NCBI GenBank assembly: GCA_964646375.1
Contig: CAZYEF010000001.1
Coordinates: 1 to 52,649, forward strand
Length of the DNA stretch: 52,649 nt
Direction of reading: 5' to 3'
DNA from: an uncultured Nitrospiraceae bacterium
GTDB taxonomy: Bacteria > Nitrospirota > UBA9217
Shown piece after piece: positions 1-52,649 of this stretch. How positions within the stretch are numbered: position 1 is the first letter of the stretch; each line of letters begins with the position of its first letter. The translations under genes were made by a program, and so were the position numbers. The notes beneath the pieces are model-generated. The model had not been told where the DNA came from. It saw only the letters and a list, made by a program, of their open reading frames with translations, and did not search any database.

Positions 1-288
1 AGCGTTTGGATGCGGTTTGCAAACCGGAAGAATTCGGAAAAAAGCCGCATCCATCGGAGAGTTTTGTGCCTAACTCATTGTAACAGTGCTGGTTTCCGTT
101 TCTCATTAAATAGTATATGACGCGAAAAACGAGAATGCAAGCGAAACAGTATGAAGTGAAATCAATCGGCAGATGGGAAGAGGCGGGACCGGTGTTTTGC
201 TTTCCGGCGACCCTCACCGGTACCGAAACGGCAATGGCCGGCGTGAGACAGCTCAGGCCGGCCATTGCCGAAGCGGAAACAGGGGTGG

Positions 289-1314
289 TTATTTCTGCAG
301 TACCTCTATTTTGGCGGTTTTACGGGCCTCGTCAAGGTAGCTGGTTATGGCGGTGTTAAGCTTCTGCCGCTTCAGATGATCATCGATGCGGGCCCTGACG
401 TCCTCGTAGGGTACGGTGGAGGCGGGCTTCTTATCAATGACCCTGATGATATGGTAGCCGAACTGGGTTTCCACGATGTCGCTGGTTTCGCCCGGCTTCA
501 GGTTGAAGGCCGCCTGTTCGAAAGCCGGCACCATCTGCCCCTTGCCGAAGTATCCGAGATCGCCTCCCTGCTGGCTGCTGGGACAGGTGGAGAACTTCTT
601 GGCCTGTTCCGCGAAATCGGCGCCTCCGGCCAGTGCCCTCTGAACGGTCCTGGCCTTTTCCTGCGCCTTTTTCCTGTCGTCGCTTGTGGCCTTGGCGTCG
701 ACACCGATCAGGATATGGCTGGCCCTGACCGATTCGCTCTGTTGGAACTTGTCGATATTCTGGTCGTAAAACTTTCTGCTCTCTTCATCGCTGACCGATA
801 CTTTGGCCGCAAAGTTCTGCTGGATGAAGTTTGAAATGATGATATCCCGGCGGGTGTATTCGCGCAGGTCGCTTTCAGTGATGCCGAGGGACTTGATCTG
901 CTTCTGGAAATCCTGTTCGGTGGGGAAACGTTTCTTGCCCTGGCTCATTTTGTCCTCAACCTGTTTGTCAAGGTCCTTTACCGGCAGGTTCTGGCCAGCC
1001 TGATAGAGAAGCTCGGCTGAAGTCAGCTGGTTGAGCGCCTGCTGGTTGAACTCCTTCTCCTGTTCCGGCGTAATCTTGCTGTTGGGCTGGCTGGCCAGGA
1101 AGGCCTTCCTGATCCGCTGCAGCTCGGCGGAGTAGATGGGTCTGCCGTTTACCCGGGCCACGACCTCCTCCTTTGTCGTTGCGGGGGCGCCCGTTGCTGC
1201 TGTCTGTTGCGCTTCCTTCGGTGGTGCCTCCGCGGCCGACGCCGCCGAACTGAAGCATAAAATGGCAGCCAGTATGGCAAGCTGGGCGCGCAGGGTGAAC
1301 TGTTTTGCGGTCAT
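289..1314 (-). CDS. Secreted peptidyl-prolyl cis-trans isomerase, parvulin (PpiC) type with SurA/PpiD-like N-terminal helical region
   Basis: 341-aa ORF. N-terminal signal peptide MTAKQFTLRAQLAILAAILCFSSAASA. Rotamase block ASHILI...GGDLGYFGKGQMVPAFEQAAF...FGYHIIRV. SD-like AAAGAGGAG directly upstream of the ATG on the minus strand. Confidence 0.85.
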   Translation of the reverse strand: MTAKQFTLRAQLAILAAILCFSSAASAAEAPPKEAQQTAATGAPATTKEEVVARVNGRPIYSAELQRIRKAFLASQPNSKITPEQEKEFNQQALNQLTSAELLYQAGQNLPVKDLDKQVEDKMSQGKKRFPTEQDFQKQIKSLGITESDLREYTRRDIIISNFIQQNFAAKVSVSDEESRKFYDQNIDKFQQSESVRASHILIGVDAKATSDDRKKAQEKARTVQRALAGGADFAEQAKKFSTCPSSQQGGDLGYFGKGQMVPAFEQAAFNLKPGETSDIVETQFGYHIIRVIDKKPASTVPYEDVRARIDDHLKRQKLNTAITSYLDEARKTAKIEVLQK

Positions 1315-1434
1315 TGGTGATCTCCTCTTTGTTTTGCTGATGGTGTGGGAGCTATAGCATGTTTTTTGCTGTATGAAAAGCTAAAACTCGATTTTTAACA
1401 GGCAGTTGCCGTTGTCTGCGCTGATCTTGTCTCA

Positions 1435-2205
1435 TTAGATGTCTTCTCCCAGGATCAATCTGGCCTCTGAGGTGTAATCACCGTTCCCGTCACGGATGAT
1501 CAGCGGCGGGAGCACGATGGTGGCTCCCTTTCGCCCCTTGGCCATTTCCGCCATGAACATCCCGCAGGGAGCGCCGGGGTTCCCGTGCACCATGCGCAGG
1601 CGCAGCAGGGAGAGTTTGAGACCGGCCGCCAGGTGGATCATTTCGGTCAGCCGGTCGGGATGGTAGATGAACCAGATCCGGCCCGAAGGTTTCACCAGGT
1701 ATTTTGCCACGTCCAGAAATCCCGCGATGCCCGTTGTCGACTCGTGACGCGCCGTGTCCCGGCCGGTTCTGGGGCTGATCCTGCCGCTCCGGGGGGTGCG
1801 GAACGGCGGATTGGCGGTAACGACGTCAAAACTGGAAACGGGAAAGAGCCGCCTGATGTCGAGGATGTCGTGGTGGTAAAACTCCATCCGCTCCCCCAGC
1901 CCGTTGCGGCGGGCGTTCTCGCCGGCAAGTCCGGCCATAGCCCCATTGCTGTCCAGCCCTATGGCCGTGGCGGAGCCGAAACGCCGGCAGAGGATCAGCG
2001 GTATGATGCCGGAACCGGTGCCCAGGTCGGCGATGCGGGCGTCGCCGGCGCAGGAGACGAAATCGGCCAGGAGCAGGGGATCAAGGGAAAAGCGGTAGCC
2101 GTGGCGGGGCTGGGCGATTGTCAGATCGTATCGCCGCAGATGGTCCAGGGTGAGCTCCTCACCCGTGATCCGTGACTGGTGGCTCGTGAGCAGAGAGCTT
2201 GCCAT
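1435..2205 (-). CDS. SAM-dependent methyltransferase, small-domain N6-adenine type (TrmN6/YfiC-like)
   Basis: 256-aa ORF with SAM motif I DLGTGSGIIPLIL and catalytic motif IV VTANPPF. Lies 12 nt downstream of the preceding minus-strand gene. Confidence 0.7.
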   Translation of the reverse strand: MASSLLTSHQSRITGEELTLDHLRRYDLTIAQPRHGYRFSLDPLLLADFVSCAGDARIADLGTGSGIIPLILCRRFGSATAIGLDSNGAMAGLAGENARRNGLGERMEFYHHDILDIRRLFPVSSFDVVTANPPFRTPRSGRISPRTGRDTARHESTTGIAGFLDVAKYLVKPSGRIWFIYHPDRLTEMIHLAAGLKLSLLRLRMVHGNPGAPCGMFMAEMAKGRKGATIVLPPLIIRDGNGDYTSEARLILGEDI

Positions 2206-2216
2206 GCCTTATCTCC

Positions 2217-4640
2217 TCACTCTTCACTCCTCACCCTTTTCCCCCTCACCAGTTCCCGCGCCAGCATGGCCGAGAACAGGGCGAATGAAGTCAGTGTCAG
2301 GTATTTGCCGATCCTGAAGGGGAGGGGGTCGAAGCGGAATTCAACCCTGTGGGTTCCCGGTGTGAGATAAACTCCCCGCAGGATGTGGTTAACCGTTTGG
2401 ATTTTTGCAGGTTTCCCGTCGATTCGCGCTGTCCACCACCGGTATTGTTTTTCTCCCAGGACCAGCAGACAATTGGCGGAAGGAGTTGCCGTGACTCGGA
2501 TCAGGTTCGGAGTGTACAGATCGACATGGGCGTTTCCGGCCCCCGGCATGCCTTTCGTAAATGGGGGCAGGGGTAACGGAGGGGGTGTCTCTACCAGAGC
2601 GACACGTGAAGGATCGAAATCCGCCGAAGAGGACAGAATGGCCAACCCTTTTTGGGTATCAGCCGCTATCTTGACCGCGGGAACAAGCCATGCCTTGGGC
2701 AGGACGGTGCGGTTTTCCAGGACCAGGCTGCCGGTTGAAGAAGTGAAAACCGGCGTGTATTTCCCGGACAGTTGCGTCCTCTGCGCCTCGTAATCCGCCG
2801 CGGAAATAACCAGATAGCGGAGGTTCATGATGTCGGGCATGGCGCCCATGGGATTGAAGGCTTCGAGGAATTCCCGATAGCGTTTCTCGCTGATGGTGAC
2901 GTAGGCGGAAATGTTGGGGAAGCCATAGTCGGCGTAGTAGTGGGAACTTACGGTATCCATGGGCTGCATCCGGTAGAGCCCCATGCGGGGTTCGAGGTAA
3001 TCCACGATGTCGTTTCGGGCTGCTTTCCGGTCGGCTGGTGGTGGAGTCGTAAGCACCAGAAAACGATCATTGACCCGCCACAGGTCGAAGAGGAGCAGAA
3101 GCATCAGCAAAGGGGCCAGAACGCGCGTGGAGAGGCGGCCATAATACCATGCCGTAAGGAGCCCGAGATTGAGCAGGCAAAAGCCGGAGGCCAGGCCGGC
3201 TTCGCCGATCATGTTGCGGTAGCGTTCCTCGATCAGCGAAATATCGTTCTGGTAGCGGGTGGCCTGATTGATCGCTCCCCGGGCCAGTTCCAGCACGCTT
3301 TCGGGGTTAATGATCAGATAGAGCCAGAAGCCGGCAAGCAGCGCGGCAGTAAATCCGCATATGGACAGCCAGCTGCGCAGAACGCCGCGGTCGGTGTTTT
3401 CGTCGAGCAGGGCCTGGAGTCCCATGCTCGCGAGGACCGAGGCGCCGAAGGCAAACAGAAACAGGATCATCTTGGGAACCCGGAATGTGGAAAAGCCGGG
3501 AAGATGGTCGAACAGAAAACGGTAGACGAACGTATATTTCCCCAGGGCCATCACCAGGGTCAACGCCATGAGCAGGGCAAAAAACCGGCTGTGCCGGTCC
3601 CGGCGCGCCATGAATCCGAGCGGCAGCAGCAGCAGCGGCAGCAATCCGAGATAGTCGCTGGTCTGGGTGAAATGCATTCTGCCCCAGTAGTAGACCTCAC
3701 CCCGTTTGGGGGTATCCCCCTCCTCCTGGCGCGACAGACCCACCAGTCCGGGAACGGCATAGGTCAGGAGCTCTTCCGGAGGCATGGACCAGCTCATGCC
3801 CTCCTCATGGCTCATGCCGCCACCGCGCTCCGACTGCTGCGACCAGCTGAACAGCGGCGCGAACGACATGGCTATGGTGGCAAAGAAAAGCAGCATCATC
3901 ACCAGGGCCAGCAGGGTGTCCCGCATCCAGCCGGGGCGTGATTCCGGCTGCGTCGTAAGTTGCCAACCGGTCTGGAAAAACCAGTACAGGGCAACCGCCA
4001 GGCAGGTGTAGAACGATATCTGCCAATGCATGGTGAAGAACTGGATCGCCAGCAGCAGCGCCGTCATGGCGTAGTGAAAGAAACGCCTGCCCGAGACGGC
4101 TTTTTCCAGCATCAGCAGTATCCAGGGGAACCAGCAGATCGCCTCAAGTTTCTGAATGTGCCCCGCGTTGATCAGGGTCAGATTTTCCGCTCCCAGCGAG
4201 AAGACGATACCCGCAAGGAATGCTCCGGCCCGGCTTATTCCGATCATGCGGCAATAGCGGAAGGTTCCCAGACCTCCCCAGACCAGGGACAGCGCGGCCA
4301 GCCAGGCGATGCTGGCGGGAAAAGGGAAGAAGTGCTGGATCAGATAACGGTGAAACAGCAGCCCGATGGCATTCCAGCCGCCCTCCAGGGTCCGTCCGCC
4401 ATCGCTGAGCGGCTCCCAGTTGGCCTGGAATATGCCGGGCAGGGAGCGTATGTAGTCCGATACGCTCTGGTCGTGAACCCCCTTTGCGGCCCAGAAAAAC
4501 TGGGTAATCACGTCCGAGGCCCTGATGATCCGGTCCGTGAACAGCAGCCGCTGCAGGAACAGGATCACGATTGCCCCCAGAAGCAGCATCCAGAACCGGT
4601 CTTTACGGCACAGCGCGCCGAAATCTTTAAGCACGGTCAC
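2217..4640 (-). CDS. Large polytopic membrane protein with C-terminal extracytoplasmic domain (YfhO-like / GT-C-fold glycosyltransferase candidate)
   Basis: 807 aa. Many hydrophobic helices across the first ~560 aa (FWMLLLGAIVILFLQRLLF, WLAALSLVWGGLGTF, LLALVMMLLFFATIAMSFAPLF, LLPLLLLPLGFM). These are followed by a ~240-aa soluble region and a terminal TM (YLTLTSFALFSAMLA). Size and topology resemble YfhO/GT-C proteins. Start overlaps the upstream GT gene by 14 nt. Family assignment is not verified. Confidence 0.5.
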   Translation of the reverse strand: MTVLKDFGALCRKDRFWMLLLGAIVILFLQRLLFTDRIIRASDVITQFFWAAKGVHDQSVSDYIRSLPGIFQANWEPLSDGGRTLEGGWNAIGLLFHRYLIQHFFPFPASIAWLAALSLVWGGLGTFRYCRMIGISRAGAFLAGIVFSLGAENLTLINAGHIQKLEAICWFPWILLMLEKAVSGRRFFHYAMTALLLAIQFFTMHWQISFYTCLAVALYWFFQTGWQLTTQPESRPGWMRDTLLALVMMLLFFATIAMSFAPLFSWSQQSERGGGMSHEEGMSWSMPPEELLTYAVPGLVGLSRQEEGDTPKRGEVYYWGRMHFTQTSDYLGLLPLLLLPLGFMARRDRHSRFFALLMALTLVMALGKYTFVYRFLFDHLPGFSTFRVPKMILFLFAFGASVLASMGLQALLDENTDRGVLRSWLSICGFTAALLAGFWLYLIINPESVLELARGAINQATRYQNDISLIEERYRNMIGEAGLASGFCLLNLGLLTAWYYGRLSTRVLAPLLMLLLLFDLWRVNDRFLVLTTPPPADRKAARNDIVDYLEPRMGLYRMQPMDTVSSHYYADYGFPNISAYVTISEKRYREFLEAFNPMGAMPDIMNLRYLVISAADYEAQRTQLSGKYTPVFTSSTGSLVLENRTVLPKAWLVPAVKIAADTQKGLAILSSSADFDPSRVALVETPPPLPLPPFTKGMPGAGNAHVDLYTPNLIRVTATPSANCLLVLGEKQYRWWTARIDGKPAKIQTVNHILRGVYLTPGTHRVEFRFDPLPFRIGKYLTLTSFALFSAMLARELVRGKRVRSEE

Positions 4641-5646
4641 TCCTTTGTGTCCCGGGTTGCGATTTTGCCTGCAGGTCGAGATAGATCTCCTCGTACCGCT
4701 CCAGCATGCCGTCGATGGTCAGCCCGGCCAGGAATTTCCGCCCCTGTTCGACCATATTTTCGGAGCGCTTCCGGTCGGTGAGGCAGGTGACAATCCGGTC
4801 GGCCAGGAGTCGCGTATCGGCAAGTGGGAAAACGAATCCGCTTGCACCGTCCCTGACCAGTTCCGGATGCCCTCCCACGTCTGAGAGCACCGGCGGAACA
4901 CCGGCCATGGTGGCTTCGGCGACCACGATGGGAGTTGCCTCGATTTCCGAGGGCAACACCATTACCCTGCCGCGGCCGTAGGTGCGGTACACTTCGTCCC
5001 TGGGCATGCCGTAGCGGAACTCCACCGGCAGCCCTTTGGCCATCAGGCGGGCCAGTGCCTTGGCGTACCAGTAGTCTTTGCCGATAACCATCAGCCGCGC
5101 GTCCGGCACTTTCTCCACTACCAAGGGCAGAGCCTTCAGCAGCTTTGGCAGTCCCTTGCGGAAGAAATCCCCGCCCACGAACAGGATCAGGTTCTCCCGC
5201 TCTTCCCAGGGCCGGACCTGAATGCCGCTGTAGTCCAGGCCGAAATAAAAATTCAGGTATTTGTTCGGGTGCCGGTAGCGGTCGAAGAGATACTGCCCGT
5301 GGAGCACGATGCCGTCGATGTGGCGGAACAGCAGGCGGTAACGAAGCCAGCGGTACTTCTGGATCAGAAGACGCAGGGGAAAGTCAAGACAGAAAAAATG
5401 GTAGTAACGGAGCCAGTAGTAATCGTGAGCGTCTACCAGCAGAGGACAGCGCAGTCCGCGCGCCACCTGGAAAGTCAGGTGTTTCAGGTCGGTGCAGTGG
5501 GCCACATCCCAGGGTTGCTCCAGGTCCGCCGGGGTGCGGTAGACTCCCACGCGATGGCGCTTGGAGAGTTCCCGCAGCAGGTTGGCTTCGAATGTTCCGG
5601 CGCCGGTCAGGGATTCGGCGTTTTTGGTGATGAGCAGTATGTTCAT
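4627..5646 (-). CDS. Glycosyltransferase, GT-B fold (GT4-like)
   Basis: 339 aa. C-terminal nucleotide-sugar block LPSEIEATPIVVAEATMAGVPPVLSDVGGHPELVRDGASGFVF. Confidence 0.85.
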   Translation of the reverse strand: MNILLITKNAESLTGAGTFEANLLRELSKRHRVGVYRTPADLEQPWDVAHCTDLKHLTFQVARGLRCPLLVDAHDYYWLRYYHFFCLDFPLRLLIQKYRWLRYRLLFRHIDGIVLHGQYLFDRYRHPNKYLNFYFGLDYSGIQVRPWEERENLILFVGGDFFRKGLPKLLKALPLVVEKVPDARLMVIGKDYWYAKALARLMAKGLPVEFRYGMPRDEVYRTYGRGRVMVLPSEIEATPIVVAEATMAGVPPVLSDVGGHPELVRDGASGFVFPLADTRLLADRIVTCLTDRKRSENMVEQGRKFLAGLTIDGMLERYEEIYLDLQAKSQPGTQRSDRA

Positions 5647-5663
5647 GGGTTCCTGTTGTGACG

Positions 5664-6464
5664 TTATTTTTCAGCTGCTCCGCCTGACCGCAGTTTTTTG
5701 ATGAAACGGTAAAGCGGCGATCTGGTGGAGCGGAAGGCCAGGAGTGCCAACGGCCTGCGCCAGCCGTGATAGAGCTTCGGATGATTGGCAACGATCTTCC
5801 GGAACATGGCCAGGCGGCGCGCGTCGTCCATGGCCCGGTTCATGGATGACTCCCTGACCCGGTAGCGGAAGAGCGTCTCCGGGATGCGGTATGCCGTTCG
5901 CCCCAGTTCCAGAAGCGAAAGCCAGAAGTCCCAGTCTTCGCAGCCGTACACCATCTCCGGGTTGTAGCCTCCTACCCGTTTCCAGTCCGATCTGCGGAAC
6001 AGGGCCGTGCAGAAGATCAGGTTGGAGACCAGCATGCCCCAATGGGAAAAAAGCGGGGCATTGATCGGACCGCTCCGGTCGCCGAACAGTTCTCCCCGGC
6101 AGTAGACGACGCCGAGCGAGCTGTCTCGCTCCATGCGCTCCAGAGCCAGTTCCAGATAGGTCGGGGCGATGCAGTCGTCGGCGTCCAGGGGAAGGATGAA
6201 TTCGCCCCGGGCCTTTTCGATGCCTGTGTTGCGCGCCATGGCCAGCCCCCGGTTCTCCGTCCTGATCACCATGACTCCCGGGCGGTTATAGCTGGCGAGG
6301 AGTTCGTTCGTTGCCCGATCCGTGGAACCGTCATTGACCACGATGATTTCGAAATCCCGGCGGGTCTGGGCCAGGACCGAAGCCACGGCCTCGTCCAGCC
6401 ACGCGCCCTGATTGTAGCAGGGGATGATGACGCTGACTTTTGGCTGCCTCTCCATAGCGCTCAT
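5664..6464 (-). CDS. Glycosyltransferase family 2 (GT-A fold)
   Basis: KVSVIIPCYNQGAWLDEAVASVLAQTRRDFEIIVVNDGSTD and an LDADD (DxD) motif. Start moved from the ORF-track 6491 to the ATG at 6464. That ATG forms an ATGA overlap with the TGA stop (6463-6461) of the upstream GT gene. Confidence 0.85.
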   Translation of the reverse strand: MSAMERQPKVSVIIPCYNQGAWLDEAVASVLAQTRRDFEIIVVNDGSTDRATNELLASYNRPGVMVIRTENRGLAMARNTGIEKARGEFILPLDADDCIAPTYLELALERMERDSSLGVVYCRGELFGDRSGPINAPLFSHWGMLVSNLIFCTALFRRSDWKRVGGYNPEMVYGCEDWDFWLSLLELGRTAYRIPETLFRYRVRESSMNRAMDDARRLAMFRKIVANHPKLYHGWRRPLALLAFRSTRSPLYRFIKKLRSGGAAEK

Positions 6465-7636
6465 CTGTCGTTGCCCAGAGTACGCCGCCACTCCTCGCAG
6501 AATGAACTCCCGCCGAAAACGGCGCGGGCATAATCGTAGGCGGAGCGTGACATGTCGGATAGTCGCCGCCGGTCGGAGCAGATCCGTTCCACGATGTCAC
6601 ACATGACGCTGACGATCCGGTCCTCCTCGGTTTCGCTGACCAGCCAGCCGTTGATACCGTCACTTACGTGCTCGGGAATGCCGCCCACCGCCGTGGTGAG
6701 CGGCACAACCCCATGGGCCATGGCTTCCATGATCACCAGCGGGAATCCCTCGCGGCTTGAGGTAAGCAGCAGCAGGTCCGCATCGTCGTACAAACGCGCC
6801 ATCTCGGCAGGATCGGCGATTTCCCCCATCAGGGAAAAGCAGGCCCGGTCCTGGGGCTCTACCGCGTAAGCCACGTCTCCAACCAGCAGGAAATCCGCGT
6901 TCAGGCTCCGATTGCGGCATTGCGCCGCCAGGCGTCCCACCAGGCGCACCCGTTTTTCTTCGCTTCCCCGTCCGACGTACAGAATGGTGAGGCGGTTCCG
7001 TTCCGTCTTGACGGGATAGGTGTCCGGCACCGAAACCCTGTTGACGATGAATCTGATTCTTCCGCTAAGTCTCTCCGGCATGCCGTGCTCGCGGTACAGT
7101 TGACGAAGGTCGGCGCCGGTTTTGGCATTGATCACGACCCGGCAATCCAGCATCGGCGCAGTTGTGAGGCTGTATTCTTCAATTCCGGCGCCGAAAGCGT
7201 GGAGCAGATCCACTTTTCTTATGTCCGGCCGCAGATGCGGGAGCAGCAGGTAATACACCAGGCTGTTGCCTCCCAAAACCACCGCATTGCGGTGACGGTT
7301 GATGAAACCGGCCAGAATTCCGATGCTGAAGGGATAGGCATACTTGCAGAACATCCAGCAGTTGAAAGTCCGGCCTCCCCTGAAAAATGCCCTGAACTTT
7401 TCATTGTCGGATTTTTTGGTGAAAACAACCCAGGGTCTTTCCCGCGAAAAGCATTCGACAATATCGGCGTGCACCCTCTCGGCTCCTCCGACGTGGCAGA
7501 AAGGGAAAAAGAAGAACAGGCCAGAAGAATTACGGAAAGGGAGGCAATAACCGACCAACTTGGCAATGGCAATAATTATCCGGATTGGAAACGAAGCGTT
7601 GAGCCGGGTAATGTTCATGTCGGTGAGAAGTGCCAT
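6461..7636 (-). CDS. Glycosyltransferase, GT-B fold (GT4-like)
   Basis: 391 aa. Motif SSREGFPLVIMEAMAHGVVPLTTAVGGIPEHVSDGINGWLV. Confidence 0.8.
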   Translation of the reverse strand: MALLTDMNITRLNASFPIRIIIAIAKLVGYCLPFRNSSGLFFFFPFCHVGGAERVHADIVECFSRERPWVVFTKKSDNEKFRAFFRGGRTFNCWMFCKYAYPFSIGILAGFINRHRNAVVLGGNSLVYYLLLPHLRPDIRKVDLLHAFGAGIEEYSLTTAPMLDCRVVINAKTGADLRQLYREHGMPERLSGRIRFIVNRVSVPDTYPVKTERNRLTILYVGRGSEEKRVRLVGRLAAQCRNRSLNADFLLVGDVAYAVEPQDRACFSLMGEIADPAEMARLYDDADLLLLTSSREGFPLVIMEAMAHGVVPLTTAVGGIPEHVSDGINGWLVSETEEDRIVSVMCDIVERICSDRRRLSDMSRSAYDYARAVFGGSSFCEEWRRTLGNDR

Positions 7637-7639
7637 AGG

Positions 7640-8827
7640 CTACTGTGATCGTTTCTGCCTTTCAGGATTCATCGCGGTTGCCAGAGAGTTGTTGATTATC
7701 TGTACGGATGCGGTGCACATCCGTTCAACGCTGAACTCGCTTTTTACCCGGTTCCGCAGGGCTGAACCGTAGCTTTTGCGGAGTTCCGGGTCAGCCATGA
7801 GAAGCTTGATTTTCTCCGCCATCCCCACATGGTCGCCGACCGGGGTCAGAAAGGAAGCTCCCTCGGCTCCGACCGCTTCCCTGATGCCTGGTATGTCCGT
7901 TCCCGCAACCGGAAGCCCCGCGGCCATTGCCTCGAGGACCGCATTGGGACATCCTTCGGAAATTGCGCTGTGGACACAGAGATCGGAAGCATGCAGCAAG
8001 CCTGAGACGTCATTGACCATTCCCAGCAAACGGATGTTATCTGTCAGGCCAAGTTCGTCGATCAGGTGTTGCAATCCGGTTACACGCCCATCCATTTTTC
8101 CTGCCAGCAGCAGAAAAGCCTTCCGCCCCTTCGAAGTGGCGTATTCCGAAACCTCCTGCCATGCACGGGCCAGCGTCAGATGATCCTTGTACGGCCCAAG
8201 GTTGGCAAGCATGCATGCCGCAAAGGCATTGGCCGGCAATCCGAGACGGCTTCGCCATTGTTCCCTGTCTGCCTCGGGAGGCGAAAGAACAATGCCGTTA
8301 TGAATCACATGAGTCGGTTTCCCGCTGAGATCGTAACTCTTGCGCAGAAAATCCATTCCGCATTCGGAATTGCTGATAAAGACCGGAGTTTTCCCGACGG
8401 CGGTCCTGTGCCACGGATTCCCTGTCAGCAACAGGCCATGGTCCCGCTGATTCCAGATGCAGAGGCGGGCAGAGCTGTAACGCCAGACAAGACCGCACGC
8501 CACATTTGGAAGAGTGTAATAAGGCATCAAAATTTCGGCGGAATTTTTCTTCAGGTGCCTTGACAGACGAAAAAGTTCCCATACCCGGTGCGGCCGGATT
8601 CGGGACCAGCGGAATCCCATCCCCTCCCACGGAATTCCATATTCGTCGCATAATTCCGATACGCGGCCCGGCTTTCTGCTGAGAGCAAGCACCCGAACGT
8701 CGGCATGGCATGTATCCTTCAGATACCGGCCAAGCAGCAGCCCCTGGCGTTCGGACCCCCCGAGATCGAGACAGCCGAAAACGAACAGGATTCTGCGTCC
8801 CTTCAGCAAATTCCGGTTTGCGACCAC
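7640..8827 (-). CDS. Glycosyltransferase, GT-B fold (GT4-like)
   Basis: 395 aa. N-terminal GGSERQ block and C-terminal SEGCPNAVLEAMAAGLPVAGTDIPGIREAVG. GTG start 1 nt after the upstream stop. Confidence 0.8.
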   Translation of the reverse strand: MVANRNLLKGRRILFVFGCLDLGGSERQGLLLGRYLKDTCHADVRVLALSRKPGRVSELCDEYGIPWEGMGFRWSRIRPHRVWELFRLSRHLKKNSAEILMPYYTLPNVACGLVWRYSSARLCIWNQRDHGLLLTGNPWHRTAVGKTPVFISNSECGMDFLRKSYDLSGKPTHVIHNGIVLSPPEADREQWRSRLGLPANAFAACMLANLGPYKDHLTLARAWQEVSEYATSKGRKAFLLLAGKMDGRVTGLQHLIDELGLTDNIRLLGMVNDVSGLLHASDLCVHSAISEGCPNAVLEAMAAGLPVAGTDIPGIREAVGAEGASFLTPVGDHVGMAEKIKLLMADPELRKSYGSALRNRVKSEFSVERMCTASVQIINNSLATAMNPERQKRSQ

Positions 8828-8828
8828 G

Positions 8829-9878
8829 TCAGTCGCCCTTTCCGCGGGCTACTTCGGCGATGAACTCCTCCGCCTGGGCTTCTTCGGGCCACATCTGCCC
8901 CTCATGCCAGACAAGATTCGAATCCCAATGTCCCGGGCAATTGTACACGGCCCGATCGACAAAGGTATAGCTGATTTCACAGATTACCGGCCTGCCCATC
9001 TTGTAGAGAAAGTCGTACGCCATGGTCTGGAAACGGGCTTTTGACGATGTGGCGAATGCAATTTTAATGCATTCCGTATCAATATTTTCCGGAGCATAAT
9101 CCAGGTTGCCGCTTCCGGAGGCCCTGAAATCTCCGGGTCTGTTCAGCCTTCGAAAGGCAAACGCCCGATCTCCGATAACCGTAACTCTGGTGTCGGAAAA
9201 GTTGTCCGGCAGAAATTCCTGGAAATACGCATAACCGAATTCCGGTTTCCACCAGAAGTCCGGCAGGCGGGGATAGACGCCGGTCAAAAAATAACGGAAC
9301 GCATCGTACGGCCGGTACATTTTTGCCCGAAGCGCCCGAAACGTCTTCGGAATCAGGTTGTTTCCATATTCGTTCATGGTCATGGGAAACATTCCCTGGG
9401 TGAACATGCGGCGGATAAGTTTCAATGCTTCATTTCTGGATTCAATCTTGAGGACGTTTGATGCCCCGGCTCCGACTGAGAGCTTGAATACCACCGGATA
9501 CTGGGCGTTTTCCGCCCATCCCTCGGCGGCCGCCTTTTCCCAGAAGATCCATGATTCGGGAACCGGGGCGGCGATTGCCCGCAGCAGGTAATACTGGGAT
9601 ACCTTGTCGTCAAAATGCCAGGAAGTGCTGATTGACGGAAAAACGGGAAGATGCAGATAGGTTTCAATGGTTTGCAGTATATTCCTGACCGATTGCTTGT
9701 CCTGTTGGATGTGAAACCAGCGCCACATGATGCCGTCACAGGGTTGTGCCTGTTCCAGGAAATCGGGCGCCAGGAGATTGAGCTTGCGAACCTCGACGCC
9801 TCGAACTCTCAGGAATTTTTCCCATTTTCCGGAAAAACTTTCGCCCCACATATTGTCGGGATGGATTCCGATTATCAT
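8829..9878 (-). CDS. ATP-grasp fold ligase (RimK-like)
   Basis: 349 aa. Blocks YPVVFKLSVGAGASNVLKI, YFQEFLPDNFSDTRVTVIGDRAFAFRRLNRPGDFRASGSG (resembling the RimK GDFR.N...GG block) and MAYDFLY...VICEISY. Confidence 0.65.
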   Translation of the reverse strand: MIIGIHPDNMWGESFSGKWEKFLRVRGVEVRKLNLLAPDFLEQAQPCDGIMWRWFHIQQDKQSVRNILQTIETYLHLPVFPSISTSWHFDDKVSQYYLLRAIAAPVPESWIFWEKAAAEGWAENAQYPVVFKLSVGAGASNVLKIESRNEALKLIRRMFTQGMFPMTMNEYGNNLIPKTFRALRAKMYRPYDAFRYFLTGVYPRLPDFWWKPEFGYAYFQEFLPDNFSDTRVTVIGDRAFAFRRLNRPGDFRASGSGNLDYAPENIDTECIKIAFATSSKARFQTMAYDFLYKMGRPVICEISYTFVDRAVYNCPGHWDSNLVWHEGQMWPEEAQAEEFIAEVARGKGD

Positions 9879-9881
9879 GTC

Positions 9882-11261
9882 CTAGCTTTCCGCCGTCTTT
9901 TCAATGTGGCCTCGCCAGCCGGATGACGCGGCAAAATTACCACCGAAGTCGCGACTCAACTCTTCCGGGGAAATCTCCCTGCCATTGCAGACTATACGGC
10001 AATCTTCGGGAGCTAATCCCGTAAGCGGGTATCGGAAATTGCCGAACGCTTCCCGCACGGTGGGAATTTTCCGGAAATCGAAACGCATGAGAGCGGCGTG
10101 GACCAGATCGGCAAAGGCCGAAGAGCAGGCGAATGTCAGCGCGCCGAGCAAGACGGGGCGAGGCGCGAGGGGGCCATCGCCTTCGCCTGCGACGATGGCG
10201 TCAACAAGTGAATAGACTTTCCGTTGCGGACTGTCCGATATTGTGCCATCCGGCCGGCCATACAGGAGCAAACGGTTGAGGTCCAGGGTCATGCGCCAGA
10301 CGGTGTCATTGCCATGCCATCCGCCCTCGATTTCCGGGTTGCCGACAATGCCCTGTATTTTAAGGAGAAGATCTGAATATTTGAGCCATTTCGAGCAGCG
10401 CTCCGCGCCGATTGATCGGTTTGCCTCGTCCAGACAGCGCTCCGCCATTTTTTTGACCGGCGAGTCTCCCGGATAGCAGTCGCCCCCCCGCGCCGATCCT
10501 CCAATTCTGTGGTGGGGCAGGTATTCCTTGTTGCCATTGATTCCCACGATGTTTTTCAGTGCTGCCGTGAGTCCGGCTTTTTTGTGAGTCTTCAGTTTCG
10601 GGAGGCTGATGACGACGTCGGCCTCGAAAGGTTCGCGGCAGAGCAGGTATTCATGTTTGCCGGGCAGATGATGTTTCTTCAGCTGGTCCGGGTCGTAACA
10701 GGTGATGCGAAAACGACTGTCGGGTGTGGATACGGGATCCAGGAGGCTGTCCCTGCCCAGATCGAAAAGGATGTAGTGGGCGTCGCTCCTGACATTTGTG
10801 TCCTGTCCCTCGACAAGGCCTCCGGGACGCAGGACGGTTCGTCTGAAGTCGATGACCTCAACCGGGCAATCAGCTATTTTGTTCAACTCTTTACGCCAGC
10901 TTTCCGGCGCAACTCCGTCAAAATCGCATAGCTGAACGGGCGCGTCGCCAATGATGACGCGTCCCGGTTTCGCCTTGAGAATCTCCTTCAGCGCGGCGGT
11001 TATCAGGTTCGGATGGGTCACAAGGCATTCATTGCCATACCCGCCGAAGTTTTTGTGCGCCACCCAGTTGGGTTTCAGAAGAACCGTCATGCCTTCTTCG
11101 ACAATGTCTTTGAATGGAGCCCCGGGATCTCGCTTCCCGCAACCCGCATCACGGAGTAAGCTTCTGATTATTCCGCACAGATCGTCGATGTTGTCGTAAC
11201 TACTCTGTTCCTGTCCGGAAGAAAATACGGTGACCAGATTTTCGGGGCATCCGTCAACCAT
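9882..11261 (-). CDS. DUF362-family protein (function unknown)
   Basis: VLLKPNWV and LPKLKTHKKAGLTAALKNIVG resemble the DUF362 signature blocks. The ATG at 11261 overlaps the upstream methyltransferase stop by 8 nt (ATGGTTGA). The ORF-track start at 11303 is the alternative. Confidence 0.6.
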   Translation of the reverse strand: MVDGCPENLVTVFSSGQEQSSYDNIDDLCGIIRSLLRDAGCGKRDPGAPFKDIVEEGMTVLLKPNWVAHKNFGGYGNECLVTHPNLITAALKEILKAKPGRVIIGDAPVQLCDFDGVAPESWRKELNKIADCPVEVIDFRRTVLRPGGLVEGQDTNVRSDAHYILFDLGRDSLLDPVSTPDSRFRITCYDPDQLKKHHLPGKHEYLLCREPFEADVVISLPKLKTHKKAGLTAALKNIVGINGNKEYLPHHRIGGSARGGDCYPGDSPVKKMAERCLDEANRSIGAERCSKWLKYSDLLLKIQGIVGNPEIEGGWHGNDTVWRMTLDLNRLLLYGRPDGTISDSPQRKVYSLVDAIVAGEGDGPLAPRPVLLGALTFACSSAFADLVHAALMRFDFRKIPTVREAFGNFRYPLTGLAPEDCRIVCNGREISPEELSRDFGGNFAASSGWRGHIEKTAES

Positions 11262-12063
11262 TGACAGCTCCGGAATTGTTTTGCCGTTTCGCGCCTGCGA
11301 CATAAATGAATGGAGATGTCATGGGATTCCCCTTGAAACTGCGTGTCGCCAACATGATTCCATCGATGATTCTGGAACATGTCCTGATGATTGGCAAAAG
11401 AATAATGTCCAGTCTCGGAAATCTCTGCTCGATTCCCCAGGCCACGATGCCGGGTGAAAAAAGGCCCTCGTAGCTTGAAGTGATGTTTTCCATTACCTGT
11501 TTGACGTGGGCTTGTTCCAGTTCGCGCCTGGAGATTATCCTGTGTTTCGACAGCAATCCGGGCTGATAAAGATACGCCATCAGGCCATGGATTGAACGAA
11601 GATTCGGGATCTCGGTCACAAGGGTTCCGCCGGGACGAACGAATTCCCATAATCGGGGTAAAATTTCATCCAGGCTGCTGAAATGTTCAACAAGCCCCAA
11701 AGAATATACGAAATCGAAGGTTCCGATAACCGCGGGGTCAACCCTCAGAATGTCTTCACAGAAGATCACTCCACTAACTCCTGCCGCCTTCAGGTTGCTC
11801 CTCGCCAGTTCACAGCCTGCCTCGGAATAGTCGATACCAAACGCCTTGACGCCGAATCTTCGGGCCAGAAAAGGTAACCAGGTGGAGTTGCCGCATCCGA
11901 TTTCCAATATGCTGAGTGGTTGCGCCTTCGTGATCTCGCCTGCCAGAAAATGTTCAATGACCAGATCGGTGTAGCTTCGTGGCCTCCAGGAGTCGTGCTG
12001 CTCCCGGGAAGCGCAGTAGATTGAATTCCAATGAGATTTACCGGTAATATCTTTCCGCCCCAT
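11254..12063 (-). CDS. Class I SAM-dependent methyltransferase
   Basis: 269 aa. Motif I ILEIGCGNSTWLPFLARRFGVKAFGIDYS and post-I/II blocks VIFCEDIL and DFVYSLGLVEH. Confidence 0.8.
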   Translation of the reverse strand: MGRKDITGKSHWNSIYCASREQHDSWRPRSYTDLVIEHFLAGEITKAQPLSILEIGCGNSTWLPFLARRFGVKAFGIDYSEAGCELARSNLKAAGVSGVIFCEDILRVDPAVIGTFDFVYSLGLVEHFSSLDEILPRLWEFVRPGGTLVTEIPNLRSIHGLMAYLYQPGLLSKHRIISRRELEQAHVKQVMENITSSYEGLFSPGIVAWGIEQRFPRLDIILLPIIRTCSRIIDGIMLATRSFKGNPMTSPFIYVAGAKRQNNSGAVNG

Positions 12064-12178
12064 GCCTGTAATTCCAATGTTGGTTTGGTTGTATGTATGA
12101 AATGCTGTACGGCCTGATTAGAGCGTGACGGGCTATCTGTAATGTTTTCGTCGGCCTGGCTTTTCAGCCATCCCCTGA

Positions 12179-13513
12179 TTACCCCGAAAACTGGCAGGTT
12201 AAAGCCTTTGTCAGCATGTTGGCCGTCCGTCTGAGCGGCCGGTAGCAGTAGCATGCCCCATGTGCCGCCACCCAGTATGAGATGAGTGATGACAGTACGG
12301 CTCCCATTCCTCCCAAGCGGGGAATCAGGACAAAATTCAGCGCAACATTAACAAATGCTCCGAGGCACGTGACGAAAAAGAGCACGCGCGACCAGTTCAT
12401 GGCCAACAGGTAGGCATTCCTTGCCACGGTGAGATTCGCAAACAGTCCGGCCCACACAAGCAGGGCCAGCATCGGGCCGGCTGCGGCGTATGCCCTGCCG
12501 AACAGAAGATCGATGATCCATCCCGAACAGAAAGTCACCGGTACCGCAACGGCATACCCCATGAAAGTCATGAGGTTATACAACCTTTGCAGGCGCCTGT
12601 AAAATTCTTCCTCATCGGACTGCCTTGCCTTGATTATATTGGGAAATACGGAAGAAACTACTGCTGTCGGAATGAAGTACCATATTTCGGCAACGCGCAC
12701 GGCCGCCGCATAGATTCCCACTTCCCTGTCCCCGATCATTTGTCCCAGCATGACCTGGTCCACCCTTAGATAGACCATGAACACGATTCCGGAAAGAACA
12801 AGCGGCAGGCTTTCCTTCAGTAGCATTCTGATTTTTTCCGCCCGTACGTTCCAGCGGCAGACTGATTGTCCGTTAATGCGGTAAACAATAAGGAGTCCCA
12901 TGGCGCCCAGGACCAACTCGATGGCGTTTGCCACCGCAAAGGCTATGAGCGAAGCCTTGATCAGGATAAGCACAACTTTGACCGCGGCGCTGAATATAAA
13001 GGCGCCATTTTTTGCCATTACCACATATCGGGATTTTACTTCGGACTGAAACCAGAGGTCTATCGCATCGAAAGCCTGAAAAATCAGTGCGACGCCTGCC
13101 AGCGCCACAAGCATGTGAGTAGTTGATTCTTCCGGCCTGATGATAATAATTGTCAGTATGGCTGCGGCAAGGGAAATGCTGCCGGAAAGTAACCGGAGAA
13201 AAAAGGTGGCGCCGAGAAGACCTTCCTGCTCCTCCGGAGTGCGCACCAGTTCTCGAACGACGATTGATTCAAGGCCCATGAGCGCAATTGCGAGGAAGAG
13301 AGTGACAAATGAACCTGCGAAGCTGAGGAGACCGAACTGGGATGGGCCGAGGTATCTGGCGACCCATACGCCGACAATCAGCCCAAGTCCCATTCTGACA
13401 ATCTTGTCGGCAAAAAGCCAGCCGGTATTGTCAATTACCCGTTGCAGCTCATGACGATTCTCAAGCCGTTTCCTGATGAATTGCGGCAGGAATCGCGTCC
13501 AGGTTTTATGCAT
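12179..13513 (-). CDS. Wzx-type oligosaccharide flippase (MOP superfamily polysaccharide biosynthesis protein)
   Basis: 444 aa and hydrophobic throughout (about 12 or more TM segments). N-terminal NTGWLFADKIVRMGLGLIVGVWVARYLGP is typical of Wzx/RfbX proteins. Confidence 0.8.
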   Translation of the reverse strand: MHKTWTRFLPQFIRKRLENRHELQRVIDNTGWLFADKIVRMGLGLIVGVWVARYLGPSQFGLLSFAGSFVTLFLAIALMGLESIVVRELVRTPEEQEGLLGATFFLRLLSGSISLAAAILTIIIIRPEESTTHMLVALAGVALIFQAFDAIDLWFQSEVKSRYVVMAKNGAFIFSAAVKVVLILIKASLIAFAVANAIELVLGAMGLLIVYRINGQSVCRWNVRAEKIRMLLKESLPLVLSGIVFMVYLRVDQVMLGQMIGDREVGIYAAAVRVAEIWYFIPTAVVSSVFPNIIKARQSDEEEFYRRLQRLYNLMTFMGYAVAVPVTFCSGWIIDLLFGRAYAAAGPMLALLVWAGLFANLTVARNAYLLAMNWSRVLFFVTCLGAFVNVALNFVLIPRLGGMGAVLSSLISYWVAAHGACYCYRPLRRTANMLTKALTCQFSG

Positions 13514-13526
13514 GGCGTTCCGTCAC

Positions 13527-14492
13527 CTAGTTGTTCCAGTTCTCCCGGTACCACCGGTAGGCCGCCGCGATCCCGTCGCGCAGGCGGGTCCTGTGGCGCC
13601 ACCCCAGTTCATGGATCCGTGAGATGTCGGCCAGCTTGCGCGGCGTACCGTCCGGTTTGTCCCGGTCGAATACCAGTTCCCCCTCAAACCCTACGATTTC
13701 CTTTACCGTCAGCGCCAGGTCGCGGATCGAGATCTCATCCCCGGAACCCACATTGATCAGCGCCGGCGCGGCGGGATCGTTCAGCAGGGAGTCGTAGCGC
13801 CCGTCGTCCAGGTTCATGAGGAACAGGCAGGCCTCTGCCAGGTCATCCACATACATGAACTCCCGCAGAGGGGCGCCGGTCCCCCAGATGGTTACCGTCT
13901 TTGCGCAGCTCTGTTTCGCTTCGTGGAATTTTCTGATCAATGCCGGAAGTACGTGGGACTTTTCCAGGTCGAAGTTGTCGTTCGGACCGTAGAGGTTGTT
14001 GGGCATGATGGCCAGGTATTTCGTGCCATACTGGCGGTTGTAGGAGCGGCACTGGTAGATGCCGGCGATCTTGGCCACGGCGTACGCGTCGTTGGTTGGT
14101 TCCAGAAGGCCGGTCATGAGGTACTCCTCCCTGAGCGGCTGGGGGGCCAGTTTGGGGTAGATGCAGGTGCTCCCCAGAAAGAGCAGCCGTTTCGCGCCGT
14201 TCAGCCAAGCCTGGTGGATGATGTTTCCCTGAATCTGCAGGTTGTTGTGGATGAATTCCGCGGGATAGGCGCTGTTGGCAATTATGCCGCCAACCTTTGC
14301 GGCGGCCAGGAAGACGTATTCGGGTTTTTCCGACCGGAAGAAACTCTCCACGGCCAGCTGGTTGCGCAGATCCAGTTCGGCGCTCGTGCGAAGGAGCAGA
14401 TTTTCATGCCCCATTGACCTGAGCCCGCGGACAATTGCCGAACCGACCATGCCACGATGTCCAGCCACATATATTTTTGAATCTCTGTTCAC
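13527..14492 (-). CDS. fcl: GDP-L-fucose synthase (GDP-4-keto-6-deoxy-D-mannose 3,5-epimerase/4-reductase)
   Basis: Near-collinear similarity to E. coli Fcl/WcaG: IYVAGHRGMVGSAIVRGL, LAAAKVGGIIAN, LLFLGSTCIYPKLAPQP, LEPTNDAYAVAKIAG, YNRQYG, MPNNLYGPNDNF, SHVLPALIRKFHEA, REFMYVDD. The start was re-called to the GTG at 14492, which has an AAGGAGAAGGAA SD at 14505-14494 (minus strand). The ORF-track N-terminal 54 aa are Arg/Pro-rich and have no Fcl counterpart. Confidence 0.93.
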   Translation of the reverse strand: MNRDSKIYVAGHRGMVGSAIVRGLRSMGHENLLLRTSAELDLRNQLAVESFFRSEKPEYVFLAAAKVGGIIANSAYPAEFIHNNLQIQGNIIHQAWLNGAKRLLFLGSTCIYPKLAPQPLREEYLMTGLLEPTNDAYAVAKIAGIYQCRSYNRQYGTKYLAIMPNNLYGPNDNFDLEKSHVLPALIRKFHEAKQSCAKTVTIWGTGAPLREFMYVDDLAEACLFLMNLDDGRYDSLLNDPAAPALINVGSGDEISIRDLALTVKEIVGFEGELVFDRDKPDGTPRKLADISRIHELGWRHRTRLRDGIAAAYRWYRENWNN

Positions 14493-14714
14493 GTTCCTTC
14501 TCCTTGATGTCGAATCTGCCCATGCAACAATACATAACCTGGATACGTGACGCCTCCAGGCCTTCGCTAGTCCGGAAGGCCTCTGCCTTTGCGTTTCACA
14601 AGATAACCGGCAGCCCGGCGGAGGACCGGCGGAGTGAGCGGACAGCCGCGGCACGGCGGCGTACGGGCCCCGGCTCTACCGGCCACTTCGGCATTCCGGC
14701 GTCACGAATCTAGG

Positions 14715-14737
14715 ATAAAATGCCCCCTTTGGGGGCA
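14715..14737 (-). terminator. Candidate rho-independent terminator downstream of the 14905-15882 gene
   Basis: TGCCCCC-TTT-GGGGGCA hairpin (14721-14737). On the minus strand it is followed by TTTTAT (complement of 14715-14720). It lies ~170 nt after the stop, so the assignment is tentative. Confidence 0.45.
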
Positions 14738-14904
14738 ATACCGGCGTATTCCCGTCGGGACCCGGTCGCGGAGTCATTGCCGGAGCCGGGTATGCCGGCC
14801 GGATGCGGCGCGGACGCGAACAAGCTGCCGCCGCGGAATCCAAATATATAGCATAGTTCACTGTTGACGACACTAAATTTTCGTCGTGGCGCGGGCCGCT
14901 GGGG

Positions 14905-15882
14905 TCAATTGCTCGAGATTCTGGCGCTCCTGCCCGATGAGATGCCGCTGAAACGTATCCGTCCGAGATATTCGCCGTTGCGGTAGAGGGATGCTTCTCC
15001 GGCCGGGAGGTTTAATGCGCTGGTGTTTGTCATGAGCGAGGAGAAGGATGGCGTGAAGCCGGTCCCGAAGCGAACGTCCCTGATCGGCAGGGTGAACTCC
15101 GCAAGCCTGGCAAGGGTGCCGGCGGGAACGGGAAGCGAGACGGATGTCACGCCTGCGGCAAAGGCATCAGGGCTTGCCCGCCGCAGATAGCCAGGAAACT
15201 GGCCGTTGAGTCGACCGTAGAGGGTCAGTACGGCTTTTTCCCCATCGGAGACGCGGAGGTCGTAGCACGGCTTCCAGGCCTGGTCGGCGATGGCGAAAGA
15301 GAACCTGGCGCGGCTGTTCCCGGGTGTAACCCCCACTCGCGCGGTTGTCCCGTTCCTGCCGGCGTCTTTCCGGATTCCGGCGATGCGGGCGTCAAGCTGT
15401 CGCATTTCCCGGGTCGTCCTGCGGCGGGCCGTGTTGACCGCCTCCAGTTGGGCAATGGCAAAATCCGTCCCCTGGCGGATGGACTGCATCGGGTCGGGGT
15501 TGGTTTTTGTCCTGCGTGGAGACTTGCTGCTCTGGGATCTGAGGGTGGCCTTGAATATTGCCTCGCGTGTGGTCAGGGCCTGGAGGCGGTCTTCAAGAAG
15601 GTTTCTCCGTTCCAGCAGGTTTTCGAGCTCACGCTCACCCCTGGAATCTTTCCTCGGCGGCAGCAGCTCTACCCGCCGTATGGCCGTTTCTCCCACCGGC
15701 TTCACGCGCAGGCTGTTTTCAATCATCCCCGACGGCAGGGGAAGCTCGATAATCCCCCTTACCGCTGCTGCCTCGATTTCGGCGACCGCGCCATCGGAAA
15801 AAAAAGTGATGGTTCCGCCCGTTGCCAGGGCCTCGGAGGCAGATATCATTATCATGAAGAAAACGCACAATGTCTGATTCAT
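14905..15882 (-). CDS. Secreted DUF4140/DUF4139-like protein (short form)
   Basis: Start re-called to the ATG at 15882 (AAGGAG SD 6 nt upstream), giving signal peptide MNQTLCVFFMIMISASEALA. The N-terminal block TITFFSDGAVAEIE...IELPLPSGMIENSLRV resembles DUF4140. A central coiled coil (LENLLERRNLLEDRLQAL) follows. The W.P.YDLR block (QAWKPCYDLRVSDG) is the hallmark I recall for DUF4139. About 325 aa, shorter than the roughly 500 aa I recall as typical for the family. Confidence 0.5.
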   Translation of the reverse strand: MNQTLCVFFMIMISASEALATGGTITFFSDGAVAEIEAAAVRGIIELPLPSGMIENSLRVKPVGETAIRRVELLPPRKDSRGERELENLLERRNLLEDRLQALTTREAIFKATLRSQSSKSPRRTKTNPDPMQSIRQGTDFAIAQLEAVNTARRRTTREMRQLDARIAGIRKDAGRNGTTARVGVTPGNSRARFSFAIADQAWKPCYDLRVSDGEKAVLTLYGRLNGQFPGYLRRASPDAFAAGVTSVSLPVPAGTLARLAEFTLPIRDVRFGTGFTPSFSSLMTNTSALNLPAGEASLYRNGEYLGRIRFSGISSGRSARISSN

Positions 15883-15929
15883 GCTACACTCCTTCTGCCC
15901 CGACTCCATGACGGGGAGGTTGATATCCG

Positions 15930-15973
15930 TTGACAAACGGCCGGTTGCGCTCGTAATGGTATCAGGCTATAAT
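15930..15973 (+). promoter_or_regulatory. Candidate sigma70 promoter(s) for the 16008 gene
   Basis: TTGCGC (15945-15950), 17 nt spacer, perfect TATAAT (15968-15973). There is also a perfect TTGACA (15930-15935) with TAATGG 18 nt downstream. Both lie in the divergent intergenic region once the minus-strand gene start is set at 15882. Confidence 0.4.
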
Positions 15974-16007
15974 CCGGCATACTTAAATGGTTCGGGGAGC
16001 TGTGCCT

Positions 16008-17552
16008 ATGGATTTCGATGATGAAGTATCGGTCAAGGACATAGTCAATTTCCACATCAAGATCAACAACGCGCCCAGAGCAAACAAGGCTCTTGCCAGG
16101 TTGTCATCCAAAGACAAGGTGGCGGCGTTCAACATTATTGATTTTTCCACGGCTCATCGTGATTTCAAGATTGAGGTCGCCAAATATTTCGTCTACGACC
16201 TAGATCCCAGGGTGCGCCGCAAGGCGGAACTCATGCTTGAAACCCTGGTGCCGGGGTGGGTTTCGGATCCGGGAGAAAGCATTCTGGCGCTGCTCAAGTC
16301 CGCGGGCGGAAAGGGAGTGGCCAAACGCAACGCCGCGGTCAAGTTTCTTTTCGGAGTCATTGACGCCAAGAGCCTGCGGGATACCTTCCTGACCCTGCTC
16401 AACAGCCGCAACCGTGCGCACATGGTTGAAATTATCGAAATTCTGGAGGAGTACATCGATTCATCCAGCGACGAGGCCGAACAGGTAAAAATTTTCGACG
16501 GTTGTCTTGATATCGTGCTTTCGGATGACGCCGAGCAGTCGGTCAAACATCATGCCTGTAACCTCCTGAGCGTGTTCTTCAAAAAAGTCGCCACTACCCA
16601 GTTGGGTGAGATACTGCATAAGAAATATATCGAACGCCAGGTGGAAAAGGCCGAAAGTATCCATCGTTACGTCTGCAGCGGCGCGACCGGACTCAACGCC
16701 TATTTTCTCGAGGATCTGGTGCGGCCGCTCAACGAGGGGGGCAGGATCTATCAGCTGAAAATGGTCAACTATTTTGGCTTTGTTCTGGAAAAGGTCAGGG
16801 ATCCCGCGGTGGTTGACACGGTTCTCGATACCTACCCCGATTACTGGAGCCAGAGCGAACCGTCAAAGGAAGAGAAGATCAGCAGCATCTGCAGGCGCAT
16901 CAGGCAGGCTCTGGAAGAGCTGTGGGAGAATACTCCGGACGGGGAAGTGCGCGAACGGATCATCGGGATCAGGTATGACGAAATCCAGAACAAGAGGGAG
17001 CTGCTGGAACAGATCAGGGGCAGGCTCGAAGACGATACGCTCGTTGACGAATCAAAGGAAAAAATCTCCATGATGCTGAGGTGTTTCCTGCATCCGGGAG
17101 AGGAGGACGCACTCAAGTTGCAGGCGGCCCACCTTCTGCTGTTTTCGTTGGGGGACCACGACAGTTGTACGGCGGCTTTGGACTATGTGAAATGCTATTC
17201 CGAACAGAGGAACCTGAACTCGGCCGAACGGGGAAGCATAGCCGAGGTGATGGGACAGCTTATGGAAAGAGATGATTTGAGTCCCCTCCTGCGCGATAGG
17301 GCGCGCTATCTGCTGTTTATGGTCGCCCCCCAGCGTGTCACCGGAGAGGATCAGCAGGACGCGCTGTTCCAATACCTGCGGGAGATCATAGATGGCCGTG
17401 GCCTCGGCAGCGACAGGGCCGAGGAGAAGGCGCGTCAGTCGCTGGAGGCCCTGCTTCCGGTGGTCGCATCCGAGGAATTGCGCAATGTGGCGCAGTATCT
17501 GGAGTTCAAAATCAAGAAGCGTCCCTCCGGTGTGACGGCAAGACCGGTGTGA
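16008..17552 (+). CDS. Hypothetical alpha-helical repeat (HEAT/ARM-like) protein
   Basis: Long ORF with no signal peptide or TM segment. Helical-repeat character, for example DPRVRRKAELMLETL. The ATG at 16008 has a GGGGAG SD 8 nt upstream. The ATG at 15987 sits only 14 nt after the TATAAT. No family was recognised. Confidence 0.55.
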   Translation: MDFDDEVSVKDIVNFHIKINNAPRANKALARLSSKDKVAAFNIIDFSTAHRDFKIEVAKYFVYDLDPRVRRKAELMLETLVPGWVSDPGESILALLKSAGGKGVAKRNAAVKFLFGVIDAKSLRDTFLTLLNSRNRAHMVEIIEILEEYIDSSSDEAEQVKIFDGCLDIVLSDDAEQSVKHHACNLLSVFFKKVATTQLGEILHKKYIERQVEKAESIHRYVCSGATGLNAYFLEDLVRPLNEGGRIYQLKMVNYFGFVLEKVRDPAVVDTVLDTYPDYWSQSEPSKEEKISSICRRIRQALEELWENTPDGEVRERIIGIRYDEIQNKRELLEQIRGRLEDDTLVDESKEKISMMLRCFLHPGEEDALKLQAAHLLLFSLGDHDSCTAALDYVKCYSEQRNLNSAERGSIAEVMGQLMERDDLSPLLRDRARYLLFMVAPQRVTGEDQQDALFQYLREIIDGRGLGSDRAEEKARQSLEALLPVVASEELRNVAQYLEFKIKKRPSGVTARPV

Positions 17553-17570
17553 GACGCTGCCTCGCCGCAC

Positions 17571-19094
17571 TCAGACGGCTCGGGAATCGTTGCCGCCGGC
17601 GCGCCTGGTGAAACGTAGAAACGTGGGCAGATCAATCCAGAAACGCCGCCAGCTGTCGGGAGATTTCCATATCATCGATGCATATCCCAGAATCGTCCTC
17701 CCCCTGGAAAAGTACCTCCGGTAAAACTCAAGGTGATGCCTTTCCAGGGAATCCCTGGTAAACCCATCAGGAATGAAAGTGAAATTGGCTGCATTCATCA
17801 GTTCCCAGTTTTCATCGAACCTGCCGAATCTGTTAATGTCCTGATACATGGGAGATCCCGGGAACGGGGTCAGCTTGGACAGGTTGAAGTCGTCAAGCGG
17901 CAGGCTGAACACATAATCCATGCTTCTCCGAACACTCTCTTCGGTTTCTCCCGGCAAACCGAGCATGAAAAGACCTTTGACCCGTATCCCGTGATTTTTT
18001 ATCAGAGCGATCATGTCCCGTATGTTTTCCAGCGGATTTTGCATCGGACTGGTTGACAGATAGGAACGATGCCGTTTCAGAAGCGCGGGATCACCCGTCT
18101 CGATGCCGATGCTGATCATCCAGCACCCCGCCTTTTTGAGCATTACAAGCATTTCCGAATCCAGTTGTTCCGTCCGGGCCGCGCAGTTGAAGGTCATCCT
18201 GTTGCCGGATTCGATTTTGATTCTGCAGAAGTCAAGCACGCGTTTTCTCTGCAGGGTAAAGGTGTCGTCATAGATGTTCACATGCCTGATATTGAAACGC
18301 TGCTGCAGATGGTTCAGATATTGCAACATGTATTCGGGAGAGTTGTAACGGTAGGTGTTGCGGAATACGGAACGGTCGCAGTAGGAACAGGTATAGGGGC
18401 AGCCCCGGCTGGTGATAATCGTGGTGTTCGGAGCCTTGGGGTAGCTAAAAATGGGAAGACGGTAACTTCCTGGAAAACCGTGCAGTTTTTCGTAGGCCGG
18501 AAATGGCAGGCTGTCCATGTCAATCAGCTTCCTGCGAAAGCCGTTGAAGATGATCTCCCCCCCATCACGGAATACGAGCCCTTCGATGGAATTCAGGTTG
18601 ACGCCATCCGCCTCAACCAGTTCCCGTAAGGTCTCTTCACCCTCACCCACAACCCCATAATCAATAACAGGGTAATCCTCAAGGAGGCGTTCGCGCAGGG
18701 AAGACATGTGGACCCCTCCGAACACGATCTTTGCGGTCGGCAGGGTGTCCTTTACCTTGTTTGCAAGGCGAATCCCGTCCAGAAAGCTTGACGTCGTTGT
18801 TGAAAAGCAGACAAACTCCGGCCTTTCGCTTTTCAGACAGGAATAGATCCTGTCGTCCAGTCCGGGAAAAGCAAAGCAGTCGTGAACCGTTGTCTTGTGG
18901 CCGCTCTTTTCCATCCAGGCTGATAACGAGAGGAGGCCGAGGGGCGGCATGATGTTAACCACCCGGGTGATGTTACGGTCTCCGGGGGTCCAGTTTTCAC
19001 CTTGGGGGTGAATGAACAGAATCGTTTTCTGGGTTGTCAATGAGCACTCCTTTAAGAGGGCGGTTTGTTGCATTGGAGATCCGGAACATGGCAA
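17571..19094 (-). CDS. B12-binding domain radical SAM enzyme
   Basis: N-terminal cobalamin-binding-like domain (ILFIHPQ..., VCFSTTTSS, IVFGGVH) followed by the radical-SAM cluster motif SRGCPYTCSYCD. Convergent with the 16008 gene (18-nt gap). The exact start is uncertain (19094 or 19073). Confidence 0.85.
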   Translation of the reverse strand: MPCSGSPMQQTALLKECSLTTQKTILFIHPQGENWTPGDRNITRVVNIMPPLGLLSLSAWMEKSGHKTTVHDCFAFPGLDDRIYSCLKSERPEFVCFSTTTSSFLDGIRLANKVKDTLPTAKIVFGGVHMSSLRERLLEDYPVIDYGVVGEGEETLRELVEADGVNLNSIEGLVFRDGGEIIFNGFRRKLIDMDSLPFPAYEKLHGFPGSYRLPIFSYPKAPNTTIITSRGCPYTCSYCDRSVFRNTYRYNSPEYMLQYLNHLQQRFNIRHVNIYDDTFTLQRKRVLDFCRIKIESGNRMTFNCAARTEQLDSEMLVMLKKAGCWMISIGIETGDPALLKRHRSYLSTSPMQNPLENIRDMIALIKNHGIRVKGLFMLGLPGETEESVRRSMDYVFSLPLDDFNLSKLTPFPGSPMYQDINRFGRFDENWELMNAANFTFIPDGFTRDSLERHHLEFYRRYFSRGRTILGYASMIWKSPDSWRRFWIDLPTFLRFTRRAGGNDSRAV

Positions 19095-19429
19095 TATGAC
19101 GGAGCAAACGATATTTCAGCAAAAAACAATACCAAGATACAATTCAATTAGCTATCTGTTTTTACTGCCGGTTTTACCTCTTTGCCGGCTCGGCTGGAAA
19201 TGCCTTGACCGGCATGGAGCTGAATGATAGCGTGCTCAAAAAATGCGATCAAAAGGGCCGGTGACGTGGGGCTGACGGAAGTGCGGCCAGAAAAGAAAAA
19301 TATGTGGTAACTGTCATTGCACAATCTTTGAGTTTGCTTTCTTTAAAACAGAAGTTTATCATGACAAAATTTGACTTTGTTTATTGATTGTTGTGCCTTA
19401 TTTTAAATAAACAATTAATTCAAAATGTT

Positions 19430-22102
19430 ATGTGCTTTAGGGGTCCCTGTTTGAAATTGAACCTGCTTGCATTCCTGCTGATCCTGGCGCTCTTGTTTTC
19501 GGCTTGTGGCAGGAAGACAAAGGAAGAACTGTTTTCCGAGGGAGTCAGGCAGCTGAAGGATGCAAATCCCGGTGGGGCCGTTGTTCTGTTTAAAAATGCC
19601 CTTGAAAAGGATGAGAACTATCTTGACGCCAGATTCCAGTTGGCCAGGGCGTATGCGGCACTGGGAAAGAATGAACAGTCGGAAAAAGAATTCTTGAAGG
19701 TGCTGAGACAGAATCCTTCCCGTGATGAGGTCCTGCTGGAACTGGCGGCTCTTTATAACGCCATGAAAAGAGGTGACCGGGCTTTCAGGCTGGCGGAACG
19801 TTATCTTTCCAGGCACCCCGGTGACCTCGAAGGTTTGGAAGTTCTTGGCATCTCGCGTGCCGTCGGTTCAAGGTTTGATGAAGCTGAAAGCTATTTACTG
19901 CAGGCGCTGGCCGCTGACCCCGGCCGGACGAAGACGAAGCTTGAACTTGCATCCGTCTATGTGTCTTCTGGCAGAAAGCAGAAGGCAAAAAGCCTCCTGG
20001 AAGAACTTCTCGGAACGGATCCGAAAGTGGTACGCGCCTACTATTTGCTTGCCGCCATTGAAAAGTCGGAGGGTAACCAGGAAAAGGCGCTTGAAATATA
20101 CCAGAGAATTCTGGCCGTCGATTCCTCGGATACTCTTGCTGCTTACAAATGCGGCCTGATCCATATTGAAAAGAGTGATTTGAACAGGGCTGCCAGAATA
20201 GCCGAAGACCTGATCAGAAGATTTCCACAACGAGCTCATGGCTACTGTCTGAAAGGTCTTGTGAACTTCCAGCGGGAGAATTATGCGGACGCGACCAGCA
20301 ATTTCAATGCATCGCTGAATATCACTCCCCTTTTGGAGGCGTATTATTTTCTCGGTCTCTGCTATTACAATCGGGGAGAACTGGAAAACGCATTGAATCA
20401 ATTCCGCTGCATTCTGGATGTCGTGCCCGATTCAAGAGAGGCCCGCCTTATGACGGGGATGATTCTTATCGGCCAGAAACGGCTCGACGATGCGATCAAC
20501 GAAATCCAGAAGGTCCTGCAGAAAAATGATGGCGATGCAATAGCCCACAATCTGCTGGGGAACGTATATATAGCAAGGGGTTTCTTTAATGAAGGTATGC
20601 GTGAGTTCAGCCGCGCAAACCAGATAGATCCCAAGATAGTCGATGCTTATTTAAGGAAGGGGTACTTCTATTTCAACCGTGGAGAAAAAAACGAGGTTGA
20701 ATCCGGTCTGGCAAGCGCTGTCCGGGCAGCCCCTGACATCCTTAATAACAGATTGATGCTTGCATCCTATTATCTGAAGTCCGGCAGTGCCACCAAGGCC
20801 CTGGCAGTTTTGAAAGCCGGTCTGAGCGGCAAGAAGAGTGACGCATGCCTTTATAACAGTATGGCCGCAATCTGTTTTTCGTTGAGAAAACAGGATGAGG
20901 GAATAAAATACATAAAAATGGCCAAAAATATTGACCCTCTCTTTCCCGCCTCCTATCAGAATATGGCAACATATTATGCGGCCATGGGCGACTTTGACAA
21001 TGCCATTGAAGAGTATGCCGTTCTGTTGAAAAACGACCCGAAAAATCTCAGGGCCATTCTTGGTCTGGCCGTTTTGTATGAGAAAAAAGGTAATGACTCT
21101 GGAGTTTTTTTCTATTTGCAGAAAGCGCTTGAAATAAAGGCGCCTGCCGCGTATTTGGCCAACGCCGATTATTACTTCAAAAGACGGGATGTAAAAAAAG
21201 CGATTAAAGTGCTTGATGAAGCCTTGAAGATTGATGCTCATAATTTGAACGTCCTGGAGATGAAGGGTCGGGTTCTTCTTTACGACAGGAAGTTCAAGGA
21301 GGCGGTCAGAATCTTCGAAGAGGTGGAAAACATTAATCCCGATGCGGGGATAGCCTATAAAATCACTGTTTTTGTTGCCATGAAGGATACCGAAAAGGCC
21401 GTCGAACAGGTGAGGAGAAACATTGCAAGAAATCCCGGCTCCGCCCGGGGATATATGGTCCTTGGCTCAATATTCGAAAACCAGAAGGATTACCCCCGCG
21501 CCATAAGAGAGGTGCAGAGGGGGGTCAGTGTTGAACCCGGCAATGTACGGGCCATTCTTTATCTTGGGAAACTTCACGAAATCGTAGGAGATTACCGCCG
21601 GGCCATGATACTGTACCAAGACGCCTGCGACAGGAAGCCGAGATTTGTGCCGGCTCTCTTCGCCCAGGGTGCGCTGCTGGACATTACCGGCAAAAAGAGG
21701 GAGGCTGCCGACAAATATCGGGCCGTTCTTGAAATAAGTGATAATTACGTACCCGCATTAAACAATCTGGCCTATCTGTGCGCGTCCGGATATGGAAGCG
21801 CCCGTGAGGCGCTTCGCTTTGCGGCTGCCGCGTACAGAAACGAGCCTGATGACGCGCGGACCATGGATACGTACGGTTTTGCACTGTTGAAGAACAATCG
21901 TTATGATGAAGCAATAAGCATATTGGAAAAAGCGGTCAGCCTGCTACCAGGCAACCCGACCATGTACTACCATTTGGCTGTTGCGTACAGGGGATCCGGG
22001 GACAGGACGAGCACATTGAGACTCCTGCGGCGCTCCCTTTCTTTTGGCGAATTTCCTGAATCAAATGCGGCGGCTTCCCTTGCTGCTGAATTGAAAAGAT
22101 AA
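19430..22102 (+). CDS. prsT: PEP-CTERM-system TPR-repeat lipoprotein (PrsT-like)
   Basis: About 890 aa of consecutive TPR-like 34-aa repeats. Lipoprotein signal with lipobox LLFSAC. Size and position at the head of an exosortase locus match the PrsT family. Start is either the ATG at 19430 or the TTG at 19451, which has an AGGGG SD 7 nt upstream and gives MKLNLLAFLLILALLFSAC. Confidence 0.85.
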   Translation: MCFRGPCLKLNLLAFLLILALLFSACGRKTKEELFSEGVRQLKDANPGGAVVLFKNALEKDENYLDARFQLARAYAALGKNEQSEKEFLKVLRQNPSRDEVLLELAALYNAMKRGDRAFRLAERYLSRHPGDLEGLEVLGISRAVGSRFDEAESYLLQALAADPGRTKTKLELASVYVSSGRKQKAKSLLEELLGTDPKVVRAYYLLAAIEKSEGNQEKALEIYQRILAVDSSDTLAAYKCGLIHIEKSDLNRAARIAEDLIRRFPQRAHGYCLKGLVNFQRENYADATSNFNASLNITPLLEAYYFLGLCYYNRGELENALNQFRCILDVVPDSREARLMTGMILIGQKRLDDAINEIQKVLQKNDGDAIAHNLLGNVYIARGFFNEGMREFSRANQIDPKIVDAYLRKGYFYFNRGEKNEVESGLASAVRAAPDILNNRLMLASYYLKSGSATKALAVLKAGLSGKKSDACLYNSMAAICFSLRKQDEGIKYIKMAKNIDPLFPASYQNMATYYAAMGDFDNAIEEYAVLLKNDPKNLRAILGLAVLYEKKGNDSGVFFYLQKALEIKAPAAYLANADYYFKRRDVKKAIKVLDEALKIDAHNLNVLEMKGRVLLYDRKFKEAVRIFEEVENINPDAGIAYKITVFVAMKDTEKAVEQVRRNIARNPGSARGYMVLGSIFENQKDYPRAIREVQRGVSVEPGNVRAILYLGKLHEIVGDYRRAMILYQDACDRKPRFVPALFAQGALLDITGKKREAADKYRAVLEISDNYVPALNNLAYLCASGYGSAREALRFAAAAYRNEPDDARTMDTYGFALLKNNRYDEAISILEKAVSLLPGNPTMYYHLAVAYRGSGDRTSTLRLLRRSLSFGEFPESNAAASLAAELKR

Positions 22103-22112
22103 GAGACCATTG

Positions 22113-23501
22113 ATGCCTTTTCACGAAACGTTGATCATAGCTATAGATGCGGTCCTGGCTGTTGTGTCGCTCCATGTGGCAGCCGCTTTGTGGGCGGAAT
22201 ACGCCGGTATGGGGTTTGGGCTGCATGACGGCGATACTGTTCTGAAGTTTCTGGTGTTTGTTGTGATTGTAATCTTTTCTTCTCACCTGATGGATATCTA
22301 CGATTTTGAAAAAAATGTAAAAAAGCGTGAAATATTGATCAATATCATGTTTGGCGCGGTCACATCCTTTTCTTTCTTTGCGCTCCTCTACTATCTGAGG
22401 CCGGATATCATGTTGGGGCGAGGGGTATTATTCATATCGCTTGCATTTTTTGTCTTACTGCAGTTCTGCTGCCACGCGATCATCACCCGAAGTCAGTCAC
22501 GTTTTTCTAAGAACGTTCTAGTCCTGGGAACCGGAACTCTGGCTTCCCAGATAGGCGAGATGGCTGACTCCAACAAAAGAAATTTTTCCCTGGCGGGGTA
22601 TGCTTCCTGCGTCAATGGCAGCATTGCCGTAAATGGAGGGGTAAACGACGGATGCGTGGTCTCTCAGGACCAAATTGTCGGTGTCTCCGATGATCTTCTC
22701 GCCGCGGCGCGCAAGGTCAACGCCGCACTGATTGTTGTTGCGCTTTCCGAGAGGAGGGGGCATTTCCCTCTCAGGGATGTTCTCACATGCAAATTGAATG
22801 GTATTGATATCATGGATGCCCCTTCTTTTTATGAGATTGTACAGGGCAAGCTGATGCTGGAATCAATAACGCCCAGTTGGATAATTTTCTCAAGCGGGTT
22901 CCGCAGAACCACTCTGTTCAGTTTTAGTAAAAGAACCATCGATATCGTCCTGGCAACGATTGGTCTGATAGTGTCTCTCCCGCTTTATCCTTTGATAGCG
23001 CTTGCGATCAAACTTGATTCACCCGGTCCTGTTTTTTTCAGGCAGGAGAGGGTCGGTTACAATGAAAAGTTGTTTGTTCTCTACAAGTTCAGGACCATGC
23101 GGCAGGATGCCGAGGCAGAAACCGGGGCGAAGTGGGCTGAGAAAAACGATCCCCGGATAACCAGGTTCGGCCGCTTTCTGCGAGGCTCCCGTATTGACGA
23201 GCTTCCGCAACTCATCAATGTTATGAAAGGTGAAATGAGTCTTGTCGGGCCTCGTCCGGAGCGCCCTGAATTTGTAGAAAAGCTTAAACAGATCATACCG
23301 TACTATTCGAAGCGACACTTCATCAGTCCCGGGTTGACGGGGTGGGCGCAAGTCAGATACCCATACGGTTCAACTGTTGAAGACGCCGTGGAAAAATTGC
23401 GCTATGATTTATACTATACGAAGAACGTTTGTCCGTTCCTTGATACGCTCATATTCTTTGAAACTATAAAGGTCGTCCTCTTCGGGCGTGGTGGACGTTA
23501 A
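22113..23501 (+). CDS. Polyprenyl-phosphate glycosyl-1-phosphate transferase (bacterial sugar transferase, EpsB-type priming enzyme)
   Basis: N-terminal TM helices, a central Rossmann-like region (VLVLGTGTLASQIG) and a C-terminal Bac_transf block PGPVFFRQERVGYNEKLFVLYKFRTM...DELPQLINVMKGEMSLVGPRPERPEF. Confidence 0.9.
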   Translation: MPFHETLIIAIDAVLAVVSLHVAAALWAEYAGMGFGLHDGDTVLKFLVFVVIVIFSSHLMDIYDFEKNVKKREILINIMFGAVTSFSFFALLYYLRPDIMLGRGVLFISLAFFVLLQFCCHAIITRSQSRFSKNVLVLGTGTLASQIGEMADSNKRNFSLAGYASCVNGSIAVNGGVNDGCVVSQDQIVGVSDDLLAAARKVNAALIVVALSERRGHFPLRDVLTCKLNGIDIMDAPSFYEIVQGKLMLESITPSWIIFSSGFRRTTLFSFSKRTIDIVLATIGLIVSLPLYPLIALAIKLDSPGPVFFRQERVGYNEKLFVLYKFRTMRQDAEAETGAKWAEKNDPRITRFGRFLRGSRIDELPQLINVMKGEMSLVGPRPERPEFVEKLKQIIPYYSKRHFISPGLTGWAQVRYPYGSTVEDAVEKLRYDLYYTKNVCPFLDTLIFFETIKVVLFGRGGR

Positions 23502-23539
23502 TATCAGGACTGGTCTAAATTCGGCGACGAGGTGACAAA

Positions 23540-24427
23540 ATGATTCGAAAACTGACAATCATGTTGCTGGCAGTGACGTTGATGTTTTCTTTGTCGGCAC
23601 AGGCCGGAGATTATGTCATTGGTGAAGGTGATGGACTTGATATCGCTGTCTGGGGGGTCAGGGAACTCAATGTCTCGGTGCGCGTGAGACCCGATGGTAA
23701 AATAACCATTCCAGGTTTGGGAGAGGTGAAGGCTAGTGGGGTTACCCCTAAGGTGCTGCAGGATCAACTGTCGGTACAGTTGAGAGAACTGGTTAAAAAC
23801 CCGATTGTAACCGTTACTGTCCGGGAAATAACCAACAGCCGTGTGTACATTTTCGGCGGAGGGGTGAATTCGGGTGTATATGATCTGAACAGAAGAACTA
23901 CCCTGCTCCAGCTTCTGTGTATGATCGGCAGTACCACTTCGTCTCCGGCTTCAGGTGGGGGGGCGCCTGCTGCTGCGGCAACTGGAAACGCCGCCGGACG
24001 ACCGGCGTCATCGGCCACTGCTCCTGATTTCAAGAAGGCTTATGTTCTCCGCAACGGCAAAAAGATCAAGGAGAATTTCTCAAGACTTTTCATCAACGGA
24101 GACATCTCTGATGACATTGTGATCGAATCCAACGATGCCGTGTTCATCCCCCAGATGTTTGACAGAAATATTTATGTTCTGGGGGCGGTAAACGCACCAC
24201 GTTCAATTGAATTTCGCGACGGGATAACGGTGATGGAGGCGATACTGGAGTCGGGAGGCTTCACCAGATTCGCAAAGGAAAATGCTACTCTGATTTACAG
24301 AAGAGTGGGTGGCAGGGAGACTACAATAGAAGTCCGCGCAAAAGATCTGGTGAGAGAAGGCGACCTGCGCCAGAACGTCAGACTTGCGCCGGGAGATTAC
24401 GTGATAGTGAAGGAAGGGATGTTTTAG
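23540..24427 (+). CDS. Outer-membrane polysaccharide export protein (OPX/Wza-like, EpsE-type)
   Basis: Signal peptide ending SLSAQA|GD. Poly_export block YVIGEGDGLDIAVWG...VRPDGKITIPGLGEVKASGVTP. C-terminal SLBB-like block NIYVLGAVNAPRSIEF...GDYVIV. GAGG SD upstream. Confidence 0.85.
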   Translation: MIRKLTIMLLAVTLMFSLSAQAGDYVIGEGDGLDIAVWGVRELNVSVRVRPDGKITIPGLGEVKASGVTPKVLQDQLSVQLRELVKNPIVTVTVREITNSRVYIFGGGVNSGVYDLNRRTTLLQLLCMIGSTTSSPASGGGAPAAAATGNAAGRPASSATAPDFKKAYVLRNGKKIKENFSRLFINGDISDDIVIESNDAVFIPQMFDRNIYVLGAVNAPRSIEFRDGITVMEAILESGGFTRFAKENATLIYRRVGGRETTIEVRAKDLVREGDLRQNVRLAPGDYVIVKEGMF

Positions 24428-24556
24428 ATCTTTTGGCATTCTGCTGTAGCGATGGGGAGACGCATGGTTTCGATGCGCGATCGCTCACCGTGGATGTCGA
24501 TTTGGTTCTGATATTGCGTCGGTGCAGTTTTTTTCAAGGGAACAGGATGACAATAG

Positions 24557-26011
24557 ATGTCAAACGAATTTGATTATCTGAAATTTCAAAAACTTTTGTA
24601 TAAGCACAAGCGTCTGTTCGCCGTTGTGTCATTGGCAGTAATGACCCTGGGAGTTGGCATCGGTTACATTCTGCCCAAAAAGTATGTGGCTCAGAGTGTC
24701 GTTTATGTCTCCCGGAGTGTTCTGAACGATTTGGTGAGGGGAATTGCTGTAACGCCGAGCGTGGAAGAGACTCTCAGGGGGCTGGACTCGACAATGAAGA
24801 GCAGATCGGTTCTGTCCAAGGTTGTAAATGACCTGGATCTTAACCTGAACAAACAGAGCGAGACCCGTGTGGAGGGGCTTATCGATGACCTGCGAAACAG
24901 GACTGACCTGCAGCTAAACGACAAGGAAGGTTTGATAACCATCAAGTTCACGGACCAGAATCCCAGGATAGCGCGGGATTATATTAATGCTCTGGTACGT
25001 CATTACATCGAGGAAAATCTCTCCACAAAACGCGAGGAATCATATGGAGCAGCCAGTTTTCTCTCTGAACAGATTGCATCGGTCAAAGTGAAACTGGACC
25101 GTTCCAATGCCGAGATAAGCAAATTCAGACGGGAAAAGGGATCTGCTCTCGCCGGCAATTCGGGTGGCGTGCAAATCGACATATCTGCCGCGCAACAGCA
25201 TCTTGACGACCTGGCTTTGAGACGCTCTCAACTGGAGATTTCGCGCAACCAGTTGAGGAGCAGTAACCCGGTGCGTGCCCGACTGGTAACTTTGCAGCGC
25301 AGGCTCGAAGAGCTTAGGGTCGAGTATACCGATAACTACCCGGAGGTTATTAAGGTCAAGTCTGACATTGAGGCGGCCCAGCACGAGCTTGCCAGGGGAG
25401 GAGGGGGCGTTGCGGACCCCCATGAGCTGGCCCGTATTGAGGCTGAGATCAATGCCGTAAGGATGAGCGAAGCAAGACAACGGGCGACGATTGCCACTAA
25501 CAGGGGGCCGGCGAGAGAAAATCCAATCGTCAGGTCTGAGCTGGATAAACTTGAACAGGAAAGACACAATTACCAGACTCTCTATGATCAACTGGTGGCC
25601 AGGAGCAATCAGGCTGAAGTCTCGAAACAGATGGAAGTGCAGGATAAATCGACAACTTTCAAGATCCTGGAACCTGCGGTAATGCCCGCCTATCCCATAA
25701 GCCCGAACCGGGTAAGAATAATTCTCATGGGGATTGCAGCCGGAATAGCAGCAGGTATCGGTTTGCTGATGGCAATCGACTTTTTCGACAAAAGTATTAA
25801 GAGCATGGAGGAATTGAAGAGTTTCGGGGTTCCTGTCGTTGCGGTGATACCCAAAATCAGTGATCCAAACACGGTCGCGCTTGAACGGCGTCGAGACAGG
25901 AGATGCTATACCATTTCCGGCATGTACTTTTCAGCGATCGTTGCCCTATTGGTTTTCGAATTTATCGGAGTTTCCCCGGTGGATGAAATCGTCCGGTTTA
26001 TTAGTGGATGA
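24557..26011 (+). CDS. Polysaccharide chain-length determinant (PCP/Wzz family, EpsF-type, kinase-less)
   Basis: N-terminal TM (LFAVVSLAVMTLGVGIGYIL), a long coiled-coil periplasmic region and a second TM near the C-terminus (IILMGIAAGIAAGIGLLMAIDFF). Confidence 0.85.
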   Translation: MSNEFDYLKFQKLLYKHKRLFAVVSLAVMTLGVGIGYILPKKYVAQSVVYVSRSVLNDLVRGIAVTPSVEETLRGLDSTMKSRSVLSKVVNDLDLNLNKQSETRVEGLIDDLRNRTDLQLNDKEGLITIKFTDQNPRIARDYINALVRHYIEENLSTKREESYGAASFLSEQIASVKVKLDRSNAEISKFRREKGSALAGNSGGVQIDISAAQQHLDDLALRRSQLEISRNQLRSSNPVRARLVTLQRRLEELRVEYTDNYPEVIKVKSDIEAAQHELARGGGGVADPHELARIEAEINAVRMSEARQRATIATNRGPARENPIVRSELDKLEQERHNYQTLYDQLVARSNQAEVSKQMEVQDKSTTFKILEPAVMPAYPISPNRVRIILMGIAAGIAAGIGLLMAIDFFDKSIKSMEELKSFGVPVVAVIPKISDPNTVALERRRDRRCYTISGMYFSAIVALLVFEFIGVSPVDEIVRFISG

Positions 26012-26107
26012 CTTGGGGTGACAGTTCTGGGCGAATGCGTGGTTGCTTTCCGACTTTGCTGCAATCGTTTTCGCTGACTTATTTTGCCGAACAGGGAAAG
26101 GAACCAC

Positions 26108-27106
26108 ATGAGTAGAATCGAACGAGCTCTCGAAAAGGCTGCCAGATTGAGAAACAGTCCGACGGCCGCTCCGCTTTCCGTCAAGGAAATCGAGGCCAGG
26201 CGATCCGAAGAGCAGGTTCAAAAACAGGATGAAACACACGTCGAAAAACAGATTGAAAAACATGCTGCGCCGCCAATACCGGATAGAGGGGTGTCTCTGG
26301 CGCATGTTGACAATCCCATGATAGCCATTCTGAGCGACCCCCATTCACCAGTCAGTGAAGAGTACAGAAAGTTGAAGTCAGCTGTCGTGGACTTCGCACA
26401 GCAGGGGCGCTTCAATAACGTCATCATGGTGACAAGTTCGGTCAGCTGCGAGGGTAAAAGCCTTACAACCATTAACCTGGCCGTTACTTTAGCCCAGGAA
26501 TTCGACCATACCGTCCTTCTCATTGATGCCGACTTGAGAAAACCATCAATCCATGACTATCTTGGTATAAAAAATGAGCTCGGCCTGTCCGACTATCTGG
26601 CCGGAAAAGCAGAACTGGGATCTCTGCTGATCAGAACCGCTCTGGGGAGGCTTAGCCTTCTGACTGCAGGGACACCACAGAGAAACCCGGTTGAACTGTT
26701 TTCATCACAACGGATGAAAGAGTTTGTTGTTGAAATAAAGAATCGTTATCCGGACCGATTCATAATCATCGATACCCCTCCCATTCTCCCGTTTGCGGAA
26801 ACCCGGTCATTAACCAGTATTGCTGATGGTGTTATATTTGTGGTCAGGGAAGGACATGCGACAGGGGAAAACGTGGCAGAAGCGTTGAAATCCATCCACA
26901 AATCCAAATTGATCTGTTCGGTTTACAATGATGCGACAATGGCCAGTCTGGATGGTCGTTCCCATTATTACTATTACGGCTATTCCTCCGGTTCGCAGTC
27001 TCGGAACAAGAATCTAGCTTTGACTGGCAACAGAAAAGTTGGAGACGGTCGTAGGGAGGGTTCCGGGAACTTTTTGAAACGAATCTTCGGGAGGAAAGAC
27101 CTTTGA
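26108..27106 (+). CDS. Bacterial tyrosine (BY) kinase, CpsD/CapB-like (EpsG-type)
   Basis: Walker A SSVSCEGKS, Walker A' LLIDADLRKP, Walker B FIIIDTPP and a C-terminal tyrosine cluster HYYYYGY. The ATG at 26108 is preferred over the ORF-track alternative start at 26084. Confidence 0.85.
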   Translation: MSRIERALEKAARLRNSPTAAPLSVKEIEARRSEEQVQKQDETHVEKQIEKHAAPPIPDRGVSLAHVDNPMIAILSDPHSPVSEEYRKLKSAVVDFAQQGRFNNVIMVTSSVSCEGKSLTTINLAVTLAQEFDHTVLLIDADLRKPSIHDYLGIKNELGLSDYLAGKAELGSLLIRTALGRLSLLTAGTPQRNPVELFSSQRMKEFVVEIKNRYPDRFIIIDTPPILPFAETRSLTSIADGVIFVVREGHATGENVAEALKSIHKSKLICSVYNDATMASLDGRSHYYYYGYSSGSQSRNKNLALTGNRKVGDGRREGSGNFLKRIFGRKDL

Positions 27107-27156
27107 ATGTGTGGACTTCATGAGTCAACAAGGAATGTGTAGGGGTGAGATTCAAC

Positions 27157-28341
27157 ATGTACGAAGCTTTTTTTAATTTGAAAAAGAAGCCATTTGACCT
27201 GGTTCCGAATCCGGATTTCCTTTTCCAGAGCCGCTCCCATAGACGCGCCATCGTTCATTTGGATTATGGGATCCATGAAAGGGTTGGTTTCATCCTGCTG
27301 ACCGGAGAAGTTGGCTCCGGTAAGACAACCATCATCAGGGATCTGATAAAAAAACAGCCGGAAGGCGTACTCCTTTCCAAAGTTTTCAATACCTGCGTCA
27401 CATTTGAACAATTTCTGACAATGGTTAACGATGATTTCGGACTTCCTGTTCGTGACAAGGACAGAACATCGTTGCTTCGAGATTTGAATGATTTTCTGAT
27501 AGAGCAGTATTCCCTGGGAAACAAGCCGACGCTTATCATTGATGAAGCCCAAAACCTGACAGTTGAATTACTGGAAGACATCAGAATGCTTTCAAACCTT
27601 GAGGCGGACGATTCCAAGCTCCTGCAGATTATCATGGTGGGACAGCCGGAACTGAGGAAGACACTGGCATCGCCGGCCCTGCTCCAACTCCGTCAGCGTA
27701 TAAGCATTAATTGTCATCTGGCTCCATTGAACAGCACGGAGGTCGAAGAGTATATCCTTCACCGTCTTGAAGTTGCGGGAAACCGGCAGGCGGTTACTTT
27801 TTCCCCGGATTCGATCGAAATTATCTATCGCTACAGCAGAGGCATCCCCAGACTGATAAATATAATATGTGATTTCCTTATGCTGTCGGCATTTGCGGAA
27901 GAAACAACCAAAATTGACGAGGAGATGGTTCGGGACGTCATTGGGGATCTGGATTTTGAAAATCAGTTCTGGGAGAGCGGATTGCCGACGCAGGAATCGC
28001 CTCCTGAAAAGTCGAATACCTTAACCCAACATGCCGACGTCCTTATTCTGGAGATGCTGCAGGGCATTGCGGAACGTCTCAATATGCTGGAAAAGGACTC
28101 TCTGGATTTCAGAAAGAATTTTGTCAGGGCTCTTGTTGAAAAGAATTTTGCCATTGATAATACGAGCCGTGGCCATTTGAGAGAAACCGGGCCCCTGTCA
28201 GAGTTAAAAACGTTGATGGGAGCGAAGGATGTGGAGCATGGCGCTGATCACGATGAAAATGCGAATGGTCATTCCCATTCAATGAATGGACAGCAAATTC
28301 TTCTTGATGCCCTAAAAGAAAAAAAGCTGAAAACAATATGA
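27157..28341 (+). CDS. PEP-CTERM/XrtA-system associated AAA ATPase (ExeA/GspA-like)
   Basis: Walker A LTGEVGSGKTT and Walker B LIIDEAQNL. The N-terminus MYEAFFNLKKKPF resembles this family as I recall it. The ATG at 27157 has an AGGGGTGAG SD 8 nt upstream. Confidence 0.85.
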   Translation: MYEAFFNLKKKPFDLVPNPDFLFQSRSHRRAIVHLDYGIHERVGFILLTGEVGSGKTTIIRDLIKKQPEGVLLSKVFNTCVTFEQFLTMVNDDFGLPVRDKDRTSLLRDLNDFLIEQYSLGNKPTLIIDEAQNLTVELLEDIRMLSNLEADDSKLLQIIMVGQPELRKTLASPALLQLRQRISINCHLAPLNSTEVEEYILHRLEVAGNRQAVTFSPDSIEIIYRYSRGIPRLINIICDFLMLSAFAEETTKIDEEMVRDVIGDLDFENQFWESGLPTQESPPEKSNTLTQHADVLILEMLQGIAERLNMLEKDSLDFRKNFVRALVEKNFAIDNTSRGHLRETGPLSELKTLMGAKDVEHGADHDENANGHSHSMNGQQILLDALKEKKLKTI

Positions 28342-28409
28342 GGTGTTCTTTTGGCGCCGGTTTGCAGATTGGGTGTCGCAACAAAAATTTGAATAATCCG
28401 AGGTAACAG

Positions 28410-29654
28410 GTGAAAAAGTATAAAGTGCTCTTGTCATGTTCAAGGATTGCGATATTTTTGGCGGCGCTGCTTTTGCTTTTACCTTTGCCGGCTTCCGCCA
28501 CTTTCCTGATTCACCCTTCTCTGGCGGTAAGTGAGGAGTATATAGACAATATTTTTGAGACAAAAAATAACAAGAAGGACGATTTTGTTACACGCCTGAT
28601 GCCGGGAATCGCACTGGAGTACAATGCGCCCATATGGGATTGGAATTTGAGCTATTTTTTTGATTTTCGTAACTATGCCAAAAACAATCGCGACAATGAA
28701 TATACTCATAATCTGAATGTGCATGGTTTGACAAGGGTTATCAGAGACGTTTTTTTCTGGGATGTCACTGAAAACTATAGCAGGGTCTCACTGAACGTTG
28801 CCCGCGATACCACTCGGGATAGTTTGTATGCAAACCAATCAGACAGTAACACCTTTACTACGTCCCCATACTTTAATTTCACTCTGGGCTCAAAGACGAC
28901 TTTAAGGACAGGTTACCGTTATGTGAATGTCTGGTACAAGGAGGCGGAAGGTATTGACCGACGTGACCATATGGGGTTTGCGGACTTGACCTACGCGTAT
29001 TCTCCAAGATTGAACTTCACCGCCAGTTACCTCTATACGCTTGAGAATTCAAGGGCTCCCTATAATCGTCATAATTCTTACGTTGGTTTCAGATATGAAT
29101 ACAAAGAACGATCATTCATATTCGGGCAGGGGGGCTATACCTGGTTCAGCAGTCGGGGACACGGTTCTTTAAACAGTCCCTTCTGGAATGCTGGTCTTAC
29201 TCATGTGCTGGGCACCTATACGTTTTCACTAAACACCGGTGTTCAGTATCCCGTTGACCCTCTAAGTGGCGTTACCAAGGAGACGGACTACGGCTTGAGT
29301 GTAATAAAAGAAATAAACAGGGGAAGTGTGGAACTGGCACTTTCCTATGCGAAGTATTCCGGGGACAACGTCGATGTCGATACTGATTCCAGGTACGGGG
29401 CTGGCATGACTGTAAGATATGCTCTCGGCGCCAGGTTGCAGGGTATGCTTATGGCAGGTGTGGAAAGGTACAATCACAGGACCACGAATACCTATACCAG
29501 GAGGATATCGGTTAACCCGTCGCTCAGTTATCCCCTCCCCTATGACATAACACTATCCCTGAACTATATGTTCATAGATTATTATTCTCCTCTGCTGGCA
29601 GACGACAACTTCACTGTCAATAGGGTGATTCTTGAGGCAAGAAAGAGTTTCTGA
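28410..29654 (+). CDS. Outer-membrane beta-barrel protein, PEP-CTERM-locus associated
   Basis: GTG start with a GAGGTAA SD. Signal peptide ...LLLLPLPASA|TF. Y/N/S/T-rich alternating beta-strand pattern. C-terminal ...ILEARKSF with a terminal aromatic residue typical of BAM substrates. Confidence 0.7.
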   Translation: MKKYKVLLSCSRIAIFLAALLLLLPLPASATFLIHPSLAVSEEYIDNIFETKNNKKDDFVTRLMPGIALEYNAPIWDWNLSYFFDFRNYAKNNRDNEYTHNLNVHGLTRVIRDVFFWDVTENYSRVSLNVARDTTRDSLYANQSDSNTFTTSPYFNFTLGSKTTLRTGYRYVNVWYKEAEGIDRRDHMGFADLTYAYSPRLNFTASYLYTLENSRAPYNRHNSYVGFRYEYKERSFIFGQGGYTWFSSRGHGSLNSPFWNAGLTHVLGTYTFSLNTGVQYPVDPLSGVTKETDYGLSVIKEINRGSVELALSYAKYSGDNVDVDTDSRYGAGMTVRYALGARLQGMLMAGVERYNHRTTNTYTRRISVNPSLSYPLPYDITLSLNYMFIDYYSPLLADDNFTVNRVILEARKSF

Positions 29655-29732
29655 TGCCCTTTGACGATGGAGAAATCACATCATCAGGCGTTTGCTCGAC
29701 TATCCTGAATTCATGTTTTCAGTTCAACTGAC

Positions 29733-30641
29733 ATGCTGAATATTCTTACTGTTGATGTCGAAGATTATTTCCATGTTTCTGCTTTCGAGGCGTGCATATC
29801 TCCGACGCAATGGGATAGCATGCAGTTGAGAGTGGTTGATAACACTTTTTTACTTCTTGATCTCCTGGACGAGAATGATGTCAGAGCCACTTTTTTCATT
29901 CTTGGCTGGGTTGCGGAGAAAAAGCCCGGACTGGTAAGGGAAATAGCCCGGAGAGGTCATGAGGTTGCCAGTCATGGCTATGGTCATCGCCGGGTCTGCA
30001 CGTTGACACGTCAGGAATTCCGGGATGACATACGCAGAACCAAGGTCCTGTTGGAAGATATCATAGGTGAAAAAATCCTTGGATATCGAGCCCCGAGTTA
30101 CTCCATATCGAGAGATTGTTTTTGGGCTTTTGATGAGCTTTACGATGCGGGCTTTCAGTATGATTCAAGTGTTTTTCCCATCAGGCATGACCTGTATGGT
30201 ATTCCGGATTGGCCATGTTATCCCTTTGTAATAACGAAGGAAAATAACGACCAATGGAATCCGTCAACGTTTTTTCCATCTTTGTCGCCTCCCCTCCTCG
30301 GCGATAATTCCGACCCAGACAACCGCCGAAGACTCCTTGAAGTTCCAATTACAACCCTAACAATTGCAGGTAGGCGAATTCCCATAGCCGGTGGTGGTTA
30401 CTTCAGGTTTTTCCCATATCGGTTTACCAGATGGGGGCTTGAAATAATTAATAATACTGACGATTCACCATTTGTTTTCTATATTCACCCGTGGGAAGTT
30501 GATCCCCATCAGCCTCGAATAAGCGGCGCAGGGCTGAAAAGCCGTTTTCGTCACTATCTCAATCTAAGCAGAACCGAAAAGAGATTAAGATATTTGCTCA
30601 GGGATTTTAACTTTTCAACAATAAGAGATGTCATTGCTTGA
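29733..30641 (+). CDS. Polysaccharide deacetylase family protein (PEP-CTERM-locus subfamily, NodB-like)
   Basis: LNILTVDVEDYFHV N-terminus, TFFILGWVAEK, EVASHGYGH and GYRAPSYS blocks. Confidence 0.85.
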   Translation: MLNILTVDVEDYFHVSAFEACISPTQWDSMQLRVVDNTFLLLDLLDENDVRATFFILGWVAEKKPGLVREIARRGHEVASHGYGHRRVCTLTRQEFRDDIRRTKVLLEDIIGEKILGYRAPSYSISRDCFWAFDELYDAGFQYDSSVFPIRHDLYGIPDWPCYPFVITKENNDQWNPSTFFPSLSPPLLGDNSDPDNRRRLLEVPITTLTIAGRRIPIAGGGYFRFFPYRFTRWGLEIINNTDDSPFVFYIHPWEVDPHQPRISGAGLKSRFRHYLNLSRTEKRLRYLLRDFNFSTIRDVIA

Positions 30642-30782
30642 TTATCCAAGTCCTGGTTATTTCTTGCGAACGAAAAAAACATAAACGATATTGCAATATG
30701 AAGTGCTGTATGGCGCAAGTATTGACGGGTTGATAACTCAGTGAGGTGAGTTTGTTGCAATTGGTGGCAACATGCTCAAGTT

Positions 30783-31670
30783 ATGACAATAGTATGGAAA
30801 GAGACGAGATTGGAACACTCAACTCAAAATAATTCATCCCTGATAGAAAATACCACTCTGCAGTATTTCCTCTTTGTGGTCCTTTTGGGTGTTATTTTCT
30901 TAACCTTTTTCCCGGTATTAAGGGGCCTTGTCCTGGCCTGGTCTTCATCCGAGGACAATTCCCACGGTTTTCTTGTCATCCCGCTTGCTCTTTACGTGCT
31001 TTGGCTGAAAAGGGAAAACCTTAAAGATATTAAGCCTATGGGCTGTTCAACAGGTTTGTTTGTAATTGTAATTTCACTGCTGTTGTATATTTTCTCTCTG
31101 GCTGGGGGGATTCGCACCCTGGCATCTCTTTCATTTGTTATCTTCTTGAATGGAGCGGTACTCTATCTTCTCGGAGGTGGTTATTTAAGGATAACCCAGT
31201 TTTCACTTCTGCTTCTGCTGTTTATGATACCTATCCCGGCTCAACTAATTGCATCAGTTACAATTCCCCTGCAACTACTGGTGTCTAAGGCCGCTGTGGC
31301 AATCTCGACACTGATCGGAATACCTCTCTACAGGGAGGGCAACGTTATTTATCACAGCAGGCGAGCTTTTGAGGTGGTTCAGGCTTGCAGTGGACTCCGC
31401 TCCATTTCGGCACTTCTCATGCTTGGCGCAGTTTTTGGGTATTTTTTTCTCAGATCGAACCTTTTGAGAGCCGTTCTTCTGCTTTTCAGCGTTCCCATTG
31501 CAATTGGTGTCAATATTCTGAGGGTCGTTATCTTAATAGCCTCGTTTCACTATTTCGAGGTTGACCTCACCGATGGAGTTTCGCATTCAATTTTTGGTTT
31601 GGTTCTTTTTGCTTTCTCTTTGCTTTTTTTTGTATTGGTGCGGGCTGGATTGTCAAAATGGGAACACTGA
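30783..31670 (+). CDS. xrtA: Exosortase (EpsH family; locus context indicates XrtA type)
   Basis: Polytopic membrane protein with exosortase blocks: DNSHGFLVIPLALYVLW, the catalytic Cys block QACSGLRS, the Arg block GVNILRVVILIA and a downstream His (VSHSIFG). The subtype is inferred from neighbouring genes only. Confidence 0.85.
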   Translation: MTIVWKETRLEHSTQNNSSLIENTTLQYFLFVVLLGVIFLTFFPVLRGLVLAWSSSEDNSHGFLVIPLALYVLWLKRENLKDIKPMGCSTGLFVIVISLLLYIFSLAGGIRTLASLSFVIFLNGAVLYLLGGGYLRITQFSLLLLLFMIPIPAQLIASVTIPLQLLVSKAAVAISTLIGIPLYREGNVIYHSRRAFEVVQACSGLRSISALLMLGAVFGYFFLRSNLLRAVLLLFSVPIAIGVNILRVVILIASFHYFEVDLTDGVSHSIFGLVLFAFSLLFFVLVRAGLSKWEH

Positions 31671-32329
31671 ACTCAGGAAGAATAATTCTACTTATTGCTC
31701 TGCTTCTGGTCACGGCGTTTGTCGTTTACGTCCCTTTATCGGATGACAGGCCACTGAAGGTGAAGACTCCTTTGCGGGAAGCTTTTGCAGATATCAAAGG
31801 TTGGAATGCCACCGGCAATGCATTGCTTGACGAAAATGTAGAACGTGCTCTTGAGCTGGATGATTATCTTTTCAGCGGATACGAACGCGGGGACAAGATC
31901 GTCAGTCTGTATATTGGCTATTATCGTTCAGCGGCAAAAATTGGAGCTGCCCATGACCCGTTGGTATGTTTCAGCGGCCAGGGATGGCGTACGGGAGGGC
32001 ATGTTCGAGGAAAATACGCATTGAGGGCATTGCCCGGTCTTCAAATTGCATATTCCTCCATGCTAGCCGAAAACGCAGGAGAGAGGGCGCTGATCCTATA
32101 CTGGTTCCAGACAAACGGCAGAACCTCATCCAACAGTTTTTCACAGAAAATTGATATGATCTCTGATCGTATATTTAAGCGCGGTGAGGATAATGCTTTT
32201 GTACGGATAACGACTCCCCTCGGCAATGAAGTTCCTGAAGTGGCCAGGAAGAGAATATTTGATTTCATCGATACATTCTACCCTGCGTTTCACTCATACA
32301 TGACCCGAAGCAACATCAATACGCTATGA
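31658..32329 (+). CDS. epsI: EpsI-family exosortase-associated protein
   Basis: Single N-terminal TM anchor (IILLIALLLVTAFVVYV) plus a ~190-aa soluble domain. Overlaps the exosortase stop by 13 nt, and its own stop overlaps the next ATG (ATGA). The position is diagnostic for EpsI. Confidence 0.75.
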   Translation: MGTLNSGRIILLIALLLVTAFVVYVPLSDDRPLKVKTPLREAFADIKGWNATGNALLDENVERALELDDYLFSGYERGDKIVSLYIGYYRSAAKIGAAHDPLVCFSGQGWRTGGHVRGKYALRALPGLQIAYSSMLAENAGERALILYWFQTNGRTSSNSFSQKIDMISDRIFKRGEDNAFVRITTPLGNEVPEVARKRIFDFIDTFYPAFHSYMTRSNINTL

Positions 32330-33525
32330 AATTTTGGGTGTTATGGCTTCTTCTGCTCTTAGGATACCGCAGGCATTTACTTATGATTGAGACTGTATTT
32401 ACCGTATCCATATTCCTGCTCCTGTACGTCTATGCCGGCTATCCATTTCTTGTCGTCCTGTTAGGTCGCATCATGAGCCGGCCCGTTCACAAGGGGGGCT
32501 GTGATCCGGCTGTGACTGTGGTAATTGCTGCATACAATGAAGAAACGTCAATAGCAGCTACCGTTGAGAACAAACTTTCGCTTGAATACCCTCCGGATAA
32601 ATTGGAGGTACTTGTCGTTTCCGATGCTTCGACAGACCGAACCGATGACATTGTCAGCAGGTTAGCAGATCGTGGTGTAAGACTGCTCCGTCAGGAGCCG
32701 CGCGCAGGCAAAACGAGCGCCCTTAACATGGCCATTCCCATGGCAAAAGGCGAAATCATTGTTTTTTCCGACGCCAACTCCATTTATGCCCCGGATGCCC
32801 TGAGGAAACTGGTAACAAACTTTGCCGACCCCGGGGTTGGGTATGTGACCGGAAAAATGATCTATGCCAATCCTGACGGCACAACCATTGGCGACGGATG
32901 CAGTGCATACATGAAGTATGAGAACCGGCTCAGGGAGGCTGAAACTCGACTTGGTTCGGTAATCGGAGTTGATGGCGGCATTGATGCCATGCGGAGGAAA
33001 CTCTACCTGCCCATGAATTCAGACCAACTTCCCGATTTTGTACAGCCTCTCAAGGTTGTTGAGCAGGGTTTCAGGGTGGTCTATGAACCGGAAGCGCTCC
33101 TTTGGGAACAAACACTGAAAGCAACAGACGATGAGTACCGAATGCGGGTCAGGGTATCACTTCGTGCTTTCTGGGCATTGCATGATATGAGGAAGCTCCT
33201 GAACCCATGGCGCTATCCCGTTTTTGCCTGGCAGCTCTGGTCGCACAAGCTGCTTCGGTATATGTGTTTTGTTTTTCTCGCTACGTCTTATGTGAGCAAC
33301 ATGCTTTTGCTGTGTAAGGGCTTGCTCTTTCAGGTGATTTTTGTGTTGCAGAGCCTTGGCTATATCATTGCGTTAACAGCGCCTATCCTGGAATGTGTTG
33401 GTATCAAATCCCGCGCAATAACCTTTGCACGTTATTTCCTGTTGCTCAATATTGCCGCAGCGCATGCTTTTTCGAAGTTTATTATTGGAAAAAAACAAGT
33501 TATTTGGACACCACGCAAAGGATAA
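32326..33525 (+). CDS. Membrane-embedded family 2 glycosyltransferase (synthase-like GT2)
   Basis: N-terminal TMs, then VTVVIAAYNEETSIAATVEN...VLVVSDASTDRTD and a FSDAN (DxD-like) motif. C-terminal TM bundle (FAWQLWSHKLLRYMCFVFLATSYV..., FQVIFVLQSLGYIIALTAPIL, FLLLNIAAAHAF). Confidence 0.85.
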   Translation: MKFWVLWLLLLLGYRRHLLMIETVFTVSIFLLLYVYAGYPFLVVLLGRIMSRPVHKGGCDPAVTVVIAAYNEETSIAATVENKLSLEYPPDKLEVLVVSDASTDRTDDIVSRLADRGVRLLRQEPRAGKTSALNMAIPMAKGEIIVFSDANSIYAPDALRKLVTNFADPGVGYVTGKMIYANPDGTTIGDGCSAYMKYENRLREAETRLGSVIGVDGGIDAMRRKLYLPMNSDQLPDFVQPLKVVEQGFRVVYEPEALLWEQTLKATDDEYRMRVRVSLRAFWALHDMRKLLNPWRYPVFAWQLWSHKLLRYMCFVFLATSYVSNMLLLCKGLLFQVIFVLQSLGYIIALTAPILECVGIKSRAITFARYFLLLNIAAAHAFSKFIIGKKQVIWTPRKG

Positions 33526-33613
33526 CATTTTATCTTAAGGCTGTATCTACGATGGTGTCCAGTAATTTTCGATACTAATGGCTTACTCCATAATTATATT
33601 GAGGTTGTAATAG

Positions 33614-35194
33614 ATGGACAAACAGAAGGATCTTAAACAAACATTTAAACATGCAGCTATTTATAGTTGTGCAAATATTCTGGCTAAGCTTGTTGGCTTT
33701 GTAATGTTACCAGTATACAGCCATTATCTGCACGGTAAAGGCTATGGCATTATAGGCATGATAGATGTTTTTATTTCAGTACTGTCAGTATTTATTGGCT
33801 ATGGTGTTTCTAGCTCAATGCGTGTGATGTTTTTTCAGAAAAAAACACTTGAAGATAAAAATTCATTCGTTTCAACAGCGCTAATAACCATGATGGTTAT
33901 AGTTGGTCTTGTGGTTTCTCCAGCTCTTCTTTTTAACGAGGCTATAGGCAATTGGGTCCTGGGTTTTGACAATGCCGGGTATATGATTGTTCTGGCTGCA
34001 TCAGCCTTCGCAATTGACATCGCTGGGCGTAATGCTGAAACATATATATTGATATTACAGCGTCCATTATTTTTTTCATCCGTTTCATTGGCAAGACTGG
34101 TTATTGGTTTGTCCCTAAATATTTATCTTATCGTATATTGTACGATGGGTGTTTATGGATATCTATACAGCACTTTAGTTACTGCAATAATATATAGTTT
34201 AGTAATGCATCTGTATGTAATCAGGGAAGTTGGGATATCCTTCAATAAGGGTTTTGCTGCGGAAATATTAAGGTTTGCGCTTCCTCTTATACCAGGTTAT
34301 GTATTCATGGCTTTGCGTGACAATGCTGACAGAGTGATAATTAGAAAAAATCTTGGTTTTACGCAGTTAGGGGCATATGAAATGCTGTTTAAGTTCCTGT
34401 CCTTACTGCCCCTATTTATTACTGATCCGATTATGAAAATTTGGGGAGTAAAACGGTTTGAGATTGCCAGTAAGGATGATGACCTCGATTTAGTTGCGCA
34501 GGTATGTAGTTTGCATCTTTTCATAATGCTGTTTGCTGGCCTTGTATTAACAAATGAAATACCTGTATTTTTGAAGATATTGACACCCAACGAGTTCTGG
34601 GTAAGTGGAAATTTGGTTATTGTAGGTGTTGTAGCTAGAACCATTGCAGATTTGAAAGAACATTTTGCCTATGGTTTGTACCAGGCAAAAGCAACACATA
34701 AAGTTTCGATTGTAATATTTTGGACAAGCATAATAAGTATCGTGAGTCATTTGTCCTGCATCACACTTTTTGGCTTTGCTGGAGCCCTGTTTGGAGTCTG
34801 TATTGTAAATATCTTTTCCTGCGCTCTGTATCATATCTATTCATTAAAGTATGTCAGAGTACCGTTTGAGTGGTACAAAATGATGTTATTAGTTGTTCTG
34901 TTTGCTGGATGTTATATAGGCATAAATGGAGTATTTCTTGTAGTTGCACCACATATTAAAACAGGCGAAACACAGATTAGTCATCTTTTGACAATTTACT
35001 TGAATAGTCATGAAATGATATTTGGTATCATGGCTACAATTATCAATCGGATTTCTTCAAATGTCGGTTTGATCTTAGAGGGAACAATTAAGCTCATAGC
35101 GTCTCTGATTTTTCCGCTGATAGTAATAGCTTTCAAAATATTTCCGATAAGAATCACAAAAGGATTTCGGATAGCGCTTGATAATACAGTTTAA
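33614..35194 (+). CDS. Second Wzx/MOP-type polysaccharide flippase
   Basis: 526 aa and hydrophobic throughout (about 14 TM segments). N-terminal KHAAIYSCANILAKLVGFVMLPVYSHYL is typical of polysaccharide biosynthesis (MOP) proteins. First gene of the AT-rich cassette. Confidence 0.65.
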   Translation: MDKQKDLKQTFKHAAIYSCANILAKLVGFVMLPVYSHYLHGKGYGIIGMIDVFISVLSVFIGYGVSSSMRVMFFQKKTLEDKNSFVSTALITMMVIVGLVVSPALLFNEAIGNWVLGFDNAGYMIVLAASAFAIDIAGRNAETYILILQRPLFFSSVSLARLVIGLSLNIYLIVYCTMGVYGYLYSTLVTAIIYSLVMHLYVIREVGISFNKGFAAEILRFALPLIPGYVFMALRDNADRVIIRKNLGFTQLGAYEMLFKFLSLLPLFITDPIMKIWGVKRFEIASKDDDLDLVAQVCSLHLFIMLFAGLVLTNEIPVFLKILTPNEFWVSGNLVIVGVVARTIADLKEHFAYGLYQAKATHKVSIVIFWTSIISIVSHLSCITLFGFAGALFGVCIVNIFSCALYHIYSLKYVRVPFEWYKMMLLVVLFAGCYIGINGVFLVVAPHIKTGETQISHLLTIYLNSHEMIFGIMATIINRISSNVGLILEGTIKLIASLIFPLIVIAFKIFPIRITKGFRIALDNTV

Positions 35195-35346
35195 ACAGCT
35201 TCCTGAGAGATATGCAGATTGTAAAAATACAGAGTGTCTGAGAATCTTTGTTTGCAACAAGCATTTTCTGTAAGTCATGTTTTACCATATATTTTGAGCT
35301 GTTAGAGGGTTGCTACAAAAGTCTGACTATTGTGTGAGGTAAAGTT

Positions 35347-37260
35347 ATGCCAGGTGTTTTTGGTATTTATGATATGCAGTGCAAATATGAGGCTAATGAA
35401 CATGTCTCTTATATGAATAATTTGACTAATATTTTAAATCACAACAATAGATTTGATTTTGATGTTGTAAGTACAAAAAAATTTTGCACAGGAATCAGAA
35501 GTTTTAAAAATAATAAAAACTCCGAAAATCAAACCTGTTATTTTGATAATAGTGTCATAATTATGATTGATGGCAATGTTTACTCATGTCTTCAGAATGG
35601 TTATCAAACGTATTTGTCTCATAATGAAGGATTACCGACAATAATATTCAATTTGTATAAAGATTTTGGTGACAAACCGGAAAAATTATCTAAAATGTTG
35701 AATGGTGAATATAATATTGTGATATTTGATTCTAAAATAGATTTGTTGTTAGTATTCAATGACACATGGGGGTTTAGAGAGTTTTTCTATTACTTCGATA
35801 ATAACCTATTTTTGTTTTCTCCTGAGATAAAAGCAATTCTTGATTTCAATGGAATTAATACAACAATGAACTTTCAGGCCGCGTACGATTATCTCAGATA
35901 CGGATATATTTTATGTGATCACACTTTCTTGAATGAAATAAATTTATTGCCTCCTGGGGGATGGATAGTTGTTAAGAACGGACAAATAAGTACCGGTTGT
36001 TCAAACTTTGATATTGATAAACCCATAAAGAACATAAACATTGACGATGCGTGCACGCAGGCTTTTGATTTCTTGGAAAAAGCAGTCAGTCGCAGACTCA
36101 TATCTGAGCGTTGTAAAGTTATTTCATATCTCAGTGGAGGATTAGACAGTCGCATGATAAGTGCAATACTCTATAAGAATAATGCACTTGACACTTTGTT
36201 AACAATAAGCTCCGGTAAATATGGATTTGAATATTTAATCGCAAAAGAAGTTGCAAAAGAATTTAATGGTATTAAACATATATTGGCGACTACATCATCA
36301 GAACATATTTTGAAGCATTTGGATTGGTCAGTATGGGCTTCAGATGGTATGTTGAGTATTACGAGCATCAGCCCCTACTTTGGCGCTTCTATAAATACAG
36401 TGACAGACCATGAAATGATTTTCGGTGGTTTTGTCGGCGATTTGATACTGGGCGGTAGTTATACCAGAATAGATGATTCCAGTAGATTTACCAGGAATGA
36501 TAAAATTGAGAAACTCAAGCATCTTGCTGGCCATGGAACACTTGAGTCGTTTTGGGATTGCCTTTTTACAGACTCTTTCAAAAAAAAGATTTCTTATTAT
36601 GAGGGGACAAGTATCGAGCAGGCATACAATCGTTTGTGCGATAGCACTGATAACTTTGCATTGCAGCAGGAGTTGTTCATCATCTTGAGCAGATGCCGAA
36701 GGAATTTCAATGGCAATAGAGGGCTTATTTCTCATTCGGGGGCAGAGGAATTCTACCCATTTTTTGACGAGGATTTGATTGATTTTTTATATTCTTTGCC
36801 TATAAACATACGAGCTCAACACAAGCTTTATTTTGAAATATTTAAAAAATACTTTCCAAAGCTGGCAAACATTAGGTGGCTCAAAACAGGAGCTAATTTA
36901 TACTCTTCACCTAGTAAAATTTATGAAAATGCCAGAGATTTTTTTGACAAATTCAAGTGGCATATGCAGGTGTGGTCGGGGGGGAAGTGTAATATCAGTG
37001 ATCCATGGGTTTATACGCAACCTGATATATGGTATCGTACAGATGACAGACTTAACAATCATATTAACAGTATATTAAATGATAACAGGACGAGACAGCG
37101 TGGTTTTTTTGATATGAATGGCGTCAATAAGTTGTTGGAACATACAAAAAAAGGTTTTGATAACTTCAAAATTATTGAAAGGTTGTTGGCGTTTGAATTG
37201 TGGTGTCGCTTTTTCATTGATAAGGACACTGAAACACATGGTTATTCAAAACATAATTAG
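35347..37260 (+). CDS. Asparagine-synthetase-family (AsnB-like) adenylating enzyme lacking the N-terminal nucleophile Cys
   Basis: PP-loop YLSGGLDSRMISAIL in the C-terminal synthetase domain. The N-terminus is MPGVFGIYD rather than MCG..., and the NGEIYN block is degenerate (DGNVYS). GAGG SD 7 nt upstream of the ATG, with no in-frame upstream Cys codon. Confidence 0.75.
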   Translation: MPGVFGIYDMQCKYEANEHVSYMNNLTNILNHNNRFDFDVVSTKKFCTGIRSFKNNKNSENQTCYFDNSVIIMIDGNVYSCLQNGYQTYLSHNEGLPTIIFNLYKDFGDKPEKLSKMLNGEYNIVIFDSKIDLLLVFNDTWGFREFFYYFDNNLFLFSPEIKAILDFNGINTTMNFQAAYDYLRYGYILCDHTFLNEINLLPPGGWIVVKNGQISTGCSNFDIDKPIKNINIDDACTQAFDFLEKAVSRRLISERCKVISYLSGGLDSRMISAILYKNNALDTLLTISSGKYGFEYLIAKEVAKEFNGIKHILATTSSEHILKHLDWSVWASDGMLSITSISPYFGASINTVTDHEMIFGGFVGDLILGGSYTRIDDSSRFTRNDKIEKLKHLAGHGTLESFWDCLFTDSFKKKISYYEGTSIEQAYNRLCDSTDNFALQQELFIILSRCRRNFNGNRGLISHSGAEEFYPFFDEDLIDFLYSLPINIRAQHKLYFEIFKKYFPKLANIRWLKTGANLYSSPSKIYENARDFFDKFKWHMQVWSGGKCNISDPWVYTQPDIWYRTDDRLNNHINSILNDNRTRQRGFFDMNGVNKLLEHTKKGFDNFKIIERLLAFELWCRFFIDKDTETHGYSKHN

Positions 37261-37297
37261 TTCGTATGATTATAACTAGTTCAACGCATAATAATAT

Positions 37298-38452
37298 ATG
37301 ATAATTGTGAATTTTGCTTTTAATCATTGGTCACGCTATTGGAAACGTAACCAGACGTTGTTTTACTTGATTAGTTGTATGGATCAAGTAAAATATGGTT
37401 ATTATATTAATCCGGTTGTGTGGTTAACAGATTATTTAAGATCACCTGCGTCTATTTTTGAGATTAGTGCGAGATATATCCTTACAAGATCAGTATCTTC
37501 TAAAATCAAGGTATCTACTCCAGTATATTTGCCTTTTGTAAAAAAGAGTAAGGTCATAAGTAATTTTAACAGATTTGTAAATGGGTTACGTTTTTCTGGC
37601 ATAAATGATAATAAAATTATTTTGGTTTTGAATAATCTGCAATCTGATCATGAGCTTGTGGGTTTTATTGCTCAACGGGCTTTTCTCACAATATTCGACT
37701 GGTCTGACGATTTTGTTGAATTTTCCAGCAATACGGAAGAAAGAAGCATTTGCAATAAAAGGTGTGAGACTTTTTGTAAAATGTCAGATGTTGTTTTAAC
37801 AATTAATGACGATTTGAGAAACAGGGCTTTAAGCATCAATGAAAACTCCTATGTTATAAAGAACGCAACCAACTATTTTACTTTTGAAAACCATAGTAAA
37901 AATTCCGATATAGTCAAAAAGGTTCGAAAACCGGGTGGTACAGCGATAGGTTATGTGGGATGGTTGAACAGCTTGAGATTGGATTTGGAGTTAATTAGTT
38001 TCTTAGTGCACCAACGGCCTGAATATATGTTTGTTTTTATGGGCCCTATGAGTGAAAAACAGCCTTTGGGAACTCATATTCCAAAAGCAGACAACGTCAT
38101 AGTACTGCCCCCTGTTCCGTATGAAGAATATCCTGCCTGTCTCAGAGCATTCGATGTCTGTATTTTACCAAACCTGATCAATGCGCATACCAGTGGTAAT
38201 GATCCAATAAAAATTTATGATTATCTTGCAAGTGGAAGACCTGTTGTTGCTACGCAAACTGCTGGTACCGAAAGGTTTGCGGATCTTCTCTATCTTGCGA
38301 ATGATAAACAGCAGTTTTTGGCTTTGCTGGACCAGGCAGTCCAAGAGAAATCTGAATCTCTGGCGCAAAACCGTATCAATGCAGCTAGACAGCATTCCTG
38401 GCAGAATAGGTTTGTCGAAGTTGAAGAAATAATAAAAAAATATTTAAATTAA
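37298..38452 (+). CDS. GT-B glycosyltransferase (TuaH-like)
   Basis: 384 aa. C-terminal block FDVCILPNLINAHTSGNDPIKIYDYLASGRPVVATQTAG. Confidence 0.6.
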   Translation: MIIVNFAFNHWSRYWKRNQTLFYLISCMDQVKYGYYINPVVWLTDYLRSPASIFEISARYILTRSVSSKIKVSTPVYLPFVKKSKVISNFNRFVNGLRFSGINDNKIILVLNNLQSDHELVGFIAQRAFLTIFDWSDDFVEFSSNTEERSICNKRCETFCKMSDVVLTINDDLRNRALSINENSYVIKNATNYFTFENHSKNSDIVKKVRKPGGTAIGYVGWLNSLRLDLELISFLVHQRPEYMFVFMGPMSEKQPLGTHIPKADNVIVLPPVPYEEYPACLRAFDVCILPNLINAHTSGNDPIKIYDYLASGRPVVATQTAGTERFADLLYLANDKQQFLALLDQAVQEKSESLAQNRINAARQHSWQNRFVEVEEIIKKYLN

Positions 38453-38468
38453 TCAATGCGACAACATT

Positions 38469-39665
38469 ATGCCCATAAAAAAAACTAAAATATTGATGCT
38501 GCTATTGGAATTTCACCCTGTTTTTACGGGTCATGGCATTTATATTCAGCAGTTAAGCAGATATCTCAATAGGTGTGGATGTGAGGTTTCCGTTCTGGCG
38601 GCAGATTATATTACATTGCCGGTTTATGAAAAAATTGGCGATTTGGATGTGCATCGTTTCAGGTTTGCCCATACTGAAAAGTTCTGGGAGCTAAAACTGG
38701 CCCTAAGAGTCATCCGTTTTCTTTTAACCAACAGAAAACATTATGATATTTTACATATTCATGGCCATCTCGATGTTTATGGACTCCTTACTCTTTTTAA
38801 CCTTGTGACTGGTAAGCATACTATCTCTCAAATGGTACTGCTGGGCGCTGATGATCCATTGACATTGATGGGGACTTACAGATTTATGCGGTTGCGCTAC
38901 AAGGTATTAACACTGATGGATCGTTTTATCTGTATTTCTAAAGTTCTGGGAGAAAGCTATCGAAATGCTGGTCTTCCGATGCATAAGTTGACATATATCC
39001 CTCAAGGCGTAGATACGCAGCGATTTACACCAATGCCATCAATTGAAACAAAGGAAGGACTAAAAATCAATTTAGGATTGTCTGCCTTTAGTCAAATAGT
39101 AATATTCGTAGGTGCGATAGTGGAAAGAAAAGGGGTTGACTGGCTAGTTAACGCTTGGTGCCTTCTTCAGAAGAATCATCCGACTGCTTATCTGTTGCTG
39201 GTTGGGCAGGATGTTTTTGATGGAAACGATGTGAATGAAGTGGCTCTTAATTCGTTCGTTGATTCTATTAAAACGGTCATTATTCAGAACCGGCTAAACG
39301 TCCATTTTGCGGGAAAACAACTCGATGTTCAAAAATACTTCCAGTGTGCCGATGTTTTTGTTCTGCCCTCCAGAAAAGAGGGTTTTGGGAATGTGATTCT
39401 CGAGGGCATGGCAAGCGGGTTGCCCGTAGTTGTGACCCATATGGATGGTGTCTCGCTCGAAACTGTTGTGCCTGGAGAAAACGGTTTTATTGTCAACAGT
39501 GTCTCGGAATTATCACAATCACTTGCGTTGCTGTTAAGTGACAAGGCATTGGCTGCCTCCATGGGAAGGGCCGGCAGAAAGATGGCTGAAGACATTTTTT
39601 CCATGCCCAACATAGCGGAACGATATGCAAACGTATATCGCGAAATAACCGGTGGCCATAGGTGA
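38469..39665 (+). CDS. Glycosyltransferase, GT-B fold (GT4-like)
   Basis: SRKEGFGNVILEGMASGLPVVVTHMDGVSLETVVPGENGFIV. Confidence 0.85.
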   Translation: MPIKKTKILMLLLEFHPVFTGHGIYIQQLSRYLNRCGCEVSVLAADYITLPVYEKIGDLDVHRFRFAHTEKFWELKLALRVIRFLLTNRKHYDILHIHGHLDVYGLLTLFNLVTGKHTISQMVLLGADDPLTLMGTYRFMRLRYKVLTLMDRFICISKVLGESYRNAGLPMHKLTYIPQGVDTQRFTPMPSIETKEGLKINLGLSAFSQIVIFVGAIVERKGVDWLVNAWCLLQKNHPTAYLLLVGQDVFDGNDVNEVALNSFVDSIKTVIIQNRLNVHFAGKQLDVQKYFQCADVFVLPSRKEGFGNVILEGMASGLPVVVTHMDGVSLETVVPGENGFIVNSVSELSQSLALLLSDKALAASMGRAGRKMAEDIFSMPNIAERYANVYREITGGHR

Positions 39666-40807
39666 TTGATCATAAAAAAGACGGCAGGATTAATGTCGCA
39701 TACATAATTGACACCATTTCCTGTGATACGGCTGGAACGCAGAAACAGCTTTTAGAGACAATTAAACGAATTGATTCGGGGTCGTTTTGCGTGCATCTGG
39801 TATGTCTCTGGCAGTCGGAGTGGATGATAAAAAACATCTTGCCCTGCCCCTGTACCGTTCTGGGTTATAAGGGGTTTTTGAAATTTAATTTTTTTGCCGT
39901 AATTGCCAGGTTGCGTAAATTTTACAGGGAACAGAATATTAAGATTGTTCAGACTTTTTTTGAAGATTCGATTTTTGTCGCATATTTGTCCGCCCTTCCT
40001 GTCCGTCCTCGTCCTGTTCTTATTTCGAGCCGAAGGGATATGGGGCTGGGGGAAAATAATCAACCCTGGTATCACCATCTGTATGGCATGGTATTGCCGT
40101 TAGTGAACAGATCTTTCGATGGCATCATTGCAAACAGCGAGCAGGTTCGCCAGTATGTTGCCAAGCGGGAAAGAGTATCACTTGAGAAGATTATGGTTGT
40201 TAGAAATGGCGTTGATTTGCCGGGTATTCCAGTGTCGCTGCCTGATGTTTTTAAACAGGCAGATAATAATGCATTATGGGTCGGGTTGGTTGCCAGTTTG
40301 ACTCCGGTGAAACGTCATGATCTGTTTCTGCATGCGCTTGCTCTCTGTATGCATAAATTGACAATTCCGGTCCGGGTCCTGTTGCTCGGCGAGGGGCCTG
40401 AACGTAAATCACTGGAACAGCTTTGTACGAAATTGCATCTTGATGGTAGCGTCCTGTTTCAGGGGGTTGTCCGGGACGTCGCCAGTTATCTGCAGCATCT
40501 CGATATATGTGTACTTTGCTCCGACAGGGAAGGATTGTCCAATGCCATTCTTGAATACATGGCGTGCGCCAAGCCTGTAATAGCCACCGCGGTTGGCGGT
40601 AACACTGAACTGGTGAATGATCAAAACGGAATACTGGTACCTCCTGGTGATCCGGCTGCACTGGCAGATGCCTTGGCTGACCTTGCCATGAACGCTGAAA
40701 AAAGAAAGAAGATGGGAACGGAGTCCTTGAAGATGGTAATGGAGCGGTTTTCTTGGCAAAAATCGATGAATGCCCTTGAAGGCTATTATCGGGAAGTCGT
40801 GAGGTAA
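39662..40807 (+). CDS. Glycosyltransferase, GT-B fold (GT4-like)
   Basis: GTG start overlapping the previous stop by 4 nt. SDREGLSNAILEYMACAKPVIATAVGGNTELVNDQNGILV. Confidence 0.85.
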   Translation: MIDHKKDGRINVAYIIDTISCDTAGTQKQLLETIKRIDSGSFCVHLVCLWQSEWMIKNILPCPCTVLGYKGFLKFNFFAVIARLRKFYREQNIKIVQTFFEDSIFVAYLSALPVRPRPVLISSRRDMGLGENNQPWYHHLYGMVLPLVNRSFDGIIANSEQVRQYVAKRERVSLEKIMVVRNGVDLPGIPVSLPDVFKQADNNALWVGLVASLTPVKRHDLFLHALALCMHKLTIPVRVLLLGEGPERKSLEQLCTKLHLDGSVLFQGVVRDVASYLQHLDICVLCSDREGLSNAILEYMACAKPVIATAVGGNTELVNDQNGILVPPGDPAALADALADLAMNAEKRKKMGTESLKMVMERFSWQKSMNALEGYYREVVR

Positions 40808-40809
40808 CT

Positions 40810-42159
40810 TTGAGTCTAGCTTTACTGCGAAGATGCTTTTGGGAGCCGCTTCAGCTAAAGATTGCCGGAAGTCCGAGATTGTCTTATTGGAAAAGTCTTG
40901 AGAAAACCCAGTGGTATACTAAGGCTCAACTGGAAGAGATACAATGGTCACGTTTGCGGGAACTCTGGCATTTCCTGTGGCAACAGAACAGGTTTTATGC
41001 GACCCGTTTCAGAAGAGCCGGGCTTGATATTAAGAGCCTTGTTTGCCCGGAAGATGTAAGGAAACTGCCATTCCTGACCAAGAGGGAGATTCGAGACAAT
41101 ACGGAAGAAATGATTTCAGATGGATATACTGCGGACATGCTGCTTCATTTTAAGACTGGAGGCTCCACGGGAAAAGCGCTGGATATATTTGTTACCGAGG
41201 AATGCAGCGAGCTGAGAAATGCCTGTGCCAGAAGACATGACCGCTGGACGGGGTGGGAACCGGGGGAGGCCATCGGGGCCGCATGGGGAAATCCAAAGCT
41301 CCCTAGAACCGCTAGGGAGAAACTTTTAAATTCTATGGTTCAACCCTACATATATCTGGATACCATGTCGGTATCAGAGAGCTCTGTTCTTCAATTCGCC
41401 GCTGAATGGGCGAGAGCCAAGCCGACAATGCTGTTCGGGCATGCACATTCTCTGTATCTCTTTGCAAATTATGTCCGTGAAATGAAGCTGACCAATGTTC
41501 TGCCGAAAGGGATTCTGTCCACTTCCATGATGCTTCTTCCCCATGAACGTAAGACAATTGAAGGAGTCTTCGGGGTCAAGGTGACTGATCGATATGGTTG
41601 CGAAGAGGTAAGTCTGATTGGATGTGAATGTGAACAGCATGATGGTCTGCATATGAATATTGAGCATCTGGTAATCGAATTCGTGAAGGATGATGGTTCT
41701 TATGCCAGACCAGGCGAGCCGGGAAATATTGTCGTGACAGATTTGATGAACAAAGCTATGCCCTTTGTCCGTTATCGGGTTGAGGATGTTGGTATCCCGC
41801 TTGATAGACAGTGTTCCTGCGGAAGAGGGTTGCCTTTAATGGGCAAGGTTACGGGAAGAGTTGCAGATTTTCTTGTCAAGCGTGATGGAACGAGGGTCGC
41901 CGGAATTTCGTTGATCGAAAACACGCTTACCCGCATGCCTGGGCTAGATCAACTACAGATCATTCAGGAAAATCTTCACCAGATTCGTCTCAATGTTGTA
42001 CCTGGAAGGACCTATACGAACGATATCGGCAACGCGCTGACCGATTATTTTGTTGATGTTTTTGGAAAGGATGTACAGGTCGAATTACAGGTTGTTAACG
42101 CTATTCAACCGGAAAAATCCGGCAAGTATCGATTTTCTATTTGTAGAGTCCAGCTGTGA
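40810..42159 (+). CDS. Adenylate-forming enzyme of the PaaK / CapK / coenzyme F390 synthetase-like family
   Basis: TTG start directly after the previous stop. ANL-superfamily blocks FKTGGSTGKAL, DRYGCEEV, GEPGNIVVTDL, PFVRYRVEDVG, GRVADFLV and a terminal KSGKYRF. Confidence 0.8.
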   Translation: MSLALLRRCFWEPLQLKIAGSPRLSYWKSLEKTQWYTKAQLEEIQWSRLRELWHFLWQQNRFYATRFRRAGLDIKSLVCPEDVRKLPFLTKREIRDNTEEMISDGYTADMLLHFKTGGSTGKALDIFVTEECSELRNACARRHDRWTGWEPGEAIGAAWGNPKLPRTAREKLLNSMVQPYIYLDTMSVSESSVLQFAAEWARAKPTMLFGHAHSLYLFANYVREMKLTNVLPKGILSTSMMLLPHERKTIEGVFGVKVTDRYGCEEVSLIGCECEQHDGLHMNIEHLVIEFVKDDGSYARPGEPGNIVVTDLMNKAMPFVRYRVEDVGIPLDRQCSCGRGLPLMGKVTGRVADFLVKRDGTRVAGISLIENTLTRMPGLDQLQIIQENLHQIRLNVVPGRTYTNDIGNALTDYFVDVFGKDVQVELQVVNAIQPEKSGKYRFSICRVQL

Positions 42160-42226
42160 CCGATGAATCATATTTCTTTTAGCCGTGTTGCCGGTCAGTT
42201 AGAGTGTTGTCACAATGGTGGATCCA

Positions 42227-43393
42227 ATGTCAAAAAAGGTGCTCCATTTAATTGATAGCGGCGGTCTGTATGGAGCGGAAAGCGTCATACTTGCCCTGTC
42301 GCGGGAAATGCAGGCCGGAGGCGAGTTCGAACCCGTTGTTGGTTGCATTGTGGCTCAGCTAAACGCACCGAGCGACCTGTATGACAAATGTCTTCAGCTT
42401 GGAATTCGCGCTGAAAAAGTTGTTATTCGCAATCCCTTGTTTTATATCGATGTTTTTGTGGTAGCCAGGCAGTTGAGAAGACTTGGGATTAACCTGATTC
42501 ATTCCCACGGATATAAGCCATCTGTTTTTGGATATTTTATCGCTCTTTTGGCCTCCATACCGATAACGGCTACCTGTCATCTGTGGTTTCTTCAGGGTGA
42601 TGCTCCGTTGAAAATGAAGGTGATGGTCAGGTTCGAACTATTTTTGTATAAATTTTTCCCGGTTGTGGTTGCCGTTTCAGAACCGATCAGAAATGTTCTA
42701 TTATCTAAAGGTGTCCCTGAATACAAAACAAAGGTTGTAAATAACGGCATTGTTCTGGATGATTACAGGCAGAGCGACAGAGAGACTGTTGATAAGTTAA
42801 GGGACTCGCTTCAGGTCAGGGAAGGTGATCTGTGTCTGATAAATGTTGCGAGGTTGAACTACCAGAAGGCTCAATGGCATATCATAGATGCCGCCGCAGT
42901 ACTCAAGGCGAAAGGTGAAAAGCTGATTTTTTTCATTGTTGGCGAGGGAGAATTGATGGACTCACTTAAACGGCAAGTTAGCGACAATAATCTCCAACAA
43001 ACGGTTCATCTCCTTGGTTTCCGCTCAGACGTAAGACAACTGCTTCAGGCCGCCGACATCTTTCTTTTGCCGTCCCTTGACGAAGGCATGCCGATAGCTC
43101 TGCTAGAGGCCATTGCTAGCAGAACCCCAGTTTTGGCAACGCCTGTTGGCGATATTCCAAAACTGATAAAGAATAACCATAGTGGTGTCTTGGTAAATAA
43201 GGATGATGTAATGGATTTGGTTGATGGAATCCAGCGTATGGCTGCTTCCCCTGAATTAAGGAAGAAATGCGCTGACAATGCATGGGAAGCCGTTCTGGAT
43301 GTTTACTCAAGTAAGGCAATGTATCGATCTTACTGTCTCATATATCGCGATCTGCTGAATTTGTCCGATTTTGATATCATTGCAAACGCATGA
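42227..43393 (+). CDS. Glycosyltransferase, GT-B fold (GT4-like)
   Basis: MSKKVLHLIDSGGLYGAE N-terminus. PSLDEGMPIALLEAIASRTPVLATPVGDIPKLIKNNHSGVLV. Confidence 0.85.
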   Translation: MSKKVLHLIDSGGLYGAESVILALSREMQAGGEFEPVVGCIVAQLNAPSDLYDKCLQLGIRAEKVVIRNPLFYIDVFVVARQLRRLGINLIHSHGYKPSVFGYFIALLASIPITATCHLWFLQGDAPLKMKVMVRFELFLYKFFPVVVAVSEPIRNVLLSKGVPEYKTKVVNNGIVLDDYRQSDRETVDKLRDSLQVREGDLCLINVARLNYQKAQWHIIDAAAVLKAKGEKLIFFIVGEGELMDSLKRQVSDNNLQQTVHLLGFRSDVRQLLQAADIFLLPSLDEGMPIALLEAIASRTPVLATPVGDIPKLIKNNHSGVLVNKDDVMDLVDGIQRMAASPELRKKCADNAWEAVLDVYSSKAMYRSYCLIYRDLLNLSDFDIIANA

Positions 43394-44337
43394 ACATGGA
43401 TATCCTCGGAAAAATAAATATATTGTACAACCGTTTGATGCAGAGAAACGCAAACTGGTTTTTCAGGGATGTTCTCAACACACCACCCATTCCAACAAAT
43501 CCTTGTTCTGATACAATTCTCTACTGCGCACTGGACAGGACGAGTTGCAGACAATACATTGCAGCCGCAAAGTCCTTGCTGCGATATTACAATGATCTGG
43601 CAGTTGTTGCACAGAGTGACGGTACGCTTGACAGCCAATGCATTCGGGAAATAGAGCAACATCTTCCTGGTGTAATTGTTTCTACGAAAGAACAGATGTT
43701 CCAGTGTATTGCGAAGAAGGCTGCTCCTGAATTGCTCAGATTGATACCTCCGCCAAAAGAATATCTGCAGCATACCTCTGTAAAAATCATGTATCTAAAG
43801 TTTTTGAACGTAATTTTCCAGTTTAATGGTTGTAAGGTTATCCTTATTGATTCTGATTTGTTGTTTCTGCGTAAACCGGATTATATAATAAACTGGGCCA
43901 AAGGGTGTTATTCCAATGATTTTTATAGTGAGGGGAGTAACGCCAAGGCTGAAGATTTTCATGCAATGGGATTTCATTTTACTCACCTTGATGTTGCCAA
44001 TTTCAGTTCAGGGACAATAGGGGTGGGAGCTAATGTGACCCAGAAAGAGTTGATTGATATTTTTTCGAGGATTAGAGAATATGATACTTCATTATTTTAT
44101 GCTTGGGAATTTGAACAAGCCTTATGGTCCATTGTGATGGCAAGAAGGGAAAAGCCCGTCAATATCGACGAGTTGAGAGAGGTGTATGTTGGCAGTGGCT
44201 GGCGTTCATATGAAGAGTTGAAGGAAAAAGCCGTGATTGCCCATTTTGCAGGCGCTGTCCGTTTCAATAATTTAAAATATCTCCGTTGTGCAAGAGATGT
44301 ATTTGCTGATTTGCAATGTATTGAGGCTGGTGTGTAG
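43390..44337 (+). CDS. Hypothetical protein, possible GT-A fold (GT8-like) glycosyltransferase
   Basis: ATGA overlap with the upstream gene. DxD-like KVILIDSDLLFL, then NFSSGTIGV, EQALW and a late AHFAGAVRF block. The order is reminiscent of GT8 enzymes. Weak call made by eye only. Confidence 0.4.
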   Translation: MNMDILGKINILYNRLMQRNANWFFRDVLNTPPIPTNPCSDTILYCALDRTSCRQYIAAAKSLLRYYNDLAVVAQSDGTLDSQCIREIEQHLPGVIVSTKEQMFQCIAKKAAPELLRLIPPPKEYLQHTSVKIMYLKFLNVIFQFNGCKVILIDSDLLFLRKPDYIINWAKGCYSNDFYSEGSNAKAEDFHAMGFHFTHLDVANFSSGTIGVGANVTQKELIDIFSRIREYDTSLFYAWEFEQALWSIVMARREKPVNIDELREVYVGSGWRSYEELKEKAVIAHFAGAVRFNNLKYLRCARDVFADLQCIEAGV

Positions 44338-44340
44338 ATA

Positions 44341-45663
44341 ATGAATGACTCTGATTTTCCCAAAACAACCGGAAACCTTTCGCCTTCATTTTTTCTCTTT
44401 CTTTTTTATATTGTGGTGTGGTGGCTCCAACTTGGTGAACGACTCGGGAAGAGATTTGGCACAGAAATCCGCCTTGAAGCGGTTGTAGCAGTTGTTTTGC
44501 TTGTTATAACGATATTTGATTCGTTTCGAAAAAAAACAGAAGAAAAGGCAGGCTTTACCCCATATATTGCATCTCTTTTCATTGTAATGATTATTCAGGT
44601 GGTTTTTGCTTGGGATTCTGATAGGGCTTGGGATGTTTTTATTGATAACGTACTGAAGTATTCAGCAATGGGATTGTTTATTGCTAGGTTTGTCCGAAAC
44701 ACTCAACAATTAGGATGGTTGATGTTTGTCTGGTTGTTAGCCTGCTGGAAGGGAACACTTGAAGGCGTCCTGGGTGGCATAACTGGTTCGCTGATATGGG
44801 AAAATCAAGGAATTATGAGGCTAAATGGTGTTGGTCTCTGGGCACACCCCAACTCGTTTTCTGAATTTGCCCTTGGTGCTATACCCTTCTGTTTTTACTT
44901 GTTCCCGTTGGTGACCAGAAAATGGTTGCGCCTGGGTTTGATTTCATTGTTTTGTTTCGCAACTTATGTGGTTGTTTACACCGGTTCGAGGACTGGTTAT
45001 CTTGGCTACATTATTTTGATGATTTTATTTTATTTCCAGTCCCCCAAAACAGTTAAAAAGAAACTCCTTGTTGCTTTTTTGGTTCTGATTCCGTTGACTG
45101 TTGTTTATTTACCAACAGATTATCAAGGGCGGTTTTTGTCTACCTTCAGTGGAAAGGAAAAAGAGGGCGCCTCAAAAGAGTCGCGCCAAAAACTTTACCG
45201 CGAGGGATGGTACGTTTTCAAGCGCCATCCTTTTGGTGTTGGCGTCGGCAATTTCCGGGTAGCTGGCCTTAAATATTTTGACACGCCCATGGACCAGCAT
45301 TGCCTTTACACCGAAGCTCTGACTGAAATTGGAATTCAGGGATTTATAGTATTCATGTTTTTTATGTCAAAAATATATGCCACGCTTGTTAACTTAAAAA
45401 AAGAGTTGTTGGTAATTCTTGGCAAGCTGGAAAGCGCAGCTCCTGATTGCGTGAGCACAATTTATGATGCGCGTCTCACATATGCGGTTCTCCAATCAAC
45501 CCTTGTCTATTTTCTTTTACGGCTGTTTCTGGATATTTTTGGAATGGATCTTTATGGAATATGCTGGTGGTTTGTGGCTGGAATCACATCGTCACTTTTC
45601 TTTATTGTTAAACGCTTTCAGAACAAGATGCTACTTCTAGAAAAGGCACAATTAGTGGAATAA
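44341..45663 (+). CDS. O-antigen/EPS polymerase (Wzy / O-antigen ligase family)
   Basis: 440 aa and polytopic. Wzy_C-like blocks WAHPNSFSEFALG, VYTGSRTGYLGYIILM and a periplasmic loop with HPFGVGVGNF...QHCLYTEALTEIGIQG. Confidence 0.7.
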   Translation: MNDSDFPKTTGNLSPSFFLFLFYIVVWWLQLGERLGKRFGTEIRLEAVVAVVLLVITIFDSFRKKTEEKAGFTPYIASLFIVMIIQVVFAWDSDRAWDVFIDNVLKYSAMGLFIARFVRNTQQLGWLMFVWLLACWKGTLEGVLGGITGSLIWENQGIMRLNGVGLWAHPNSFSEFALGAIPFCFYLFPLVTRKWLRLGLISLFCFATYVVVYTGSRTGYLGYIILMILFYFQSPKTVKKKLLVAFLVLIPLTVVYLPTDYQGRFLSTFSGKEKEGASKESRQKLYREGWYVFKRHPFGVGVGNFRVAGLKYFDTPMDQHCLYTEALTEIGIQGFIVFMFFMSKIYATLVNLKKELLVILGKLESAAPDCVSTIYDARLTYAVLQSTLVYFLLRLFLDIFGMDLYGICWWFVAGITSSLFFIVKRFQNKMLLLEKAQLVE

Positions 45664-45722
45664 TTTCTTTTAGATAAGCCATTGGCTTTGCTGGGATGTT
45701 TATTATATTTAAAGGTAATATT

Positions 45723-46922
45723 ATGAAAATTTTGGTATTCGATGAATGGTTGCCTTGGCCACTTGAAAGCGGAAAGAAAATTAGAAGTTATAATTTGATG
45801 TCCAGGATTGCTAAATATCACCAGATTATTTATCTGGCATATGTTAGATCACCCGACGAGGATTATAAAATTGAAATTTTTAATAACTGGTGTTATAAAG
45901 TGATACCTGTTAATGATGTAAGAAGAGAAAAATGGAAAATTCCTTTTTATTTTGATGTTGTAAAAAATATTTTCTCTAAAATGCCTTTTTCGACACAATA
46001 TCATATAACTGAAGAGTATGTTTGTGCCATAAAAGAAGCTATAGACAGAGAAAAACCAGATTTAGTGCATTGTGAATGGTCTAATTTAGCTCCTTGTTAC
46101 CAGTATTTTCCTAAATTGCCGACTGTAATTTCGTCTCACAATATAGAATCAGATATATGGAAAAGATGGTATGCTGCTTCCAACAATTTATTATACAAAT
46201 TAATTGCAAAGCAGCAAGCAGAACGAATTGAGATATTGGAAAAATTTTGGTACCCTAAAGCGGATGTTTGTATATCTGTGAGTGAACAGGATAAGCAAGT
46301 TATTGAGAGTTATGGTGCTAATGCTGTTGTTGTAGAGAATGGTGTCGATATTGATTATTACAGTAAGTATGAATACAATGGATATGATGAAAATTGTTTG
46401 GTATTCACGGCTTCATTTGACACATTCAGTAATCAGAATGGGGTGGAATATTTTATAAACGAAATATATCCAATAATAAAAAGGAGTAACTCTAAAATTA
46501 AATTGTATTTAGTTGGAAAGGAACCAACACAAAAGATAAAAAAATACGGAGAAAGAGATAGTAGTATTATAATTACTGGGTCAGTTCCAGATGTAAGACC
46601 GTTTATTGCTAAAGCATCTGTTTGTGTTGTGCCGTTAAGAATAGGGGGGGGGAGTCGATTAAAAATACTGGAAGCCTTAGCCATGAAGAAACCTGTTGTT
46701 TCTACCACTATTGGAGCAGAAGGTTTGTCCGTTAATAACGGTATTGATATCTTATTGGCGGATGAACCACATGTCTTTGCGGAAAATGTTCTGAAGGTTC
46801 TTGGTTCTTCGACTGCTAGGGATGCTCAGGTAGATGCTGGTTATTCTCTGGTAAAAAGAAATTATGATTGGAATATATTGGCTGACCTTCACAATAATGT
46901 TTGGTTACGTTTGAAATCATAA
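45723..46922 (+). CDS. Glycosyltransferase, GT-B fold (GT4-like) carrying an internal G9 tract
   Basis: MKILVFDEW N-terminus. PLRIGGGSRLKILEALAMKKPVVSTTIGAEGL. Confidence 0.85.
   Translation: MKILVFDEWLPWPLESGKKIRSYNLMSRIAKYHQIIYLAYVRSPDEDYKIEIFNNWCYKVIPVNDVRREKWKIPFYFDVVKNIFSKMPFSTQYHITEEYVCAIKEAIDREKPDLVHCEWSNLAPCYQYFPKLPTVISSHNIESDIWKRWYAASNNLLYKLIAKQQAERIEILEKFWYPKADVCISVSEQDKQVIESYGANAVVVENGVDIDYYSKYEYNGYDENCLVFTASFDTFSNQNGVEYFINEIYPIIKRSNSKIKLYLVGKEPTQKIKKYGERDSSIIITGSVPDVRPFIAKASVCVVPLRIGGGSRLKILEALAMKKPVVSTTIGAEGLSVNNGIDILLADEPHVFAENVLKVLGSSTARDAQVDAGYSLVKRNYDWNILADLHNNVWLRLKS
46644..46652 (+). repeat. Homopolymeric G9 tract inside the GT gene (codons GGG GGG GGG = Gly-Gly-Gly)
   Basis: Direct read of ...aagaata ggggggggg agtcga.... 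In frame with the 45723 CDS (R-I-G-G-G-S). Confidence 0.95.
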
Positions 46923-46961
46923 ATTTTGATGCGCCATTACATGATCAGGTAGGTGTTGCTT

Positions 46962-47648
46962 ATGGATATCATAAAACTATTGATTTCGTATTTGCCAGTT
47001 CAGTGGCAGTATGAGCTAAAAAGAATTCTTTATAGAAGGCAAATCAAGAAGGGGTTTTTTTTGACACCAGAGCCTGAATATAAATTGCTTTCTCAATTTG
47101 TCATGCCTGGTGATTGGATTATTGATATTGGCGCTAATGTTGGGCATTACACAAAAAAATTTTCGGACTTGGTTGGACCAGAAGGTCGGGTTATTGCTAT
47201 TGAGCCAGTGCCTGCAACGTTTTCAATACTGTCTGCAAACTGTCAGTCGTTTTCCAATGCAAATGTTACTTTATTTAATGTAGCGGCATCTGAAATGTTT
47301 GATGTTGCTGGAATGGAAATTCCTAAATTTAAAACAGGATTGGCAAATTACTATGAAGCACACATTTTGCCCTCTTGTCAAGAAAGTACCTTTAATGTGC
47401 TTACCATCCCATTAGATGCTTTATGTATCAATAGCAGAATTAAATTGGTAAAAATTGACACAGAAGGACATGAAAAAATGGTTTTGAAAGGCATGCGACA
47501 GCTTTTGAAGCAATACCACCCTATACTTATTGTTGAAGCGCCATCTGATGATACGGTGTCATTCTTGTCTGATTTTGGATATGTTTCTGAAAAATTGCCT
47601 GATTCTCCAAATCTTATATTTAAAGTATGTAAGAATATCCAGTTATGA
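46962..47648 (+). CDS. FkbM-family SAM-dependent methyltransferase
   Basis: IIDIGANVGHYT (SAM motif) and VKIDTEGHE (FkbM signature). The ATG at 46962 has a GGTAGGTG SD 6 nt upstream. The GTG at 46953 is the alternative. Confidence 0.85.
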   Translation: MDIIKLLISYLPVQWQYELKRILYRRQIKKGFFLTPEPEYKLLSQFVMPGDWIIDIGANVGHYTKKFSDLVGPEGRVIAIEPVPATFSILSANCQSFSNANVTLFNVAASEMFDVAGMEIPKFKTGLANYYEAHILPSCQESTFNVLTIPLDALCINSRIKLVKIDTEGHEKMVLKGMRQLLKQYHPILIVEAPSDDTVSFLSDFGYVSEKLPDSPNLIFKVCKNIQL

Positions 47649-47803
47649 ACAAGGTTTGCTACAATTAAATGAACTTTGTTGTAGATTTGGATTTTTGAAA
47701 TTAACGTCTATGGCGCCCATTTAATCTAATCAACACATGGATACCATTAAATGTGCATGATCGAAATTTATAACCTATTTATGTTGAAACATAGTGTCTT
47801 CGT

Positions 47804-49618
47804 ATGTGCGGAATTAACGGAATAGTTTCTTGGCACCGCGATTCTGGTGTTGTTGTCAATGAAATGAATCGACACTTACATCACCGAGGTCCGGATGATG
47901 ATGGTGTTTTTTCTGCTGCTCCCTTGGCTCTAGGTCATGTTAGATTAAGTATTCTCGACCTGAGTAGCGCCGGTGCACAACCGATGTGCTTTGGTCGCTG
48001 GGTTTTGGTATTTAATGGAGAAATATACAATTTCCAGGCACTGCGTGATACGCTTATTAACTACGGTTACCAATTTACGTCGCGTAGCGACACTGAAGTG
48101 CTTCTGAAAGCTTGGGATTACTGGGGGGAGAAGTGCCTCTGCAGGCTAGAAGGCATGTTTGCGTTTGCCATTTACGATACTGCTGAACGGTTGTTGCATC
48201 TTTGCCGCGACAACTATGGAGTTAAGCCTCTATTCTATAGCCTAACTAACAATGAATTCATTTTTTCTTCAGAATTATCTACCTTGATTCATGCTCAGGC
48301 AACAATGCCTGAGATTGACAGGGATGCAATTGCTTCATATCTGGCTTTGCATTATGTTCCTGCGCCTCAAACTGGGCTGAATAACCTCTATAAGCTACCA
48401 GTTGCACACAGAATGACGGTGAGTTTTGCGGGAAACAAAATTCAGGCATCGGAGCCATATAAATGGGATGATCCTTATAAACCTCAGGACGACCCTGTCG
48501 GTATTTCAGTGGATGCCTTGGATGAAGCCCTGGCACGCAGTGTTAAAAAGCAGATGATCAGTGACGTTCCGGTAGGGGCTTTTTTAAGTGGCGGCGTTGA
48601 TTCAAGCCTGATATGTCATTATGCCAGCCAGGTGCATAACGAGCCCTTGCATACCTTTTCAATCGGCTTCTCCGATGCTGGATGTGAATACGATGAAACT
48701 GCTTATGCCGCAAGAGCAGCAAAGCTTCTGGGCGCGGAACATCATGCCGTATGCGTTGAACTGGGTAGTTTGTCGGATCATATCGATGATATTTTGAACC
48801 GGATGGGTGAATTGAATGCCGATAGTTCCGTTTTCCTGAATCATATTGTTTGTGCAGAAGCACGTAAGCACGTTACGGTTTGTCTGAGCGGGGCTGGTGG
48901 TGACGAATTGTTTGGAGGCTACTACCGTCATCAGGCATTGTTGGCATTGGAACTGCTTATCTATTGCCCGCGCCAATTACTTCGGTTTATATTGAACCTG
49001 TTAACAATTTTTCCTCAAAACAGGGACAATAGGTTTGGCAATTTTGTACGACGTTTGATTCGCTTTCTGGAACAGCGCGAGGGAAATGGCGGCTTGATTA
49101 GTCTTATACGTCAAGATCGAGCTTACCCTCAACAGAGCTGCTTTCTCAGTCAACCACCACCCTCTACACTTCTAAAGGCTCTTGAATATGATTTTCGGCA
49201 TTTTCTCGGAGATAATATTCTTGCCTTCAGTGATAAGATGAGCATGCTGCATGGTCTTGAAGTGCGAGTACCTTTTCTTGATTCCGGTGTCGTCAGGCTT
49301 GCCGAAAGCATGCAGAATCGTCAACGCGTCAGGATTTCCGAGAAAAAGGTGATTCTAAAACAGTTAGCTGTCCGATATTTCCCCAGGGACCTTATCTACC
49401 GAAAGAAGCAGGGTTTCGCTGCTCCTATGGAGGTCTGGCTGAGACAGCTCACAAAGGCCGAGCTGAGAAGGCGTTGCATGGAAGGTCTCGCAACCCAGAT
49501 CCTGCCTGAAAAGGTGATTGATAACCTTATGGAAAATTTTCTTACCCGTAACAGGGATCTTTCGCTTCAGCTTTATTCATTGATTGTAATGAATCAGTGG
49601 CACGCAGCTCTCCATTGA
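47804..49618 (+). CDS. Glutamine-hydrolysing asparagine-synthetase-family amidotransferase (AsnB family; likely EPS/exosortase-locus amidotransferase)
   Basis: Canonical MCGINGIV N-terminus (Cys2 nucleophile). Blocks LSILDLS, LVFNGEIYNF, SDTEVLL and the PP-loop FLSGGVDSS. GC content is visibly higher than the cassette upstream. Confidence 0.9.
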   Translation: MCGINGIVSWHRDSGVVVNEMNRHLHHRGPDDDGVFSAAPLALGHVRLSILDLSSAGAQPMCFGRWVLVFNGEIYNFQALRDTLINYGYQFTSRSDTEVLLKAWDYWGEKCLCRLEGMFAFAIYDTAERLLHLCRDNYGVKPLFYSLTNNEFIFSSELSTLIHAQATMPEIDRDAIASYLALHYVPAPQTGLNNLYKLPVAHRMTVSFAGNKIQASEPYKWDDPYKPQDDPVGISVDALDEALARSVKKQMISDVPVGAFLSGGVDSSLICHYASQVHNEPLHTFSIGFSDAGCEYDETAYAARAAKLLGAEHHAVCVELGSLSDHIDDILNRMGELNADSSVFLNHIVCAEARKHVTVCLSGAGGDELFGGYYRHQALLALELLIYCPRQLLRFILNLLTIFPQNRDNRFGNFVRRLIRFLEQREGNGGLISLIRQDRAYPQQSCFLSQPPPSTLLKALEYDFRHFLGDNILAFSDKMSMLHGLEVRVPFLDSGVVRLAESMQNRQRVRISEKKVILKQLAVRYFPRDLIYRKKQGFAAPMEVWLRQLTKAELRRRCMEGLATQILPEKVIDNLMENFLTRNRDLSLQLYSLIVMNQWHAALH

Positions 49619-49708
49619 AATTCAGCAGGATCGGACTTTTAATTTTCGTGATATTTGTCACAAACAAAATTGGGTAATTAGTCAATAGTATAAAAAAACA
49701 AAATAGTC

Positions 49709-49800
49709 ACTGTTTCCGCAAGGGTAAAACCAGAGTGATCTGGTGGCACAAAGCTATGGGTCCTGAAAAAATCAGGATTGCCGGGCTGTCGAGAAACAGT
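49709..49800 (+). promoter_or_regulatory. Candidate GEMM-I class cyclic-dinucleotide riboswitch aptamer (c-di-GMP-I / possibly cGAMP-sensing variant)
   Basis: P1 is ACTGTTTC (49709-49716) paired with GAAACAGT (49793-49800). Hairpin 1 is CCAGA-GUGA-UCUGG (49730-49743) with a GNRA tetraloop, preceded by GGGUAAAACC. The junction GGCACAAAGC (49745-49754) compares with GACGCAAAGC of V. cholerae Vc2. Hairpin 2 is GGUCCU/AGGAUU (49759-49779). The 3' block GCCGGGCUGUCGA (49780-49792) compares with GCGGGGUUACCGA in Vc2. The order and spacing of all blocks match GEMM-I as I recall it. Not verified with a covariance model. Confidence 0.7.
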
Positions 49801-49848
49801 TCCTCGCGTAATGTGTTATAATTATCGGAGGACTGTTTCTTTTTTTTT
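49793..49848 (+). terminator. Intrinsic terminator acting as riboswitch expression platform
   Basis: GAAACAGT(T)CCTC (49793-49805) pairs with GAGGACTGTTTC (49828-49839). That gives 12 bp with one bulged T and a 22-nt loop, followed by T9 (49840-49848). The 5' arm reuses the 3' strand of the aptamer P1. Confidence 0.75.
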
Positions 49849-49862
49849 GTAGGCACAGGAAC

Positions 49863-49886
49863 GGGCAAGGGTAATGGGCACAAGGG
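49863..49886 (+). other. G-quadruplex-forming motif G3N3G3N4G3N5G3 in the 5' UTR
   Basis: GGGcaaGGGtaatGGGcacaaGGG read directly. It also forms an imperfect direct repeat, GGGCAAGGGTA / GGGCACAAGGGTA. Located between the terminator and the AAGGAGG SD (49904-49910). Confidence 0.5.
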
Positions 49887-49916
49887 TAGGTATCGATATA
49901 TATAAGGAGGTTTAAT

Positions 49917-52565
49917 ATGAGTTTCACCGGAAAATATTTATCTTCTCTTCAAGGACTGTCAATTGTTTTTCTTGGCTCGTTTGTTGTCTCAACTGCCCAC
50001 GCTGATCCAACAATAACTGGGTTGAACGGGACTTTAGCGCACTCAAACAGTGTCACCATTAGTGGTGCAGGTTTTGGCATAAAATCACAGCCATCTCCGT
50101 TGGCCTTTGGTGATATGGAAAACAACAGCTTGGCTGCGAGAATAGGGATATGGTCAGGCAGTATGCCAACTGGCTATCCATCGGGATTCATGACGGTATC
50201 AACCCTGCATCAACGCAACTCTCATAGTAGGTATAATGCCACGTGCAATTTTGGGACGGGAACAACCGGAGCTGAATACTGCTCGTTTGGGCAGGGTACA
50301 TCATCTGCTTCATGGTATATGCAATATTGGTACTACGTTGATAGCAGTACGGTTTGGGGACAAGGCAATATCAAAATGATTCGGCTTTGGAATAATTCGA
50401 CCAATCAAAATATGTATGTTGTCGGACCATACAATCGCGGGATGGTGACAGTGGAAGGTGCTGATGAAGGGCATGGCTCCTATTTTTCTGGTTCTTGTCC
50501 CCCTTCCGCTGGAACAGGTTGGTATCCGGCTACATCTTCGTCCATTTGCGGTGATGCTGCCTTTGGTCACACGTGTAATTGTGCAGATTGGTTGCCGACT
50601 TCTTTTGAATGGCGCCGTTTTCATACCGATATGCCTTCTGGTTCATGGCATCTTTTCCAGTTTGAGTACAAGGAAGGTTCAGCAAATGGTCATAATGGTA
50701 CGTTAAGATGGTGGGCAGATGGTAGGCTCGTTTACGATCATTCCAATATTAATACCAATACAAATGGAGCAAGTAAATTTCTATTCCATTTAGGTTGGTA
50801 TAGTTCTCATGGGACAACCGATATTTCAGGTCCGGTTTATTTTGATGATGTTTATGCTGATACTACTTGGCAACGAGTGGAGATCGGCAACAGTGCCACA
50901 TATAATAATTGTACTTTAAAAGAGATCCAAATCCCCACATCGTGGAGCGACGGTTCTATCGCCTTTACAGTCAATCAGGGGGCATTCGCAGATGGGGCGA
51001 CAGGTTATATTTTTGTGACTGACGCAAATGGCACAAGAAATACGGGTTATACAGTGACATTCGGAAGTAGTGGAACAACAGATAAAACAGCCCCGACCGT
51101 TTCCTTGACAGCCCCGCTATCTGGCGCCACGGTAAGCTCTAACGCTACGGTAACTGCTTCAGCCTCCGATAATGTAGGCATTTCCAAAGTCGATTTCTAT
51201 GTTGACAGCGCCAGTTCAACACCAATCGCTACAATTGCGACGGTGCCTTATACATTTACATGGAACACCACAACAGCAACAAATGGAACCCATACCCTTT
51301 ATGCCAAGGCGTCCGACGCTGCAGGAAACTCCACCACATCCACAGGAGTAGCTGTTACCGTTTCCAATGCAGTGGTTGACTCTACCGCCCCCACAGTCTC
51401 GATCAGTTCACCAGCGTCAAATGCCACGCTGACCGGAAGTACAACCGTTACGGCCACAGCTTCTGACAATGTCGGCGTAACTAAAGTTGACTTTTTTGTC
51501 GACAGCACCAGCTCAACAGCGGTTTATACAGCGACCTCCTCACCCTATTCTTTTACCTGGGATCCTTCGACCGTTGCCAACGGATCTCACACCATTTACG
51601 CCAGGGCATCGGATTCGGCCGGCAATACAGGTATTTCAAACGTTGCGGTAACGGTGTCTGTAGCCACATCCTCCGGCACAATAAAGCGTAATGAGTGCGC
51701 GAGTCCGCCCACTGGTACTCTTTTCTGTGAGGACTTTGAGGGTTCGAATCCGAAAGATGATTTCGATGACTATGACGGAAATCCGGACACGGAAAATCTG
51801 ATAGTGTCCGATAGCGGACCTGCTGCTGATTCATCCAACAAGGCTATCAGACTGCGAGTGCCGTCTGGTGTGTCGGGGCTTTCTGATCTTTTGAAGGTGC
51901 TTCCTTCGACTTATGACAAACTCTATGCTCGCTGGTACATTAAGTATGAGTCTGGTTTTAACTTCAGTGCGCCTGCTCATGGTGGCGGTCTCACCGCAGG
52001 TGACAGGAGTTATATAGGTCTTTCAGGCAATCGACCAGCAGGAAATGATTATGCGAGTTTCCTCATACAACCGTCAACTGATAGTATAGTGCCGTATTCC
52101 TATTCTTACTATCGAGGCATGTATCAGCAATGCACGGATCCTAACGGTAGTTGCTGGGGTGATTCTCTCCCATGCATCTATGACAGCGGTTCGACTTTTT
52201 GCACTAAATCCCAGGATCGTCCAACGGTCACAATGCCCAAACTGGTTGCGGGGCAATGGTACTGTTACGAGCAGATGATCGATATGGGAACAGCCAGCAC
52301 TACTGGAACCGGAGCAACCGGCAGGATAACTCAATGGTTGGATGGTAATCAGTTTGGGGACAACACAAATCTCTGGCTCAGAACAACTGCCAATCTGAAG
52401 CTTCAAAACCTGTGGCTGGCTCTCTTTCACCATGATGGTACGCACTCCGATGTCGGAGAATTGATTGACAATGTTGTCGTATCGACCCAGCGTATCGGGT
52501 GCGGTGGATCATCTGGGACGGTTACTCCGGTATCGAATCTCAAGACTATAAAAGTGACACCATAG
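49917..52565 (+). CDS. Large secreted protein: two concanavalin-like jelly-roll (polysaccharide lyase/glucanase-like) domains plus IPT-like and tandem Ig-like domains
   Basis: Strong AAGGAGG SD. Signal peptide ...FVVSTAHA|DP. N- and C-terminal regions share paralogous blocks: WYMQYWYYVD / LYARWYIKYE, GTLRWWADGRLVYD / GRITQWLDGNQFGD, and FLFHLGWYSSHGT...VYFDDVYAD / NLWLALFHHDGTH...LIDNVVVST. Two Ig-like repeats lie in the middle. There is no C-terminal PEP-CTERM motif. Confidence 0.8.
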   Translation: MSFTGKYLSSLQGLSIVFLGSFVVSTAHADPTITGLNGTLAHSNSVTISGAGFGIKSQPSPLAFGDMENNSLAARIGIWSGSMPTGYPSGFMTVSTLHQRNSHSRYNATCNFGTGTTGAEYCSFGQGTSSASWYMQYWYYVDSSTVWGQGNIKMIRLWNNSTNQNMYVVGPYNRGMVTVEGADEGHGSYFSGSCPPSAGTGWYPATSSSICGDAAFGHTCNCADWLPTSFEWRRFHTDMPSGSWHLFQFEYKEGSANGHNGTLRWWADGRLVYDHSNINTNTNGASKFLFHLGWYSSHGTTDISGPVYFDDVYADTTWQRVEIGNSATYNNCTLKEIQIPTSWSDGSIAFTVNQGAFADGATGYIFVTDANGTRNTGYTVTFGSSGTTDKTAPTVSLTAPLSGATVSSNATVTASASDNVGISKVDFYVDSASSTPIATIATVPYTFTWNTTTATNGTHTLYAKASDAAGNSTTSTGVAVTVSNAVVDSTAPTVSISSPASNATLTGSTTVTATASDNVGVTKVDFFVDSTSSTAVYTATSSPYSFTWDPSTVANGSHTIYARASDSAGNTGISNVAVTVSVATSSGTIKRNECASPPTGTLFCEDFEGSNPKDDFDDYDGNPDTENLIVSDSGPAADSSNKAIRLRVPSGVSGLSDLLKVLPSTYDKLYARWYIKYESGFNFSAPAHGGGLTAGDRSYIGLSGNRPAGNDYASFLIQPSTDSIVPYSYSYYRGMYQQCTDPNGSCWGDSLPCIYDSGSTFCTKSQDRPTVTMPKLVAGQWYCYEQMIDMGTASTTGTGATGRITQWLDGNQFGDNTNLWLRTTANLKLQNLWLALFHHDGTHSDVGELIDNVVVSTQRIGCGGSSGTVTPVSNLKTIKVTP
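51081..51665 (+). repeat. Tandem duplication encoding two ~97-aa Ig-like domains
   Basis: Unit 1 (51081-51371): DKTAPTVSLTAP...ASDNVGISKVDFYVDS...PYTFTWNTTTATNGTHTLYAKASDAAGNS. Unit 2 (51372-51665): VDSTAPTVSISSP...ASDNVGVTKVDFFVDS...PYSFTWDPSTVANGSHTIYARASDSAGNT. Confidence 0.85.
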
Positions 52566-52586
52566 CAAAACCCGAAGATTTAACGT

Positions 52587-52629
52587 AATACAACAACGCC
52601 TCGTTCATTGAACGGGGCGTTGTTGTATT
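52587..52629 (+). terminator. Candidate terminator hairpin after the secreted-protein gene
   Basis: AATACAACAACGCC (52587-52600) pairs with GGCGTTGTTGTATT (52616-52629), with inner CGTTCA/TGAACG pairing. The following T-tract is weak (TCATCTG...), so this may be a stabilising or bidirectional hairpin. Confidence 0.55.
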
Positions 52630-52649
52630 CATCTGAAAAACGAGTTTTT

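Follow-up and report, generated by a model that had tools for sequence, protein, structure and literature searches.

Homopolymeric G tracts in surface-glycan genes are best known from host-adapted pathogens. The LOS glycosyltransferase genes lgtA, lgtC and lgtG of Neisseria and Haemophilus are phase-variable through poly-G tracts whose lengths vary between isolates. Campylobacter jejuni is not known to have repair of the MutS/MutL type. Its genomes carry 11-29 poly-G/C tracts each, with nine as the modal length and G6-G8 scarce (PMC3401435), and switching at G9 tracts was measured at 2e-4 to 1.2e-3 per division (PMC3401435); examples are cj1139 with G8 and cj0031 with G9 (Bayliss et al. 2012, PMC3401435). 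Phase-variable status demands high rates in both directions together with reversibility (review PMC11868660).

The stretch of DNA analysed here (52,649 bases, the window) contains a run of nine G inside a glycosyltransferase (GT) gene, which a preliminary description had put forward as a candidate phase-variation switch. The resemblance to C. jejuni contingency genes is close: a surface-glycan gene in a low-GC setting has a G9 within its coding strand, and a one-base slip gives a frameshift and an early stop. As in lgtA, lgtC and lgtG, the homopolymeric G run lies inside a glycosyltransferase reading frame. However, C. jejuni has many tracts and measured switching, whereas the window has one tract in 52.6 kb, known from assembled sequence alone and with no length polymorphism seen; its frequency in the gene family is that expected by chance, and it sits in an invariant catalytic motif. 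The lgt genes act in LOS extension, where truncated glycans are tolerated, whereas the window GT belongs to a Wzy-dependent polymer pathway and shows no variation among five assemblies. The window tract is real, probably incidental and intrinsically slippage-prone, and as a switch of this well-known kind it is unproven.

The glycosyltransferase and its glycine loop

The gene at 45723-46922 (+ strand) encodes a GT4 (GT-B fold) glycosyltransferase of 399 aa, as assigned by Pfam, NCBIfam and an AlphaFold model; an alternative ATG at 45696 would give 408 aa. Its Pfam matches are Glyco_trans_1_4 (9e-26) and Glyco_transf_4 (1.5e-11), and both the N- and C-terminal GT4-type domains are present (PF13439 and PF13692/PF00534). 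The AlphaFold model, built on 70 homologues, has a GT-B fold (pLDDT 93.5, pTM 0.89), and its top PDB fold matches (Foldseek, E down to 7e-17) are GT4 enzymes including MshA, PglA, BshA and PimA. As modelled, the protein has the two Rossmann-like domains of a GT4 / GT-B enzyme.

The G9 tract falls within a conserved block, P304-A318 (PLRIGGGSRLKILEA; 46632-46676, + strand), recognised in the homologue alignment, in an alignment with TreT and in the model. Nine residues of the block (P304, R306, G308, G309, G310, R312, K314, I315 and E317) show no variation across the 70 aligned homologues, and the glycine motif was found in about 110 of 121 database matches of the GT. In the model, the C-terminal Rossmann domain has the GGG in a loop that joins a strand (300-303) to a helix (312-320). 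Among solved structures, only the trehalose synthase TreT (6zj4) gives the GT a significant sequence match; we take its E-GFGLTVS-E to be the EX7E donor-binding motif, and in this alignment its first Glu is matched by G309 and its second by E317. The block P304-A318 thus appears to correspond to the GT4 EX7E donor-binding motif. A canonical EX7E was not found in the C-terminal domain of the GT, where the second Glu is kept (E317) and Gly309 takes the position of the first; judged by sequence comparison, this glycine is a variant of the whole subfamily and no defect of the window gene.

The alignment of 70 homologues, Pfam and the model bear out what the preliminary description said of the setting: an AT-rich polysaccharide cassette, a GT4 enzyme and, within it, a conserved block that contains the tract. 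The same description had the tract ahead of the nucleotide-sugar-binding C-terminal half, which is wrong: the tract begins at residue 308 of 399, and the C-terminal Rossmann domain starts near residue 225.

An XrtA/PEP-CTERM exopolysaccharide locus

The best NCBIfam model for the GT is TIGR03087 (stp1, PEP-CTERM/XrtA system glycosyltransferase). The GT resembles this family in its GT4 architecture and in the motif GGG(S/T)R(L/I)K, and likewise is set in an XrtA/PEP-CTERM locus, alongside PrsT, a priming transferase of TIGR03013 type and an AsnB-type gene. Unlike TIGR03087 proper, it scores under the cut-off (219.2 vs 316.65 bits) and falls in a sister subfamily whose members usually come after a gene of the AsnB type. 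PrsT matches TIGR02917 at 602 bits, above the cut-off, and named relatives of the priming transferase of the locus carry the TIGR03013 annotation; the GT is part of an XrtA/PEP-CTERM exopolysaccharide locus.

Upstream of the GT gene, and in the same conserved module, lies a Wzy-type polymerase gene (44341-45663, + strand; Pfam Wzy_C 9e-16). Directly downstream is an FkbM-family methyltransferase gene (46953-47648, + strand; Pfam Methyltransf_21 9e-19, TIGR01444 2e-27), followed by an AsnB-type amidotransferase gene of the XrtA/PEP-CTERM-associated type (47804-49618, + strand; TIGR03108 1.8e-135, below cut-off; TIGR01536 1.3e-130, above cut-off). No terminator-like site was found between the GT and FkbM genes. 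The FkbM gene is probably co-transcribed with the GT gene, and slips in the latter could possibly have polar effects downstream.

The combination of Wzy, methyltransferase, AsnB-type amidotransferase and GT genes is also present in two relatives (contigs L164 and L174), and two further contigs (L166 and L167) have AsnB then GT. Because the module recurs in relatives, and is kept across phyla, the GT appears from sequence comparison to be a conserved component of XrtA/PEP-CTERM loci and not obviously a strain-specific side-branch enzyme.

Position and local rarity of the tract

The tract claimed at 46644-46652 (+ strand) was confirmed by direct reading. The letters there are GGGGGGGGG, with an A on either side (ATA GGG GGG GGG AGT); the run is in frame with the ORF 45723-46922, and its codons GGG GGG GGG specify Gly308-Gly310, part of VVPLRIGGGSRLKILEA. 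A length of about 7-8 or more within a reading frame or promoter is the usual mark of a contingency locus, and the tract has nine. It is the only G/C run of at least 8 bases in the 52,649-base window, where shorter G/C runs number four at 7 bases and 11 at 6 bases.

The GT gene has 33.6% G+C and 26% GC3, and GGG accounts for two of its 13 Gly codons outside the tract. How conspicuous the run appears depends on the frame of reference. A first-order model predicts ~0.03 G9/C9 runs for the AT-rich cassette alone and ~0.0008 for the GT gene alone, and synonymous-codon shuffling inside the gene gave a run of at least 9 in 1.6% of trials. Dinucleotide shuffles of the whole window contained a mean of 0.58 G9/C9 runs, with at least one in 32/100 shuffles. 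An invariant Gly-Gly-Gly motif makes the DNA always GGN GGN GGN, and this accounts for most of the surprise: the G9 is locally unusual, yet unremarkable for a family whose protein motif imposes that codon pattern.

Effect of one-base slips

Translated in silico, a -1 slip (G8) brings in a TAA stop at 46660-46662 (+ strand) and a 312-aa product ending ...GGGVD, while a +1 slip (G10) leads to a TAA stop at 46733-46735 (+ strand) and a 337-aa product with 27 aberrant residues. Both predicted products are without the SRLKILEA helix, a conserved donor-binding helix, and the final 60-90 residues. In silico, then, a change of one repeat unit switches the product; the truncation foreseen for either slip is borne out by translation, and the on/off logic of one-base slips is sound on paper. 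The further proposal that this would switch one sugar of the repeat unit is unsupported. Tracts of G6 or G12 leave the frame intact, with one Gly lost or gained, respectively, in the invariant motif, and because they alter this Gly count, nine is the sole functional tract length.

Glycine codons among relatives

Genome and metagenome scans, together with exact look-ups of close homologues, gave 149 distinct motif-bearing relatives with DNA, and the expected frequency of G runs was computed from each relative's own Gly codon usage. GGG-GGG-GGG occurs in 1 of the 149, where 1.69 are expected. Only 2 relatives have runs of at least 8 at the motif, where 6.22 would be expected (P(at most 2) = 0.046); mixed Gly codons are commonest, GGC foremost. 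Among these relatives there is no enrichment of long G runs at the motif beyond codon usage; if anything, such runs are mildly avoided. The mixed-codon check proposed for a selected contingency locus thus went against it: 148/149 relatives encode Gly-Gly-Gly with mixed codons, and the single other G9 fits the chance figure. The only other long run at the motif is a G8 (GGG GGG GGA) at L006:3916-3923, in a Zixiibacteriota MAG (JBBTMW010000002.1).

The one other G9 carrier, P0009 (L165:1252-1260, from JGI metagenome 3300010351), is 55% identical to the window GT and has 38% G+C. Besides this metagenome, which is unrelated, it turned up with the same G9 in X6, a third run belonging to the biofilm study that the window comes from, where a 520-nt contig aligns to 46621-46652. 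P0009 falls in a different well-supported clade of the protein tree from the window GT, and mixed codons are present in four sampled members of the window clade (P0003, P0012, P0018 and P0041) and three of the P0009 clade (P0016, P0004 and P0006). Gene-wide, 52% of codons at identical residues are the same in the two genes, with a longest run elsewhere of 8, and local codon identity around the tract is not an outlier. Given the different clades, the mixed-codon relatives in both and this unexceptional local identity, the two G9 runs are taken as independent. Recombination between the two genes was considered and rejected, as the 30/32 nt match upstream of the tract reflects shared AT-rich codon bias. 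That both G9 carriers are low-GC genes is mildly notable. Adjoining the P0009 gene is one with faint HTH_28/DUF1153 Pfam matches; domains of this type are common in IS-element transposases.

Tract length across assemblies

The tract is G9 in all five assemblies compared (the window, Logan contigs of runs X1 and X2, and JGI contigs L162 and L163), which represent two haplotypes; most are from a single study, and each gives just the majority allele, hiding any minority off-variants. Contigs of X1 and X2 run through the tract without an indel, at depths of 10.7 and 28. The second haplotype is marked by a T/C polymorphism at 46234 (+ strand; Ile171Thr), with C in X2, L162 and L163 and T in the window and X1. 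Thus, no tract-length difference was seen between close assemblies, within five assemblies and two haplotypes mostly of one study. The 90%-identity protein cluster has four members, and none is truncated. Among ~15 billion proteins we found none of eight possible G8/G10 products of the window GT and neither of two possible frameshifted products of P0009. A search for length polymorphism was the other check suggested for a contingency locus; the uniform G9 across both haplotypes and the lack of any frameshifted product on record speak against one.

Outside its own population, the nearest relatives of the window GT are only 57% identical. A relative ~96% identical is present in run X7 at depth 2 and does not cover the tract, and the contigs of runs X8-X10 contain nothing of the GT gene.

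Three wastewater RNA-Seq libraries from 2025 (X3, X4 and X5) yielded short contigs that match several cassette genes at 100% identity; the cassette is thus not confined to the biofilm study, and it may be transcribed. Contigs of these RNA runs (X3, X4) cover 46448-46646 and 46658-46820, and so break at the tract. We rejected length heterogeneity as the cause, since a k=31 graph branching on G8/G9/G10 should stop at the 8th or 9th G and not the 3rd; the breaks are also uninformative because these islands are merely 1-2 reads deep.

Origin of the G9 run

We think it probable that the G9 is an incidental product of synonymous drift at an invariant Gly-Gly-Gly, not a selected switch, and that it is held at nine while being prone to slippage. 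The run encodes the functionally required Gly-Gly-Gly of the donor-binding loop in a GT4 enzyme of the XrtA/PEP-CTERM exopolysaccharide module; the motif imposes GGN GGN GGN, and a 9-G run arises as soon as G falls at all three wobble positions. An incidental origin is the most likely because the frequency of 9-G runs in the GT family is about as codon usage predicts. The population would then hold the tract at nine: at 6 or 12 the invariant motif would be one Gly short or have one too many, and no other length gives an active enzyme. At the same time the run would be a slipped-strand hot spot, at which replication throws G8 and G10 null alleles, and reverts them, faster than ordinary mutation does. 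The slippage rate at G9 should accordingly be raised, and rare enzyme-off cells probably exist in the biofilm, such null variants being expected because G9 runs are intrinsically slippage-prone. The window has two glycan loci and many glycosyltransferase genes, yet no second G/C run of at least 8, and evolved tracts are usually found in tolerant segments, whereas this one sits in a catalytic motif. Counted against an incidental origin are the rarity of the run in synonymous shuffles (1.6%) and in the cassette (~0.03 expected), its length (nine being the modal C. jejuni switch length), the typical contingency setting of a GT in a low-GC cassette, the second independent G9 and the RNA contig breaks at the tract. 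As a general caution, families with an invariant Gly-Gly-Gly (or Pro-Pro-Pro, Lys-Lys-Lys or Phe-Phe-Phe) would yield chance 9-base homopolymers in ~1% of members, and such runs need comparison with the codon-usage expectation, and for tract-length polymorphism, before they are labelled contingency loci.

An evolved contingency locus, with G9 kept for reversible G9 <-> G8/G10 switching of the GT and hence of exopolysaccharide structure, seems unlikely. Such switching would be a form of bet-hedging where, for instance, the polysaccharide is recognised by phages or grazers. The tract does have the modal length of proven poly-G switches, which operate at ~1e-4 to 1e-3 per division (PMC3401435). 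An early stop follows from either slip, the GT lies in a low-GC and probably exchangeable polysaccharide cassette, and the run is locally improbable (1.6%), but the family shows no excess of G9 and a depletion of runs of at least 8. Likewise, a second low-GC homologue, found in the same biofilm study, is independently G9 where a rough sum gives ~0.1 expected among 20 low-GC relatives, but close relatives sampled from both clades have mixed codons. Switching also sits poorly with the zero length polymorphism in five assemblies of two haplotypes, with the lack of off-products on record for the window GT or P0009, and with a single long G/C run in a glycan-rich 52.6-kb window. The tract lies 77% into the gene, in an invariant catalytic motif, where in-frame lengthening to tune the rate is impossible, and the GT belongs to a module conserved across phyla. 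Proven switches tend to be side-branch or LOS-extension enzymes; a blocked backbone GT in a Wzy-dependent pathway can trap undecaprenyl-phosphate intermediates, harming the cell. The fuller claim, of a working, selected exopolysaccharide switch in a free-living biofilm/wastewater bacterium, built into the catalytic Gly-Gly-Gly loop and arisen at least twice independently in low-GC copies within one community, as the window gene and as P0009 (L165 and X6), is one we regard as decidedly improbable. A switch here would be another case of a well-known kind in a new setting: it would take contingency-locus biology beyond host-adapted pathogens, into biofilm matrices of the exosortase type, and slipped-strand bet-hedging by an environmental biofilm organism, acting on its matrix polysaccharide, would bear on phage-host dynamics and on wastewater floc structure.

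Two further explanations have very little probability. The GGG triplet might act in translation, either as a rare-codon pause aiding folding of the C-terminal domain or as a ribosomal or transcriptional slippery site yielding a second product. GGG is indeed a minority Gly codon in the GT gene (2/13 outside the tract), and a homopolymer allows tRNAs to re-pair in shifted frames, but G-only slippery heptamers are regarded as poor frameshift sites, the shifted frames end fast in unconserved sequence (2 and 27 extra residues), and 148/149 relatives manage without the triplet; we consider such a role most improbable. That the true tract is shorter, longer or mixed, and G9 an artefact of sequencing or assembly, is the least credible of the explanations. 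Homopolymers are error-prone and the short RNA-run contigs break at the tract, but five assemblies from at least three pipelines (NCBI record, Logan, JGI), with depths of 10.7 and 28, agree on G9, which is also the one length restoring the invariant motif and a full-length conserved protein.

Other observations on the locus

We note some variation in the organization and sequence of the locus. (i) The gene order in relatives (L164:3987-9224, L174:1983-7209, L166 and L167) runs from Wzy through a class I methyltransferase and the AsnB-type gene to the GT, and a CapK-like ligase often lies upstream; the window has the same gene set in a different order, namely Wzy, GT, FkbM methyltransferase, AsnB. 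In L164, a DDE transposase lies ~1.6 kb downstream of the GT. (ii) The TIGR03013-type priming transferase (22110-23501) has best matches 64-76% identical. The named ones are from Desulfuromonadales, Desulfobulbaceae and Geobacteraceae MAGs, the closest of these being Desulfuromonadales and Desulfobulbaceae at 64-74% identity. Either the locus has been exchanged between phyla, or else the Nitrospirota assignment needs checking. (iii) The FkbM gene has a T8 run in codons 35-37 (47055-47062), the same in every assembly compared. The FkbM gene call is shorter in L162; a change in the T8 was rejected as its cause, since the run is identical there and the gene has no SNP, leaving only the gene caller's choice of start. 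(iv) Over 7.2 kb, the window and L162 differ at six positions (43723, 43734, 44033, 46234, 48065 and 48980), all six nonsynonymous: an unassigned 315-aa protein has three, the AsnB-type gene two and the GT one (I171T). Small as these numbers are, they hint that selection on this stretch of the locus is diversifying or relaxed.

What the first reader, a model, noticed from the sequence alone, without database searches (positions are those of the whole stretch)
49709..49848. Candidate cyclic-dinucleotide (GEMM-I) ON-riboswitch with a three-way strand-exchange terminator
The 300-nt gap between the AsnB-family gene and the large secreted-protein gene contains, in order, every block I associate with GEMM-I.
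- An 8-bp P1.
- GGGUAAAACC followed by a GNRA-capped hairpin (CCAGA-GUGA-UCUGG).
- The ACAAAGC junction.
- A second hairpin.
- GCCGGGCUGUCGA.

The 8-mer ACTGTTTC occurs twice, at 49709-49716 (P1 5' strand) and at 49832-49839 (terminator 3' arm). Both copies compete for the single GAAACAGT at 49793-49800. A ligand-stabilised P1 would therefore block the 12-bp/T9 terminator and switch the downstream gene on.

The same element would also act as a conditional terminator for read-through from the ~30-kb EPS operon.

In Geobacter-type genomes a GEMM-I subclass senses 3'3'-cGAMP instead of c-di-GMP. The residue aligned with Vc2 G20 falls in GGGUAAAACC, which has one extra nucleotide relative to GGGCAAACC. 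I cannot call ligand specificity by eye.
Basis: partly seen in the sequence, partly recalled or inferred. Interest (0 to 1): 0.8.

Follow-up and report, generated by a model that had tools for sequence, protein, structure and literature searches.

The report
c-di-GMP-I riboswitch, transcriptional ON type
This is an ordinary member of the well-known c-di-GMP class I (GEMM-I) riboswitch family that most likely switches on a secreted polysaccharide-lyase-like gene beside an exopolysaccharide locus when c-di-GMP is high; only a few details of its ligand pocket are unusual.

Summary
Rfam's c-di-GMP-I model (RF01051) matches 49713-49793 (+) over its full length at 58.4 bits (gathering score 35, E 6e-9). 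The octamer ACTGTTTC occurs at 49709-16 and 49832-39, its complement GAAACAGT at 49793-800, and nine T follow at 49840-48.

Without ligand the RNA folds into a terminator hairpin (49791-49841) plus U-run. That hairpin reuses the 3' strand of P1, so ligand-stabilised P1 should prevent termination. The same design is described for GEMM RNAs in 2007 and for the Geobacter pilM riboswitch.

Four orthologous leaders from other metagenomes and MAGs keep the same aptamer, P1 and terminator, with compensatory changes.

The residue aligned with Vc2 G20 is G (49723), not A, so c-di-GMP is predicted rather than 3'3'-cGAMP. More distant orthologues carry A20 (cGAMP-type) aptamers instead.

One point stays open. 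The column aligned with Vc2 C92 is U here and G, A, G, G in the orthologues, while the next base, C49790, never varies. The RNA also scores 64.6 bits against the orphan-looking variant model c-di-GMP-I-UAU, 1.3 bits below its threshold.

A conserved CRP-type palindrome and -10 box upstream indicate the unit has its own promoter.

Verdict: new member of a known kind, low to moderate interest.

The parts
49647..49662 (.). CRP/FNR-type palindrome cGTGA-TATTTG-TCACA, a candidate activator site of the unit's own promoter
   Evidence: It holds the only exact GTGA-N6-TCAC in the window (49648-49661). The same motif lies 50-57 nt upstream of the aptamer in L001, L033, L035 (twice) and L036, and in the corresponding leader position of L032, whose aptamer is lost. 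Protein binding is inferred, not shown.
49686..49691 (+). TAGTAT, a -10-like hexamer; predicted transcription start near 49698
   Evidence: The stretch ATAGTA(T/A) is conserved, and the palindrome centre lies exactly 31.5 nt before it in the window, L001, L032 and L033 (read). The consensus sigma-70 scanner found nothing on the + strand, which would fit an activator-dependent promoter. Inference only.
49709..49718 (+). P1 5' strand: ACUGUUUC plus CG
   Evidence: It pairs with 49793-49800 and 49790-91, leaving A49792 bulged. RNAalifold on five orthologues predicts this helix independently.
49723..49723 (+). G aligned with Vc2 G20, the residue that selects the first ligand base
   Evidence: This is model position 11 in an ungapped, high-posterior alignment. 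The roles of G20 and A20 are taken from PMC6140456.
49724..49749 (+). First aptamer hairpin (P1a/P2) with GUGA tetraloop at 49735-38
   Evidence: Alignment. Three pairs show compensatory changes among the orthologues. A GYRA loop without a receptor fits the rule described for GEMM in PMC1950547.
49750..49752 (+). AAA linker; A49750 aligns with Vc2 A47, the intercalating adenine
   Evidence: Model positions 38-40. PMC1950547 states that the linker is virtually always AAA.
49752..49787 (+). Second aptamer hairpin (P1b/P3), short form without a tetraloop receptor
   Evidence: Alignment (model positions 51-54 and 67-69 are deleted).
49788..49790 (+). 3' junction G-U-C: U49789 sits in the Vc2 C92 column, and C49790 is the invariant next base
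   Evidence: This column is U, G, A, G, G across the window, L001, L033, L034 and L037, while the following C is invariant.
49790..49800 (+). P1 3' strand (CG-A-GAAACAGU), shared with the terminator 5' arm
49791..49841 (+). Intrinsic terminator hairpin, -22.9 kcal/mol
   Evidence: It is the minimum-free-energy fold of the full leader. The hairpin is conserved, with compensatory changes in its upper stem, across five leaders.
49840..49848 (+). U9 tract of the terminator
   Evidence: A T-rich run follows the hairpin in all five leaders: uninterrupted T8-T9 in the window, L033 and L037; T6-A-T3 in L001; T7-A-T2 in L034.
49904..49910 (+). Shine-Dalgarno AAGGAGG, 6 nt before the ATG and 55 nt after the U-run; not part of any switching helix
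49917..52565 (+). Regulated gene: an 882-aa secreted protein
   Evidence: Its N-terminus has the basic-then-hydrophobic pattern of a signal peptide ending in AHA (judged by eye from the translation; no signal-peptide predictor was run). The N-terminal domain matches PF14099 polysaccharide lyase at 37.7 bits. Two Big_7 Ig domains follow. The Cys-rich C-terminal domain is strongly conserved and has only a weak PL14 hit.

Best explanation
The 300-nt leader of the 882-aa secreted lyase-like gene carries a c-di-GMP class I (GEMM-I) riboswitch that works as a transcriptional ON switch.

Proposed sequence of events:
- Transcription probably starts near 49698 from a promoter with a CRP-type activator site (inferred).
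- The aptamer (49709-49800) is transcribed first, and its P1 helix forms.
- If c-di-GMP is bound, it is read by G49723, by A49750, and by a cytosine at the 3' junction, most likely C49790. P1 is then locked.
- The 3' arm of the terminator (49821-49841) cannot then displace the 5' strand of P1 from GAAACAGU.
- RNA polymerase reads through the U-run, and the gene is transcribed and then translated from an unobstructed Shine-Dalgarno site.
- Without ligand, the terminator state is about 15 kcal/mol more stable. It invades P1 and transcription stops at 49840-48.

The decision is therefore kinetic, with roughly 30-40 nt of transcription as the ligand-binding window.

Shown computationally: family membership, the two mutually exclusive folds, and their conservation. 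Inferred: ligand identity, the direction of regulation in vivo, and the promoter.
For: Family membership:
- RF01051 matches at 58.4 bits against a gathering score of 35, over the full model.
- RNAalifold on five orthologous leaders recovers P1, P1a and P1b, with compensatory pairs.
- The AAA linker and the GYRA loop without a receptor match the published family rules.

Switching:
- The ligand-free minimum-free-energy fold is the terminator in 4 of 4 leaders tested.
- Aptamer-length transcripts form P1 in 3 of 4.
- Growing window transcripts ending at 49800, 49810, 49830 and 49835 keep P1 (the 49820 intermediate adopts another fold), and the terminator replaces P1 once 49839 is reached.
- The energies are -31.7 kcal/mol for aptamer plus P1 and -46.4 kcal/mol for the two hairpins plus terminator.
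- The terminator hairpin is conserved, with different upper-stem sequences, in five leaders.

Ligand:
- G occupies the G20 column and A the A47 column.
- A20 defines the cGAMP subclass.
- The genomic context is an XrtA/PEP-CTERM exopolysaccharide locus.

Precedent:
- Terminators that overlap the aptamer's 3' side were predicted to raise expression with ligand in 78 of 322 GEMM RNAs (PMC1950547).
- The pilM riboswitch is an experimentally studied ON switch of this design (PMC9262584).
Against: - No binding or transcription experiment exists for this RNA.
- In the ungapped alignment the C92 column is U, not C. In Vc2 the C92U mutation weakens c-di-GMP binding.
- The RNA scores higher against the variant model c-di-GMP-I-UAU (64.6 bits, threshold 65.9) than against RF01051. 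The UAU pocket corresponds to the Vc2 G20U/C92U double mutant, which barely responds to c-di-GMP.
- P1 and the lower terminator stem are invariant among the orthologues, so they provide no covariation.
- The thermodynamic preference for the terminator is large, so the ON outcome depends on kinetics that were not measured.
- No consensus sigma-70 promoter was detected.
Confidence: 0.72

Rival explanations
1. The same fold and ON mechanism apply, but the physiological ligand is 3'3'-cGAMP or both dinucleotides, as in the GEMM-Ib riboswitches of Geobacter.
For: - The host is an uncultured member of the Desulfuromonadales: the best named relatives of a window enzyme are Desulfuromonadales, Geobacteraceae and Pelobacteraceae at 76-79% identity.
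- More distant orthologues of the regulated gene (L035, L036) carry A20-type aptamers of the form AAUACUAAACC...UUGCCGAA.
- If U49789 really sits at position 92, it could pair with the adenine of cGAMP.
Against: - The G20 column is G in the window and in all four close orthologues. The literature ties cGAMP selectivity to A at this position, and wild-type Vc2, which has G20, discriminates against cGAMP.
- The column-92 base varies (U, G, A, G, G) among orthologues, so it is unlikely to be a base-specific ligand contact.
Confidence: 0.08
2. It belongs functionally with the variant scaffold represented by Rfam c-di-GMP-I-UAU and senses some other, still unidentified ligand, or binds c-di-GMP only weakly.
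For: - The match to RF03168 is ungapped at 64.6 bits, higher than the 58.4 bits for RF01051 and only 1.3 bits below that family's threshold. L033 behaves the same way at 64.2 bits.
- It shares the short receptor-less P1b hairpin and the UGUC 3' junction with that model.
Against: - The defining U at the G20 column is G here.
- The score is below the curated threshold.
- The U at column 92 is not conserved in the orthologues.
- The gene context, an exopolysaccharide locus and a secreted matrix-type protein, is typical of c-di-GMP control.
Confidence: 0.1
3. The element acts mainly as a conditional terminator at the end of the roughly 30-kb EPS operon, gating read-through from asnB, rather than as the leader of an independent transcript.
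For: - No hairpin or terminator lies between the asnB stop (49618) and the aptamer.
- Twenty-three co-directional genes run from 19388 to 49618.
Against: - A conserved palindrome plus -10-like module with fixed spacing precedes the aptamer in orthologous loci.
- The gene upstream of the unit differs between loci: asnB, a methyltransferase, CapK-like, a glycosyltransferase, or an opposite-strand PEP-CTERM gene. The unit therefore behaves as a self-contained module.
- The two roles are not mutually exclusive.
Confidence: 0.25
4. It is a decaying, non-functional riboswitch remnant followed by a constitutive terminator.
For: Two related loci have clearly lost the aptamer. L032 has no Rfam hit even at E<10. 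The Desulfopila locus L002 had no hit at the gathering score. Both retain recognisable fragments.
Against: - The window's aptamer matches the whole model with all helices intact.
- It is conserved in leaders whose proteins are only 50-54% identical over their full length (L037: 69% over 65% of the query), with compensatory changes.
- A constitutive terminator of -23 kcal/mol in front of a conserved gene would silence it.
Confidence: 0.03

Closest known systems
c-di-GMP-I riboswitch (GEMM-I, Rfam RF01051), reference example Vibrio cholerae Vc2
   Same: It shares the three-helix junction fold, the G at position 20, the intercalating A at position 47, the AAA linker, the GNRA-type loop on the first hairpin and the 5'-UTR location. 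It scores above the gathering threshold.
   Different: - Vc2 has a GAAA loop with a receptor; this RNA is the receptor-less GYRA type.
- The 5' junction is one nucleotide shorter, or equivalently the 3' junction is one longer, so U rather than C falls in the C92 column.
[quoted passage not shown]
pilM (Gm0970) and Gs1761 cGAMP riboswitches of Geobacter (GEMM-Ib)
   Same: Both are transcriptional ON switches in which the terminator takes over the 3' strand of the aptamer, so that aptamer and terminator are mutually exclusive. Both come from Desulfuromonadales hosts.
   Different: Those RNAs have A at position 20 and bind cGAMP; this one has G. In pilM the terminator sequesters the ligand-pairing C75, whereas here the stem starts one base after C49790.
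c-di-GMP-I-UAU variant (Rfam RF03168)
   Same: The two align over 81 positions without gaps. They share the short P1b hairpin and the UGUC 3' junction.
   Different: The window has G instead of the defining U at the position-20 column and scores 64.6 bits against a threshold of 65.9. That the name lists positions 20, 47 and 92 is my recollection of Weinberg et al. 2017 (paper not held), and it agrees with the model consensus.
Terminator-overlapping GEMM RNAs of delta-proteobacteria (Weinberg et al. 2007)
   Same: The paper describes exactly this architecture and predicts the same logic: more ligand gives more expression. It also notes that GEMM is common in Geobacter relatives.
   Different: Nothing substantive differs. 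This is a further instance from an uncultured lineage, in front of a gene family not discussed there.

Membership tests
c-di-GMP-I / GEMM-I (RF01051) | Covariance-model score at or above the curated gathering score, over the full model | tested here: met
   58.4 bits against 35, model positions 1-87 of 87, E 6.1e-9.
c-di-GMP-I / GEMM-I (RF01051) | Two hairpins joined by an AAA linker and enclosed by a P1 helix | tested here: met
   Hairpins at 49724-49749 and 49752-49787, AAA at 49750-52, P1 formed by 49709-18 with 49790-800. RNAalifold on five orthologues gives the same structure, with 3 compensatory pairs.
c-di-GMP-I / GEMM-I (RF01051) | GNRA tetraloop on the first hairpin; a receptor in the second hairpin only when the loop is GAAA | tested here: met
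   The loop is GUGA (GYRA) and the receptor positions are deleted in the alignment. The rule is from PMC1950547.
c-di-GMP-I / GEMM-I (RF01051) | G at Vc2 position 20 and A at position 47 | tested here: met
   G49723 and A49750 in ungapped, high-posterior columns.
c-di-GMP-I / GEMM-I (RF01051) | C at Vc2 position 92, the Watson-Crick partner of the second guanine | tested here: inconclusive
   The aligned column is U49789, and it is G, A, G, G in the orthologues. The next base, C49790, is invariant. Either the junction register is shifted by one nucleotide and C49790 is the partner, or the pocket is non-canonical.
c-di-GMP-I / GEMM-I (RF01051) | Selective binding of c-di-GMP | not testable with these tools
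   Needs in-line probing, ITC or gel shift.
GEMM-Ib (3'3'-cGAMP riboswitch) | A at Vc2 position 20 | tested here: not met
   It is G in the window and in L001, L033, L034 and L037. The A20 form does occur in the more distant orthologous leaders L035 and L036.
c-di-GMP-I-UAU variant (RF03168) | Score at or above the gathering score | tested here: not met
   64.6 bits against 65.9.
c-di-GMP-I-UAU variant (RF03168) | U at the position-20 column and U at the position-92 column | tested here: not met
   The position-20 column is G. The position-92 column is U in the window but not in its orthologues.
Transcriptional ON riboswitch (P1 acting as anti-terminator) | An intrinsic terminator whose 5' arm is the 3' strand of the ligand-stabilised helix, followed by a U-run and located upstream of the start codon | tested here: met
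   Hairpin at 49791-49841 plus U9. The folds are mutually exclusive. The arrangement is conserved in five leaders.
Transcriptional ON riboswitch (P1 acting as anti-terminator) | Ligand-dependent read-through | not testable with these tools
   Needs single-round transcription or a reporter assay.

The most novel reading that the evidence does not exclude
The window and its four orthologues could form a distinct GEMM-I sub-lineage. Its scaffold is that of the orphan-looking UAU variant, and the canonical C92 column has lost constraint (U, G, A, G, G). In that case the second base of the ligand would be read differently: by the neighbouring invariant C through a one-nucleotide register shift, or not by Watson-Crick pairing at all. 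That could give altered affinity or altered dinucleotide selectivity. Together with the A20 aptamers in front of more distant orthologues, this gene family would then be a natural series in which one promoter-riboswitch-gene module has been re-tuned between second messengers.
Probability: 0.12. Interest if true: 0.55.

Novelty: new member of a known kind. Interest (0 to 1): 0.27.

Why it matters
- It places a secreted, polysaccharide-lyase-like protein at the edge of an XrtA/PEP-CTERM exopolysaccharide locus under predicted c-di-GMP control in an uncultured Desulfuromonadales bacterium. This is a concrete, testable link between the messenger and matrix remodelling.
- Orthologous genes sit behind G20-type aptamers, A20-type aptamers or decayed aptamers. 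This is a small natural experiment on how riboswitch specificity is swapped or lost while the promoter module and the gene stay.
- The ambiguity at the C92 column is a caution for calling the ligand of GEMM-I hits from three alignment columns alone.

None of this changes what is known about the class.

Tried and rejected
- **Scanners.** The simple promoter and terminator scan found no + strand promoter and no terminator. The terminator was missed because its apical region exceeds the scanner's loop limit; folding shows it clearly.
- **Source genome.** The genome-contig collection returned no locus identical to the window's gene; the best match was 53% identical. The window could be traced only to metagenome contigs (JGI 3300022663, SRR6476075). 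Taxonomy was inferred from the named best hits of a GDP-fucose-synthase-like enzyme.
- **Papers not held.** The key primary papers could not be read: Kellenberger 2015, Nelson 2015, Weinberg 2017 PNAS and Ren 2015. Statements about A20 selectivity rest on secondary sources. The meaning of 'UAU' rests on my memory plus the model consensus.
- **Protein structure.** The AlphaFold2 model of the regulated protein from a 12-sequence alignment was poor: mean pLDDT 58, with only the Ig domains confident. No fold search was run, and the lyase assignment rests on weak profile hits.
- **Missing DNA.** DNA for two further orthologues (P0009, P0013) was unavailable.
- **Palindrome elsewhere.** A search for further CRP-type palindromes in the window gave nothing above chance apart from the leader site.
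- **Position 92.** I considered calling U49789 a true position-92 U (a 'GAU' pocket). I set this aside as the primary reading because the column varies among orthologues, but it is not excluded. The Vc2 P1 register (C13-G94, G14/C93) actually fits the ungapped alignment.

Full report
**Observation.**
- ACTGTTTC lies at 49709-49716 and again at 49832-49839.
- Its complement GAAACAGT occurs once between them, at 49793-49800.
- A run of nine T lies at 49840-49848.
- Also present are GGGTAAAACC, the CCAGA-GUGA-UCUGG hairpin, ACAAAGC, a second hairpin and GCCGGGCTGTCGA.

The element lies between an AsnB-family gene (47804-49618) and an 882-codon gene (49917-52565).

**Identity.** A scan of the whole window against Rfam 15 at gathering thresholds gives a single hit: RF01051, the c-di-GMP-I riboswitch aptamer. 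It covers 49713-49793 on the + strand at 58.4 bits against a gathering score of 35, E 6.1e-9, over model positions 1-87 of 87.

A49729 simply pairs with U49744 at the base of the first hairpin.

The only indels are in the second hairpin, where the tetraloop-receptor positions are missing. That matches the published rule that GEMM RNAs with a GYRA tetraloop (here GUGA) lack the receptor. The AAA linker is also as described (PMC1950547).

**Comparative support.** The regulated protein has full-length relatives at 47-55% identity, plus relatives that share only its C-terminal two thirds. I fetched their loci.

Four leaders carry a G20-type GEMM-I aptamer in the same place:

| Locus | Source | RF01051 score or basis |
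|---|---|---|
| L001 | Desulfuromonadales MAG | 49.4 bits |
| L033 | metagenome | 60.5 bits |
| L034 | metagenome | 54.6 bits |

RNAalifold on the five aptamers independently returns P1, both hairpins and the CG/CG extension of P1. Three pairs in the first hairpin change on both sides.

P1 itself (CUGUUUC with GAAACAG) is invariant, so it contributes no covariation.

**Expression platform and mechanism.**
- Without ligand, the minimum-free-energy fold of 49700-49850 is a long hairpin at 49791-49841 followed by the U-run (z = -4.2).
- The hairpin alone is worth -22.9 kcal/mol.
- Its 5' arm is the 3' strand of P1.
- The state with both aptamer hairpins plus the terminator is -46.4 kcal/mol. The state with P1 closed is -31.7 kcal/mol. 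The two are mutually exclusive, and the terminator wins at equilibrium.
- Simulated growing transcripts ending at 49800, 49810, 49830 and 49835 keep P1 (the 49820 intermediate adopts another fold), and the terminator replaces P1 once 49839 has been made.

Ligand binding must therefore act kinetically, within roughly 30-40 nt of transcription, by making P1 resistant to strand invasion.

The same two folds are found in L001, L033 and L034 and in L037. The terminator's upper stem differs in sequence in every leader yet still pairs.

This is the arrangement proposed for many delta-proteobacterial GEMM RNAs in 2007. It has been dissected experimentally for the Geobacter metallireducens pilM riboswitch, an ON switch whose aptamer and terminator are mutually exclusive (PMC9262584).

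The Shine-Dalgarno sequence (49904-10) lies 55 nt beyond the U-run and takes part in no switching helix. Control is therefore at the level of transcription.

**Ligand.** In Vc2, G20 reads one guanine through its Hoogsteen face, C92 forms a Watson-Crick pair with the other guanine, and A47 intercalates between them. The cGAMP subclass replaces G20 by A (PMC6140456 and PMC5888326).

Here the G20 column is G49723 and the A47 column is A49750. All four close orthologues also have G at the G20 column. c-di-GMP is therefore the expected ligand.

The C92 column is the unresolved point.
- In the ungapped alignment it is U49789. In the orthologues it is G, A, G and G.
- The next base, C49790, is invariant.
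- A base that varies freely among orthologues is unlikely to be a specific ligand contact.
- My preferred reading is that the 3' junction is one nucleotide longer than in Vc2 and that C49790 is the pairing cytosine. The 5' junction then has the canonical length, with G49718 unpaired.
- The alternative keeps the Vc2 register, in which P1 ends with C13-G94 and G14/C93. That puts U, G or A at position 92. In Vc2 the C92U change weakens c-di-GMP binding without abolishing it.
- A published case shows that the pairing cytosine cannot always be read from sequence: for Cd1, C87 versus C88 had to be settled by mutation.

**Relation to the UAU variant.** With permissive thresholds, the best clan member for the window is RF03168 (c-di-GMP-I-UAU). 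It scores 64.6 bits in an alignment without a single gap, but this is below that family's gathering score of 65.9. L033 gives 64.2 bits.

The model consensus shows U at the position-20 column and UGUC at the 3' junction. The window shares the scaffold and the UGUC, but has G at the position-20 column. It therefore fails both the score test and the defining-base test for that variant, while passing RF01051.

A metagenome scan for the conserved 5' half shows that the UGUCGA junction combined with G20 is common. In those loci it occurs in an OFF-type arrangement, in front of sigma-54-type response-regulator genes.

**Context.** The genes from 19388 to 49618 form a co-directional XrtA/PEP-CTERM exopolysaccharide locus. 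It includes:
- PrsT (TIGR02917, 602 bits);
- the system ATPase and the system deacetylase, both above their cut-offs;
- an exosortase of the EpsH family, and EpsI;
- Wza-, Wzz- and Wzy-type proteins;
- many glycosyltransferases;
- two AsnB-like amidotransferases.

The regulated protein has these parts:
- an N-terminus that looks like a signal peptide (judged by eye from the translation);
- a jelly-roll domain with a modest polysaccharide-lyase match (PF14099, 37.7 bits; weak similarity to glucuronan lyase 2ZZJ);
- two Big_7 Ig-like domains;
- a strongly conserved, cysteine-rich C-terminal domain with only a weak PL14 hit.

Switching such a protein on at high c-di-GMP fits matrix production or remodelling. 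That is inference.

The best named relatives of a window enzyme are Desulfuromonadales, Geobacteraceae and Pelobacteraceae at 76-79% identity. 'Geobacter-type' is therefore broadly right.

**Own promoter.**
- Upstream of the aptamer lies cGTGA-TATTTG-TCACA (49647-62). It contains the only exact GTGA-N6-TCAC in the window.
- The same palindrome lies 50-57 nt before the aptamer in L001, L033, L035 (before two aptamers) and L036.
- It also sits at the corresponding leader position in L032, where the riboswitch is lost.
- A conserved TAGTAT-like hexamer starts exactly 31.5 nt after the palindrome centre in the window, L001, L032 and L033 (read).
- This looks like a class-II-type promoter dependent on a CRP/FNR-family activator, with a start near 49698.
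- The upstream neighbour of the unit differs between loci, so the unit is self-contained.
- Read-through from asnB remains possible, because no terminator separates the two. It is probably a minor input.

**Evolutionary notes.**
- The more distant orthologues L035 and L036 (48% and 47% identity) have A20-type aptamers of the Geobacter cGAMP kind instead, plus further copies downstream.
- L032 (55% identity, with asnB upstream as in the window) and the Desulfopila locus L002 retain only fragments of the aptamer.
- One promoter-leader-gene module therefore exists with a c-di-GMP-type sensor, with a cGAMP-type sensor, or with none.

**Verdict.** It is a new instance of a thoroughly characterised riboswitch class, with a published architecture. 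Interest is low to moderate (0.27). What interest there is comes from the ambiguous C92 column, the near-threshold match to the UAU variant model, the swap of sensor type among orthologues, and the conserved activator site. The most novel reading still open is a sub-lineage with altered recognition of the second ligand base. I give it about 12%.

**Dead ends.** These are listed under Tried and rejected. Several primary papers were not available. The protein structure model was too poor to use.

Noticed in passing
window 49647-49662 and 49686-49691; L001 3744-3757; L032 2279-2292; L033 2230-2243; L035 2158-2171 and 5444-5457; L036 5391-5404: A CRP/FNR-type palindrome (TGTGA-N6-TCACA) sits at a fixed 31.5-nt distance from a TAGTAT-like -10 box. 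It precedes GEMM-I and GEMM-Ib aptamers in this gene family, and it is kept in L032 where the riboswitch is lost. This suggests two-input control by an activator and a riboswitch.
   Followed up: partly
L035 2221-2297, 5279-5355, 5514-5590; L036 2353-2429, 5453-5529: More distant orthologues of the regulated gene carry A20 (cGAMP-type, GEMM-Ib-like) aptamers instead of the G20 type. Further copies lie in front of a neighbouring fn3/Big_7 gene. This is a swap of sensor type within one gene family.
   Followed up: partly
L032 2330-2360; L002 720-860: Two related loci keep only fragments of the aptamer and terminator. Examples are TTTCCTAAGAGGTGATAGTCC in L032, and GGGTCGGCGATGAACAG...GGACTGTTTCTGTATC in Desulfopila. 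These look like riboswitch decay.
   Followed up: partly
window 49714-49794: The aptamer aligns without gaps to Rfam RF03168 (c-di-GMP-I-UAU) at 64.6 bits, higher than its RF01051 score and 1.3 bits below the RF03168 threshold. It has G at the defining position-20 column.
   Followed up: yes
L020 1149-1227 (-): A weak GEMM-I hit (39.4 bits) has A at the position-20 column and UU at model columns 83-84. This is an A/A/U-like pocket that, from my memory of Vc2 double mutants, might favour c-di-AMP. It lies in tandem upstream of a G20 copy (L020 869-947).
   Followed up: no
L017, L020, L024, L028, L031 (aptamer coordinates): A group of GEMM-I aptamers has the 3' junction UGUCGAA and what looks like an OFF-type platform. 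They lie upstream of sigma-54-dependent NtrC-family response-regulator genes.
   Followed up: partly
window 49863-49886: GGGcaaGGGtaatGGGcacaaGGG is a canonical four-tract G-quadruplex motif in the 5' UTR, between the terminator and the ribosome-binding site. It is not conserved in the four orthologous leaders, so it is probably chance.
   Followed up: partly
window 19388-49618: This is a complete XrtA/PEP-CTERM exosortase exopolysaccharide locus. It includes PrsT, the system ATPase, a deacetylase, EpsH/EpsI, Wza-, Wzz- and Wzy-type proteins, many glycosyltransferases and two AsnB-like amidotransferases.
   Followed up: yes
window 51684-52505 (protein residues about 590-863): The C-terminal domain of the regulated protein is its most conserved part, with many invariant residues including several Cys. 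It matches no family confidently (weak PL14 hit only), and the AlphaFold2 model of it was of low confidence.
   Followed up: partly
window 52590-52626: A GC-rich hairpin (ACAACAACGCC...GGCGTTGTTGT) directly follows the stop codon of the regulated gene, facing a convergent hexapeptide-transferase gene that is seen on the longer contig (L008/L009).
   Followed up: no
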